64,000 nt of DNA from Paraphysomonas bandaiensis (taxonomy: Eukaryota > Protista > Chrysophyceae). This document shows positions 1 through 64,000 of this stretch, piece by piece; the first letter of the stretch is position 1, and the number at the start of each line of letters is the position of its first letter. Under the pieces are notes generated by a model. It did not search any database. It worked only from the letters and a program-made list of their open reading frames with translations, and was not told the DNA's origin. Made by a program: the position numbers and the translations under genes. The stretch spans positions 147,330 through 211,329 of the forward strand of contig CBFFRP010000335.1 of NCBI GenBank assembly GCA_965644295.1, given 5' to 3'.

Positions 1-306
1 TTTGCTGTGATTAGGAAATGACTACATCCAACGATCCAACAATAGCTCCCAAGTTAATATCGTTGTTGCCTTCAGATTTTAGTTTCAATATAAATTCTTG
101 ATTACTATTAAATGTTATCACCATTTTATTTTTAAAAGTGATTTTTTGATCTGAATTGGGTTCAACGGAACACTCGTATTAGCACCGGGTATTTCAGACA
201 CCCAACTTCAATACTCGGTTCGAACAGAAACTCTCTTCTATGTTAATTATGGTATTGGCAGTAATTTGAATGTGTTTTTTATGACAATAATCAATTGTAG
301 GGAAAT

Positions 307-386
307 CACAATGATGAGCCCAATACTAAAGATAGGAGCTTTACACACTCCACGTCCTAATCCATCCCCATCTTTCGTCTGATGTA
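307..386 (+). ncRNA. Candidate box C/D snoRNA (snR39/snR59/U32-like guide)
   Basis: Box C ATGATGA at 311-317, box D CTGA at 379-382, short terminal stem aca/tgt, and guide CCATCTTTCG complementary to LSU rRNA CGAAAGAUGG. Confidence 0.3.
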
Positions 387-1059
387 GAAGATCATAATGA
401 TGTTAGTGTAAGCGATATATCTTCAAAAGAATACTTACACGAGTATTACAATTAGAGAAACAGAGAGACCAGAATTGATTGGAGTAGCACTTGTGATAAA
501 TGAAAAAAATCGAGAGGTATAACTGTAAGAAGAGTATTCATATAATATATTGTGATGTTATATCGTCATTTATTGCTCGCACTTGCACAGTACGACATAT
601 TGACTGTGAACTCTTTATAAAGATTTCTTAAAATTGCCATCCATTACTTCTATATTCTCCAGGATTCCTACTTCATGCCATATCCCCTGGAGACAGTAAA
701 CATACGGGGCGGTGCGCTCGTGTCCGGCCAGGCTGGTCAACGGTACTGCTTGGTGTATTTGTATTCCGTTTCACATTTCAGCAAATGATGTAGGGCTGAA
801 GTACGAAGTGTATTCCTCTGTATTTCTCCAAGAATTCTTGGATGATACTATTTGCTCTAAAATTGTTGGTTGGATACACACACATACATCTAGAGGCTTC
901 CCATCTGTACATCTGTCCATACACACATATATATGCATGGGTTATTTCCTTCGTCCTAATCATCGCTAACAAACTCTGTTACTTCACCTGTCATCTCCTG
1001 CGTCCTGCTAGGGGATCTACGCATAATGCCCATGAATTAGCGGCATAAGAGGCGTATAT

Positions 1060-1814
1060 ATGACAATGACTGACGAGGAGATGTGTAAGAGCTTATTTGT
1101 GGGTTCATGCAGCCCGAACCCCAGTAAGAGGAGCAACACTTTTAACAGAAGCTGCATACGAAGACATTCAGACCCTCTTCTAACATCTTCTGGCGAAGGA
1201 GAAGAGTGGAAGAATCTGTTTAAGGGTAGATCTGACGACAATTTGGCTAGTGATGAGTACAGTATATACGAGACGTTCTTGCCACGCACTGAGTCTCTGG
1301 ATGCACGTATTCCGGTATCACCGGGGTCAGTACAAGTCATGAGGCGAGAGTTCATGCTACCTAGCGTTTCTCATTCTCGCAGTAAAAGTGCGAAGCAGCG
1401 TCAGAGCCATAGAGCAATTCTTCAACCAATTATGGAGCAGAAGGACAATGAAAGCTCTGAATCTCCTAGTCAGAGCCCCAAGCCTATTAAGAAAAGCATG
1501 GTATACTCTTCCAGTTTTAGTAATGCAAATTATGAATGGTGTCTTTGTAGGCTCGTTCGTTGCTTTCGTTTTCTTATCGCTCCAGCCGAGCACATACGCC
1601 AGGAAAAGAGAAAGATTGGGAGTCGAAAAAGCCTCATGCGACGAAGAAAAGCTCTGTCATACCAATAATGCGCCCACTTACTCCGGACACTGCCTTACGA
1701 TCGAATTCTCCGGAGAAACATCGCAGTACAGTAACCGTCCAAGCGGATACTAAAATTAACCCAACCCGTAGAAGATCATCTCTGTCGTCTATTCTTCCGT
1801 TTTTGAAATCTTAA
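1060..1814 (+). CDS. Hypothetical Ser-rich protein, 2 exons (1060-1500, 1551-1814)
   Basis: A GT..AG intron at 1501-1550 joins ORF 1060 in phase to ORF 1560-1814. No recognisable domain. Confidence 0.55.
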
Positions 1815-2627
1815 CTGCCTTGGTCATACCGTCAAAGAACTGTAAATACTGTGATGTTTTTCTATAGTTTGCTACATATATAAACTGACTAGGTCGCTAT
1901 ATCTATATGATTTATAATTATGTTGTGTTTGGTGAAAATGATTTCCTGCTATACCGATCTTAAATTATAAACTTTATTTAATTGGATGTCGTACTATGCA
2001 TGGCAAGCCACTAGAAAGGAATATTAACATATAACATATTGTATGCTTACTTAGTACCAGTCTTGAGTTCCGCCCACGTTTTCGTCCTGTGTGTGTTCTT
2101 GCTTAGAATGCTATAGAAAAGGTAGTCATGTTCATCATATAGTTGTTTGATGCAAGAGTGTCAAACAGGATTGAGAATTTTAAATTTAGTATCTGCCGAC
2201 ATTTTTTGCCATTATTGCGCAATTGCGACAACCACAGATTTATTGCGAAGAAATGGGCTCCTCAGTCCTGTTACTTTATTAGTGTATTAATTCATTTTCT
2301 CTGTTATTAAGTTATTAGTGCAAGCAACACGATAGTGCTGTAACCCGCGAACTATCAACTAGACGATATTACATTACCCACGAGTACAACAGCGAATAGG
2401 GACCATCATAGCAATTTCAATTGCTGACATAGCTACTATGATAGACACAATATAATCATACATTATTTTAACATTGTGCCGAATTTCAGTGTCACGATTT
2501 CTATATCGCTCGATTGCAATTATATCAGTAATATAATAGTGAGTGTCACTAATATAGAGTACTCCTTCTGGCAACACCAATGCAATGACAAGATAGAGTA
2601 AGTAGTGCACTAACTACACCGTATTAC

Positions 2628-4625
2628 CTAATAAGGGCTTCGTTTGTTGACGATATGAACACATGTATTCTCACCACTGGACACAAATACGTATTCGTTT
2701 CTGTCATCTCGTACTTCGGATTTGATGAAAACTTTGACCAAATTGTCATGAATGTCAACCGAGCTGTCTAGTAATGCAGCATCGGCGCCAAATATGGACA
2801 CCATAACCCCATCAGGGTAGTGAATTTCCGTATTGACATACACCTCCGTGGGTGTATTAATACCAGTGTCCAACACAAAGCACAGTTCAAATGACGCATC
2901 TGTTGTATCAAAACGCATTCGTGTTGGAGTACCCGCAACAGCCTACGCATAAATCGCATTCCCACAGTCAAACAAGTAAAAAACACTCTTATTCATTATC
3001 ATAGCAACAAACAGCATCGACCTGTGCATATGTTCGAGAGAAAACAGCAACCGCTTCGTCGGTAGCATCGAAACCAGAGCCTTCTAGGTGCTCCCCCCAG
3101 TACCAGTCTATCCATGAAGTGAGATGAGAGTCGGCCAGGTCCATAACCGCATTGCATTCCAAGGACCCCTGAGAAAACGTATTATATTTTGTAGCTTACA
3201 CTATAATAAGCAATGAGACGTCTCTGCATGACGTACCTCAGGCGTGGTAGGGTCGCACCCCTGCCCCCATTCCGTCAACATATACGACCCTCCCAGTTGA
3301 CTAACGTCTTCTCTGCATTGATCAAAAACCTGATTTTATCGAATGCTAAGCAGCTGAATACTTTATAGGTGTAATATACCTTCGGGCCAAACATGGCATC
3401 ACAAGTCACACGATCGAATGCTCCAGTCGAATCGTACCACCAGCAGTAGTAATGGAAAGATAATACAGACTTCCTGGTGTATGTATCACCGCCAGGAACA
3501 TGAGAGAACCCACTGCCCGATACGGTCCCATTAAAAATCATTCCCCAGGTAACTGGTTCATAAAATATGAGATGCGCTTCATCAACTGAGCGGATCGCGG
3601 ATGAGATGGTGTCGTACATAGGTTGTAGATTTATCGACCCTGCAACTCCTATGTATCATGTACCATTATTGAAATGGAAAGAGACGGGTCGTCATTAAAA
3701 AATAAAGGCAACCTCATACCAGGAAGCAACAAGCTAGGGTTTGAGTAAATATTTCCTGCCCAAGGTTCATTTATAATTTCATAGCCTAAAAGATCCTTTC
3801 CTTTAAAAGTATCCGCTACCTAGAGCGAATAGTCTTGATTAGTCACGCACATAAAAATCTACGGATACCTTCCTCCAAAACGCGGCAAAGTGATCCATCA
3901 TTCCTAAATATATGATAATATTATCAACTAGCACAAAATGGAATGCAATAAACAAAGCTACCGTTATTGTTGTCGTATATATCTTGAAATGCTGCACCAG
4001 TAGCTTCCGCGAGGTAGTTTGAGCCCCAAGGCCTATCTGAGCAGGTACCTGGTAACGGCCATGGAAACTCATGCTGAAAATGATTAGAATTAGGCATGGT
4101 AAAGAAGATGATACACGATACAGGTACTTCTATTCTAGTTACCTCAGATGATGTCGACATATCCACCAGCCACGTGGGTGCGCCATCATATTCACAGAAA
4201 TACGATGACAACACGTCCTGATGAACATCAATCAAGACATGCACACCGTGAGATTGTAGATTGTCAATTATTCCTGTCACAATATCTAGATATGTTTCGT
4301 TGTATTCTCCCTTGTTGGGCTCAGTGCCCGTCCACATAACTCCAAGACGAAGAGCGTTCAAGCCCCATTTTTGGAGGTCTTTAATGTTGTCAGTATCCAA
4401 CAATACATCAGAGTACCTATCATACATAAGAACATCGGATATGTGTACGTCTATTCACACTACTCACCACGGAAAACTCTTGTGAACCATATTAACACCA
4501 TGAAAGAATCTGACACGATTGGAGTCATCACGAATAAAAGCATCATCAGCAGATGATGAGAACTCAGCGCGCAGTGCGCTCAGAGAATTAAACAGCACCA
4601 CCGCGTATAGGAGAACACGGAGCAT
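2628..4625 (-). CDS. Endoglycoceramidase-type GH5 glycoside hydrolase, multi-exon, secreted
   Basis: Signal peptide MLRVLLYAVVLF. Motifs RVRFFHGVNMVHKSFPWY, GLNALRLGVMW, LIDVHQD, acid/base GYEIINEPWAG and nucleophile MLTEWG. C-terminal beta-sandwich starts RTYAQAVAGTP. Confidence 0.9.
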
Positions 4626-4936
4626 GCTAGACTATACCATGAAGCAAGGAGGGGATGAGATGTCTGGATATGGTGATGCTTTAATTGTTCGATCTCTTCC
4701 AAAATACCCAAATACGTTAAAAACTGCCCCTTTGCCCATTTTTATACAGAACTCCCATGAAAATCCTTGAAAACTTTAAAAATCCCATAGATTGACATAC
4801 ATGTACATGTAGAGTATTGGATACAGATACACACGAAGAAATCCGGAACTGCGGCAGCTACAGTACAGCCATGTGCCCGATACAGTCAGCCGAAGAAACA
4901 TTTCTCACCTCGGGCGATATGTAACTATTAGCTGCC

Positions 4937-7234
4937 ATGATCTTGTGGTTGAGGTTGTTTATATGGACAGTGTTGTTATCTGTGTCTGCAGAGGAGTGCG
5001 AGTATGAACGGTCTATCAAAGCTGTTAGTTGCAGAGGGTTCGCTCGTGTTCACGGGAAACTAAAACTCGATGGAGTACAGTTAGTGGGCAGTTCAGGAGC
5101 ACCAGTGCAGCTCAGAGGCGTTAGTTCTCACGGCTTGCAAGTAAGTGTAATGCATATGTACGAATGAGCCGTGCTGTTCGCTCCGTGTTCTACTCTGTTC
5201 GATGAAGATGACTGTAATATCTTATCGTGCAGTGGTTTGGTGAATGTGTCACGCTGGAATCTATAACATACTTGGTTGAAAACTGGGGTATTAACGTATT
5301 CAGGGCTGTTGTTTACATTGATGCTGACAAAGGAGGCTATTTATCAGATCCCGAATATTTCAATGAATTCGTTTCAAATATCGTCCATTGGTGTGAGCAG
5401 CTTGGTATATATGTTATTATAGACTGGCACGTGTTGTCTCAAGGAGACCCTAATACTTATCTGAGTTCACCAGGTGAAAATGCTGGCCCTGCAATTGATT
5501 TCTGGAAGTACATTGCCAATACATATAAGAATCACACGAATGTCATCTATGAGATAGCGAATGAGCCCAACAATGTACAGTGGAGCAGAGTGTTGATGTA
5601 TCACAACGCCGTCATACAAGAGATACGAAGTATTGATTCTGAAACAATTATCATTGCGGGCACCACGACATGGTAAGGAGTGTTGTGGAGTACTTGTTTG
5701 AAATAACTTCCCTTATATCCGCTCCTTTTGTCAATACAGGTCCCAGGACATCCATTTAGCGGCTGATACTCCAGTTTCTATGCCTTATCACGTCATGTAC
5801 ACATTTCACTTTTATGCGGCGACTCATAGCAGCTTGATTCCTAGAGTTTCTGAGTATATAACACGAGTACCACTTTTTGTATCTGAGTTCAGCTTGTCCA
5901 CGGCCTCTGGAGATGGATCGTACGATGGGCCAACCACGACAGAATTTTTAAATTTGTTTGCTGGACTTTCACAGAACACATCTATTGCGGGGTCTGATCC
6001 AGTTTATGTGTCCTTCACTCTGTGGAGTTATTGTGACAAATCAGAAACGTCTGCTGTGTTAAACCCAACATCGTGTAACAATTCTGCGTGGGGAGAAACG
6101 TCATGCGTAGGCACTTATCACTCAAACTACTTTCGCGAAGAAAAATTTGAGCAAAATGAGTTGAGATGCGAGTTCACATTAGCCACGGCCCCGAGCAATA
6201 TACCTACCACTATACCTACAGCTGTGCCTAGCACGCCAACACTTGATCCTACAATGACACCTACATCGCCCACAACCCATCCATCGTTTCTTCCATCCCG
6301 TTGCCCAGTAACGGAGCCAACTGGAATTCCAAGCACAGTCCCCTCACTGATGCCTTCAGGTGGACCGTCAGAGCACCCAACTCCCGTACCAAGCTTGATA
6401 CCTACTCCGTTGCCGACGAAAATACCCAGCCGTGAACCAACACAGATGCCTACAAGTACATCAGAGACCCCGACCTGCTTACCATCTGGCTGCCCTGTTC
6501 GTAGTCTCACGAGTCGTCCCACTGCAGACGATACCGTTACCCCTACGTGGATTCCAACAATTACGCCAACCCCATTATCTACCAAACCCACACAGATACC
6601 TACGACCGTATCACTTTCCCCTACCTACGTTCCGTTTGGCCGCCCTGTTTGTGTTACCACGAGCCAGCCCACCGTTATACCGACGTTGTCGTCATCTACA
6701 TCTACTCCGAGTACGTTTTATTCATATGTACCCACTGACTTCCCAGCACGTACTACTCCTACATTGGTTCCTACTTCTCCGAATGGATTGAAATCTTCTC
6801 AAACGATACGAGCAGAAGCTAGGCAAATATTCAGTGGCCACATTTTGTACGTCATGGTGAGTGTATTTGTGGTACTCGCTGTAGGATTGGGAATTTTAGC
6901 GAGGTATGTTTACGGGAAAAGTGTAGACGACCGAGTTAAATATTTGAATCCGCATGATGGAATGAACTATATCGAAACCTGTGGTGAAGATGCACTTGAC
7001 AGGAATGGTTTTCAGCCAAAGGGTCATACATGGCTTGGTACCATAACCGCCTTCATTTTTAGAAAGAAAGGGATGGATAGCATCCCGGTGCGGAATGAAG
7101 ATGACGGAGATGCTAGAACTTGTGCGGATGCAGAGAAAATGTCTGTTGCTATTAAAATGGATGTAGTACAGATGGAGCCGCAACACCCGCTGTCGCATTG
7201 TAATCATGATTCTGACGCAGGGACTAGACTATAG
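4937..7234 (+). CDS. GH5 subfamily 2-like endoglucanase with Pro/Thr stalk and C-terminal TM (exons 4937-5140, 5233-5672, 5740-7234)
   Basis: Motifs VQLRGVSSHGLQW, WGINVFR, YVIIDWH, IYEIANEP, WSQD (across an intron), HFYAATH and PLFVSEF. Long PT-rich region, then hydrophobic ILYVMVSVFVVLAVGLGILARY. Confidence 0.9.
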
Positions 7235-8660
7235 CGTGATGAATACGCTTTCATATATTGGTCTGTTGTTTGTATGCCGCTAACATACAGTTATGGCTGA
7301 CCTATATGTTTCTTTCTTGTAGACCTTGCTAAAGCGTTTTACTATTTTATAGTAATTATTAGAAACTTTATACTGCACTGATTAACCACGCGTCATTGGT
7401 CTGGGTACTAAGTTATCTCAAAGATACGTTGCAAACATCCTCTGTGCAAGTCATAGGCTGTGTAGCTGAAGATGGTGATGAGTATTGAATTATTGGATTA
7501 GTGTTCATAGTCACTAATATTATCACCGACTAAGATATTATAGTATTCTACCGTAGCAAGCTATTTGTGGTGTTGATAGGCACAAGAAACCGATATACAA
7601 GAGTTCTCATCAATAGAGCAGGTCAGAGGAGTCACTGTAGTTAAAGGTATAGTTATTCTAGACGGTCTACGTATATATATGTAGCTACAATACACTACTG
7701 TATATTTAATAGCAGGAGCTGCCTTTTACCTTCACACCATCTCTGAAAACAATGAAGCATCTTTTCTAGCGATGTATTTGTGAGATTAATTGGAGTTTAC
7801 CAACAGAAATACTTCGAAGTCCTATAGTAATAAATAAAACTCAAAAATACATCACTTTACCTACCCAAGATTCTACGGTCCATAAAAACGCTGTAAGCAA
7901 GCCCAAATATTGCACAGTGATATGTGTATATGTATAATGTTTTACATATTGCAATAGTAATACAAGTTGGACCAAAGCAATATCAATTACTCCGAAAGGT
8001 ACTGCAAGATTAGAGTGTACACAACAATCAAGTCAAGTTTCAGATTCCTCTCATACAATAATTAACGGGCCAAAGTTAGATAACGGAGTTTGATATTTCC
8101 ACCAACTGTTAGCTTTAAAACTAATCTGAGTGGCTACTTTACTTCAATGGATTCTCTGCAAACAAACACAATATAGCTATGATACATATCAGATTCGGTC
8201 TGATATCCTATTGAACTCTACCAGTACCAGCATAGGATTCAACATCTAGACATGACCGTCTCTCTCGGCTCTCTTGTGCGTGTTGTGTTGGATATACCGG
8301 TATACTCGTAGCTGATTGGCTGTTCTGCCACATCCAATCATGTGCGTAGAATAGTATCTCATTCGATATGTAGGGGCGACTTAAAATACGCTAACTACAG
8401 TTGTATTGTCGCATCACTGCGTGGAAGGGAGGCGTGCAGTTGGAGTTGTCGGCACATGTACAGAATACATACACATACATACATACACATCGTACATACA
8501 CGACATCCATGTATATATATACAAACCAATAGTGTCATATCGGTCACTGTGGTGTGAGTGTTCCACTGCATCATTGAGATCACGAAAAGCGACTGCTCAT
8601 CACAAAATTCTGTTTGTAAGGTAGTATCAGGCGGTGTGTGTATCATCCTCCTCTATTAAC

Positions 8661-9256
8661 ATGAGCAAGATGCTTGCATATCGGTCAAAGTTATTGCTGG
8701 GTGACTCGCGTGTGTTTGTCCGTAATTTCCAGTCAACAGCTTTATTGTGCAGTGGTGGAGGTGGTGGCAGACCTGGTGGCAAGCCAGGTGATCATCGTTA
8801 TCGTCATATTGTTTGTGGTATTGCTCATAGTGTGTTCTTATGACAGTTCTCAACTGGAAAATGAAGAGAGCCCTCGACGCGGGTTATAATAATGAGGAAG
8901 GAAGTAATGAAGAAGTGAAGTTAAAGTTGTCAGGCGACTTTGAAGATCTTGAGAAATTGTTCGATATGTCAGAAGCCTTAGAAGTGGACCTGACTAATAT
9001 GGATAATTTCGATGAGTTAAAAGATAGTCCTTGGGCAGACATGGATATTCCTATGGAAGAGAATGAACTTTTCGTCAGTCCCAAGGGTAGCAAGAAGAAA
9101 ACTCATGATAGGGGTCCCCGTTCTCATATCGTAACCCCTCTATTGTTTGGCTCTAACAAGGCCGCTCATAAAATCTTACGAGTGCGTGAGTATAAGAGGG
9201 AGCGCCTAATCGAGAAGGGTTTGAAGAAGCGAGCGAAGAATCTTATCGCTGCATAG
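8661..9256 (+). CDS. Hypothetical protein, probably mitochondrial (intron 8788-8846)
   Basis: Presequence-like N-terminus MSKMLAYRSKLLLGDSRVFVRNFQSTALL is spliced in frame to ORF 8840-9256, which has an acidic middle and basic tail. Confidence 0.6.
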
Positions 9257-10417
9257 GGTAGGTAATTGGGGCTGTAATTCACTTAATAAGTAGATGAAGT
9301 TCAAACGAATACTGGAAATCTCTCGTACACACATGACCATTAACAATGACAAGAGACTATGACTGTGTATTCGTTTTTAAAAATATGAAAAGCTTGCTCT
9401 ATTAAAACCTTGTCCGAATTCGATTCCTTTCTGAGTTCTTAAGGGGGAGGGGACAGTGACCAATTTTATTGTACAATACTTAGTTACGTATTTACTCAAT
9501 ATTACGCTTTACAACTCTACGGTTACGACAAACACCACTCATACTTTCACTATATACCACACACATTATACGATGTTGACACCGTATTATTCAAATATAT
9601 TAAGCTCCACCAGTCGCATAGTCATATTTACAACTTGTATTACTATTGCAATATGTAAAACATTATACGTATATACATATCATTGTGCAATATTTGGGCT
9701 TGCTTGATCGCCATTAATTTAGTGATAAATAAAGTGCTACCTGACACACACATTATGTCGTAGTGTATGTGTGCCAGTGCAGTTTTCAATCAGTTGGTGA
9801 TATTCAAAGGCGCATGTAACTTTCTTACGCCGCCAAATTTTTGGTGAAACTATTCTAGTTGGTACAATATTGGTATTTAATTTTGAATACTAAGTACTAC
9901 AACTAAATGCCTGTAACCTACTTGCACATCTAAATTTCGGTAATAAATAATAACTGAAAACAGAAAAACATACTTACTTATGACATTGTGACCGAAGCAC
10001 ATACATTAATACAGGTGATAGATTTGTGTCCACATCACACTCGAGTATTACCAAATACATACAGTGAAATGACTCATGATACTAATGGCCCATTGTCGAA
10101 ATTCACTGAATTTATAGTCAATTCCGAAATATTAATACATATCAACGAATACTGTTCCAAACCGTTAATACACCACCCATCAATTCAGATAAGGCAAAAT
10201 ACATGTAAGAACAGGTAATATATATCACCACAACATACACATAGACTCACAACTTACAGCAACAAATTATACATTGTCACACAAATAAAACATTGTCACA
10301 CATCCGTGTCATGTTCCACAGTGCTCCCGCGAGAATGCTTGTGCTGATGCATATATTCAAGCATACAGGTCATGTTATTTACACAAAGTAGTACACATGG
10401 GGCGATATGGTGCTCAT

Positions 10418-12368
10418 TCATCCGTCACGCTCCACATAGAACGATTGATTGCGGCGACGGGGTCTTGGTTTCGTTCTAAGGAGTAGAACGTCTTCTCGGT
10501 CTGAGCAGTCATTGCCCATATCAGCACTACTCCTGGGTATGCCATCAGAATCTTTTTGATGACTACACGAGGCGTCATGATTTTCAAATGAGTCAGGTTC
10601 GTACAAATGAACATGCGACCCCTCTTCACAAAGAGGCTTTAAATCTTCGGCAGTAGCCCCTGTGGCACTCATATAATCCTCTTCAGAAAGTGCATACGTT
10701 CCACTCAAGGATCGAGTCGTTAAGGTAGGATTCTGTTCAAGTGCATGGATGCGTTGTCGTCGACGACAAGCTACACCTCGCGATTGAACACGATGTCGAG
10801 GGGGTAGCGCAGTACGACTATTGGATGCACTCGCATTTTCGGATAGTGAACGCACGCGGAACATATTCATTCGGTCGTTCACAGGCATATGTTCCAGTAC
10901 CTCCGACTCATCAATAACATGTATCTGAGAGCTAGGTCGGGATCCAAAGTGCGTTAACACAGAGAGTGCCCTCATCACACGACGCTCTATAGTACTTTTC
11001 TTCCAAATAGAGTCACTACTTGGTGATATGTCGTCATGGGAATCAGTACTATTTGATGTGGCAAAGTCACTAGTATACCCACAGTCTACCTGGTTATCCT
11101 CTGACTCCCCTTTAGTCATCTCAGTATCAGTTTCGTCATCATTCTCAACAGTTTTAGGGAGAGACGACTCTCTCACCGATGTATGAGAAACTAGATCACC
11201 ATCCGTGTAAGCACGACGAACAAGAATAGGTTCACTTATAGAACTCCAATCCCCACTGGACTGTGAGGAAGGGCTCGACGGACAAAGGCAACCGGTATTA
11301 GACTCCCGGTCCCGTTCACGTCGACGGCGGTGACGACGCCCTGCCCCTCGCGGAGTGAGAGAAAAGTCAAATCCTAGGGAGGCTTCTTTGGACTTAGCTG
11401 CCAGAATTAGCTGTTTAATGGCTTCGTCTTGGCTAAAATATTCCTTCCGTGAAATTTCAATGTCGAATGAAAACAACAAAAGCAGCTGCATTTCCAGTGC
11501 ATTGACGGTTCTCACGTCATATTCAAATATGGAAGCGAAACTAGCATTATTCATTGCGAAGTCATCCCAGACTTTGGATGCCAGTAGCATGCATGTGAAC
11601 ATAACGTATTTCCAATTCAACATACATATGCGGAATTCACGGTTAGTAATCCTCGGAATACGTTCCATATAGATGAGCGCCACAACCATACATTCGTACT
11701 CCATCTGCGTGTCGTGATGAATAGTCGAAAACATTGACTTTACAGATTCCAGTGAGTATTCCTACATTCAATTGAGACAATGTCAGACGAAGTGCTGAAA
11801 CAGCATTCACAATGCAGTCCTAACATACTCTATGTCCTCAGTAATTAGGACTGAAAATATTCACAACACGGCTCGTTGAAAAACGCATTGATAGAAATAT
11901 AGAGACAAATACAAAGTGAAAAACGTGATATACTGTCATACCGATGGGTTTAACGGAATATTTTTTTGGTTAAATGCTTCATATTCCGCCGGGGGAAAAT
12001 AGTCGAGTTTCTCAGATTCTTGAATGTGAACCACAATATTCGCCGAAATACACTTGATTACATCCTCTTCAACAGTTGAAAAGTTTTCCTTGGAATTACG
12101 ACGGCTAAACCGTTTCTTCCCGTCGGGCACTAAGGGTGAGCTATCCGGAGACCAGTCCTGATGCCCCTCAGGGGTCTGTACGTTATGGCAGGTGTCCTCA
12201 TCAGCGTGAGAGCTCGATGAATTAGATATGACATGGTCACCCGCTGACACTCCAGATCGTGTTTTTAATGCGGACCGAAGATAGTCTGTGAGACAGTCAG
12301 AGAGAGTGTGTGAGTATGTATATGTATGTGTTACCCGATAGGTCGAGAGTGGGGCCTGCAGACTCCAT
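10418..12368 (-). CDS. Cyclin-Y-like cyclin with long low-complexity C-tail, multi-exon
   Basis: Cyclin box CMVVALIYMER..NWK..LLASKVWDDFAMNN..VNALEMQLL. The upstream exons at 11936-12285 and a start at 12368 are inferred from splice phase. Confidence 0.8.
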
Positions 12369-13734
12369 ACTCAGCATATCACGGCGGCATGTACTACCTC
12401 CCTGTAGACGTGTACAGGGTGTCGCAGGGGTTGAGTTGCTGATAGATATTCACTTGTGTTCGTGTCGAGGGATACTGTATGAGGAAAGAACAAGACGGCA
12501 GGGAAGACTCCATCACAATAATCTCCAACTGTATGTATACGTATATGCATGTACAGCATACAGAGTACATGTACAATATACGTAACAGTAAGAACATCTA
12601 TCAGCTGTACTTGTATACCTATACGTACGTACTCTGTGTACATACAGCAGTATATGCATATTGTACTGCTGCAGTGGTGTATCATACCCAGCCAGCATGT
12701 GATTGGCTGATCTCAAGATCTATTGCTGTCTGTGTCGATATCCAGCAATATATCAACAGCCCGACATACAATGCAGCAGATGTCGATCAAACATAAAGTT
12801 TTACATACCATGTGGGCTAGTGGTTTGCAACAACATGTATGTATAGTTCATATAATAACTGGGCCTGTCTAAAGAGACCTGATGCACGGCGAGAAAGGCA
12901 TCGAAATGAACGTACAGAGCCGTATGGAATAAAGAGATGACATACTCTCGAGGTGGAGCCCGATACTACGGTAGCAAGGTAGCAAGCAATAAAGGCAATA
13001 GAATATTATCTATATCGATATAAATTGTGTTGATATTTTTTTAAAGCGGACGTTTCCACTCTCGAGTACGATTATTTTATTCCATGTGAAAAGAGAACTT
13101 AAATGTCATTTTTAGAAGTTGTTGTCCTTATTGAAGTCTTTACCTCTTGTTGTACTGTCTCCGAATCTTATAAAGTGGAAGCCCCATCACAACAATTTAA
13201 ATAAATGTACTGAAGTTGATCAAGTAGTCATTATAGTCTCTCAACATATGTGTGGAATTCATGGCTGTAGAACAGGTGCATGCTGTATCCGTAGTGTTCA
13301 AACAGGTGTTGACTCAAACTCAGTCTATTCTATAATAACAAAGATAATCTAAATTTTGGATTAGACTAAAACTACATGGGTATTGATCGTTGCAAACGCA
13401 TATATAACTCGTGTTGTTCACATGCTGACACGTCAACTGCTAACTAATGACATTAAGTATATAACTCGTGCGTGGAGTTAATGCAAAGGTAAGTGTAGTC
13501 TATTCGTACATGACGTATCATATTTTTCAAGGTCGTCACTCTAAACTAGCAGTCCACGAATAAACTGATAACCTGGATACAAGTACTAATGCTGACACCA
13601 AATTATGATTATAAGAAACAATAGAACAGGTGAAATAAAGAAATGAACCAATAACTCGAACATTACTTAAATTCAAAACATTTAACTGGTTACAGAAGAG
13701 AAATATGTGGGTAGTAATACAAATACCACCATGT

Positions 13735-14931
13735 TCATCGCTTCTCAAACAGATAATGACTCACAAAGTATTCCCCGCCGTCATTGTACGAAAAAAATTC
13801 CGAGCAGCTGATAAAAAATGTTCTCCATCGAGCGAACCATTTAATTACATTATTTTTTCCATAGTATTCTGCAAAAAGTTCTTTGACTTTATTCCGATGT
13901 GCGTCCATTCGTTGCAGCCATGCCTCGAGGGTTAATGAATAGTGTTTGCCATTGACAGCCCACTGATCGCGTAGGACGAAATCCCGTTGAAAATGAAGCA
14001 GCAAATCATCACTTGGTAGAGTACCCCCCGCAAAGAAATATTTTGTCATCCAGTCCTTCTCACTGGTAACTTCATAATGGGAAGGCAGCCATCTACTGAC
14101 AAATATGTGTACAAACAGTAGCCCAGAGGGTTTCAGCAGTCCTGAAAGTTTATGAAGCAGCTTCTCATAATTTTTCATGTGCTCAAACATTTCAATCGAT
14201 AAAAGTCGGTCAAATGTCCCTAGTAGAGATGAATCAAACTCAGCTGTAGAGATATCGCATGTTAATACTTCAACATTGTGCAATCCCCGGTGGGAGGCTT
14301 CGGTCAATATATATTCTCTCTGAGTTCGCGAGTTACTCAATCCCACGACTGTACATTTCGGAAAAGTTTCAGCTAACCACAATGTCAAGCATCCCCACCC
14401 GCATCCAACATCCATTATTCTTAGAGTAGATTCAGTTTCAATATGTGCTCGTTGGGCATACATCTGCAACATGCTAATTTCAGCGTCATTCAGTAACTTC
14501 GATGCATCCCCACGTGACACGTTCTCAGGATACAGACAGGAGCTATACTTTTGTCGTTCACCGAGAACAAGGTTAAAAAAACGTGTATCGACCTCGTAAT
14601 GTTGTTCATTTGCCTCTGAGGTTTGTTCAGCAATATTACGCGTACGAAGATCTGCGATAAATTCCCTCTTCATTGGCAAAGTTTCACCTAAACTAAGCTG
14701 AAGCTGGCTCTGCTTATCTTCACCAATCAGATAGCGGCATCCCATACGCGTAATAAAGTCTGGTAACATACAGCAATCATGAAGCGCAATGCAGAGTTTG
14801 AAAATCAAGCTTTTTCCTGCGTTTGTTAGTACGATACCTCCAATCACGCACGATACGCCAGCTGCACCATAGAGAACTTCCTTACTATACGAGCAGCCTC
14901 TGAAGGAACGAAAACAACAACAATCTGGCAT
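13735..14931 (-). CDS. SAM-dependent methyltransferase, CFA-synthase / coclaurine N-methyltransferase-like, intronless
   Basis: ANEQHYEV, KYSSCLY, motif I MDVGCGWG, FDRLLSIEMFEHMKNY, WMTKYFFAGGTLPS. Confidence 0.9.
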   Translation of the reverse strand: MPDCCCFRSFRGCSYSKEVLYGAAGVSCVIGGIVLTNAGKSLIFKLCIALHDCCMLPDFITRMGCRYLIGEDKQSQLQLSLGETLPMKREFIADLRTRNIAEQTSEANEQHYEVDTRFFNLVLGERQKYSSCLYPENVSRGDASKLLNDAEISMLQMYAQRAHIETESTLRIMDVGCGWGCLTLWLAETFPKCTVVGLSNSRTQREYILTEASHRGLHNVEVLTCDISTAEFDSSLLGTFDRLLSIEMFEHMKNYEKLLHKLSGLLKPSGLLFVHIFVSRWLPSHYEVTSEKDWMTKYFFAGGTLPSDDLLLHFQRDFVLRDQWAVNGKHYSLTLEAWLQRMDAHRNKVKELFAEYYGKNNVIKWFARWRTFFISCSEFFSYNDGGEYFVSHYLFEKR

Positions 14932-15435
14932 GTGGAATAGCTTGGGGAGCTGAAGATCGGTGTGTTCCTTGATATCGTCTGGACGTATCGCTGCATCTAC
15001 ATGTTCAGAGGATGTGATGCATCGGCGCGTATGATACGACAGCAGTGAGCAGGGAATATCTTGCTAGCTACGCACACTGTCCATAATAGAACACATTCCA
15101 GAAAAATACATAATAATACGTGAAGTACAGCAGGTATCATCATCAGCAGCAATAGATATCGATATGCGGACACCACACAACAACACAACAACATCCCTCA
15201 TCTACACCAGCAGCAGCACATCACAATATGCACATATACAGTGCATACATACATACAACAGCGTACAGCCCAGCCGACCAGTTGATCCACAGCATAGAGC
15301 GTACCTGTATACAGAAACAAACACATACATCATCCATACACAAGACACAGCCGTGTATATCAATCCTGCGCACTCCTTAACACCAGAGGCCTTCCGTTAC
15401 CATACTTGTTATATAGGCATAATAATAGAAGGAAT

Positions 15436-16385
15436 ATGAGCCATATCATCAGACGGCTTCAGGGCTGTAGAGATCTCATGAGACCCATGTCATCGCAGCG
15501 CATATTGCGATTAGATAATTTAGTTCCTAATCCTGGGGCATTTAAAGCCCGTAAACGTGTAGGTAGAGGTATGGGTGGACGGGGAAAGACTTCTGGTCAC
15601 GGTCATCAGTGCAGTCGAGTCACTCCGCGTGGTTTTGAGGGGGGTCAAACTCCTCTCTATAAATTAGTGCCTAAAATCGGATTTACGAATCCCAAGTAAG
15701 TACCCATTGCGATTATCGCGCTGTGTTCTGTTTCTAATCGAAGTGCTAATATAGCGCTCGCCGCATGGTTATTTTGAATCTTGATAAAGTCCAAGACTTC
15801 ATTGATATGGGCCGATTAGTTCCAAAGGAGAACCAGCTGCTTACACTGAGAGACTTGTACGTTGCTGGACTTATCAATAAAGTCGACGATGGTGTGAAAC
15901 TTCTTTCTAAAGTAAGTTTAGTATACGATACTCTTATCAGAGTGGTGTAAATTTCATTACTTATTGAACTTATACCGTATTGTTGGAAACAGGGAAAGTC
16001 TAAATTGAAGGCGAAGATTCATTTCGAAGTTTCCATGGCATCGTCTGGCGCTATTAAAGCTGTGGAAGATGCCGGCGGAACGGTAACATGCGTGCACTTA
16101 AACAAGCTCGCGCTTAGAGCTCTAATAAAACCGTATAAATTCGAGTTGCTACCCGGTCGCGCACGTCCGAATCCCAAAATCATGCCGTATTACCTGGACA
16201 GAACGAAGTGTGGGTACCTCTCTCCTGAGGTTCAAATTCGCAACTTGAAGTTGTTCGGATATGTCACATCTGAAGAGCTACTTCAAGAAGAACACGCGAA
16301 CTACATGAAAGCGAAGAGAAAGCTGGGGCTCTTGAGCTTCCAACAACCCCAGAGCGGTTCTGAGCTGCTGGAAGAGATTGAATAG
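15436..16385 (+). CDS. MRPL15: Mitochondrial ribosomal protein uL15m, 3 exons
   Basis: [43 protein letters not shown]; GVKLL; [12 protein letters not shown]. Confidence 0.92.
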
Positions 16386-17077
16386 GTGTGATGTTGGGCT
16401 CTTAACAGCGCGTCACTGTTGAACTAGACTGGAGTTTCGTCATTTCTAAGTAGATTGCACATACGCTACCAGGTAATTAAGTAATAATACGGATTGAGAA
16501 ATTCTTGTGCCCTACAGCCTACAGCTAAATCATGGGATAAACCAACCCTGAACGCTACAATATTCGGTACTGCCCTTTTGGAAAAAATATACAAAGAGAA
16601 CATCGTAATATATTCATAGTAGGTCAAATAGGTTTGAAATGAAAACGTTTCTAGCAATACTAACCATTATGCCTAGTGAGTGCTTATTGCTTATCTATTG
16701 CATTGTCAACATTGACATTATTTCGAACCTCCAGCATCAAGCATCAACATTTATTCAAGTAAAGTTCATTAGATATTCTATAAGATAACTATCAACTGAA
16801 ACTCATTCTAAATAAATGCTCAAAAGCGGATTGACAATTAGATCTTACACACAGATGATAATGTTGAATGAAGCAAAAATGGTTTTCTGACTTTTTCTTC
16901 CTCATTCCGCTTGCGCTTCCAATAGGAGCCCTCTGTAAACTGTAAACATGACTTAGAACTTGTGGATATATAGTATAGTGTAGAACAATAACAATTACAG
17001 TGTTTAATCTGGATCAATCAAAAATTATCTGTAATAATAATGACTTATACTGCATGAGAAATTTTATTTATTTAAAT

Positions 17078-17575
17078 CCCTCAACAACGTCGTACTCGCA
17101 CCTTTTCGAGGTGTTCTAGGGGGTAAGTACGTAAGTACCGCTGGAAAGATTTCTTCGCATATATAGACAGCAGATATTGTACTGCCCACTCATAGCCAAA
17201 GTAACAAGGAACACAGGAACACTACTAAGTGTCACTTTTGTAGACGTCTTTGGGCCCTGACGAATAAACAGGCATCCAGGAACGGGCCCACCTCAAGGGC
17301 AACCGGGGTATTGAACTGCCTACTAAAGTCAAGCATTCGGGAATGGGCCCATATAAAGACTCAAAATCCTGAAGTTAGCAGATGTCACGTATATCAACAT
17401 TCTGCTTGCTCACTGCGTTTGCTTGGAGTGATAGAGCGGTAGTGGTACTTGCGGTGACGTTAAATAGTAGGATATCAGAGTTAAGCATTACTACAGTAGT
17501 AGTTTCTTAAATTGTTTTGCAAAATTGTTCTGACTCTAAAGTCAAATTGCCTATTGCTGATAAGAAGACATTCAC
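17078..17575 (+). repeat. Dispersed repeat family, copy A (long)
   Basis: Colinear with 17787-18293 (e.g. gtagacgtctttgggcc.tgacgaataaacaggcatcc). Its 3' part matches 44458-44677 on the minus strand. Confidence 0.85.
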
Positions 17576-17786
17576 TACTATTCAATATATTTAAATTTGT
17601 TGAATTTCCTAGACAAACTAATTTTTCATTATTTTGGTGATTAGTTCCTATAATAGATCCTAAAATATTATAAATATAAATACAAAATTTCAGATTTTAA
17701 AATAGCTGTGATATGATGTGTCGTTATCTCTAATTTAATTCATTTTTACATATAATGTACAGTCATTTCAAAAATAGCTCTACATA

Positions 17787-18293
17787 CCCTCAACAAAATC
17801 GGCCTGGCACCATTTCGTGGTGTTTTGGGGGATAAGTACCGGAGAGATTCTCTCTAGGAAACTAACGTGAGCAAACATAGTCAGCAGATATTCTTCTGCC
17901 CACTCATAGCCAAATGCTTGTGTGGTACAAGGGACACCAATAAGAGTCACTTGTGTAGACGTCTTTGGGCCGTGACGAATAAACAGGCATCCGGGAATGG
18001 GGCCACCTCAAGGGCATCGTCCGGGACAGGGCCCACCTGAAAGGTAACCGGGGTATTTGACTGCCTGCTGAAGTCAAGCATCCGGGATGTTCACCTTAAG
18101 AACTCGGAGCGGAAGTGGTCGCACCTTGGTGTTTGCGGCGACGCACAAGCAGCTTCCGTAGCGTTAAATAGTAGGATTAAAAAGTGTGTACTGATTAGTT
18201 ACAGGTAGAGGTCTAACTAGTTCGTCTAGCATTCATCTAGCTACTAAGTTGGTGCAGGTTTTTAACGTCTATTGCTAATAATAAGACTTTCAA
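17787..18293 (+). repeat. Dispersed repeat family, copy B (long)
   Basis: Diverged paralogue of copy A. Its 3' part matches 62688-62824 and 50909-50966 on the minus strand. Confidence 0.85.
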
Positions 18294-18714
18294 TCATTAG
18301 CTCTCTACATATGCTACATACAAGCAGAATAGACGATTTTTCCGTCATATTGTTGATGAAAATGCCATCACCAGTGCACTGACAAGCATGTATTACGTTT
18401 TTGTCTGGTGTATATTTTGCAACCATAGAGTTACACGCAATATTTAATGGTTGCATATTACTCCAATGCTTTTTAATGACTAACAGGCACTATATATTTT
18501 CGAATTGATTGTGCATTAATGAAAATTACAAGTGAGTATAAATTGAATTAGAGTTAATGACATATGATATCACAGGAAAGAAATGACAAATTAGAGCGCC
18601 GTTAATGAACTATTGCAAGATGCAAAATAGATTCAGAACATTGTTGGATAACCAACACATGAATACAGCACTATATAATCAATGCATCAGCCGTTAGTTA
18701 AGTACGAATATAAG

Positions 18715-20061
18715 CTACAATAGCAGGGTAAGTACAGTGGCCACGACAGCCTGGACCTCCATCTTCAATTGCTGGGTGTTCACATACTGAAGCAAGTCAC
18801 TGGAAGTGTGGTACTGAGGATAGTCACTTGCAGCCATTCCACTCTCAAAGAATCCGACGGATGGGTAGCCATTCTCATAGAACGACAGGTAGTCGGAGCA
18901 GCACGACGAACTATCTGCAGTGGGTAAATCGGGTACATATAGGGCAGTTAATTCCTTCGCCAAGGTCACAAGTTCGGGCGTGACCGACTTATCCTTGAAC
19001 CCAAGAGTAATGACATCACCAGCTTGATACCCCAACATATCCGCATTTACCATACCCACAATGTTGACACCCTGTTCACTCCATAGTGAAGCTAAATACC
19101 TACTGCCCAGAAGCCCCTGCTCTTCCCCTGAAAAGAAACATATCTTTAGCCCTCGATTAGCAGGAAATTCAATGGTGCTAACAATACTGGCCAGTTCAAG
19201 CATAGCAGATGTGCCAGATCCGTTGTCATCCGCTCCCGGAGCACGGTCAGTTGGTGAAGATGAATCTACTGTACGGGAGTCATAATGCGCACCAGCAACT
19301 ACCCATTCCGTACTGTCATTATCATGGGAGGATTTCCCGTAGGCAGGCCATGTAGCCACGATATTTTCTGCCATATCAGGACGAAAAGAAACCAATTCAA
19401 CACTGAATCCAAACTCCGTTAGACGTGATACAATATACTCCTGGGCTTCGTGGATTGTTTCGGAGTAAGAGTTTCGGGTTTGAAAAGACTGTAATGCTTC
19501 AACAGAAAAAATCAAGGAATCCTCGGACACTGATTCTACGCCTTTGGTAACATCAGGGTTAGTTTCTAACTTCAGTGAAGTCCATTCGTGAATCAGCGAT
19601 TCTTGTAGGAGTGGCGGGTGAATGGTGTGTGAAGGTACTGGTATGAAAGATGTATCTTCATCGGCTCCGCAGCCATCTAACCCGCTTACATTAGGAACAT
19701 CAGTACCACCGCCTACAATGAGGGAGTTCCCATGATGCAAGTACACTGGTAGTCCTGCAGATAGTAGCTTATTCTTAGTTTTGATGGTCTCGTCTGGTGA
19801 TGGTTCCTCAATAACCCACAGACCATCATCACCAGCTATATGACCTTTAAACACCAAACAATCAGACAGATCGGACTCACTCTCCTCTACGAAGATACTA
19901 AAATCACGATAAGTTCCTCTGAACGAGAGGTGTGTGTTGGTCTGGTATGACAGAGAAGTGTTCGTGTACTCTACAGCACACCACATACCGTTACCACCTC
20001 CACTCACACTAACAGACACAGATAACAGACACATCAGAGACAGGAGGAGGAGGGAGGACAT
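18715..20061 (-). CDS. Secreted M28 family Zn-aminopeptidase
   Basis: Signal peptide MSSLLLLSLMCLL. Zn ligands in VVAGAHYDS, PGADDNGSG, GEEQGLLGS, NADMLGY and YHTSSD. Confidence 0.92.
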   Translation of the reverse strand: MSSLLLLSLMCLLSVSVSVSGGGNGMWCAVEYTNTSLSYQTNTHLSFRGTYRDFSIFVEESESDLSDCLVFKGHIAGDDGLWVIEEPSPDETIKTKNKLLSAGLPVYLHHGNSLIVGGGTDVPNVSGLDGCGADEDTSFIPVPSHTIHPPLLQESLIHEWTSLKLETNPDVTKGVESVSEDSLIFSVEALQSFQTRNSYSETIHEAQEYIVSRLTEFGFSVELVSFRPDMAENIVATWPAYGKSSHDNDSTEWVVAGAHYDSRTVDSSSPTDRAPGADDNGSGTSAMLELASIVSTIEFPANRGLKICFFSGEEQGLLGSRYLASLWSEQGVNIVGMVNADMLGYQAGDVITLGFKDKSVTPELVTLAKELTALYVPDLPTADSSSCCSDYLSFYENGYPSVGFFESGMAASDYPQYHTSSDLLQYVNTQQLKMEVQAVVATVLTLLL

Positions 20062-20508
20062 GGTGGTTGGTAGATAAGGGTGATAGATCATGCCTTTAGT
20101 TAACTGTCCTCTATGCATACATAGCTACAGAGCATCCCACCTCCAGTGCATGTATCTGCTGTGCGTATACCATATACCGGTACTGTACTGTGCGATATAC
20201 AGTCATATCACATAATTTAGGCACAGACATCCCATATATGGGACACTGTTCACTGCTACGTAGCGAGACTACAGCTGTATACTGTACTGTATGAATCTTT
20301 CCAATTAGCACGTACTAAAAAATGCTCTATGTACTCTGTATGTATATATATACCAGTATATACCAGTATAGACTATAGGTATACTGTACGTCTATGTGTA
20401 CTTCTACACTCACTGCCGCTGGACGTGTATATCTGGTCTGGCGGATATGGACGACACACACACGCATATCACTCCATTGAGAGATCCTCATACACCACTA
20501 GACGCCCC

Positions 20509-21476
20509 ATGATTGGTTCAGCTTCAACAGTATCTCGCAGAGTGCTTGCATCGAGCAGATGCATGTGTTTTCGGTCGCTGAGCTCGTCTCTCATCAGTGT
20601 ATCTCGATGCGGGAGGAACAGTAACATCCTGCGCATTGAAATGAACTCACCGCCAGTTAATTCTTTGGGCATTTCGCTGATTGTAGGGCTCAAAGATGCT
20701 ATTAAAGATGCCAGCATGGACCCCACATGTGATGGTATCATACTGGCGTCGTCATGTCGAGTGTTCTCCGCTGGACTCAACATGAGAGAGCTGCACGGAG
20801 CCACTGATGCGGATTTAAGTCGTTTTTGGGACGAATTTCAATGTACGCTTATTTTACTGTTGATGTAATATCGATTTTGGTGTTGTTTGTTATGTGGCAT
20901 TTGTAAAATATCTGTTTTTTTGCTACTGTTTAAAAACTCATGCAACACCAAACAGCTCTATGCTTTTCGCTGTATGGCACGAAGCAAGCCGTGGTTGCGG
21001 AGATTGGTGGTCACGCCCCTGCTGCGGCTACAATCTTGGCAAGTTGTTGTGACTCCCGAGTTGCTGCCCCTGGTGTGACAGTTGGACTTAACGAGTCTGC
21101 ATTTGGACTTGAAGTACCGTTATTTACTATTACGTTGATGCATGATATGATGGGTGTACGAGCTGCGAACCGCGCCATGTCATTAGGAACTTTGTTCAAA
21201 TCTGAAGAGGCGAAACAGCTTGGACTTGTAGATGTTATTGCGCCAAGTGGAGATGCCGAAGTTGTGCAGCAAGTCGCTTTAGCAGAATGTGAAAAATTTG
21301 TGGCTTCCCCTGGGCAGCAGGCGAATAAAATCAACCAACGGCGGCCAACTTTGGCCAAATTTTTGTCAGAGAGACAAGAGGATCACAAAGCATTTACCAA
21401 CTGTGTCTCATCCGAAGTGACACAAAAGAGACTGAAGGCTTACCTGGAGTCACTTTCCAATAAAACGAAAAAGTGA
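20509..21476 (+). CDS. ECI1: Enoyl-CoA delta isomerase 1-like (crotonase fold), mitochondrial, 2 exons
   Basis: Presequence, MNSPPVNSL, VFSAGLNMREL, IGGHAPAA, VGLNESAFGL. Confidence 0.85.
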
Positions 21477-22286
21477 AACATATATGAAGTATATTTGAGG
21501 TACATCTACTGACGGTAATAAAACAATATTCATCTGTAAAGAATAGTTGTATCCTATTACTATTTTTGGTATACTGTTACCTGAAAAACAGTGTCCCCAG
21601 AAAGAGCGCAATAGCGTCTGGTGCTCGAAGCAATGTGATTGATGAAGTTTTAGTGACTATATAATATAAAAACATCACTATTAAGGTTCCTACGCATATA
21701 GAACGGCGCAAGGAAACAATTTATTGTAATCAAAAATATATGGTATTGTCGACTCTATTTGGAACTATTCGAAAATGCTGTACCACACACGTCGTATTCA
21801 GCATAGAATATACTAGCGAGTAAAACTTTTAGATTTTAATTGTAGTTTACTTTTTATTCTAGATTATTGATGGCAAAATATCGCAATTTATGGCAATGGT
21901 ATTCTCGGCAGGATTGATATGATATTGTATTATTTATAGAGCGAAACTATTGTCCATTTATATTGTAATATCTCGTTTATTAGAACAGTAAGAAATAGTA
22001 AGAAAGCAGGCGACAATGGAAGTGCCTTATTTCTTATTTGTGGTGTTAGCGATCAACTCTTTTATTCTCCATCAACCCAAATTCTGATATACTGCTGTAA
22101 ATTTTATTTCAACGATGCTTTTGCATGGGGATGATTGGTGGTGGTGTAAGTGTGTTGCATGGTGTAGTGTGTAGTGAATACATATAGTACGTTTAGTATG
22201 AATAAAGAATTGATCTTAGTATTAGCTGAATCCTAATGATATGTTAAGTTACTATTGTTAAATTTGACCGACACTCGCTTACTAGC

Positions 22287-22459
22287 GATCTGACATATCA
22301 CTGGCTGCTGTGGTTATTTCGCGTCATTTCTTGGAGAAAACCAATTGCTTCATCGCTTGAGTATTTATCTGCTTCTAAAAGAGTATTAATAATTAGTAGC
22401 ATTCTTAAGCGATTGGTTTTCTCCAAAAAATGACACGCAATTACCAGTGATGTCAGGTC
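22287..22459. mobile_element. Small foldback / MITE-like element
   Basis: Arm cgcgtcatttcttggagaaaaccaattgctt pairs with aagcgattggttttctccaaaaaatgacacg. Outer arm tgacat(at)cactgg pairs with ccagtgatgtca. Confidence 0.6.
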
Positions 22460-22751
22460 AATTGCCGATACTTATGACGTCATGAGAACACATGTGTATA
22501 GTTTATAGTTTTCGCATTTCCACTCGTACACAGTAGATTTACCATAATCCATATGTGAGTTACGAAAGTGATTTTACTCTGTGTGAATGTTGAGCAGCAG
22601 TTAATGAGTTACGATACATATCACTAAAGCTACAGAGACCCAAGTCAACAATACCTTCAAACCAAAAACTATACAAACCTCAGAGTATGTTAAGTTGCTT
22701 TGGCTTTTATAACAGAAAACAAAATATATCTAGATAACTTTCTTATTGAAA

Positions 22752-24922
22752 TCAGACAGTATTGGAATGATAAAGCGATGCCAGTATAACACCAATCAGT
22801 ACAATTACCATGGATATAGCTACCATATACACACTACTTTTATATGAAGATACTTTCGATGGTGCTGAGTTCACTGTGTTGTACGGCTCTGCTAAATGTT
22901 CCTCGTTTGATTCCTTCAGTGGTTCAGGATCCTTTTTGGCTTCAGGAGAGAAATCTTCCACTGGATTCTCTTCTACAGTATCTTCAATGCTTAATTCTTC
23001 AACTCTATTATCGCTCTGTAGTTGATCTGTAGGGGAGGTATGCGATACCTCCACTTCAGTAGAGTCGCATTCTGTGAGATAAGCATCACAATATACACGA
23101 TTGGGCAAGGAAGACAACAAATGCGCCATAACAAAGGAAAACTTACGCTTAGGTGCAGCGAAGAGTCCTTTCGCAATCTTTTTGGCCATTCCCCTTTCTC
23201 GTCCCTAAATAAAAAGTGGCATTAAGTTCAAATCGTGATGAAGCAAGAGATGTAGCTAACAGAAAATAACATATACGTTGGTACAGATGTCACATAAATA
23301 CCTTATATTTCTTCTTTGCAATATCCACTTTCTTTAACCATGTCTTCGTCACTGAGATCTGACTCTCCAATTGCGATATATCAGAATCCAAGTTGTTGTC
23401 GCTCTCACTAGTCTCTTTCTCCGCTCTGCCTTTATCAGTTACTAATTTCAACATCTCTTGTTCTTGTATCTCGAGAAGACGTTTAAAGCATAAATTGCTT
23501 TCCTCGTATTCGTGTAATCCCAACGACGCCCTGATAATATAATATCGGTGAGGACATTATACCTATGAAAGCTGGTGCAATAATTCGTAGGTTTATAAGA
23601 TTTACCTGCCAGCTCTCAACAACCCTTTCTTGTTGTTCGGGTCCATTTCCAGCACCTACACAAAAGTATCAATTATAATTATATTGTACTATCACATACT
23701 CAGCAATTTATACTAACCTTGATACAAGCTTCTCTCGCCTTGAAACTGTCATCTACACTTAAGTGACAGGCTGCGAGATTGTTCAAGCAGTCCACATATA
23801 ACTAACACACAGAAAACATAACTGACGAAACTAAGCAGCGACCACATAGAAATGGCCTGCAAAACACCCCTCACCTTGAAAAGGTTCCTTGCCATTAGAC
23901 CATCTTCAGTATCATCCAGAGAATCCATATTTCCCAACAATGTTTCGGCAGCTTTTCCTCCTTGAGAGAAGTTTCGTCCAGCTCGCATAAAATCCCCATA
24001 TGAAAACCATCTATGCAAACCATTGTCACATGTATACAACAAGGCACAATTTAGCACACATGGTTGTACTTTATAAACTGGCCTACACATGATTCATTAA
24101 ACAGTACTATATATCAACAACATTAATACATAGATGTATGCTCAATCGCCACCAGCGTAATGATGCGGAGAGCATTCACAACACAATACCTATTTCCAGA
24201 CTCCTTCTTGATACTGACTTCAAATAGAGTCGCTTCAAGACTACTGGTATCAGCAGCATCTCTGTGCTGTACAAAAAGTATGTAATAAGTAAAACATAAG
24301 TATTACCTCGATGAAAATCGAGCTATGCTCCACACACAAGCCCACACAAGTCTAATATACCGACACACTTACTTCCAATACTTTTACGTCGAATTCAAGG
24401 TCAGTGTTCGGAGGTATCTCCTGCACAGTCCCACTCCCCTTTCGACCTACCGGCCCAAACGCAAACTTTGAATCACATCTTGCTCTAAAGTGCTCTCCAA
24501 CAGAGCTATGACGCAACGGAAGTTCGAGTCCTTTAACAAAGAGTGATGGAGTGAAACTGAACGAATGGTAAGTTACCCGGAACAGCATCGCCATCACCGA
24601 TCTTGAAGCTAGCTCCATGCATGACCTCCACAGGCTGTGACTGACCCTTCACATACACCTCTATATCCGCCTTAACGACCATCTTCATCTCAGCGATAAC
24701 TCCGCTTCCAGGTGTGATCCTCTGCGATCATGTTAATGTGTGTGTTTCTACTGCCACTTCATATGCGTATATATATGTACCTTGACGCATATATCCGACC
24801 CCATTAACTCCTGCATATCACAGTGTAGTGTGTCACAGTGTGGTTAGGACTGCCTGTGCATCAACATACAACACACGCACCTCCCACTCCCCATCATCCG
24901 AGACCTTTTCGCTCTCTGTCAT
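22752..24922 (-). CDS. FKBP-type PPIase with TPR repeats and C-terminal membrane anchor (FKBP8/FKBP42-like), many exons
   Basis: FKBP GLELPLR..FAFGPVGR..IPPNTDLEFDVKVLE. TPR KKESGNRWFSYGDF and LEMDPNNKKGLLRAG. Tail TM VYMVAISMVIVLIGVILASLY. Confidence 0.85.
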
Positions 24923-26489
24923 TCTACACGATTCGGGGTATCTTTCGGTTCAAGATGATTCCACGGCAACAGGTCGGTATGATGTATATGTGTGTTGTAG
25001 ATCTCTCGCTGTGATGTGCTGCGCTGTGTCGTAGATGTTCAGGTCTTGTGGTACAGTATACAGCAGTATGCTGGTGGGATACACGGCCGTATCGGCAGTC
25101 AGCATCTTAGTTTTCGGAAATATAACGAAGTAAATATTCTCTATATTACTGCAATACAAGTACGGCTGAAATACAGATAATTGTTGACTCAATATATGAG
25201 GCATCTATGAACAAAAATGTACGAAGGATGCCGATATGGCAGTGTATGTATGTGTACAAGTGGTGTCGTAGGAATTCCTAGTATAGTATATCAGCACACA
25301 GCAGTAGGAAATCCCAGTGTTGGTCTATACATGGTATACCGCATACCGCAGTATATAAAGTAATCTCACTCTGCTCTGTACTCCACTGTATATATGGTAT
25401 ACCATGCTGTACGTAGAAGGTATGAGCCAGCGGTGGACTAAGAAAGATATGGCCAGCATATGTACAACTCTTATCCTGAAGTAGACTCAAACATCGAAGA
25501 ACCTACAAGTGATACTGAGGACCTTATCTCAGAGTTAAGACTCTGGTAATGCCAACGCGGCTGCTACTACCATGCTGAATATGTTCTGCTGGAGTCAGCA
25601 AGGCTCAGTCATTCTCTCGAACATCATGTTGTACTTATCCTGTTGAGCAATGTAAAGAAGTAAATCAAAACTTTTTAAGTGTGAGCCTAATAACACGATC
25701 AGTGCGACAACAAGATCGAATTTGTTCACAAGCTAGACTTATTTAGTTTATAGACCACGTCAGCTGCTTACTGCTTCACCTATAATATCCATGCATGGAA
25801 TATGTCAATAAAACAAAAATGGTAATCATGTCTATCATAGTAATTGTAAATACGAAATAATGCAATTGATATATTTCAAGTATTACGTATACTGCTTGCT
25901 GTTGAAATTTAACATATTGCCCCTGCTTGCTTCTCAAAAACTCTTGGAATCATAGTAGGAATATATATACAAAAGGCGAGAACATAATTTTCCTTAATTT
26001 TCCTTTCCATTCCGCTTTCCCTTTATTATCATGAATTGACTTAACTTTATGCTAACGTTTTGTTCTTTTGTTTTCTATTATTTTCAATAAGGAAAATTAA
26101 AAAGTCTTTGACTTGTGTTTGTGATATGTTATAGTGTCATGATAATTGAATAACAAGAAGTTCAAACTGCATCAATCCATATCAAAATATTTCATTTAAT
26201 TGTTTTCATCTAATGAAATTATTCAACATATTTATAAAGTGCATTAAATTGTGTGTATGATAAAAAAAACTCTTGAAGAACAATGTAAGTATGCGATTGG
26301 TGATAGGAGTACTCCGTTCTATATAACAGAAGTATGTGTCCTAACCGCGCCAAAATTGACGACTCCTAGTGTAACCGAACCGCACATTACAACAACGAGG
26401 CATACTAACTTGATTATAACATAGAAATATGCAGAGATGTAATAAGTTCCTCATCGAAACACAATTTATCCTTCCGAAATACCTAGAGA

Positions 26490-26996
26490 TTATTTTAAAA
26501 AAGTCGCTGACAATCCAGATACAAGTGCTGCCATGAATAATCCGTTACCACTATACACAGTATATTAGAAAAGTCATCAAGATATTATCAAACGTACCGA
26601 GCAGTACGTACGCATGATGTCACTGCGAATGCCACTGTACCCCAAGAAATCCCTGCACTAGCTCCAGCTACAAGCGGTCTATATGTTGCATCTGGAATAC
26701 TCTTTCGGGCAGTCCAATGTATTCCTTTGAATAAACCATAAAATGTCCCAAATATCAGTGCATTCCCTCCTACCGCTCTAAAATTCCTATTAGTCAGAAT
26801 AATACTCTGTCTACACATACCTCATCAATCCCACAGCAGTATAAGGGACAACCCGGGTCATCGCTTCTTTTTTAAAATTATATGTTGTACCCATAGCTAC
26901 TCCCCACAGAGAACCAAAATATAGGCCACTTAGAGCCCCATGCACGAAAGAAGCATGCAGAGATGTGTGATCGTCGCCCATCAGTCCGTTCGACAT
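26490..26996 (-). CDS. Tim17/Tim22/Tim23-family membrane protein, 3 exons
   Basis: Gly-patterned helices GALSGLYFGSLWG, VGGNALIFGTFYGLFKG, LVAGASAG and GLFMAALVSG. Splice phases are consistent. Confidence 0.6.
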
Positions 26997-27418
26997 ATCG
27001 CTCGCTCACTATATAAGAAATCAAAGACAGATAACAGCTATGTTTGTTTTCACTATCTGGGTCTCAGTGGGACAGAATAAGCACGCACTCAGACGGTTAC
27101 TTCCCATCAGCTGTTAGTGCTGATATCAGTTAATATGCACTCGCAGCCAGGTGAGTATCGATACATACAGTACACATGTACACACAGCAGCGCAGTAGTT
27201 TCTATAATATCCCTGGTTTTGATACATGCTTCTACAAAAAACAGTTTCTTCAATGCAGCAGCTGTAGTCCAGCTGGTGTATTGTGTGAACATACAGCCAG
27301 AGCACAGTGCTCTGTTGTCAACGTCTCCAGAGCACGCACGAGTAGTCGTGGATGAGAGAGCAGGACTATAGTGCATGACTATCACTTTCTTCTCGTGCAC
27401 TGTATTGCACTGAACGAA

Positions 27419-28028
27419 ATGGAACTGCACAAAGCCAGTATTGAAGATGCTGAAGAGATTATGAGGTGAGGGTCGCACCGTTACATGTGAGAGGTCTAAC
27501 CAGTGTCGTTCCAATGATATGGACATCGCCTACATCAGAGTCATAAATGAAGCGTATATAGTTGAGACAGGAAACTCTGGGTATGCTTTTAAACACGGTT
27601 CTCGCTTTTCGCAACCATTGGAGCCATTCATGGAGTTAGCATATCAAGAAGGTCGAATAATCAAAGTTGTAGATATCGAGACAAGCAGCATTGTAGGAGC
27701 GACCTATTGGATCATTTCGGAGCACGATACTCTCTACTTTGGCCCTTTTGCAGTTAAACCAGACATGCAAGGACGAGGTATAGGGAAAATGATGCTAAAT
27801 GAAATCGAGCGCATTGCTAGGGACAAAGGTCTGCGTTATATTGAAATAAAAGTGGTGAACCATAGAACAGATTTGCTACCATGGTATGAAAAACTAGGAT
27901 ATATACAGACTGGTACAATTCCGTGGCCAGAATCGCGCTTATGTGTACTTACAAGACCTTCACATTTTATTACAATGCGAAGGGAACTGTGTCCCGCAGA
28001 TTCTACTCTCACTAGCTCAACCGCCTAG
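27419..28028 (+). CDS. GNAT N-acetyltransferase (intron 27466-27538)
   Basis: Spliced N-terminus MELHKASIEDAEEIMRVINEAY. Acetyl-CoA motif FAVKPDMQGRGIGK; LLPWYEKLGY. Confidence 0.9.
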
Positions 28029-29192
28029 AAAGAATATAGATGTCGTGGTCACAACACAAAACTATCAACATAAGGATATATAATGCTTAGTATTAAAGAA
28101 ATGTTGCTATGTAATGTTACTATATAGTTTTGAATATATCAGAATGGATACTCTTATGTGCCTCTGTGGGTCCCCATATGTAAATTTCTAAATTACGTGG
28201 TCGCACCTCACGGAGCAACACATCTATGTCCATGTATTTCTGCATACATATGTTGATACTTTATAATCGTATTAATATACTAGTGATACTTTATTCAGAC
28301 CAGTGTTTCAAAGATCATTAAAAATCTCCTAGTAACTTTAACCAGTTTAACGTTACCCTGACGACATGTCTAGATTTTTACTATTACTATATCATGATTG
28401 TTTTATTATAGATCGCTCATTTTTATGCACTCGTGTGTACTCATAGCTTATCAATTCAAAATATGTATTCCATACTATAACAGTAATCAGAACGGCAGCG
28501 TAACGCGTAACAATGTAACAATTAATCGCTGATTCTAATCGCAATTATTACTTGCTGTCTCAATCAAATAATACTAAATGAAGTACTTATACTTATACTA
28601 CCCATTAGCTGCCAACATAGCTTGCTCAACTGTCACTTTAGCTTTTTGACTTGTAATCTTGCAACGACATAAGTATTCAAAAGGCAGCATTACACTCATT
28701 ACACGCGTATAATATAACGTATAACGACGATCAAATAAAAGCATACTTTGAAGTTTTTTTCTGTGTACATTTCGGAACTACGTAATCGCTCTCTACTATG
28801 AGGTACGATATATATGATATGTGGTATGTGGAATTGATTTCTATACAGAATACGTAGCTAGCGGAACGGAAGCAAGATGAAAGAAAAATGGAAGATTGTT
28901 TCTATCATCGAGGACCTATTAGTGTCCAGCCATGATTCATCTATACATAATTTTGCACTTTATCTAATAATTAAATGTTTTAATCTTTAATCAACATCAG
29001 CGTTGTAAATAACAACTACAAGATATATTGGAGCACACTACGCTCCACCATTGCTCCGTATATGGAGGCATATAAACTATGCTAATAGAATTTCAACTAA
29101 CTTCGGATGGGTAATAAAGAGATACTTATTCATTACTCCTTGTGACAAGATTGATGGGCTATAAAATGAAAGACCAACTCCGAGATCTATAT

Positions 29193-29633
29193 TTATCTTC
29201 CCTGTTGTCTTGATGCTAGTGTGTGGTTTACTACATTCATAGTTTCAAAATACCTACAAATCGTTAGTGCGAGTTAGCTAAACAAAGTACATCTTACCTA
29301 TCGACGCAGTTCGATAAACACGATTGCTCACGAGAATCCAGACCATCGCCACTTTTGCCAGTGCTAAAAAAGAATTACAAGTTTCATCATTTTACGGCCA
29401 CTTCCTTACCACTTCTTGAAGCATGATTCGGTAATCTTACCGACCTGCATAAAATTGATAATTTAGTGGAGTGTATCCAATCAAATAAGTACTCCATACC
29501 AGCTCTTGCATCATCTGAAAATATAGAGTCAGTACACATAATTATATCGTCAAACGTAATTCACCTGTGCTTGGACCTCGGCCTTGACCTTATTCACGTA
29601 CTCCTGTTGCTGTTGAGGTGTTGGTGTAGACAT
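29193..29633 (-). CDS. TIM13: Small Tim chaperone TIM13 (twin CX3C), 5 exons; absent from the ORF track
   Basis: Spliced: MSTPTPQQQQEYVNKVKAEVQAQ-MMQEL-VGKITESCFKKC-TGKSGDGLDSREQSCLSNCVDR-YFETMNVVNHTLASRQQGR*. Confidence 0.88.
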
Positions 29634-30036
29634 TATTTCGATTACTCAATTACAAATTCCTTATTCTATCACAGTAGCTATGATTAATTAGCGCCTGTTC
29701 AAACCCCAGCCTGCCTTAAGACACCACACAGCCTTGTTACGCATACGAATAATACGTACAGACTACATGCATATTCTTGTCACCAGCAGCCAATGAATAA
29801 TATATGACGAGGTTGCAATTACTAAAAATATTTTCAGTTTGTGTCCCTTGAAGTGTTTTTCTTCTGGAAGTCACTCTTCGACTGTCTCCACACACACACT
29901 CCTGCAGAAGAAGTGAATTATATTCTGAAGTGAGTGTATGCACCCCCCCGTCACATGACTATACACTGCAGTCTCCTACAGCCCATTAATAGAACTCATC
30001 TATACTTAAGTCTTCGATTAATATCAATAGGAAATA

Positions 30037-30613
30037 ATGCCAAGGTAGGAATAGTGTAATTGTATGATCTCCTGTGATGTGTGTATAGAGGTGGAGGATC
30101 CCGCAGCAGCCGCTCAGCACCTTCTCGTGCCCCTCCTTCACGACCAGTGAGCTCAGCCCCACCACCCGCTAAGGCAGCCCCCCCACCCCCTGCCCCTGCT
30201 CCTCGTCCTTCTCCCCCTCCTCCTGCCCAGCAGTCTTCTCAAGGTGATCGCATATGGCTCTTGTGTTGTTGCTGTGTGTGATGAGTGTTGCAGGTGGAGG
30301 TATGCTGTCCGGTATCGGATCAACTATCATGCAGGGTATGGCCTTTGGCACTGGAAGTGCTATCGCGCACAGAGCTGTTGGCGCTGTTGCTGGCTCCTTT
30401 GGAGGAGGTAGCTCTGACCAGCAGCAACAGCAACCAGCCCAGCAGCAGGCTCCCTCTGTTCCTGCCGTTACAGAGTCCAGCTCTGCTGATGGTCCCTGCC
30501 AAGTAGACTTGAAGGCATTCAACAACTGTATGAAAGAAAATAACAACAACGTGTCGGCATGCGACTTCTATTTCCAGGCTCTGCAACAGTGCCAGTCGTC
30601 TAGTAGTTACTAA
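30037..30613 (+). CDS. CHCHD2: CHCHD2/CHCHD10/Mix17 family protein, 3 exons
   Basis: MPRGGGSR start, Pro-rich N-terminus, GSTIMQGMAFGTGSAIAHRAV, twin CX9C (CQVDLKAFNNC..CDFYFQALQQC). Confidence 0.92.
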
Positions 30614-32328
30614 TTGGCCTGAGCGTTGGCCGCAGCGCTGCCGCTGAGCTGTTGTCGATATTGGATTTACTTCTAAAATAATAATTATATATGCTTCTTA
30701 AAATTTCAATTCTAATAGTTTGATGTTGCGTTTATTTGATTAAGTTTTTTGTACACTAAGGCAAATATTAAAATTCGAGATATCACAGTCACTAATACTT
30801 GAACCTTCTGTATTTACCGACGTTCTTTCTCAACTAGAAAGTGTGATTTGTTCCTACTAAACTTTGCCGACGTTCTTATTAAATTAAATATGGCAGCTGA
30901 GCCAAAAGTTGCAGACACTCCTACTAAGTTAAATGTTTTACTCGATTCTACCAAATTTAAGTCGTACGGGACTCCCTGAATCGCGATGAAACCAACAACT
31001 TTAAATGCGCATGTTAAATACGGCTAAGGCTGCATAACAGCTAATTGTTGATTAATAGGCGCAGATTGTAGTCTATTATAATTGCAATCAATTGATGCTA
31101 GATGCTAGACTATAAACTACAAACGAATATACTATATGGGAAATATTATTCAACCTAGTCAAATTGGTTGAATTACCTAGTCACGCTATTTTTGGTAGAA
31201 TAACCTAGTCAAAGTAATAAATGACTCAGTCTAGTCAACTTTGGTATTCAACCTAGTCGTTCTTATATCCATTGATTACACACTGCGACTGTCTAAGATA
31301 CCATCTCACACCACACAATATATTAGTGGCTTACTACAGAGCATCAAAACAATCAAACAAAACAATAAGCTCATATATACATATCTACTTAACACAGGTG
31401 CACGTTGTAAATGCCATAATACTATCACACCTGCTTGTCTCAGTGTTGATGACGAACGTGCAAGCAGTCAAGCATCAAGGAGCCATTCCTCATGAAGACC
31501 ACCTGACATAACATTTTTCAGGAGTAGGGATATGATCCTCAGCATATGATCTCGTCGTCATGATACTTCTTCAGAAGTGCCTTATAGTAAATTAGAGTCA
31601 TGAATGGTTTCCTTTACTTTATTAATATATATACAACTTACCCTTCCTCCATATATATGCATGCTCTAAAAAGTGTGTATCACATTGATTTAAGTTGTTT
31701 GGATTTGGCATACGAGTAGTATGTTACTAATTTGGCATATGCTATATTTGAGGGACGTCTGCAGATCGAAATACGTTCTCGGTTACAATTCTAATGCACA
31801 ACACAGTAGGTCACGAGATGAACGCCACAACTGACTTAACAAGCATTGTTGAGCGAGAAGAAGATATGTATTCATAATATTCTATTCTCTGGTATGTTAT
31901 GTTATCTTTGTATAGACTCTATCAGAAGTCGAACTCTAGAAGTTCTTTTCAAACATGTCGACGGTGCGGGGTACTGCGGCATCTATCTCACTAACCGAGG
32001 AATCCATTGCAAGTACCTGAGTTATGCTTTTTAGCTTCGCTTGTTGACCTGGAGCACACCAGCCCAATGAAGGTATTAGTGCTGTGCTGTTTATGATATG
32101 TATAACCTCCATGTGCAGCCCACGGTGCAACTGTGCCATTACACCTACCGCCCATACAAGCCTGGTACTAGTAGTAGGCAGTATGGGCGCTGGTGCTACA
32201 CATGAAGAAACTATCGCTTCTTCGCATGGGGACCACGGTCGTGCTGAGTTGGGGAAGGGTGGTGCTCTGACTACTGGCCCGAGACAGACTAAAACTGCAT
32301 GCGTGTCATGTTATCTTTGCTTTTTTTC

Positions 32329-33734
32329 TTCTCCCCGCTAATCATTGAGCTTCCTAGTAGTTAGCTCAGCGCCTTTTCGTACGTGTCTATTAATGCTACC
32401 TTTAGTTGAGTAGGTAACTTTAAATTAACGACTGTAATATATACATGTTGTAGGAAAGTTTGCATAATTTTTACACTTTTAGTAGTCTCAACTTTTATTT
32501 TTAATTTTAGTAGTAGCATCTGCAAAATATAGTGGGAACAGATGGAAATTTTGGTAGGTTTGAAAATGACACTCCTGTTACAGTCATCTGAAGTGGGTTG
32601 GTATTTACTGAAAAACAGCTCACAGTGGCTGTAAGTTAAATAAACCTAATTCTGATGTATTTTTCATGTGTGTAGATCATAAATACGTGTTCTTCTTCTA
32701 TCAGATACACTGAATTTTATATCTAAAGTTGTGACGTGATTACGAAATACGATATATATCGGTTCACTATCACTTGGCCTGTATACTTTCCGCCCTAATC
32801 AGTGTTTCATTGTGTGGTAGAAATGAGCATTTCACTGATTGTATCCTTGCTCTACTCTTACTCCTTAACCTTGGTTTGTTGAACACAATGAATTTGAAGT
32901 AAGAAATTAGAATTATTAATCTAAACACTTCACATGAAATCTATTTTTATCTCTTGTGAACATCTACTCTCAGGAAAATAAAGAATTGATCTTTATAATA
33001 GTAAAAAAATGTTGGATTATTATAGTGTAAGTTCTCCCCGCTAATCATTGAGCTTCCTAGTAGTTAGCTCAGCGCCTTTTCGTACGTGTCTATTAATGCT
33101 ACCTTTAGTTGAGTAGGTAACTTTAAATTAACGACTGTAATATATACATGTTGTAGGAAAGTTTGCATAATTTTTACACTTTTAGTAGTCTCAACTTTTA
33201 TTTTTAATTTTAGTAGTAGCATCTGCAAAATATAGTGGGAACAGATGGAAATTTTGGTAGGTTTGAAAATGACACTCCTGTTACAGTCATCTGAAGTGGG
33301 TTGGTATTTACTGAAAAACAGCTCACAGTGGCTGTAAGTTAAATAAACCTAATTCTGATGTATTTTTCATGTGTGTAGATCATAAATACGTGTTCTTCTT
33401 CTATCAGATACACTGAATTTTATATCTAAAGTTGTGACGTGATTACGAAATACGATATATATCGGTTCACTATCACTTGGCCTGTATACTTTCCGCCCTA
33501 ATCAGTGTTTCATTGTGTGGTAGAAATGAGCATTTCACTGATTGTATCCTTGCTCTACTCTTACTCCTTAACCTTGGTTTGTTGAACACAATGAATTTGA
33601 AGTAAGAAATTAGAATTATTAATCTAAACACTTCACATGAAATCTATTTTTATCTCTTGTGAACATCTACTCTCAGGAAAATAAAGAATTGATCTTTATA
33701 ATAGTAAAAAAATGTTGGATTATTATAGTGTAAG
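32329..33734. repeat. Tandem duplication, 2 x 703 bp
   Basis: 32329-33031 is repeated at 33032-33734; no differences were seen by eye. Confidence 0.95.
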
Positions 33735-34450
33735 TAATGAATACGATAGAGTGAAAATTATGAATAACAATATAGAACATAGCTATCATGCACAACGGAA
33801 TAGTTAGAAGTGTAACTGATAATGACGACATTACGATGACGATCATGTATCTTCGACAGATACTCTTTCTATTTCAGTTCATGATATATCTCATTGAGCA
33901 TTATAACTCACAGATACAATCTTGTATTTAGCTGAATCCTAGTAAGGAGCATCTGTTATCATATGTTCACAAGTTACTCCTATATCTTATATAGTCACAC
34001 ATCAGTAACTGAATTTACTACCTTTACACCCGTTACACCTATGAGTTGATTTCACCTATTGCATACTATTAACTCTTCTGACTCTTACACGCCTACTATA
34101 TTGCTAATAATAAGACGTTCACTATCACACTATGAACTCACTTCATTTGCACAATCTATATCGCATCATACTGCAGCACTCAACATTGTGTGTTGCCCAT
34201 TGAGTGCACTCTCATATTTATATATTAAATATAATTGTATATTTTGGTAAATGTAAATGTATTTTTCATCATGTATTTTTTGATTGTATAATTTTAATTC
34301 TCTATCTCCAACTCAAAACAATGGGTATCACGTATTGAAATTAGTGAAAGAGGTCGAAGACGAATGTATATCTCAATTGATTTTTAATAAATGTACTATA
34401 CGAGACTATTTCGGGTGTGCAAGAAGTTAACTACAGTTATACACATAGCA

Positions 34451-37306
34451 TTATTCTCTTTTTCTCTTCAGAGCTGCAGCTGCTCTTGCTACATTCGGCT
34501 TCCTTCTCCCACCACCACTGTGTGATTGCCGCTTATCCATCTCTTCCTTACGACTCTTACCAGACATGTCGAATTGACGTTGAGCCTTCATATTATCACC
34601 GAAATCTGAATCATCTGTGCCCTGATTCTTACGTAAATATTCCACAAAAGGATCGCGACCTTCATTTCTCAGTTTCTCAGCAAAATCGTCCTGCGTTCGT
34701 CTTCTATTTCTCTCTTTCTGGAAAGAAGAGTGTGTAAACGGTACCTCTGCTTCTAGCGCATCTTCTTCCTCAAATTTCTTGGAAACATATGCAGGAAGAG
34801 ATCCCTTCAGTGGGTTTCCTTCAAGAGCATCTTCCCACTCCTTCCAGTCCTTATCAGAAATACCCAGAAGCTTTCGCTTCTCCTCAGCCGTTTCAGCCCG
34901 CACAGCATCATCCTCATCGCTGCCGCCTTTATCATCAACGGTTTCAATCCTACTCATCAGATCACGCAGTTCGTCGTCGTCGCTTTCGGAATCTAAGGCC
35001 ATATCACTATCGCTATCAGTGTTTTTGCGTTTATAGTCCAGCAGTTCTTCGTGATCACCTCTGTAGAACCTGTTTCTATCCGTGCGTTTCTGCGGCCCTT
35101 CACCTGGAGCAAAGAGGCCTTTATCTTTCTTACTATCTGGTGGTGGTGGCACAATATCTCGGCGAACGGGGGGGTATGCGGTGGGTCGTCTTCTAGAGAG
35201 TGGACTCGGGGTAACCACAGAGTGAATAGACGATGTTTTCTCGTCCTCACTTTCTTCCTGGTTAGATTTTATTAAGCCAACCTCAGGGGAATCCACTGGC
35301 AGAGCGGGAACAAGACCGCCCCATCTTAGCTTCCTAACGGCGGAGTAGAAAGTAGGTATCTTCCAGGCAGAACCCTTAGAGACTGTACTGCGTGTGATAT
35401 GACCATCGGACTGACATACGTCCATGACTACGTGCTGCTTGGCTTTAATGGGAGATCTGATTAGACGCCCATATTCTTCACGGAATAATGGTGGGTTGTA
35501 ATCATCCCAGTCGACCTACAGTAAAAATAATTAATTCATAATCAAATACTCTGATATATTCCTTTACCTCATCAATTAGCTCCTCCACAAGCTGTGACGT
35601 GTCTGACCCTGGGTTGTCCATGAATCGACGAAGAGTAACCAAAGGGGTTGGATCCCGGACATCAGCCCCGGCCTCTTCCGGTGATTGAACCCAGTCATCC
35701 TGTCCATTATCACTGCGCATGCCGTCATTTGAGTACCGATGAATCGCAGAGTGCTTCACACGCTTCTGGATGACGCAGTACGAGAACTTCTCCTCACTAT
35801 CCTTACGAATCATTGCAGAATGCGCACGCTGTGAAAACGAACACCAAGATCCCTATTATGTGCCCAGTTCGGAATTAACAAGAATATTCATTAGCGAAAT
35901 ATGGATCCCACCTTTCGTAAAGGGCATACCCCATCGTGCGTGCACGGGGAAATCACCTTGACCTCAAAGTCCTCATATTTTAACCGGGGATGTGATGGCG
36001 GCTGAAGCACGTATCGAACAGCAGTATCTTTGGTAGGAACCGGCTGTGGAGCACCGCTTGAACTGTACATATAGTGATGATACTACATTAAAACACGAAT
36101 ATTTAACAACATGTAAAATTACCCGCTGCTTCCGAAAAGCTCAAGCAGCATCTGCCTCGCTGAACGAGTATGATGAGAGCCCACAGGATTTCCGTTATCA
36201 ATAATCACAAGGATGCCATCCACATCAAGGGCCTCATACATAACTTGGACTGCTGCACGTTTTACTGCATCGCTAGTGAGTTCTGATAGCGTATACGCAG
36301 ATACAGCCATATCGAACCGTTGGTCGTCACCCCTTGCAGCAATGCGGCTAACTACATCAACTGTCTTCGAGTCAAGGGTTACACTTACACCAGCGCCCCC
36401 TGAAACTGCCTGTTTTGTTACTCTTCCTTTATCATGCGTGTCTTGGTGGGTGTATGGCAAGCCCATGCGAGTCGTCATCACCTTGGCGGCATCGAGCATC
36501 GACTGGCTCATATCTACACCATTATATCGACGGACTACATCCCTTCCCCACACATCCACAGCAGCAGCACCAGCAGTACCAGGACCACAACCAAAATCTA
36601 GTATACGCTGTGGCTTGTACTTTGGCAAGATAGTTTTAATTTCTCGGAAGACGCGCCGTGTTATGACATAGCGACTCGGAAAGAAGTAGTTAACGTATGC
36701 TATAGTCTCTTCGGGACCGTAAGGCATCACCCTGTCGGCCTCCTTGGAAGCATCCGATGGAGCAGTGGGCATCCAACCTAAATTACGATACGCATACTTC
36801 CGTTGCAAATCTCTATCAGGCTTGAGCATCCAGTTCTTCACGCACCTTCGGATTTGCTGCGGAGTACGATGCACAGATATCTCTTCCTTGCGCTGCGTAA
36901 CCCAATCAGGAAGATTCTCAATAGATCTGTATGGAACTCTTCCCAACTTTAAGAGCTGTTTTCCAACTTTAATCTGCGGCATAAACTCCTCTCCGATCTC
37001 TTCGAACTCATAGTCCTCATCCTCATAATCATCCTCATCATCAGCAGGATTGTTGGGCAGAGGCGTCTTCTTTCTCGGCATCATATCATCGTCAAACTCA
37101 TCGTCTGTGTCCTCCTCTATAAGGACGGGCTTATCTAGTATCCTATCTAGAGGGTTCTTCATATTGAACGGTGTGTACGCTATGCCTCTATGATGGTAGA
37201 ACACATGCGACGAGCGCCCGCATGAGAGAGACTCGGGTGAAGATGATACACTTACACGACGATTCAATGAACGGAAGCGTCGAGATAATGCAGATACTCG
37301 GAGCAT
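34451..37306 (-). CDS. METTL17: Mitoribosome small-subunit assembly factor METTL17/Rsm22, multi-exon
   Basis: Presequence; PQRILDFGCGPGT, AYTLSEL, PCTHD..CP, CSFSQR, EEKFSY, RLIRSPIKAKQHVVMDVC. Confidence 0.88.
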
Positions 37307-37589
37307 GATGACCGAGAGCTACTATGCGACTAGTGACTTAATCGGATGGTTTGGACTTTAATTCTTCAGTCTCTCGCACCATATACACACACACATCTCA
37401 CCCGTCCACATACACACTACATACACAGAGAGATGGGCACATACAGGCGTATACATACATATACGTGTACGGTATGTGGCATGCATCTTCTATCCATCCA
37501 CTCCCTACAGAATACACTGTACTCTGTCTGTATCCCAGCCATGTATTCTGCTGCAGTACAGTGTATAGAGGCAGTGCAGGTATACTACG

Positions 37590-37723
37590 ACATACATACA
37601 TACATACATACATACATACATACATACATACATACATACATACATACATACATACATACATACATACATACATACATACATACATACATACATACATACA
37701 TACATACATACATACATACATAC
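37590..37723 (+). repeat. (TACA)n microsatellite, ~33 units
   Basis: Direct read; ends ...catac immediately before LTR1. Confidence 0.99.
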
Positions 37724-37929
37724 TGTGGCATGAAACTCCTAGTTTTAGGGCTTGGGAGTTTCTCTCCTTCTGGAAACATGGGGTTTCCCTTCAGGATACG
37801 GTAGTCGAGTGGCAGTAGTTTCATGCCAGACAATTCATACATGATTCTTATCTACATAATAATCATATATTCTAGTCCTGCTCTGTTCTTGCTGTTAGCT
37901 ACGTACTTGTAGGCAGTGGTCTGGGCACA
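37724..37929 (+). mobile_element. Extra or solo LTR (206 bp, TGTG..CACA)
   Basis: Identical by eye to 38034-38239; flanked atac|LTR|atac. Confidence 0.92.
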
Positions 37930-38033
37930 ATACATACATACATACATACATACATACATACATACATACATACATACATACATACATACATACATACATA
38001 CATACATACATACATACATACATACATACATAC
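37930..38033 (+). repeat. (ATAC)26 microsatellite between two LTRs
   Basis: 104 nt, direct read. Confidence 0.99.
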
Positions 38034-38464
38034 TGTGGCATGAAACTCCTAGTTTTAGGGCTTGGGAGTTTCTCTCCTTCTGGAAACATGGGGTTTCCCT
38101 TCAGGATACGGTAGTCGAGTGGCAGTAGTTTCATGCCAGACAATTCATACATGATTCTTATCTACATAATAATCATATATTCTAGTCCTGCTCTGTTCTT
38201 GCTGTTAGCTACGTACTTGTAGGCAGTGGTCTGGGCACAATATCGATATTTTCCTGATTGTCTAGAAGGACTACAGCTTCCGCAAGGAAGGAGTGTGTAG
38301 AGCAAGAAGGGGGATGGCCAGGGGAGCCGATAACCTCTAGCTCGGGTTGTTGAGGGAAGGAGGAGGTTTTCTAGGGACCTCGTAAGCTCCAACCCTGATA
38401 TTGGACTGCAGAGGGATGCAGTGACCATGTAGAGGATCATGGGGACTCAGAGGAAGGCTCAAGT

Positions 38465-39470
38465 GGACTTAGAGGTGTTGCGAAGGAGCAGCAGGGTACT
38501 CTGTCCCTTGATGCAGATAGAGACTCTGATGTGTCCATCTTTGATTAGTGCTTCCGAAAGGAAGGAGTGTGTTTAGTTGTGTATGGGACTTTGAGTGAGC
38601 TGCGAGAGAGCAGCAGGGTACTCTGTCCCTTGTGATGTGTCTATCTTTGATTAGTGCTTCCGAAAGGAAGGAGTGTGTTTAGTTGTGTATGGGACTTTGA
38701 GTAAGCTGCGAGAGAGCAGCAGGGTACTCTGTCCCTTGTGATGTGTCTATCTTTGATTAGTGCTTCCGAAAGGAAGGAGTGTGTTTAGTTGTGTATGGGA
38801 CTTTGAGTGAGCTGCGAGAGAGCAGCAGGGTACTCTGTCCCTTGTGATGTGTCTATCTTTGATTAGTGCTTCCGAAAGGAAGGAGTGTGTTTAGTTGTGT
38901 ATGGGACTTTGAGTGAGCTGCGAGAGAGCAGCAGGGTACTCTGTCCCTTGTGATGTGTCTATCTTTGATTAGTGCTTCCGAAAGGAAGGAGTGTTGTTTG
39001 TTGTGTATGGGACTTTGAGTAAGCTGCGAGGGAGCAGCAGGGTACTCTGTCCCTTGTGATGTGTCTATCTTTGATTAGTGCTTCCGAAAGGAAGGAGTGT
39101 TGTTAGTTGTGTATGGGACTTTGAGTAAGCTGCGAGGGAGCAGCAGGGTACTCTGTCCCTTGTTGCAGATAGAGAGATTAGTGCTTCCGCAAGGAAGGAG
39201 TAAGTTTAGTTGTGTATGGGATTTAGAGTAAGAGAGTAAGCTGCGAGGGAGCGGCATGGTACTCTGGTCCTGGAAATAGATAGAGACTCTGATGAGTTAT
39301 GGGACATATAGAGGAAGCTGTGAGAGAGCGGCAGGGTACTCTGTCCCTTGATGCAGATAGAGAGATGAGTGCTTCCGAAAGGAAGGAGTAAGTTTAGTTG
39401 TGTATGGGACTTAGAGTAAGCTGCGAGGGAGCGGCATGATACTCTTTTCCTTGTGATAGTTAGAGACTCT
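38465..39470 (+). repeat. Internal tandem array of 106-bp structured units
   Basis: cttccgaaaggaag recurs at 38551, 38657, 38763, 38869, 38975 and 39081 (period 106), with rearranged copies at both ends. Confidence 0.95.
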
Positions 39471-39722
39471 GATGAGTCCTTTAGAACCGGGGCCCAAGAG
39501 ATGGTCACCGGCTTTGATAAGTGATTTATGAGCGCGGTCAGCGCAAGGCGAGCAGCCAACGTAGTGGGGGACAATGCATTCCCTCTTGCGAGAGAGAGAA
39601 ATGATCAGTCCGGGGGAGCAGTGTCTCCGAGCCTTGGCGTGTACGCGTTTTACCCTTGTGGGGGGGAACGAGCCAGCGTTCGTCTTCCACTACGTAAAAA
39701 TTAATCTTGAGGTCCGAGGGAG

Positions 39723-42010
39723 TTGGCCCCTCTGGACGTAGGAATCAGTGATATAGGGGAAGAGTGGTCGTACCCAGCGGAGGAACAGCTGCTTTCGCTG
39801 GGAGAAGATCTTTCAAATTTCTCAAATAGGTCGACAAGGGACCGAGAGGATATGAAAGAAATTCGCAACGATCAGTTAGACTCCATTGACTCTGATTATC
39901 TAGACTCTGAGGGTGAGTCTCCTACGATTCCAGAAAAGGTTTATGGGTCACCGGACCTACAAGAAAAGAGTCGTGAGGTCCTGTGGGATACAGGGATATC
40001 TTTCGATTAGGGATTCGAAAAGGAAAGCCCACGAAGTTAGAATTTTTAGTTAGAAGTCCGGAAACCAGCTGAGGCATGGCTGATGCCGGTAAGAAATTGC
40101 CTCGTAGGAGGTTAGATAGGAGTCGTCAGCGCGAACTCCAACGTTTAGTGGAAAAGTTAGAGCGGTTGGGAGCGATCCAACCTAGCTCGGCCACTCATTA
40201 TAGTCATTCTTTTGTAGATCCATAGCCACACAATAAGTGGCGATTAGTGTTGGATTATAAGAATCTCAACAAGGTTAGATCTGGCCAATTCCGAACATTA
40301 GGGATATGATTTATCGAATTGGTGCCAGTGGGCGAGGAGTCCCGTAATTGGGTCGCCTTTATTACTCAAAACGGGGTGTACGAGTGGCTCCGGCTCCCCA
40401 TGGGTTTGAAAGGTGTCCCGTCCTACTTCCAGCGGCAAATGCAAAGTAGTGCTAGCGGGTTTAGTGTATGAGATTTGTGAGATATATCTGGGTGAATGTG
40501 TTAAATTTGCTGGCTCGGAAGAGGAGCTGATTAAGGATTATCAGCGGGTTCGGAGAGATTTAGGAAATTTGGCCAAATACCCAGACACAGTTTATGGGTG
40601 TGGCAAATTTGGTAAGAGATTGCGTACGCGTATATGTGCTGATTGCGAAACCATTGCATGCAATGTTGGGGAATTATACTAAGTCGCAGGCTAGACTTAA
40701 GGTATTACAGTGGACGGAGGAGTCCAGTGTTGCCTTTGATGTGCTAAGGGAGCGCATTCATGAGTGTCCCTTGTTATTTTTTATGGATGATGTTTCCCCC
40801 ATCTTCCTATATACTGACGCGTCAATAATTGGTATAGGGGCACACTTGGTGCAAGTCGTGGAGGGTCACGAGCGCACAATTGGGATGATTAGTAAGGCGT
40901 TCGACTCAACGTTAGCTAAGTGGCACACCTGCGAGAAGGAAGGTTTTGCCATCTTTTATGCACTAAATAAGTGGGAATACTTGTTGAGGGATCGACGTTT
41001 TACGGTTCGAACCGATCACGATAATTTACGCCAACTCAAGCAGGAGTATGGCCACATTAAGCGAGTGCAGCGCTGGTTTATGTGTTTTCAGTCGTTTGAT
41101 ATCGTGTTCGAACACCTTCCAAGGGAAATGAATGTGGTGGCTGATGCTCTTAGTCGAGTTTGTGGGGTGGACGCATCCGACAAGATCGATGACAATCTGT
41201 GTTCTTCTCTCGAGCGGTGCCTGGAGGAAGAGTCACATACTGAGGATTAGCGCATCCCTAATCACCTCTGGAAGGCGATTAAGGCTTGTCACAATAGTGT
41301 AGTAGGCCACCATGGGGTGGAACGTACAATGGGAAAGTTGCGAAGGAGCAACAATGATTGGAAGAACATGCGTCAGCATGTTATACGTTTTATTAAGTGT
41401 TGTGTGTGTTGTCAACAGATGTCAACCATTAAGCCAGCAGTGTGGGTTCGGCTTTTTCCTCTATCTAAGTATTCCATGGGTGAGTGTATCTATATGGATT
41501 ATATTGAGGGTTTAATTCCCGGTGAGAATGGGTATACTAGTATTCTGGAGTGGAGCACTCCTTTACAGTAGAGTACTCAAAGGAAGAGAATGGTATGGTT
41601 GAGAGGGAGAATAAGGAAATTCTCCGTCATCTAAGGAATATTATTTTCGAGAAAGTGGTTTTAAAAAAAAAAAAAAATGGTCTGATGTGCTGCCAATGGT
41701 ACAACGTAGCAATCCATGGGTCGACAGGAGTGGCCCGGCACAGTTTTACTGTATGGAGATGCCATAAACCTAGAGGCAGGTTTTATTGTGGATAGGAAGA
41801 ATTTGTCTCCAAGGGAGGAGAAGGATCTGTCCGAGTGGGTTGACAGTACGAGGAACAGTTGCGTTGTTGAAGTATTTGAAGGCTCACTCTAACTATGCAG
41901 TACGAGCCCTACTACCCAAGAGAGAAACGAAGCGCTCCAGGTCTCCGAACACGGCGGCAGAAGAAGTCATTTCGAGTGAGGATGAGTCGTCGCAGCAGTC
42001 AGGAGCTTGA
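39723..42010 (+). pseudogene. Decayed Gypsy pol
   Basis: RT KWRLVLDYKNLN, WPIPNI, AFITQNGVYEWLRLPMGLKG, with YxDD changed to YLGE. RNase H YTDAS/EKE/TDH/VADALSR. Integrase H..GH..CVCC, MDY and NGMVER. Frameshifts, stops and deletions throughout. Confidence 0.92.
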
Positions 42011-42179
42011 TTTATGAGTTTTGACGGTTAAAATCCGCTCTGTCCAGGTGGCGGACACCTATGAGAAGGTTCTCATACATCACAATTTCGTTGGAGTGAT
42101 CAGATAGTAGGGGTGATTTTTTTGGGTGTTGTTTTGTTGTTAGAGTGTCATTTTTTTAGTACATGTGCCACAATTTTCC

Positions 42180-42195
42180 AAAAAAGGGGAAGGGG
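42180..42195 (+). other. Polypurine tract
   Basis: aaaaaaggggaagggg, 3 nt upstream of the 3' LTR. Confidence 0.85.
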
Positions 42196-42404
42196 TAGTG
42201 TGGCATGAAACTCCTAGTTTTAGGGCTTGGGAGTTTCTCTCCTTCTGGAAACATGGGGTTTCCCTTCAGGATACGGTAGTCGAGTGGCAGTAGTTTCATG
42301 CCAGACTATTCATACATGATTCTTATCTACATAATAATCATATATTCTAGTCCTGCTCTGTTCTTGCTGTTAGCTACGTACTTGTAGGCAGTGGTCTGGG
42401 CACA

Positions 42405-43012
42405 ATACATACATACATACATACATACATACATACATACATACATACATACATACATACATACATACATACATACATACATACATACATACATACATAC
42501 CTACATACATACATACATACATACATACATACATACATACATACATACATACATACATACATACATACATACATACATACATACATACATACATACATAC
42601 ATACATACATACATACATACATACATACATACATACATACATACATACATACATACATACATACATACATACATACATACATACATACATACATACATAC
42701 ATACATACATACATACATACATACATACATACATACATACATACATACATACATACATACATACATACATACATACATACATACATACATACATACATAC
42801 ATACATACACATACATACATACATACATACATACATACATACATACATACATACATACATACATACATACATACATACATACATACATACATACATACAT
42901 ACATACATACATACATACATACATACATACATACATACATACATACATACATACATACATACATACATACATACATACATACATACATACATACATACAT
43001 ACATACATACAT
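42405..43012 (+). repeat. (ATAC)n microsatellite, ~152 units
   Basis: Direct read; interruptions near 42501 and 42808. Confidence 0.99.
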
Positions 43013-44209
43013 GCACTACGAACTGGAACACATCAGAGCAGACACTTATCGCAGCTGCGAGTGCGAGAGGGCTGGACCAGAGTATAGACCTGCCATGTTT
43101 GAATGCGACTTGTCATCTCTTCTTCCTCTCATTAAATGCAAAGGAGAAGCAGAGGTGATCGTATCTCTCCGATTGCTTCTTATTAAGTTGCAGGCTCACA
43201 CGAGGAGCTACATGGCTCTCCTCCACAATGAAAAGGTACTGACCTGACTGTTAACCACTCCTTTCATCTTAATGTGCATTTAGCTTATGGAGAGTATGCT
43301 ATCTGCTTCTCTTGAGGATATGGATGGGAACATGGCAGTCTTGCATTGCATGTTATCCTCAGCGATGGAACTCCTACAGGCGCGCATTCCAGTTGTGGCA
43401 TCTGACATTTTGGTGCTGTTAGAGCAGCTGCATTGTATAAAGGTATGTGACTCTGGACCCTATTTTCACGGTATTAATTATTGCATAAGGTTTCTCTTGG
43501 TCAATATAGTAAACAGAACAAAGCACTTTCGGCGGAGCTGCAGAGGGCTGGTTGTTCTGTTGTTGCATCCGAAAAGCGCGCACTCTATGATTTGCAGAAT
43601 TCCTTATGCAGGAAGTGTGAGTTGGTTCTGGATATGGCCCGTGATGGATGTGTAGCTACAGACACGTACAGAATGGAAGTTGAATTGAGAAACATTGATG
43701 CCTGTCTGCGCAGCCCTTTGCAATTGCCAAAATTGAAAACATGCATTGCAACTGATTCTACTGATGAACAGACCATAGTCCCTTGCAAGCGTGCTCGTAC
43801 TGAAAGCTATGCTCGTTTAGATAGTTCTCTGTCTCAAGAACACACCGAGACGGAAGGTAGAGTGCAAGAGAAAGGTGATGAAGAAGCAAAGCAAAGAAAT
43901 GACTTCACTCCGAATAATGAGTCAACTCCCTCACGGGATTGTCTACCTCGCCCAGCGGCGAATGAAAGCCAACAGTCTTATGACAAAAAGAGCACGTCAT
44001 CTAGTTCTATCTGTCTCAGTACTCCATCTCCAGAGATATGTTTGTCTGGGCGCAGGCCTCAGACTCAGCCCAATTGTTTGTCAGCTGTAATGCCTTCATC
44101 ATCGACTAACCATATGACTAATGGGTCTGTAACTAATACTAGCACAGGAACTAGTGTGACAGGTCATGGAAACAGCGAACTAAGTATGTGGAGGAGTCGC
44201 ACACAATGA
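43011..44209 (+). CDS. Hypothetical protein, multi-exon; start uncertain
   Basis: Successive ORF blocks at 43011, 43287 and 43481 with plausible GT-AG junctions; no known domain. Confidence 0.5.
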
Positions 44210-44457
44210 ATTGTGTATTTGTTGTTCATTTTGCTGTGGATAATCTACAAGACGTGGTGAGGTAGATACTGTAGTAAGTAGTAGGACCCATTTGTAAATA
44301 CTGTTGGTGCGATAAATAGACTCGTTATTGTATATGTAAGCATATATGAAAACATCTTGAGCTGGTTATATTTCGAAAATAAAATCAGTACTTATACGAC
44401 TTTAAGCAACTTTCTGAAATGTGATTAGGTGATGAAATATTGTCGTGGTGCCACTGA

Positions 44458-44677
44458 GTGGATGTCTTTTTATTATTAGCAATAGGCGTGTAATAGTCAG
44501 AGCTAATGGAGCAATGTAATTCAACAAGCAAGTGCTTAACTCTGATATCCTACTATTCTACTATTTAACGCTACCGAAGCTGCTTGTGCATCACCGCAAG
44601 CTCCAAAGTGCAACCACTTTCGCTCTATCACTCCAAGCTCAAAGAAAACGCAGCGAGCAAGCAGAATGTTGATATAC
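44458..44677 (-). repeat. Dispersed repeat family, copy D (terminal part)
   Basis: The reverse complement matches gtatatcaacattctgcttgctc..aaatagtaggatatcagagttaagca of copy A. Confidence 0.85.
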
Positions 44678-45171
44678 TTAATTTTGTGACCCGAACATAT
44701 ACAATAATACAGGTGTGGGCCACAATAGGCTATACTAAAGATTCCATGGATTCATAGAGCTGTGATACTCTTTACTGTATCAATGATCAATGGATAAATG
44801 CTATCAAACTATCAAATAATCTTGTTTTCTGTGGGTGTTATATGGACTGGAGAGTAATGGTAGAGGAAGGGAATCCCTATGGGCCTTTAAGTCGCCGTTG
44901 TTATGCGTGTGTCTTTCGCTAAATACTACATACTTTTACTTATAATTTAGACTATTACTGACGCATACTAATATTTATTGTGTACCGATATTGTGGTGAA
45001 TAGGAAAACGAAGCATGGTCAAAAAATAGCTAATACATTGCGGCTATATTGTAAGGGTTAAGGAATATATATATCCGTGTGATACGCTGGTGAGATCTGC
45101 ACATATAGCAAGATCAGAACTACAACAAGCACCACCTAATAACCTAGATATTACTCTCTCCCAGCTACTTT

Positions 45172-46660
45172 CTAACAGTTCTCAACGTCACCATCTTTAG
45201 CACTGGCGTCAGCCTCATCTGTTTTTCCGTCTCTCAGACTCCACAACCGAATTGTCCCATCCTCCGACCCAGATGCCACCACATCACCAGATGGATGATA
45301 CCTCACACAACGCACTGGTCCATGGTGGCCTTTGAAGGTTCTCAAGACCTCTCCAGATTGTGAATCGAACTCACGGACCCAAAGATCACTTCCTCCCTGC
45401 AAACCGTATAAAAAATGCATGCACAAAAACCAATGGCACAAATGGTAATAATAACCCCAATGACACAGTGTTGAGCATCCATTTAACAACTCACTAACGT
45501 CATCTACGTAATCTACATATAGGATATATTTTACAAATCATTGAGGAACGCACCGCCATGAATCTCGACCCATCTGGATGCATAGATGCACCACCTTCCT
45601 CTTTAAAGGAGAGTGGATCGGGCATATCGAACTCTTTAACAATCCCCAGTTCAGCAGCTGATACCATAACCACCTAATACAGACATAAGCAGATATAATA
45701 TTATATCGAAACTAAATATAGCACGTATACGCATGGAAAGTAGGTAAAGACAGAAATGGGGCAGATTGAACGTCACCACGGACCTTACGGCCAAGAGTAA
45801 CAAGAGCTGTATCCCGTGTCCTACTGAGTTCAATATCCATCACACATTCCTTTTTGTCGCTCAAAGAGACATTTCTAACGCATGCTGTCGCCGGGTCCAC
45901 TCGTCTGTCCCACATCTGCAAGGAACCTACTTTGGTGCCGACCAGAAGTGTGTTCCCATCTTCTCCAGCGAAAACAACCTTCGTGGAGGACTCCGAGGAC
46001 TTAGGTGCAACCGTATACACACTCGGGTCCGCAGTCGGGTTAACGGTGTCGAACACACGCATCAGACCGTCCTGGCAGCCACTCGCGATATGTAACGTAT
46101 CCTGTAACGACACAATGGTCATATATATACTACTAAACACATATCCAACCACTTACACTAGAGAAATCAACTGTTTTAACTACGTGTTTGTGTTTAAACT
46201 CATGGAGCTCCTTTCCAGTAGTTGCACACCACAACTTCGCACTAAAATCACCTATAAATATCAACATCACACACTTCCACCTGAAGAAAAAGAGAATACC
46301 AGAGCCAGTAGCAGCCAGTGTTCGTGTTTTGTAGTCTAATTTTGCTGACCACACTGCTCCTTTGTGTCCGTGAAAAGTGCCGATCCAGTCACCCGTTTCG
46401 CCATTTCGAATCTGCGGAATTTTATCTGCAACGAAAATAACACACTTAACAAGCGACAGAACACGCAGACGAATCACTCGCACCATGAGCTGAGCTTATT
46501 AGAAGCGTTCTTTCAGGTCCATCTTCAAAGAATGTGATTTCTGTTAACGGCCTGCAGACAAACATAACAAACATAACGACAGTGATTCCATACACAGATC
46601 AGACACCGCTCTGCATTACCTCGTGTGTCCTCGAGACACGATCTGAGGGTGCTGTTGCAT
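45172..46660 (-). CDS. STRAP: WD40 protein STRAP/UNRIP, multi-exon
   Basis: [71 protein letters not shown]. Confidence 0.92.
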
Positions 46661-47071
46661 TATAACTGTATCTGTCGTGAGGTGAACAACCACTATAACT
46701 ATATGACTGTGTATTACCATCAAGAGGTCAGACCTCCCAACAAACAGAGCAGACAGACACCGACAGCAGCTCCGGCCTACACGACAAAACACTTCCAGGA
46801 CAAACACACATCGCATAGAAAACGTGGATTTTCTAAAACACTCGTCATAAATATCGTAAAACCTTACATAAATAGGGATTGTTTTCCATAAAATCATAAC
46901 TTTAGACCGAACGCGAAGCAAGCCCATGAATGTACAGGAGTGTACTGTATATGCAGTGAGCATGAGGTGGACTAGCCTACTGCTGTACATTGAGACAAAT
47001 CTGATAAGAAAATTGCGGGTAGACTATCACAATAAGACATCACTCATTGGTGTTATTGCCACGCTGTGACA

Positions 47072-48211
47072 ATGATACTTACACCAAGATTTTCAAAGAA
47101 AAGTGATCATGTGGCTGTTCAAACATATGAGCCTGGGATGCATGTGCACTCGGCGGACTTTCCAGGGAAAATATTTGCATGCACACTTGAGTCATCTAAA
47201 GACAGTTTCATTGAAAAGCTTAACTTACCAAGTGCACACAAGAATTTTTTGGGTGTTAGTAAGACGCAAATAATTGAGTTTGTCGGTAGTTTGAACCGCT
47301 TGACTGTGGGTGACTGCCATGAAATGAGCAGCCTGGTGAAAGTGAAGTTTAAGCGGGGAGAAATCATTACATTTCAATTCAAAAGCAATTACACTAAACG
47401 TTATTTGATGTTCGATTGTGCTGAGTGTGTAAATTATATTAAACAACAAATGTGCAATTCAGGCATTCAGGCGACGCACACATCTCGGAAGCGATCACTC
47501 AATATCGCCACTGCACAGGGCATATTAGATACTGTGAAAGACCTTGAGGAGAAATTTTCACTTAATCCTTCACATCACTTAGTGACTGAAGTAATGGATC
47601 TCTTACGGGGTGCAGTGGAGTGTTTAGGAGAAGCAAACGATACTAGATATATAGCTGTTATTACACATATTCAAAATTTTCTACAGCGTGCGGATGTGGT
47701 GCGTATATTAGATGAGATCTCTTTAAACGATAAACAGCGAAAAGGTAGAGCAAGTGATACGGATGAAATTGAAACGCCTGCTGAACAGGAGGTTAACTCA
47801 TCGGAAGTCGGTTGCAAGGAGGGAGTGGAAACTGAAGGAGCTACGTTAAGACATCGGTCTCACAAAAGTATTGATGCGGAATTGGCTATGCTAGAGAAGG
47901 CAATGGCTGGAGTTGATATCGATGATGTTTTTGCAGAAGAAGCCTTCGATGAGTATGAATCTGATTCACGGTCACTCAATCCACAAGATAATAGTATATG
48001 CAATGAAAATGAGAAAGATGAGATAGAGATAGAACTTCATGAAATGTTAGCCGATATGAGTATGGAATTAGATTCTATAGTAGGTGCGAGCAGTGATACA
48101 ACACAACTACAGATGGAGAAGAAGAGGGTATCAATAACCCCGAATCTACAACCTCGAATATCCTCTGAGTCTGTTGATGACGATATAGACGGTTTTATCA
48201 GCACACTGTGA
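47072..48211 (+). CDS. Hypothetical protein (globular N-half, acidic C-tail)
   Basis: Uninterrupted ~380-codon ORF divergent from STRAP. Confidence 0.7.
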   Translation: MILTPRFSKKSDHVAVQTYEPGMHVHSADFPGKIFACTLESSKDSFIEKLNLPSAHKNFLGVSKTQIIEFVGSLNRLTVGDCHEMSSLVKVKFKRGEIITFQFKSNYTKRYLMFDCAECVNYIKQQMCNSGIQATHTSRKRSLNIATAQGILDTVKDLEEKFSLNPSHHLVTEVMDLLRGAVECLGEANDTRYIAVITHIQNFLQRADVVRILDEISLNDKQRKGRASDTDEIETPAEQEVNSSEVGCKEGVETEGATLRHRSHKSIDAELAMLEKAMAGVDIDDVFAEEAFDEYESDSRSLNPQDNSICNENEKDEIEIELHEMLADMSMELDSIVGASSDTTQLQMEKKRVSITPNLQPRISSESVDDDIDGFISTL

Positions 48212-49261
48212 GTAATGAAGAAATATATTTATGTTGTAGGCGTACATCTCATTCAGTAGCGGTAATGAAAGTTGTTCTTTAAGAGCTTTTCTCGTCGTTA
48301 TTTTATAAGTACATAACGCTGTTAGTGAGGACACATTCATTGTAAATTGTACTATACTTTTGAATTTCCTTAATGATGAGAGATATTGTTTCGTTTTTCT
48401 TTTTGTTATAACTAGGCAACGAATTATCCAAATAGTGATGATGTATGAATTGCTTAATTTATCTACACAGCCACGGCATATGGACACGCTCTCGGACTAG
48501 CGTAAACATGCATAAGAATTTCGAATTACTCATTATATATGTGTCTCTTAGGTCCTGAATGATTCATTCCATATTGTCTTGAATTTCAACATATTACACT
48601 ATGAAGAATATATAAAAATAGCTTGTGATAGTGGAATTACTGCGCCATCTGTTCAGATAAATTAATTGTACTGATTCACCATAGGGAAAGTGTGGTGAAC
48701 GCCTCGCCATACATATCATACTCCGCCTGTAAGGTATCAAGTATAATCCAAGATTCATGCTGCATGCAATACTCAAGCTATATTATGTTTGTGTTTATTA
48801 TCCAGTCTCATGATGCTACAGAATCCTACGAATCATACACAGATCATCCCGTGTGCTATAGAAGAGAATCTCCATATCAGTGTGTAGATGGCGCCAGGAA
48901 TACTCTTATAGATAAAGCGATTCGTTTACTAGCGAAAAGTTTCGCTGAGTTTAATCATATTTCTCAGTGGGGTTCATGCTTGAATCATCAGAGTGCATTT
49001 ACTTGTGCTTCTTCGCTTGATTGTGATTTGCTTGTTGTGGACTTGTGGACACAACACGCGAAAACTGAAACTTCGATGAGGTTATCTATGTCGTTTGAAG
49101 ATATGGGGGAGCTCCACATGAATGTGTGTATATATATACGTACAGTGTACTGCAGTCCTGTATACACCATACAGATGTGCGTGTATCCGAGAGCTTCATA
49201 CTCTGGACACTCATATACCATAATATCGTCACAGCACATAGCATATCTACCAGGCTGAATC

Positions 49262-50251
49262 ATGATCTACAACACTGTTGCCTCCCTTACCTTTCTGGCA
49301 GTATCTGCGACTGCCATGCTGAGTGACTCATCTCCAGAGTCTCTCAAGTACATGTGGGAGTCGTTCAAGTCAGAGCACATGAAGAGCTATGAGACATTCG
49401 AGGAGGAGAGATACCGATACAACACATTTGTCAGTAATCTCCGCACAATAGATCTGAGAAATGAAGAGGAGCGTATGGCGGGTGGCAGTGCACAGCATGG
49501 TATCACTGCATTCTCTGATCTCACTCAAGATGAGTTCAGATCCAGATACCTCACCGCTAAGAAGTCGATGAAAACTACCGATGCTGAGGTTGCCACCGTC
49601 CCCCCTTACACTGGAACTCAGTCCTCGGTTGACTGGACCGGAAAACTCACGACGCCAGTCAAGAACCAGGGTTACTGTGGTTCTTGCTGGGCTTTCTCTG
49701 CGACAGAGCAGATTGAGTCAGACTCAATGCGCACACTAGGCACCTCCTACATACTTTCCCCCGAACAAATCACTCAATGTGACAAGACATCTTATGGATG
49801 CAATGGTGGATGGACGGAAAGCGCTTATAACTACGTAAAGTCCGCTGGAGGTTTAGAGACCAATTCGGACTATCCATACACCTCATACAATGGTGTGACC
49901 GGTTCGTGTCACTCTCAGTCTTCCAAATACAAGATCGGTGTATCAGGTTATAAGACAATCAAGGGAGAGACTAACATGGCTAACTACGTTCTATCTACTG
50001 GTCCTCTCTCTGTCTGTCTCGACGCCAACAACTGGAATTCGTACCATGGCGGTATTATGACCTCCTGTGGCAAGCAGGTCGACCATTGCGTGCAAGCTGT
50101 AGGAGTGAACACTGGATCAAACGGATACTGGAAGGTGCGTAACTCTTGGGGCACTTCATGGGGTGAAAGTGGGTATATCCGATTGGCGTACGGTAAAAAT
50201 ACCTGTGACATCACCAACGACCCTACCTACGCTAACGTTTTCAAAGCCTAG
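49262..50251 (+). CDS. Papain-family (C1A) cysteine protease with I29 prodomain, intronless
   Basis: Signal peptide, ERFNIN-like EEERYRYNTFVSNL, GITAFSD, QGYCGSCWAFS, DHCVQAVG, WKVRNSWG. Confidence 0.97.
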   Translation: MIYNTVASLTFLAVSATAMLSDSSPESLKYMWESFKSEHMKSYETFEEERYRYNTFVSNLRTIDLRNEEERMAGGSAQHGITAFSDLTQDEFRSRYLTAKKSMKTTDAEVATVPPYTGTQSSVDWTGKLTTPVKNQGYCGSCWAFSATEQIESDSMRTLGTSYILSPEQITQCDKTSYGCNGGWTESAYNYVKSAGGLETNSDYPYTSYNGVTGSCHSQSSKYKIGVSGYKTIKGETNMANYVLSTGPLSVCLDANNWNSYHGGIMTSCGKQVDHCVQAVGVNTGSNGYWKVRNSWGTSWGESGYIRLAYGKNTCDITNDPTYANVFKA

Positions 50252-51635
50252 TTTCATGTGGTACTATAAGCACAGAGCTTTTTTGTTACAATTTTAGTTT
50301 TCATTATTCCCTTGCAGAAGAAATCCTTGTGTCTTTGCTGTGTTATTTTAAGGAGTAAACGGCCAATGTCATAAGTATCGCTTTACTGTATGTGATAAGG
50401 AGTATATGTGTTGCTGAATTACTGGTATTTGTTATTACCGTGCACAATAACTAAAATCCTATTTGTTTATGTCTAGTACGATAATACGGTATGTTTTTGT
50501 TGACTATATCTGCGTCAACCACGGAAACTAATTGTACCGCTGATTGTATGGCTTCAGAAGCAAGTGTGAGTAGCTGACATGATTACACTTTTTGTAAAAG
50601 CAACCTTCCATTAAAGTCGGGATAATTATTGATAAAACTACGCGAACGATAATAAACCGTAGTATTGATTTGCGAGTAGCTTGCCGTATACGGTCAAAAC
50701 TTATTTTGAAACACTTGCCAATTCTTTCATCAACTTGCATCATAATCCAAATAACTTAATAAATTCCTCATTTGTGACGTTTAATGCTAATGCTACAATG
50801 AGTTGTATGCTACAAGCTATGCTATATGATATATATTGTACAACTGAAGATTGAAGTGAGTGCACGAAGAACAACACACGAAATCAAGATATTAACCAAG
50901 TTGTAATATCGAAAGTCTTTTTATTTAGCAATAGGCGTTAAAAACTCGTTCCGATTTAGTGGCTAGTGTGGTATGCAAGTTTAATTACAAAGGAAGTAAT
51001 ATTAATATCGATGTAAAAGTTTATGAACGTGGGATCGACTGGTAAGCTTATTACAGTAAACACATACTACTGTTTTATACTGTTTTCACGTTTTCACCAA
51101 CTGTATTCTTCGAGAAATTGTTATATTTTAAAATCTAAAATATAGTCCTTCCAATGTTGCTTACAAAAAAGCAAAACATATGTAGCAATATGGCATATTG
51201 AAAGTCTTTCTGTTTAGCAATATGGCATATGTAGCACAAATGGTCGATTGACAATGCTTTCCAACTCTCTCCCTAAGTATTGATGTCCATACATGACAAT
51301 CGCAGGAGGTCCCCATTTGATACCGTCGTCTAGAGAGGCCGCTATATACATCCAAACGGCCTCCATGAAAAATACATTTCGTATTTAGCTCTAGCTCGGA
51401 GTGTAGAATTTTAAAGTTTACATGTAGAAATAACGTATTCGAGAGCTTCACATGACCACCGTGCTGTAACAAATAACCAAGCCAGGCAAACAGCCCATGA
51501 AAAATATCAAGTCAATGAAAATTACTATTAACACTTCAAAAAAACCTACAAGCTCTAAACTAATTCTGCATATATGCGCACTATATATTCACAAGTACGA
51601 TTTTCCATTACTGACAAATGAAAAGTGTACAGCAG

Positions 51636-54364
51636 CTAAAACATACGCTGGGTATCTTTCACATACTGCACTAACGTCGAACTATCATTTCCTGACAACG
51701 CTAGCTGAAGTGTCATATTGAATCGATCACAAGACCTAAGCTCCGTTACGAGCTAGCACAGAAATAGTCAATATATTTCAGTACAACAAACAATTCCAAT
51801 TCATACCTTGTGTTCTTCGTCGGCTACAAACATATGATCACAAAGCAACAACAACAGAGATAGAAGTATATCCTCATCCAGCGCCATCGTGGAAAACACT
51901 TGCTTCAAGTTCAATCCATCTTTCCATATATTGCGCACGACCTGCGTGAAAGTTGTAACGACATCATGCATGAAGAGGTTATATTGCGCTCAGGTACTTC
52001 TACAAGATTTAAGGTATACCTTGGTCAGAGTGCTCTTCAAGTCATCACACGCTGTTGAGGGTATTTCCAACGTACGTATTTCACACACCAGTTTTCGAAT
52101 CTTTTTGTAGTACTTCATATATTTCTTGTTCTGAGCAACTTCTGCAGCTTTCCGGTCCTCTTTCTTCTTCTGATCGCTCTTACTGATTTTTCCTGAGCTC
52201 TTCTTCTTGAAGTTGTCATCGACGTTATCATCTATCCGCATTTCCAACATAGTCTTCTCTGTGCAGCAACAAATCGTAGAATAAGTAAAATGAAAATTCG
52301 ATACAGGACATAAACTATCACGCCGGGCAATTTGAGTTATTATTTATACTTAAAATGTTTTCGTTACGTACCGACAGCACTTCCGTCGAGAAGGCTTTCT
52401 CCATCCTGAGGCGTCTCTATGCTTCGATCTATTCCGTCCCATGCATGCTGTACCGATTTCTTTTCCCTTTTCCTCCGGTTCTGAAGCTGGGTTAGCACAT
52501 AATTGGTCTGATCATCCACCAGACATGACGGCGGGCTTCTGGTTTCAGCATCAGCAGAAGTGTTTACTGGTTTTATTGGGGCATTCTTAGCATCAGCACC
52601 AGCTTTTCGTTGGAATATAATAGCACGTGCTATGCATTTCCTCCTTAAATTCTGAATATTCACAAATTCATCGGTGTTCCGCATTTCCTGTGGAAAGTCC
52701 TCTAAATATGAATCCATTACTTCAATGGCTCGATCAGGCTGGAATTGGGCGTATAAGCATGAACAAAGACGATAAATTGCCTTAAGGTGATGTGGTCGAT
52801 GTTTCAAACACTCCTTACAAGCTGTCATACAAGCTTCCAACAGACTCTCCTTTGAATCTAACTTCTGCGCAATGATGGGCAACATTGGCGAATTTACCGC
52901 ATGGGTACTTGTCTTTGCGTCTGCTAAGCACGCGGCTATCTCGTCATGTGACATACCATGCAACTTCCAGTAGACAGAGGCAATATTATTATGCAATGTG
53001 CTTAGCATATTTATATCTTCTTCGCTATCCTCAATCCCATCCATAGTGGCCAGAAGTTTCCTGACTGAGTGCAAGTAACATTCGCCGGCAGGTATATATT
53101 GCGACTTCTTGAATAAGTCATTTCCTTTTTCCTTGATTTGCTGAACTGTCCAATGATCGAATTTAAATGGCTTAGGACTAGGATCCGTTAGTGAAATTTG
53201 GTTCGAACAAGTTGCAGAATCAACACTACAAGCGATATCCTCATTACTTTGAATGACTTCGTGTTCACGATCGTCTATAAGCAAAATACTTTCCGGAATG
53301 CAATATAAATCTGACTCGCTATAAGACGGCATGGTATGGCCATAAACATACACACCACCACCGTTATTAGCCACTCCTGCTTGTCTGAAATCCTCAATCA
53401 AAGTTTCGGCGAGTTTCGCCTCGTGGTAAGCCTCCGATTCCGTGTTGCAATCAGTGGGTAAAGTGGACCAATGAGAGACTTCTTCTAGTAGCTCTGCACT
53501 AAGCTGCAATCGTTTTGGGGAATCTTTTACCTCGCCTGTAAACATTACGCGTACCCAACTAAGCCAAAAGGCAAGTAGTTGTAAACATCTCATTGAGCCA
53601 CCAGGGTAGCTACCCACTCTGTTCGCAAGAAGGTTACCAAGCAGGGGACCACGACTTAAGGATAGTAGTCTCATATATAGAGCAGTTCTTATTTGACTGC
53701 TATTTATCGGTTGAAACCAATCAAATGTGTCACAGTCAGTTATCGAAAGAAATATTTCTACGGCCTGGCCCCTGGCGTATAAATTCGGTGCAGTCAGCAT
53801 ATTTACGAGAACTGATAATCCACCGGCAATAACAAAATCCCTTAGAAACGGCCACCGCTTCCTATAATGAAATATAACTATATTCACACCGATAGATTAA
53901 TTATCATGTACCTATGCACAATATAGACCAGTGAAAGTACAAAGAGTCGGAAGTCATCCTTCAAGCACGTAGTAGATTCTTCGCTAGACTGCAACAGGGT
54001 CGGATAGAAGCTATACGAAATACAAAATTAACCTTGTAGCAAATCTACTCCTCAATATTACCATATATGAGCTTTTGTTGGATAAAACAGTAAGACTCGT
54101 GCTTCATCAATAGTGAGGTCACACTTCAGTGTTCGCTGCAACTCCTCTCTTCTCGGATCCTCATAGAAACACATGAAGTTCTACAAACAGGCAAAACACA
54201 CTCTTAGCTGATACCTCAATACATAACGAGATCAGTCTGCTCACCTTCTTTATTTTATCTGTCAATGCGACCCCATCCGATAAATCCTTATAATCACCCT
54301 CCACCTTCTCCAAGGCATTGTCAAGAGCCCATGCAGGCGTTACTACGGCTCCACTTCCGTCCAT
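51636..54364 (-). CDS. ARM-like/TPR protein with RPAP3_C-like tail, multi-exon
   Basis: TPR IKEKGNDLFKKSQY, LHNNIASVYWKL, HLKAIYRL. Last exon LVTELRSCDRFNMTLQLAL..RMF*. Confidence 0.7.
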
Positions 54365-54480
54365 ATGATCCTGACACAGCGACTTTTAATATTTGCTCTG
54401 GAAATGAATTGTTGCTTACTTCTGCCTACTGCACTGTTCCATAACAGACAGACAGTTACCCTCTCGACTTATCCACTGTT

Positions 54481-55325
54481 TGTATGTATGTATGTATGTA
54501 TGTATGTATGTATGTATGTATGTATGTATGTATGTATGTATGTATGTATGTATGTATGTATGTATGTATGTATGTATGTATATGTATGTTTGTATGTATG
54601 TATGTATGTATGTATGTATGTATGTATGTATGTATGTATGTATGTATGTATGTATGTATGTATGTATGTATGTATGTATGTATGTATGTATGTATGTATG
54701 TATGTATGTATGTATGTATGTATGTATGTATGTATGTATGTATGTATGTATGTATGTATGTATGTATGTATGTATGTATGTATGTATGTATGTATGTATG
54801 TATGTATGTATGTATGTATGTATGTATGTATGTATGTATGTATGTATGTATGTATGTATGTATGTATGTATGTATGTATGTATGTATGTATGTATGTATG
54901 TATGTATGTATGTATGTATGTATGTATGTATGTATGTATGTATGTATGTATGTATGTATGTATGTATGTATGTATGTATGTATGTATGTATGTATGTATG
55001 TATGTATGTATGTATGTATGTATGTATGTATGTATGTCTGTATGTCTGTATGTATGTATGTATGTATGTATGTATGTATGTATGTATGTATGTATGTATG
55101 TATGTATGTATGTATGTATGTATGTATGTATGTATGTATGTATGTATGTATGTATGTATGTATGTATGTATGTATGTATGTATGTATGTATGTATGTATG
55201 TATGTATGTATGTATGTATGTATGTATGTATGTATGTATGTATGTATGTATGTATGTATGTATGTATGTATGTATGTATGTATGTATGTATGTATGTATG
55301 TATGTATGTATGTATGTATGTATGT
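54481..55325 (+). repeat. (TATG)n microsatellite, ~211 units
   Basis: Direct read; interruptions near 54581-54590 and 55037-55046. Confidence 0.99.
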
Positions 55326-55407
55326 GGTTATCATCATTATTATAATTGTCACTGATATAGTTTTCTTTGCTAGACGTCGTGACATTGAGAACTGACTGTG
55401 ATCCATC

Positions 55408-58400
55408 ATGATAGGCCATAAATTAACAACGATATTACTGTTGTCGTTGTGCAGTATGGGCATAGCTATGTACGAGGATCAAGTGGGTGAATATGACTGG
55501 CACATAGAGAATGTGGGCTACGTGCAGGACTCCATCTTCATGGTACGGCCTCATCGTGCTTCGCTTACATGTGCTAAATATACTACAGAATAAGAAGGTT
55601 GTGGTCGCGAGCGAAGACGGAGTGATCGCTGCTCTGAACAGCAGGACCGGCAGTATCATATGGAGAGTGCTGCCTAGAGCCACCAAAGGTTATATCTGTG
55701 CATCATATGCAACATTTTTTTCTAGAATTGTATATGAGTCTATGTATGTGTCTCCATGAGTACGTGACGATGTTATGGCTATCATCTGTGAGTCGCGTCC
55801 TATTTAACATAGCTCTGGCATTGAACCTGTCGTATATATATGTTTTGCTATTACTTTGGAGGTTATATTTGGTTTAATTATTTGAAACAGGTCCATATGT
55901 GAGGCTTATGGCCGCCAGTATTGATTCGGTATACACCCTTTCTGTATTTGGAACAGTAGAATGTTGGGACGCTTCATCTGGTAGTCTACTCTGGTCTAGC
56001 CCTGCCTTTAACAGCTCTGTCGATGTTTTTTCTCGCGATGAATATGCGGATATGTTTTATAATCCCAGTCAGCGCTGTCTTCAAGTAATTTCTCACAATC
56101 AGTTTACCTTCTTCAATGCTGAGAGTGGTACTGTTCTATTTGCTCTAGACCCGACATCAGACGAGGCTAAGGCCATACAGCCAGCTTATCCGAGCATCGA
56201 TCTGGAAATGTTGACTTTTATTCATTTAGATCGCACCTCGTCACCATCGAAATCGGCCTCAAGTAACTCTCGAAGTGTGCTCTCTGGGTGTATTCGTAGT
56301 GAGACATCCTCCTGTGCCTCCACCTTTACTATACATGTCCGTGAGCGCTGGCAGGGGGAAGAAATGAAGGTGACTCTCGAGGACATCAGAGTTTCCGCTG
56401 GGCCACTGGAGAAAGGTTTTGGTAAAGTGTACGCTAATAGGGAGGCTATTTCTGCGCTGACGTCAACTTCAATCGACGATGTCACCTTTACTTCTGTACA
56501 CCTACCGTCCAATACTTTGAGCCAAGCTATTCTGCCGAACTCTTCTGTGAAATATGGATCGAACGAAATTGAAGTCAATACATTTGTAGTAGTTCTTGAA
56601 GGTGGTAGTGTCAGTAGTGGGATATCTGTTTGTGCGAGAAATGGCTGTAGTGTGTACGAAATCACCTTCGATCCGTCCAATCATATGCAACTAAATGAAG
56701 TACTTACATGCTCGTCGGAGAGTAACTCAAGGAGTTCCGTTATATCGTTTTCACGCTCTCCCAGCGATTTTAAAACTGTGAAAGGGGTTATGTGCAGCTC
56801 GGTTAGGACATCGTCAACTCAGACGTGCCCGAAAGATACCTGCTCTTCTCCTGTTGTCAGTAGCCTCTTTACTTCAGATATGAAAAGGTATGAGGAGGTA
56901 AAAGTGCAACTTGAAAGCTCCCATGGGCTGATTGCACTAGCTGGCGCATTTGTTCACACCTTTACTTCAAAAACGAAATCCCCTGAGCGAATGTTTAAGA
57001 TTCTATTCGTGTCCAGCGGTGGTATGTTGATTTGCGCTTCCAACAACGGTGTCGTGTGGAATAGAGAGGAGGGACTCTCTAGAACCGTTGGTGTAGTGGT
57101 TCAGGATGGACATGTCTCAAGAAATGAAAAGAAAGGTTATGGTGTTGAAGAGCTCACTGCGATTCCGGATTTCAAAGCTAGGATGAGCATGCAGTATGAG
57201 GCTATGGAGGTATATAGTTTGTATTGTCGATACCGCCGAACACTCGTCTTATTTGTTGTCCCTTTCAGGATAAACTCACTTCTCTTGTGAGCAACATTAG
57301 ATCCCTTCGGTCCAGTGTAGCCACCTTGGTGTACCATGCACTACCACCCGAGATACAGGATGCTCTGTTTCCCTCGTTTCGCCCTGAGAGCACCAGAGAT
57401 TCTGTTAATTCCGTGCTGTTTGGATTCAACAAGATTGCGGTGCAGCTGACGTCAAGGTATAGTGATACTTATGCCTACAGCTACCCTTTTTCTATACTGC
57501 GGTATATCTCTTCAGGAGAGAACTATATCTGGCAGATGCTGTGAAGTAGTATTTCATGAACATTTATTGTACTAATTTCATGAACAGATGTAGTCTAGTC
57601 ACAGATGGTCCCGTTAGTACGATGTGTTTAGACGGTCTCAGAGTAAGTCGTTGAATTAGATTGCCTGTGTATACATATTTCTAACTGGCTGGTATCAGGT
57701 GATCGCGGTAGATCTCATAGATGGGTCACTTTTGTGGTCATTCACGCCAAATATATCTCCTTATGTGGGTACGATTGGTAAAAATGATCTGATTTTATTT
57801 TCTGCTCGTTTGCTGAGAATACGCTCGCATTACCGCGATTCCCACCCTCCAGAAATATCTTTGTTGGTTAGTGTTGCTGGCGCTAACGACAGTGTATTGC
57901 TGTCTTTCAACTTCCATGGAATGGATGGTGTAGGTCTTGGACAGCACTCCTCTTTAGGCGGCGACATTGATCAGTCCACCATTCCTAATGGAGTGATTAG
58001 AGCGCCCTCATTGGTTGCAGAAGGTCTGGGACATGTGTTAGGAGCCCAAATGTTGTCGTCTCCGTTAACTGAATATTTATCTGAGCATGCATATAGCCAT
58101 CATGGAATGATACAATACCTACTGGTGAGCACATTGCACTTCCGTTATGGATCCACGCCTGACGATATTTTATCTCTTTAGGTCCATGACAGTACTCCTA
58201 AGAGTGCAACTGTATTCCCTTTTTTGAATGACATGTTTTACCCCGATAAATCCGAGGTTTATGTGCACGACATGGGGCAAAATCAACGGTTTATCTCTTA
58301 CCAGGTCTGTGTATCACGTTAACTTATGTACATTTTGCGTGCACAATCTTGTGTGCTATCAATTCACAACTGTGAATATGTTACTCTCTCATGCATCTCT

Positions 58401-60498
58401 TTCGCACATATTCGCACCATGCAGTTTTATGTTACACTACTGGCTATCTAGACGCTGTAGATTTTATTGTATCTCATTGCCGTACGTATTCATATTTCCC
58501 ACAGGTGGACTTCAAGAGGGTACTGTCTTCGCACCCATACGCCCTCTCTATCAGCAACCAACGCTCACCCATTGTTGCTTTTGGACTAAATATAGTGGGT
58601 GCGACAAATTTTAATGAGAAGGAAAGAGTATTGAAATTGAAGTATGTAACTCCTCAAGATCCGGTCGAGAGCCCGGCTAGAGTACTTGGTGAGTATGTGT
58701 TCGTGTCGTATCATGTGGTGATTGGAATTAATAGGGGATGACTCACTGTTGCTGAAGTACCTCAATCCTCACATGGTCGTTATCGTCTCTGAGAAGCGCC
58801 AGAATTCTGATGGCAATTGGGACCATGGAAATGATGTTGGAGAGGACCATGTGAACATTGATGAGCTGTTTGTGACGGTTGTGGACACAGTGTCAGCTGA
58901 GGTATATAAACAAGTTATTTTCATGTGTTTTCGGTCTATGCTGTTCCGTGGCTTTGTCTTTGCGTGTATGTATGTGAATGTGATCTTACTGTTTTGTCAC
59001 TCTTCTTGTAGGTTGTTCACCGCTTCTCCATCATGCATGCGGTAGCCCCGGTGCATGTTGCAGTTGTCGAAAACAGCATCTTCACCTCGTATTGGAATGC
59101 CAAGGCTCAAAGAAGTGAAATTTCGTCCGTCAGTCTTTATGAGGTGTGCTTTGTACATTTTTGGTGGACTAGAACTATGTATATATACTACTTATCTGCT
59201 GAATAATGTACCTCTTTATATAACCAACTGGTGCGTTTTCAACTGATGTGTTTCCAGGGTATGATCGATAAGTATGGCCTTGGGCCACTATCTGCGAACC
59301 CCGTTGACCCTGTGAGATCGTCTTTTAACGCACCACCTCCAATAGGTAGCACATTACATGATATATTTACCATTCGTACTTGCATTGAACTATACGATGT
59401 ACCCTTCAGTACGTGTGTGATCTAACCTATGTACAGCTCTACAAAAGACATTCGCGCTTCCGCGATCAGTTACAGGTTGGTCTAACAGCATTGACTCGCA
59501 ATTATTTTGAATGGCCGATATCAGTGTCTATGGTGTTATTGTTTTGGATAGCATTAATATACGTTTTGTGTATCAGCGATGCATCACACTGTAACTGAGA
59601 GAGGCATTGCAAACAAAAATTTGGTCTTGGGATTCATCACGGGACAGGTAATTAGCGCACGGTCAGATGCAGTTGTAGTGTGTATGTGTGGAGTATGGTG
59701 CAATATGTGGCATATATACGACACTGTTCTAAGGTCTGATATAAACGTTTAAACAGGTGTATGCTCTGGATATGAGAATGGTGGATCCTCGTAGACCTCT
59801 AGGGACACCCACTGCTTCGGAAAAAAATGAGGTATAATCTCACCTTTGTGAAATCATCAGTGATGTTATGTCACATGGTGCAGTTATGTTTACGAATGAC
59901 TGATAATCGTTTTGTTGTTTTCAAATTTTGTTTTTGAATGGCAATGCACAGGGTCTTCATCAATATTTCCCGCATATCTTACTGTCTCCGCTGGGAGCGC
60001 TGACGGCCAACTCTACTGTTGGATACCCAAGCATGATCTCAAGCAGTCCTTCGCACCTTGAGTCCACGTCCCTTGTACTCACTCATGGATTGGATGTACA
60101 CTTTACCAGGTATAGTATACAGAAGTATATACAACATGACTTGGAAACTTTAGATATACTGCATAGTATGTATTTCCCGAAGGCTACAATCTAGCACGCA
60201 GACCTTTTTTCGTTTTCACTGTACCTTCAATTTGTACGATCGAGTGCTGGTATTAACAAAGAACTATTTATATGAGTAGTTGTGTGTATGGACTGATACG
60301 TGTATGAAAAAACAAAGGATGCAGCTTACGCATTATCTCTCCCTATGCAACAGGTGGACGCCATCCAAAGGATTCGATATGCTTGCCTCGGACTTTAACA
60401 AACCCCTTCTGACACTTATTCTTGTGGGAATGGGAGTGGCTGTTTTGGTTCTCAGGCAGATGAACCAGAGGAGGCTCTTGGCTTTGGGCTGGTCTTAG
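55408..60498 (+). CDS. EMC1: ER membrane protein complex subunit 1, many exons
   Basis: Signal peptide plus MYEDQVGEYDW, VWNREEGL, GDDSLLLKYLNPH, HLESTSLV, PSKGFDMLASDFN, and a C-terminal TM. Confidence 0.95.
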
Positions 60499-60786
60499 GT
60501 CTTAGGACGTTACCAACATCCGGGCGGTGAGTAACCCCAACCGTCTTTTAGTGTCCTCCAGCGTACTGCGGGCCATGATATATATCGAGATAGTTAGTGA
60601 CAGCGGAAGCTATATGTAGATCACCACATTATGGAGAGGTAGTAGTATAGTGATGCAGTAGTTCTGTACCTATTGGGCTGGTATATTTTCGAATTCCTCA
60701 TAATTAAGTAGATTACTGCAACTGGGTGTGCCGCGCTAATTTCTAAATTTCAGCGAGGCATAGTAGTCATCTCTGCTATAACTATC

Positions 60787-61849
60787 CAGGGCCTGGCGAT
60801 TAATGAAAAATGTCCAGGCAATTATAATTGCGGGAACTGGACTATCACTAATTGCATCCCATTAATAGAGTGTATTGGCACTTGACTTATTATTCCATAT
60901 ATATAGAACTAGATGAAATCTAAACAACATATTAAACAGTGTTAATACAACTCTACATCGACTTTGTGGAAGCTTTTCGATTATCAGCGGCAAACTTGAA
61001 GCTATAAGAGTTAGAAATTAGCTTCCTGAGCAACAACATAACAACGTACGTACTTACGTACTCTTACTCAAAAACTCTAAGAAATCATTGAAAATATGCA
61101 TATTTCACCTAGAAAAAAGCATTCATAAAAATATTTTTTCCTCCAAAGTTGAAAGAAGCTGCAGTACACACAACTAAACTAAATAATTCTACTCTGTATT
61201 TATACCATATATATACCATATATTAAGCAACAATGATGGCCAAAAGAAATTGATGGCAGTGTAATGTACAGAGTTTTCTTCCGAGTGAATTCGCAGGACC
61301 ACTGAGTCATCTTCCTTCGTTTGGGCGCTATGTTGGTTTTCTGACACTGAGCAAGCAAACTGGCATTCCTTGATGAAAGATCTAAAGACGTTTAAGAATG
61401 CCAGTGTGCTCTCATTCGACAGCAATCACGACAAAAGTGCAGGAACCGATTTGCACAGGAGGGGGTGTTCTGGACAGCGCCGAGGTCACAGAGAGCTCGA
61501 CTCTATGAGTCCAACTACCATTGCTTGCTTCATATCAAAATACAATCTAATGTTGCTGTTGAGAGGCTCTGTACTCGTGCAAAGTTGATTATGATACCTG
61601 AGCGTAGATTCATGAACCCATCTCGTCTAGAATTATTGCTATTCCTACGAGCCAATTACATGTTGTGGGATGCTTGTGTCCTCCATGAAGCCCTGCAAAA
61701 AGATCCTGATGTGCCAATATGGAGAGCGAGAAGTATTTACGATTTATAGTCTGTTATTACATATAAGTAATTAAGGGAGCACTACACTATCTATGTGAGC
61801 GGTATAATCAACTTAGGTATTAATGGCCATTAATGGTTACCAGGTTCTG
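60787..61849 (+). mobile_element. Degenerate, internally deleted hAT DNA transposon
   Basis: Imperfect TIRs CAGGGCCTGG..ATTAATG and revcomp CAGAACCTGG..ATTAATG. Dimerisation-domain remnant SNVAVERLCTRAKLIM..MNPSRLELLLFLRANYMLWD lies in ORF 61465-61749. Confidence 0.7.
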
Positions 61850-62687
61850 GTGCTAACTACCAACAGGACATCTGTGGTGAGAATTGAATAATTTCAATAC
61901 TCTATTTTTTTGTAGAATGATTTAACTTAATTAAATGAATTTGAAGCACAATAAATAATCAACTAGTACAATTATATTGGGCATCCTAATCCTAATCATT
62001 CGTTTTTCTTATTCACAGAACAAAAATATTAATTTTGACGTGTTGTGTGTGCCAGGATTATTGAAAACTACGTTTTATGTATTGTCCCCGACTATGCAAC
62101 TAGCAATATCGCTCACCATAGAGCAATAATAGCAGTTTCGGAATAATATGTAGCTTATCCCCAAGATATAGATGCGCATGCCAAGTTTATTATGGGAGTT
62201 GGTGAAATGTGTGGTTGGATATGTACATTGGGTAAATATTGGGAAATGTCATCTAAATATAAGCCGAGTGACGATTAGGGCTTTCTGCTATTCTATTGAA
62301 GCATCAACACGGCAAAAAAGCACATTTTTTTAGTCGAATTTGTGAATAGTGTCTTGTATTTTGCGCTCCACCTCGATGTTCTTCTTCTCAGTGGCTGCAA
62401 TCGTCGTCTTCAGTGTGTGACCTGTTTCAAAGTTGACAGTCAGTCAGTAACTGGTGGTCAATAAATATACCAAAGCATTCCTTAGTAGTTCTGGACCGGA
62501 GAGAATGACGTCTTGGAGAGAAGTTAAAAACTACAAAACAGATTATTGTGGATGTGTCCAAGTTAAGAGAAGTCGTTGCTACTATCTTTGAATAAATATA
62601 ATATGATGGTGTAAACGTGTAAACTTGATATACATGCGGAGTCATACGTCTACCGCAACATATGATAGTCGTGTTCCTTATATAGTA

Positions 62688-62824
62688 GTGAATGTCTGAT
62701 TATTTAGCAATAGGCGTTGAGACCTTGCAGCAATTAGTGGCTAGAAGAATGCTAGTCATACTAGTTAGACCACTACCCGTAACTAATCAATACAAACTCT
62801 TTTATCCTACTATTTAACGCTACG
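62688..62824 (-). repeat. Dispersed repeat family, copy G (terminal part)
   Basis: The reverse complement cgtagcgttaaatagtaggat..ggtctaactag..aacgcctattgctaaataatcagacattcac matches the end of copy B. Confidence 0.85.
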
Positions 62825-64000
62825 AATTGACAACCAGAACCACGGCTCGCAGTACAGGTATAGCACACAAACACGCAAGTGTGAAAACAATGTATAATTA
62901 ATTATGTTCTGACTGCTCTAGGAAAAACCTAATGCTCAGTAAATGATACCCGCCAAGTATCACCACGCAAGGAACACCGCCAGTGCAACAAGATCGTTGG
63001 CACCAAGCACTTCGGTTAAGCCTAAACAAGTGCATAACACCATAGCATACATGTTACACCCACTCCTACTCCTCAACAACATCACAACACCCTGCAACGT
63101 CACAACCACCCACAGAAACGTGTTTATTCTATAAACTGAATACACACAGCAACCTAGGAGCAACGTATAACCGCATACTAATAGTACACTACATCCTACG
63201 TTTTACTTTCTACCTAAATTCCCTTACAAAAACAGTATACCGCCACTTTGGTGTATTTTAGCATTCAAGAACCCAAAATCCCTAATATCCAGGTTATACG
63301 TAAATACAACCCTGCATACCCGGTATTGCATATCACAATTGATTCCCCACTGAGTCTGGTATGAACACTCGTGCACCTCGAGTATATAATATCCATTCAC
63401 CCTTGATGTGATATGTACTTGCCCCCCTATAGGGTAGTATGGGTAATACCAGTACGTATTCCTATGGAAGTATACACTGCAACTGCTACACTGGAATACT
63501 GACCCACATAACTTTATTATAAATTTGTGGCAGGTTTCACATTGCGTGAAGTCACCATCAGCAGATAAAGTGGACATCACACCTGAACGTTGATTCCGTG
63601 TGTAAGTACATCACAGCTCATTACCCCCTCTTAATGAGTATAACATAGAATATGCATCCTAGACATGGTACGGGGTCCTGATGATATAATGTTCTTGATA
63701 TAGGGTCCTAAACTAATATCACAGGGTCCTGAATGGGCAATGCATGCAGTTCTGGTACTATAGCCACGTAGATAGGGCATAGGAAATGCCACGTGGTCAC
63801 ACTGCCTCCCCCCCTCGTTTTTGTGAGAAATCCATGGTCGCACACATGTCAATGGGACTAGGTTTGAAATAGCCATCAAAACGAACCACCATGGAGTATT
63901 ATTATCATATTATAGATTTAATTTGGAGAATACTGAAAAATTTCACATCGTAAATTGTAGAGTAGGAACACTTTATACCGACTGATTAACTTGTGGAAAT

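Follow-up and report, generated by a model that had tools for sequence, protein, structure and literature searches.

A young, non-autonomous Ty3/gypsy derivative within an (ATAC)n array of Paraphysomonas bandaiensis and the question of microsatellite targeting

Can an integrase-based LTR retroelement have a microsatellite as its chosen target? This question is raised by a locus in Paraphysomonas bandaiensis (contig CBFFRP010000335.1; the whole stretch of 64,000 nucleotides analysed is referred to here as the window), for which an earlier note had proposed that the integrase of a gypsy-derived element, or a tether, selects TACA arrays. The literature searched attributes strict repeat-specific insertion to non-LTR elements and to certain DNA transposons, and no documented case was found for an integrase-based LTR element. 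If true, the proposal would make this the first LTR retroelement with an integrase for which a microsatellite is shown to be the dedicated target. A tractable case would also be provided for how an integrase or a tether reads a simple repeat, with a bearing on safe-site integration tools. The features of the locus are listed in Table 1.

Table 1. Positions of the annotated features at the (ATAC)n locus and of the second array in the window.
Feature	Position	Strand	Observation
Rsm22-like methyltransferase, left flanking host gene	36119..37306	-	reads away from the array
Left (ATAC)n array	37590..37723	+	33.5 units, perfect; TRF, zero period-4 breaks
Solo LTR (L1)	37724..37929	+	206 bp, same sequence as 5' LTR; blastn and direct comparison
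Middle (ATAC)26 array	37930..38033	+	26 units, perfect; TRF, period-4 scan
5' LTR (L2)	38034..38239	+	206 bp, TG...CA; blastn and direct comparison
Palindrome ATATCGATAT then TTT	38240..38252	+	at primer binding site position; no TGG tRNA-type site
106-bp tandem repeat, leader	38527..39232	+	6.7 copies; TRF; repeat families D3, D5, D7
Protease-RT linker and shortened RT remnants	39825..40586	+	three frames; tblastn with pol of intact relative L005, residues 184-464
RNase H domain	40564..41247	+	longest open segment (228 aa); Pfam RT_RNaseH E=3e-25
Integrase HHCC zinc-binding domain	41251..41568	+	Pfam Integrase_H2C2 E=1e-9; stop codon between RNase H and this domain
Remnant, end of integrase core	41541..41792	+	tblastn with L005; weak rve_3 match
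Polypurine tract	42180..42198	+	16 purines and TAG; read directly; adjoins 3' LTR
3' LTR (L3)	42199..42404	+	206 bp; sole difference from L1/L2 at position 109 (A to T)
Right (ATAC)n array	42405..43012	+	152 units, two small imperfections; TRF
Second array, same motif, uninterrupted	54477..55325	-	212 units; opposite strand to the first; between outward-pointing ORFs

The four outer host junctions were found to read as the earlier note had described them, with atac/TGTGGC at 37724 and 38034 and GGCACA/atac at 37929 and 42404. The repeat is indeed perfect at each junction, the first imperfection of the right array being 93 bp away. The three LTRs (206 bp, TGTG...CACA) have 99.5-100% pairwise identity, L1 and L2 being exactly the same. 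The phase of the junctions means that the target-site duplication must be 0, 4 or 8 bp, so that the 4-bp ATAC duplication that had been suggested fits and a 5-bp duplication is excluded. This is supported by a full-length relative (L044) in which an unambiguous 4-bp duplication, TATC, was observed in unique DNA. In the ATAC register, the two central bases of the 4-bp duplication form a TA step. The fold of the LTR was no better than that of its shuffles (z = -1.2), and an Rfam scan of the arrays returned only sub-threshold, low-complexity matches to mir-297.

The description of the insert as a gypsy-derived LTR element was confirmed, as RT, RNase H and the zinc-finger and core remnants of an integrase were found in this order and the insert has LTRs of the TG..CA type as well as a polypurine tract. 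The ...GGGGTAG/TGT junction between the polypurine tract and the LTR was also found in relatives. In the leader, decayed copies of the 106-bp repeat extend to about 39480, and the RT remnant gives a weak RVT_1 Pfam match at 40310-40468. About 60 residues of the integrase core are gone upstream of the core remnant, residues 813-873 of the intact relative L005 being unmatched in tblastn, and downstream of the remnant no integrase C-terminus or chromodomain was detected (L005 residues 941-1122 unmatched in tblastn). Neither Pfam nor tblastn detected gag or aspartic protease within 38240-39800, and there was no env-like third ORF from the integrase remnant to the polypurine tract. The LTRs, pol order and polypurine tract that characterize Ty3/gypsy (Metaviridae) members are present, and gag, protease and a tRNA-type primer site are absent. 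The element is a young, internally deleted, non-autonomous Ty3/gypsy deletion derivative: its pol is broken at many places and unable to supply RT or integrase while its LTRs stay 99.5-100% identical, and the same defective layout appears to recur in diverged copies.

These copies, which are 84-94% identical in nucleotides to the window copy, were found in three ENA metagenome assemblies. L001 (94%) is collinear with the window copy across the shortened RT, and both L084 (93%) and L002 (84%) are collinear with it across the integrase-core deletion. As the copies follow the window copy wherever they overlap it, the deleted layout seems to be common to them, and this suggests a non-autonomous lineage that propagates. 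All of them are internal fragments, with L084 stopping 17 nt into the 3' LTR, and an ending at the LTR edge is expected where short-read assembly breaks at repeats. A further 80 loci of relatives with 37-59% identity were taken from JGI metagenomes, most of them contigs in which the two LTRs are collapsed and no flank is present. Usable flanks were available for only two of the 80, L044 and L018, and L057 looks chimeric.

Chromoviruses are Ty3/gypsy elements with an integrase that ends in a chromodomain, and targeting by chromodomains normally involves chromatin marks and not a DNA motif. The integrase C-terminus of coding-intact relatives, which the earlier note had put forward as a check, was found to carry a chromodomain in L005, L030, L011, P0019, P0021 and P0022. 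These closest intact relatives are chromoviruses, and the lineage probably belongs there, though no chromodomain was detected in the window copy itself. The window copy resembles chromoviruses of the Tf1/sushi and MAGGY groups in the order of RT, RNase H and HHCC integrase, in its TG..CA LTRs and in its polypurine tract. It differs from them in having no gag or protease, a short RT, a deleted integrase core, no C-terminus and a palindrome in place of a tRNA-type primer site.

No primer binding site complementary to a tRNA was found beside the 5' LTR, where the palindrome followed by TTT occurs instead. The palindrome motif has a single occurrence in the 64-kb window, and a like motif was found on the sense strand in 17 of the 80 related loci, where the antisense strand gave 2 and shuffled sequences 0.5. 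A conserved palindrome occupies the usual position of the tRNA primer site in the clade of this element, and it merits separate study. Self-priming of the Tf1 style was rejected, as the sequence that follows the LTR is complementary to the LTR over 7 nt at most.

The array was said to sit in a divergent promoter, and the flanking ORFs do point away from each other. It accounts for 846 of the 1329 bp (64%) of the gene-free spacer, for 2.9% of the host DNA in the window and for 4-7% of the ORF-free DNA in the window. The second array (849 bp) is 12 kb from the insertion and has no element inside. That an element-free array of this motif and of almost equal length lies nearby indicates that the arrays pre-date the element. 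An origin of the arrays from the element, for instance if its duplication or its ends had seeded an expansion, would explain why an array adjoins every LTR end. Such an origin is scarcely credible given the element-free array, which matches in motif and size, the absence of the motif from the LTR ends, and the eroded ACAT-like sequence outside the left array (37380-37460), which is as expected of an old array.

Behind the four junctions there are no more than two integrations and perhaps only one, as the junctions of L1 may copy those of the element itself. The exact identity of L1 with the 5' LTR fits another course, in which the flanking arrays exchange unequally and the LTRs then recombine with each other. 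The resulting structure would be the same as that of two insertions, and 100-600 bp of perfect homology is available in these arrays for such an exchange. A second like insertion and the combination of exchange and recombination appear about equally likely as the origin of the solo LTR. When both inserts are removed with one duplication each, an array of 838 bp is restored. This is nearly the length of the intact array (849 bp) and speaks slightly for two insertions and against an exchange by which the array would have grown. If L1 is a separate insertion, the chance of a shared register and orientation is 1/8. The locus also illustrates how long microsatellites may take up insertions and later cause these to be rearranged.

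L1 and its array form an exact 310-bp repeat of L2 and its array, and another exact tandem duplication, of 703 bp, is found in the window at 32329-33734, so that such structures or errors do occur here. The solo LTR and the 26-unit array might accordingly be a false duplication or a repeat mis-join made during assembly, in which case some of the junctions would be unreal at this place. We regard this as improbable, as the arrays (0.1-0.85 kb) can be spanned by long reads and even a mis-join presupposes that the genome has, at some place, an LTR flanked on either side by (ATAC)n. The exact periodicity has no independent weight in this respect, and the 310-bp exact period given by TRF was discarded as evidence of duplication; it is uninformative because two identical LTRs on either side of a perfect array produce it automatically.

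The explanation that we propose, at about an even chance of being correct, is that a young, trans-mobilised chromovirus-type element inserted into a pre-existing array of dispensable spacer DNA, with no dedicated recognition of the array being needed. An integrase supplied from elsewhere would mobilise the deleted, non-autonomous element and would make a 4-bp staggered cut in an (ATAC)n array of about 840 bp that was already present. The insertion would land there because the array makes up most of the dispensable, probably open DNA of the spacer in a gene-dense genome. Flexible alternating purine-pyrimidine DNA is favoured by integrases, and the perfect alternating tract of the array may also have favoured insertion. 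The solo LTR would then arise by a second insertion or by exchange and recombination. As the array constitutes 64% of the spacer, an insertion that is directed to the spacer or filtered by selection would probably fall in the array; a regional (spacer) preference of this kind is a conjecture for Paraphysomonas. Against the spacer-preference view, uniform insertion into host DNA gives P = 0.03-0.07 for one array hit.

All of the junctions have the same register and each adjoins perfect repeat, the arrays make up just 2.9% of the host DNA in the window, and the restored array length matches that of the intact array. These observations agree with true microsatellite targeting, in which a partner integrase or an array-bound host tether directs insertion into (ATAC)n at the ATAC register and in which L1 and the full element are two independent events. 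If L1 is a separate event, two hits with the same register and orientation are unlikely without some specificity. LTR elements of compact genomes commonly target their integration (PMC5006619), and a Ginger2-like DDE enzyme that resembles gypsy integrases is tied to (AT)n insertion (PMC10871703). The LTR start TGTGGCAT is common to the distant relatives L021 and L022, suggesting a conserved interaction between the integrase and the element end. Targeting is nevertheless possible rather than likely in our assessment, as there are one or two events at one locus with junctions that may be non-independent, the array fills most of the spacer, and the window's second array carries no insertion. In addition, the relatives with readable flanks do not lie in microsatellites, the left flank of L018 being unique DNA like the site of L044, though both are only 40-48% identical. 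No further family flank was found in the collections searched: a 22-mer or 20-mer from the start of the LTR had no exact match in IMG/VR, in GTDB genomes or among the contigs of JGI metagenomes, and a protein-word search with the 43-residue LTR-encoded peptide for ORFs running from the LTR into a flank gave no match either. The selection of TACA arrays by an integrase or tether is thus not established by the present evidence. Because the window copy is without an integrase C-terminus of its own, nothing in the window bears on the targeting domain. The combined proposal that the family integrates specifically into (ATAC)n at a fixed register, and that its protist clade seems to prime reverse transcription from the palindrome and not from a tRNA site, is likewise possible rather than likely. 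A single locus is not enough to show that ATAC repeats are sought by the element; the locus is a well-defined lead.

Comparison with known systems places the insertion among several partial likenesses. Microsatellite-specific elements of the R1 clade were reportedly treated by Kojima and Fujiwara in 2003. These non-LTR elements (Waldo and its relatives) have a like niche, a fixed register in a simple repeat (PMC4640811). However, the Waldo group inserts through an endonuclease nick and target-primed reverse transcription, without LTRs or an integrase, and its specificity rests on many copies compared with one locus here.

The Drosophila errantiviruses and their two-ORF derivatives (gypsy, ZAM, Idefix) are integrase-based and produce 4-bp duplications, a length that also fits the junctions here. 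Short sequence preferences at 4-bp targets are documented for gypsy-group elements, with a true preference of the errantivirus group for the short alternating pyrimidine-purine targets TATA, ATAT and CGCG (PMC5408687). Tandem repeats of roughly 100 bp occur in the 5' UTR of Tirant (PMC5408687) and may be compared with the 106-bp leader repeat. The errantivirus targets are scattered palindromic 4-mers and not long arrays, whereas ATAC is non-palindromic. Errantiviruses have no chromodomain and the window element has no env gene, so that neither the palindromic 4-bp target nor the env-like ORF of the errantivirus type was found in it.

DDE enzymes are tied to insertion in (TA)n-type arrays in the SaTar and MuTAnT MULEs and in the nimaviruses of sesarmid crabs, which have a Ginger2-like transposase (PMC5907723, PMC4486113, PMC10871703), and Ginger transposases are relatives of gypsy integrases (PMC2836005). 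These are, however, cut-and-paste DNA elements or giant viral genomes and not retroelements, and they have other target motifs. Ty3, DGLT-A, Skipper-2, Tf1 and Tj1 share with the present case a gene-dense genome, insertion in gene-free spacer by promoters and a safe-site logic (PMC5006619, PMC4600332), but their tethers are the Pol III machinery or factors bound at promoters. The only tRNA gene of the window, at 13640-13739, is not near the element. That the spacers of so compact a genome hold very long and pure (ATAC)n arrays also merits separate study.

Both the gypsy-derived element of the window and a solo LTR beside it lie within (ATAC)n microsatellite DNA, and the coordinates and junctions given in an earlier note for the three LTRs were confirmed by reading 37200-43400 and by direct repeat comparison. 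The solo LTR (L1) is identical to the 5' LTR (L2), and the 3' LTR (L3) is one base off at LTR position 109. The left junctions read atac/TGTGGC and the right junctions GGCACA/atac. No further LTR copy or internal element fragment was found by repeat comparison elsewhere in the 64-kb window. The first ~15 nt of each LTR recur inverted ~90 nt downstream with 14 of 15 positions matching (38036-38050 and 38124-38138 in L2), and the whole LTR does not fold better than its shuffles (z = -1.2).

Features of the element, its surroundings and a host gene. Arrays were delimited with Tandem Repeats Finder.
Feature	Position	Size	Remarks
(ATAC)n array 1	37590-37723	33.5 units	perfect
L1, solo LTR	37724-37929	206 bp	
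(ATAC)n array 2	37930-38033	26 units	perfect
L2, 5' LTR	38034-38239	206 bp	
Palindrome	38238-38252		at L2 boundary
Leader tandem repeat	38527-39232	106-bp unit	6.7 copies; decayed copies to ~39480
RT			short remnant only
RNase H segment	40564-41247	228 residues	Pfam E = 3e-25
Integrase HHCC finger	41251-41568		
Integrase core	41541-41792		tail only
Purine tract and TAG	adjoins L3	16 purines	direct reading
L3, 3' LTR	42199-42404	206 bp	
(ATAC)n array 3	42405-43012	152 units	first imperfection 93 bp from junction
(ATAC)n array, other strand	54477-55325	212 units	uninterrupted
Host M28 peptidase ORF	18718-20118		100% identical to MMETSP1103 transcriptome protein (taxid 36769, Paraphysomonas)

The gypsy-type identification is secure, being founded on RT, RNase H and integrase remnants, a polypurine tract and LTRs. 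Within the 3959 bp between L2 and L3, pol is badly damaged, with remnants spread across three frames and stops in between. The window was compared with the intact pol of a relative, L005 (1122 residues). Residues 184-941 have a counterpart apart from 813-873 of the integrase core, and gag, protease and the last 180 residues including the chromodomain found no match in this comparison. A full HMMER scan with the RNase H segment matched gypsy pol proteins in the thousands, the closest being ~55% identical. Since the nearest full-length relatives (P0019, P0021, P0022, L005, L030 and L011) end in a chromodomain, the lineage can be regarded as chromovirus-like, although the window copy has lost this part. 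The leader repeat (38527-39480) recalls the 5' UTR of Drosophila Tirant, whose ~100-bp repeat modules have been associated with localisation in chromatin (PMC5408687).

A dead pol between near-identical LTRs means either that the element was mobilised in trans and inserted recently, or that the LTRs were homogenised. Three copies from separate ENA metagenome assemblies bear on this, namely L001 (ERZ27287676; 94% nucleotide identity to the window copy), L084 (ERZ23498699; 93%) and L002 (ERZ17294217; 84%). Each is collinear with the window copy across the part covered, which includes the shortened RT in L001 and the deletion in the integrase core in L002 and L084. All three thus seem to have the deleted layout in common, and recent insertion through mobilisation in trans is favoured over homogenisation. 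L084 breaks off after 17 nt of the 3' LTR and shares TGTGGCATGAAACTCCT with the window copy. The peptidase identity shows that the host is Paraphysomonas, a heterotrophic chrysophyte, and that the sequence is not human; the element is one of a free-living protist and does not come from an animal or a crop. The M28 peptidase has no close match in these three assemblies (best 63-72%). Read together with the defective copies found there, this result suggests low-abundance relatives of the host in which the element is multi-copy.

The four junctions are not four independent observations, because L1 equals L2 and sits between two perfect arrays. On the one hand, a second integration into the same array might later have been cut down to a solo LTR. 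On the other, a single integration could have been followed by an unequal exchange in which the right array on one chromatid recombined with the left array on its partner. The flanking arrays provide 134 and 608 bp of perfect homology for this exchange, which would give two full elements separated by array, and LTR-LTR recombination in the first of them would then leave the solo LTR. Each history yields exactly the observed structure, and LTR position 109 does not tell them apart. Removal of both inserts, with one duplication each, restores an array of 838 bp against 849 bp for the intact array. This slightly favours two insertions, though it counts for little given how readily microsatellites change in length. 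Two insertions would agree in register and orientation by chance in one case out of eight. The exact 310-bp period reported by Tandem Repeats Finder is uninformative on this history as it follows automatically from identical LTRs in a perfect array.

How surprising it is to find the element in an array depends on the null model. The arrays make up 2.9% of host DNA and 4-7% of ORF-free DNA in the 64-kb window, and they occupy 846 of the 1329 bp (64%) of the element's own spacer, bounded by ORFs reading outwards from 37306 and from ~43.2 kb. In a compact genome, selection would remove insertions outside spacers, and genomes of this kind have many LTR elements that are directed to sites free of genes (PMC5006619). 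A spacer-filtered model makes the array simply the likeliest landing place. The apparent significance is also inflated because the finding was picked out by its pattern. The (ATAC)n motif forms a perfect alternating purine-pyrimidine tract, and the observed duplication is centred on a TA step, which holds for only one of the four possible registers. Intasome structures show that flexible pyrimidine-purine steps are favoured at the target centre. Short sequence preferences at 4-bp targets (TATA, ATAT and CGCG) are described for the gypsy group (PMC5408687), and a mild preference of this kind would account for the repeated register without recognition of the array itself.

Flanks of other copies were also sought. 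The LTR start was not found in JGI metagenome contigs, IMG/VR or GTDB genomes, a search with the LTR-encoded peptide gave no matches, and the close ENA copies are internal fragments. Another 80 loci are more distant (37-59% identity), and most of them are collapsed contigs that lack flanks; two are informative. L044, full-length and with identical LTRs, is inserted in unique DNA and flanked by a clean duplication of 4 bp (TATC), and the left flank of L018 is unique DNA ending in GTAC. These flanks support a 4-bp stagger for the clade and show that its members do not generally lie in microsatellites. Both loci are too distant to speak for the family of the window element. The L018 contig ends in Nextera adapter sequence (8180-8213; CTGTCTCTTATACACATCT...), so this end of a public metagenome contig is an artefact.

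Selection of TACA arrays by the family's integrase or a tether, as inferred in the earlier note, is thus a reasonable but doubtful lead, not established by the evidence to hand. It is more economical to assume that ordinary integration took place once or twice in the spacer's largest dispensable stretch, and that rearrangement via the array followed. R1-clade non-LTR elements are an established case of strictly repeat-specific insertion (PMC4640811), as are the DDE transposons SaTar and MuTAnT MULEs (PMC5907723, PMC4486113), while (AT)n insertion of crab nimaviruses has been linked to a Ginger2-like transposase related to gypsy integrases (PMC10871703, PMC2836005). A looser proposal from enrichment data holds that microsatellites are preferred targets of transposable elements, LTR elements included (PMC3547029, PMC12477314). 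The literature searched yielded no LTR family documented to use a microsatellite as its dedicated target, so such targeting would be new if true.

Directly after L2, the palindrome ATATCGATAT followed by TTT takes the place of a TGG-type tRNA site, and this exact boundary is the only place in the 64-kb window where it occurs. Among 80 related loci, the strict pattern (terminal CA, palindrome, then TT) was found on the sense strand of 17 and on the antisense strand of two, compared with 0.5 in shuffles. In its general form, a perfect palindrome of 10-12 nt beginning with A, and usually followed by TT(T), comes right after the terminal CA of the 5' LTR. The palindrome loci are L007, L010-L013, L015-L018, L022, L031, L034, L035, L038, L043, L044 and L057, with another base following it in L018, L031, L044 and L057. 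Its sequence varies (ATATCGATAT, ATATTAATAT, ATATATATAT, ATAACGTTAT, ATTATATAAT, ATATTCGAATAT) while self-complementarity is always kept, which speaks for base pairing and against a fixed tRNA primer. The palindrome suggests that priming or dimerisation works in an unusual way; that two genomic RNAs pair via the palindrome is speculation. No description of a post-LTR palindrome was found in the literature searched.

Elsewhere in the window, a 703-bp unit is duplicated exactly in tandem (32329-33734; 100% identity) within an ORF-poor, AT-rich stretch, and the duplication is either very recent or an assembly artefact. The (ATAC)n arrays themselves are very long and very pure, at ~840 bp with the inserts removed (37590-43012) and 849 bp (54477-55325), and both lie between outward-reading ORFs in a gene-dense window. 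Being alike in length and position, such arrays may have a role in the spacers of Paraphysomonas, or their length may be at equilibrium there.

What the first reader, a model, noticed from the sequence alone, without database searches (positions are those of the whole stretch)
38277..39470. gag position occupied by a tandem array of structured-RNA modules with structure-preserving variation
Seen: the 106-bp unit is not a multiple of 3 and has no sense ORF. It carries two hairpins. (i) CUUCC-GAAA-GGAAG occurs in 9 copies, and the only loop variant is GCAA (38277, 39184), still a GNRA tetraloop. (ii) GGGAC-uuu-GAGUR-a-GCUGC-gagaga-GCAGC-aggg-UACUC-u-GUCCC occurs in about 10 copies. Changes in it (GAGUG/GAGUA, GCAGC to GCGGC, GCUGC to GUUGC or GCUGU) swap Watson-Crick for G-U pairs, which only work on the sense RNA. 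Modules are also reshuffled at the array ends. Inference: an amplified packaging, dimerisation or protein-binding signal that lets a non-coding element capture a helper's Gag/Pol, or an undescribed ncRNA or ribozyme array.
Basis: partly seen in the sequence, partly recalled or inferred. Interest (0 to 1): 0.88.

Follow-up and report, generated by a model that had tools for sequence, protein, structure and literature searches.

The report
Hairpin array replacing gag in retrotransposon
A defective jumping gene from a marine microbe has lost its coat-protein gene and carries about ten head-to-tail copies of a small RNA-hairpin segment taken from the start of that gene, and a related element did much the same independently, which hints (unproven) that these hairpins are the tag by which such parasites get packaged by a helper.

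Summary
There is a 106-bp tandem array with no ORF, 9 copies of a 5-bp hairpin with a GNRA-type loop (H1) and 10 copies of a three-stem hairpin (H2), all on the sense strand.

It lies inside a short Ty3/gypsy-type LTR retrotransposon (LTRs 205/206 identical) that lacks nearly all of gag and the protease and has a badly broken pol. Intact-looking relatives from marine metagenomes start gag about 22 nt after the LTR. The first ~180 nt of their gag RNA form three short hairpins, each in one copy.

The window keeps a decayed stub of that stretch. H2 descends from the third hairpin. The origin of H1 is unresolved.

A second derivative, deleted independently, has multiplied the other two hairpins into 1-3 copies of 102 nt.

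Inside the window array the stem changes are only to G-U, with no compensatory pairs, and the fold is no better than shuffles. Across the family, three pairs show compensatory changes and about 98% of pairs are kept.

No Rfam family or ribozyme matches.

Best reading (about 0.5): a cis-acting 5' gag RNA signal, probably for packaging or dimerisation, multiplied in trans-dependent derivatives. Main rival: a neutral minisatellite.

I rate it a new variant of a known kind, of moderate interest.

The parts
37590..37723 (.). (ACAT)n microsatellite touching the outer edge of the first LTR copy
37724..37929 (+). Extra LTR copy (206 bp, TG..CA), identical to the 5' LTR; a solo LTR or the product of a rearrangement
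37930..38033 (.). (ATAC)26 between the two upstream LTR copies
38034..38239 (+). 5' LTR of the element
   Evidence: about 75-80% similar to the LTR of relative L056
38240..38262 (+). Primer-binding-site-like stretch; its first 11 nt are a palindrome conserved in L055-L060 and L064
38263..38456 (+). Decayed stub of the 5' end of gag (one part). It contains the first, isolated H1 hairpin at 38277-38290 and worn versions of the relatives' hairpins A and B
   Evidence: Local alignment of 38296-38363 to L056 gag nt 621-688, z 5.6, 0/200 shuffles
38457..38538 (+). Oldest H2 module (M0) with the long tail; it belongs to an older 122-nt unit
38539..39171 (+). Core array: six units of 106 bp (the last is 103), each H1 + linker + H2, 89-100% identical
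39172..39477 (+). Distal, older and rearranged modules: H1+H2 with an 8-nt insertion, then H2 alone, then H1+H2
39478..39521 (+). Short stretch of unknown origin between the array and the pol remnant
   Evidence: No similarity to L033 or L056
39522..41745 (+). Broken pol remnant (one part): linker between protease and RT, RT (about 40207-40710), RNase H (about 40711-41097), integrase zinc-binding region (about 41350-41424). No integrase core was detected
41880..42179 (+). 3' untranslated region, conserved with L056
42180..42195 (+). Polypurine tract next to the 3' LTR
42199..42404 (+). 3' LTR, 205/206 identical to the 5' LTR
42405..43012 (.). (ATAC)152 microsatellite touching the outer edge of the 3' LTR

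Best explanation
The array is the 5' interior of a non-autonomous Ty3/gypsy-type LTR retrotransposon of a marine planktonic eukaryote. It has no gag and no protease, and its pol is broken.

In intact-looking relatives, gag begins about 22 nt after the LTR and primer-binding site. The first ~180 nt of their gag RNA fold into three short hairpins (A, B, C), each present once.

The window copy kept a worn stub of that stretch and lost the rest of gag and the protease. It then multiplied a 122-nt segment, later shortened to 106 nt, into about ten head-to-tail modules.

A sister lineage produced a second derivative with different deletion ends. It multiplied the neighbouring A+B segment into 1, 2 or 3 copies of 102 nt.

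I read hairpins A-C as a cis-acting signal on the genomic RNA, most likely the packaging/dimerisation region that a helper's Gag must recognise. I read array growth as slippage or template-switch duplication. Such duplication becomes tolerable, and possibly advantageous in competing for helper protein, once the stretch no longer has to encode Gag.

Shown: the anatomy, the loss of gag and protease, the descent of H2 from gag hairpin C, the second independent array with variable copy number, and the pair counts.

Inferred: mobilisation in trans, constraint at the RNA level, the packaging role, and any selective benefit of multiple copies.
For: Element anatomy: LTRs, polypurine tract, RT-RNase H-integrase order.

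Relatives:
- L032 matches the window pol at 88-94% nt and L033 at 75-84%.
- L056-L058 show LTR, primer-binding site, then the gag ATG within about 22 nt, followed by a 744-aa ORF without stops.
- P0182 is one unbroken 1383-aa gag-protease-RT-RNase H ORF of the same cluster.

Loss of gag and protease: no similarity in the window apart from the stub.

Lesions older than the insertion: against L032's ORFs, pol has 8 frameshifting indels, 3 stops and 1 deletion of at least 30 nt, while the two LTRs differ at only 1 of 206 positions.

H2 derives from gag hairpin C: units align to L056 720-751 with z 3.0-6.5 (0-20 of 1000 shuffles), and two control sequences do not. There is a 14-nt exact match in the collinear position.

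The L056 5' gag RNA folds better than shuffles: z -3.3 for 625-760 and -2.4 for 566-800.

Second array: L059/L060/L062 carry 2.9 units of 102 bp, L064 and P0186-P0188 carry 2, and L055 carries about 1. These units derive from gag nt ~630-732 and are joined to a different point on the protease side.

Pair conservation:
- Hairpins A and B: 9 distinct rows, 98.6% of 216 cells paired, 2 pairs with changes on both sides (U-A / U-G / C-G and U-A / C-G). Only 7 of 500 shuffles reach the covariation score, and no slid register shows such changes.
- Inner stem of hairpin C: 35/35 cells paired, 4 of 5 pairs vary, 1 compensatory flip between L056 and the window modules.
- The H1 stem is unchanged in 9/9 copies, although older units differ from the core at 20-23% of positions.

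The intact relative has no tandem repeat in 5' gag.
Against: - Within the window's own array there is no compensatory change, and shuffles do as well.
- The sense-strand fold of a unit is not better than shuffles of its G+U-rich composition.
- The one-sided changes to G-U are A-to-G and C-to-U on a strand that is itself enriched in G and T, so mutation bias could produce them.
- Stems are not significantly less variable than linkers among the non-coding units (7/48 versus 14/51, p 0.14).
- The shuffle control can be exceeded by related sequences without any structure (tool caveat), and the independent events are few.
- Two arrays in the same stub could reflect a duplication hot spot at hairpins rather than selection.
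- The 102-nt unit of the second derivative keeps the gag reading frame (a 105-aa ORF), so a coding repeat is not excluded there.
- H1 has no significant counterpart in any relative.
- No 5' end of an intact member of the window's own sub-lineage was found.
- There are no expression, probing or binding data.
Confidence: 0.5

Rival explanations
1. Neutral minisatellite. The 5' gag stub of a dead or parasitic element is free to vary, and hairpin-forming inverted repeats promote replication slippage or reverse-transcriptase template switching. The arrays would then be by-products without function, and the preserved pairing would reflect recent common descent plus a transition bias towards G and T.
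For: Six units are 89-100% identical. There is no compensatory change inside the window array. The sense fold equals that of shuffles. The strand is G/T-rich. Copy number varies from 1 to 3 among copies of the second derivative. Tandem repeats in untranslated parts of LTR retrotransposons are a known source of satellites (PMC9659126, PMC7004042).
Against: Both arrays lie in the roughly 150-250-nt gag stub rather than elsewhere in interiors of 1.1-3.9 kb. Three compensatory pair changes occur across the family with about 98% of cells paired. The H1 stem is intact in all 9 copies despite about 20% divergence of the older units. H2 gained a third stem after leaving the coding context.
Confidence: 0.32
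2. Array of DNA-level protein-binding sites downstream of the promoter, comparable to the repeated host-factor sites in the 5' untranslated region of Drosophila gypsy. The inverted repeats would be dimer binding sites.
For: H1 and all three H2 stems are Watson-Crick perfect in the core unit, so they are true DNA palindromes (z -5.4 with G-U pairs disallowed). The antisense strand folds equally well in core units.
Against: Diverged modules keep sense-strand pairing through G-U pairs, which are A-C mismatches on the other strand. Sense folds are 5-10 kcal/mol more stable than antisense in the four old modules. The homologous hairpins sit inside the gag ORF of intact relatives. No binding factor is known.
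Confidence: 0.07
3. An independent structured non-coding RNA or self-cleaving ribozyme array, as in retrozymes with hammerhead ribozymes.
For: Repeated hairpin modules in a non-coding, non-autonomous LTR element.
Against: No Rfam family matches at gathering score over the whole window, and none matches even at E<=10 over the array; the best scores are 13-17 bits against cut-offs of 36-80. The modules derive from gag coding sequence. They lie in the interior, not in the LTRs.
Confidence: 0.03
4. Residual coding repeats: the units are still translated as a repeated N-terminal Gag peptide.
For: H2 descends from gag codons. The 102-nt unit of the second derivative is a multiple of 3 and sits in a 105-aa ORF in the gag frame.
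Against: In the window, 106 is not a multiple of 3, there are stops in all frames with no sense ORF over 45 aa, and the array shows no protein-level similarity to Gag (best E 1.5).
Confidence: 0.03

Closest known systems
Non-autonomous LTR retrotransposons that lack gag or all coding capacity (barley BARE-2, LARD, TRIM; murine ETn/VL30-type elements). Recalled from general knowledge, not tested here.
   Same: LTRs, primer-binding site and polypurine tract are kept. Gag is missing, and propagation presumably depends on proteins of an autonomous relative. The cis-acting 5' region is retained.
   Different: Here the retained 5' gag RNA segment has been multiplied in tandem, in two independently deleted derivatives. 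Pol remnants persist. The host is an unidentified marine protist-like eukaryote.
Tandem repeats in untranslated regions of Ty3/gypsy elements that seed satellites (pea Ogre PisTR-A, maize CRM repeats), reviewed in PMC9659126 and PMC7004042.
   Same: Head-to-tail minisatellite inside an LTR retrotransposon, non-coding, with variable copy number.
   Different: Those arrays lie mostly in 3' untranslated regions or LTRs of autonomous elements. This one is built from hairpins of former gag coding sequence, directly after the primer-binding site of gag-less copies.
Packaging/dimerisation leader signals of retroviruses and yeast Ty elements that extend into 5' gag (general knowledge).
   Same: Position right after the primer-binding site, reaching into the start of gag. 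Clusters of short stem-loops with purine-rich loops. Retained in defective derivatives.
   Different: No sequence or Rfam relationship was found. Binding by Gag is untested. The available Gag sequence of relative L053 shows no zinc knuckle. Multiplication into an array is not a described feature of those signals as far as I know.
Retrozymes (non-autonomous LTR retroelements carrying hammerhead ribozymes).
   Same: Non-coding, structured-RNA-bearing parasites of Ty3/gypsy elements.
   Different: No ribozyme family matches, and the modules are interior rather than in the LTRs.
Repeated host-factor binding sites in the 5' untranslated region of Drosophila gypsy (general knowledge).
   Same: Repeated short modules just downstream of the 5' LTR.
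   Different: Those act as DNA sites. Here the variation favours pairing on the sense RNA.

Membership tests
Ty3/gypsy-type LTR retrotransposon | Two near-identical LTRs with TG..CA ends | tested here: met
   206-bp LTRs, 205/206 identical
Ty3/gypsy-type LTR retrotransposon | Polypurine tract directly before the 3' LTR | tested here: met
   42180-42195
Ty3/gypsy-type LTR retrotransposon | Pol domain order RT - RNase H - integrase | tested here: met
   RVT_1, RT_RNaseH and Integrase_H2C2 pieces occur in that order. Relatives add the rve core.
Ty3/gypsy-type LTR retrotransposon | Primer-binding site complementary to a tRNA 3' end | tested here: inconclusive
   A conserved 11-nt palindrome follows the LTR. 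It does not begin with the complement of the tRNA CCA end. No tRNA set from the host was available.
Ty3/gypsy-type LTR retrotransposon | Target-site duplication | tested here: inconclusive
   Both flanks are the same 4-bp microsatellite, so a duplication cannot be read.
Non-autonomous (gag-less) derivative mobilised in trans | Gag absent while the cis elements are intact | tested here: met
Non-autonomous (gag-less) derivative mobilised in trans | Disabling lesions older than the insertion | tested here: met
   At least 11 lesions in about 1.7 kb of pol, against 1 difference between the LTRs. The timing is an inference.
Non-autonomous (gag-less) derivative mobilised in trans | Several dispersed copies with the same defective structure | not testable with these tools
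   The window's genome is not in the collections. For the second derivative, the same deletion occurs on contigs from several samples.
Evolutionarily conserved RNA structure | Compensatory (two-sided) base-pair changes | tested here: inconclusive
   0 within the window array. 3 pairs across the family. 7/500 shuffles reach the score for hairpins A and B, and 73/500 for the inner stem of C.
Evolutionarily conserved RNA structure | Folding energy beyond composition-matched shuffles on the functional strand | tested here: inconclusive
   Window unit z -1.5. Relatives z -2.4 to -3.4.
Described RNA family / self-cleaving ribozyme (Rfam 15) | Covariance-model match at or near the gathering score | tested here: not met
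   No hit at gathering score. The best hit at E<=10 is 17 bits against a cut-off of 80.
Packaging/dimerisation signal | Located after the primer-binding site and into 5' gag on the genomic RNA | tested here: met
Packaging/dimerisation signal | Specific recognition by Gag; needed for encapsidation | not testable with these tools
   No data.
TE-derived minisatellite | Head-to-tail units, high identity, variable copy number | tested here: met

The most novel reading that the evidence does not exclude
Gag-less derivatives of this family gain by multiplying the hairpin signal that the helper's Gag recognises. This would be an 'amplified capture signal' that evolved at least twice from different parts of the same 5' gag RNA region, making copy number of a packaging signal a visible axis of conflict between a retrotransposon and its own parasites.
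Probability: 0.25. Interest if true: 0.75.

Novelty: new variant of a known kind. Interest (0 to 1): 0.5.

Why it matters
Cis-acting RNA signals of LTR retrotransposons outside yeast, plants and animals are almost unknown. Here, natural deletion derivatives point to a roughly 180-nt hairpin-rich stretch at the start of gag as the part that is kept, and even multiplied, when the rest of gag is lost. If the multiplication is adaptive, it would be a simple and measurable way for a parasite of a parasite to compete for helper proteins. The family's consistent contact with ACAT microsatellites may also point to a target preference not described for LTR elements.

Tried and rejected
- Rfam over the whole window and, permissively, over the array: nothing.
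- One metagenome scan and two viral-contig scans with H1 and H2 patterns: only single chance hits, none carrying the other hairpin.
- Protein search with the antisense ORF of the array: nothing.
- Relatives of the RNase H piece in viral contigs: nothing.
- Exact look-ups of 12 window ORFs: the genome is not in the collections, so the host stays unidentified. It is gene-dense and intron-poor, and it is not human. Relatives come from Tara Oceans and other marine metagenome assemblies.
- 'Expanded ancestral leader': I held this view until and then rejected it, because relatives have almost no leader.
- H2 derived from the conserved 3' untranslated element: rejected (covariance-model E 0.21; the alignment is unconvincing).
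- The unit derived from the deletion junction of the second derivative, or from the gag part just before the protease: not significant (z at most 2).
- H1 derived from the 3' strand of hairpin B: not significant (z 1.0).
- A 16-nt look-alike of the inner hairpin within the integrase zinc region: judged to be chance.
- Bacterial promoter/terminator scan: irrelevant for this organism.

Full report
**1. What is at the coordinates**

The window is lower-case eukaryotic DNA at about 41% G+C. It has many uninterrupted ORFs for ordinary cellular proteins: Rsm22-like, cyclin, a CMAS-type methyltransferase, an M28 peptidase and a cathepsin L. It is not human. The genome is not in the protein collections.

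TRF reports a 106-bp period at 38527-39232, 6.7 copies at 95% identity. The first hairpin (H1) has a 5-bp stem and a GAAA or GCAA loop. It occurs nine times, only on the + strand and only inside 38277-39385, where 0.02 occurrences are expected by chance. A covariance model of the second hairpin (H2, three 5-bp stems) finds ten modules between 38457 and 39459. No sense ORF over 45 aa crosses the array.

**2. The element around it**

Three copies of a 206-bp LTR lie at 37724, 38034 and 42199. The two upstream copies are identical, and the 3' copy differs at one position. A polypurine tract abuts the 3' LTR.

The interior (38240-42198) holds the array followed by pieces of RT, RNase H and the integrase zinc-binding region, in Ty3/gypsy order. 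An ACAT-type microsatellite touches every outer LTR edge.

**3. Relatives**

A protein search with the RNase H piece found short contigs from marine metagenome assemblies. L032 matches the window pol at 88-94% nt and L033 at 75-84%. L053 is more distant, at 62% aa.

Cluster look-ups then led to longer contigs.
- L056-L058 show the 3' untranslated region, polypurine tract, LTR, a conserved 11-nt palindromic primer-binding-like site, and a gag start about 22 nt later. A 744-aa gag-protease ORF without stops follows.
- A cluster member, P0182, is a single 1383-aa gag-protease-RT-RNase H ORF.

The family therefore has essentially no leader, and gag occupies exactly the place where the window has the array.

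**4. What the window copy lacks**

Only 38296-38363 is demonstrably homologous to gag. It matches L056 nt 621-688 with z 5.6, and 0/200 shuffles do as well. Nothing else in the window resembles the relatives' Gag or protease, even at E<=10. Homology to pol resumes at 39522.

Against L032's open frames, the pol remnant has 8 frameshifting indels, 3 stops and 1 deletion of at least 30 nt. No integrase core is detectable. I give counts only.

About eleven lesions in 1.7 kb, set against one LTR difference in 206 bp, imply that the copy was already defective when it inserted. That points to mobilisation in trans (inference).

**5. Origin of the modules**

The 5' gag RNA of L056 (nt 625-760) folds into three hairpins (A, B, C) with z -3.3. 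The window's units align to L056 720-751, which is hairpin C, with z 3.0-6.5 (0-20 of 1000 shuffles reach the score); two control sequences do not align. This includes a 14-nt exact match in the collinear position.

H2 is thus a lengthened descendant of hairpin C, with a middle stem that L056 lacks. Alternative sources scored no better than shuffles. H1 has no significant counterpart, so its origin is unresolved.

The 106-bp unit is the older 122-bp unit minus 16 bp. Six units are 89-100% identical, so they are recent copies.

**6. A second, independent array**

Contigs L059, L060, L062, L064 and L055 come from several samples, including Tara Oceans records. They carry another gag-less derivative of the L056 lineage: LTR, primer-binding site, decayed gag start, a 102-bp tandem repeat, then the protease region.

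Its unit derives from gag nt ~630-732 (hairpins A and B). Its deletion ends differ from the window's on both sides. Copy number is about 1 (L055), 2 (L064, P0186-P0188) or 2.9 (L059, L060). The intact relative has no tandem repeat there.

**7. Is RNA structure conserved?**

Inside the window:
- In pair counts, 93-98% of cells are paired, with 12 cells changed to G-U and 8 unpaired. Shuffles do equally well.
- The sense fold of a unit is no better than shuffles (z -1.5). With G-U pairs disallowed it is z -5.4, so the inverted repeats are real but the energy argument fails on this G+U-rich strand.
- The G-U changes are A-to-G and C-to-U on a strand with 34% G, 28% T and only 15% C, so mutation bias is a live alternative.

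With relatives included:
- Hairpins A and B keep 98.6% of 216 cells paired over 9 distinct rows.
- They have two pairs changed on both sides. 7/500 shuffles reach the covariation score, and none of the slid registers shows such changes.
- The inner stem of C is paired in 35/35 cells, varies at 4 of 5 pairs and has one C-G/G-C flip.
- Stems are not significantly less variable than linkers among the non-coding units (p 0.14).

I rate this as moderate evidence, not proof.

**8. Interpretation**

The best reading is a cis-acting 5' gag RNA signal, probably for packaging or dimerisation. It has been retained and multiplied in trans-dependent derivatives. The multiplication arises by slippage or template switching once the coding constraint is lifted.

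The main rival is a neutral minisatellite at a hairpin hot spot. DNA-binding sites, a ribozyme or ncRNA array, and translated repeats are minor rivals. Tandem repeats in untranslated parts of LTR retrotransposons are well known (PMC9659126, PMC7004042). What is unusual here is that they are built from 5' gag hairpins, in two independently deleted derivatives.

Noticed in passing
window 37590-38033 and 42405-43012; L059:1513-1537; L064:1-40: An ACAT-type microsatellite directly abuts the outer LTR edges of this family in the window (three junctions) and in two unrelated metagenome contigs, in one of them in the opposite orientation. This may mean microsatellite-targeted integration. A target-site duplication cannot be read inside a 4-bp repeat.
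   Followed up: partly
window 37724-38239: LTR-(ATAC)26-LTR upstream of the element: the 310-bp block of microsatellite plus LTR is present twice at 100% identity. It could be a solo LTR from a second insertion, an unequal exchange followed by LTR-LTR deletion, or an assembly artefact.
   Followed up: no
window 54477-55325: A further (TGTA)212 microsatellite with no LTR nearby, so long ACAT-type repeats are common in this genome.
   Followed up: no
window 32329-33735: A perfect 703-bp tandem duplication (two copies, 100% identical). It is either a very recent duplication or an assembly artefact.
   Followed up: partly
window 38240-38250; L056:567-577 and the same site in L055, L057-L060, L064: The 11 nt after the LTR are conserved across both lineages and form a palindrome. 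They do not look like a canonical tRNA-end primer-binding site, which raises the question of how priming works in this family.
   Followed up: no
window 41337-41353; L032:1751-1767; L033:2116-2132; L056:4529-4545: A 16-17-nt near-copy of the oldest module's inner hairpin lies inside the integrase zinc-binding coding region and is conserved in relatives (covariance-model E 0.02-0.1). It is probably chance.
   Followed up: partly
L059:1-3429: The scaffold shows LTR, array, protease part and (CATA)6 repeated with a 1423-bp period. This is either a real tandem arrangement of a truncated derivative or an assembler loop through identical LTRs and microsatellites.
   Followed up: no
window 42005-42045; L056:175-215: A stretch of about 35 nt in the 3' untranslated region is identical between the window and L056, although their LTRs are only about 75-80% similar. 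It may be a second cis-acting element.
   Followed up: no
window 13640-13739 (-): A tRNA-Arg(TCT) gene of 100 nt, presumably containing an intron. It is the only tRNA gene in the window.
   Followed up: no
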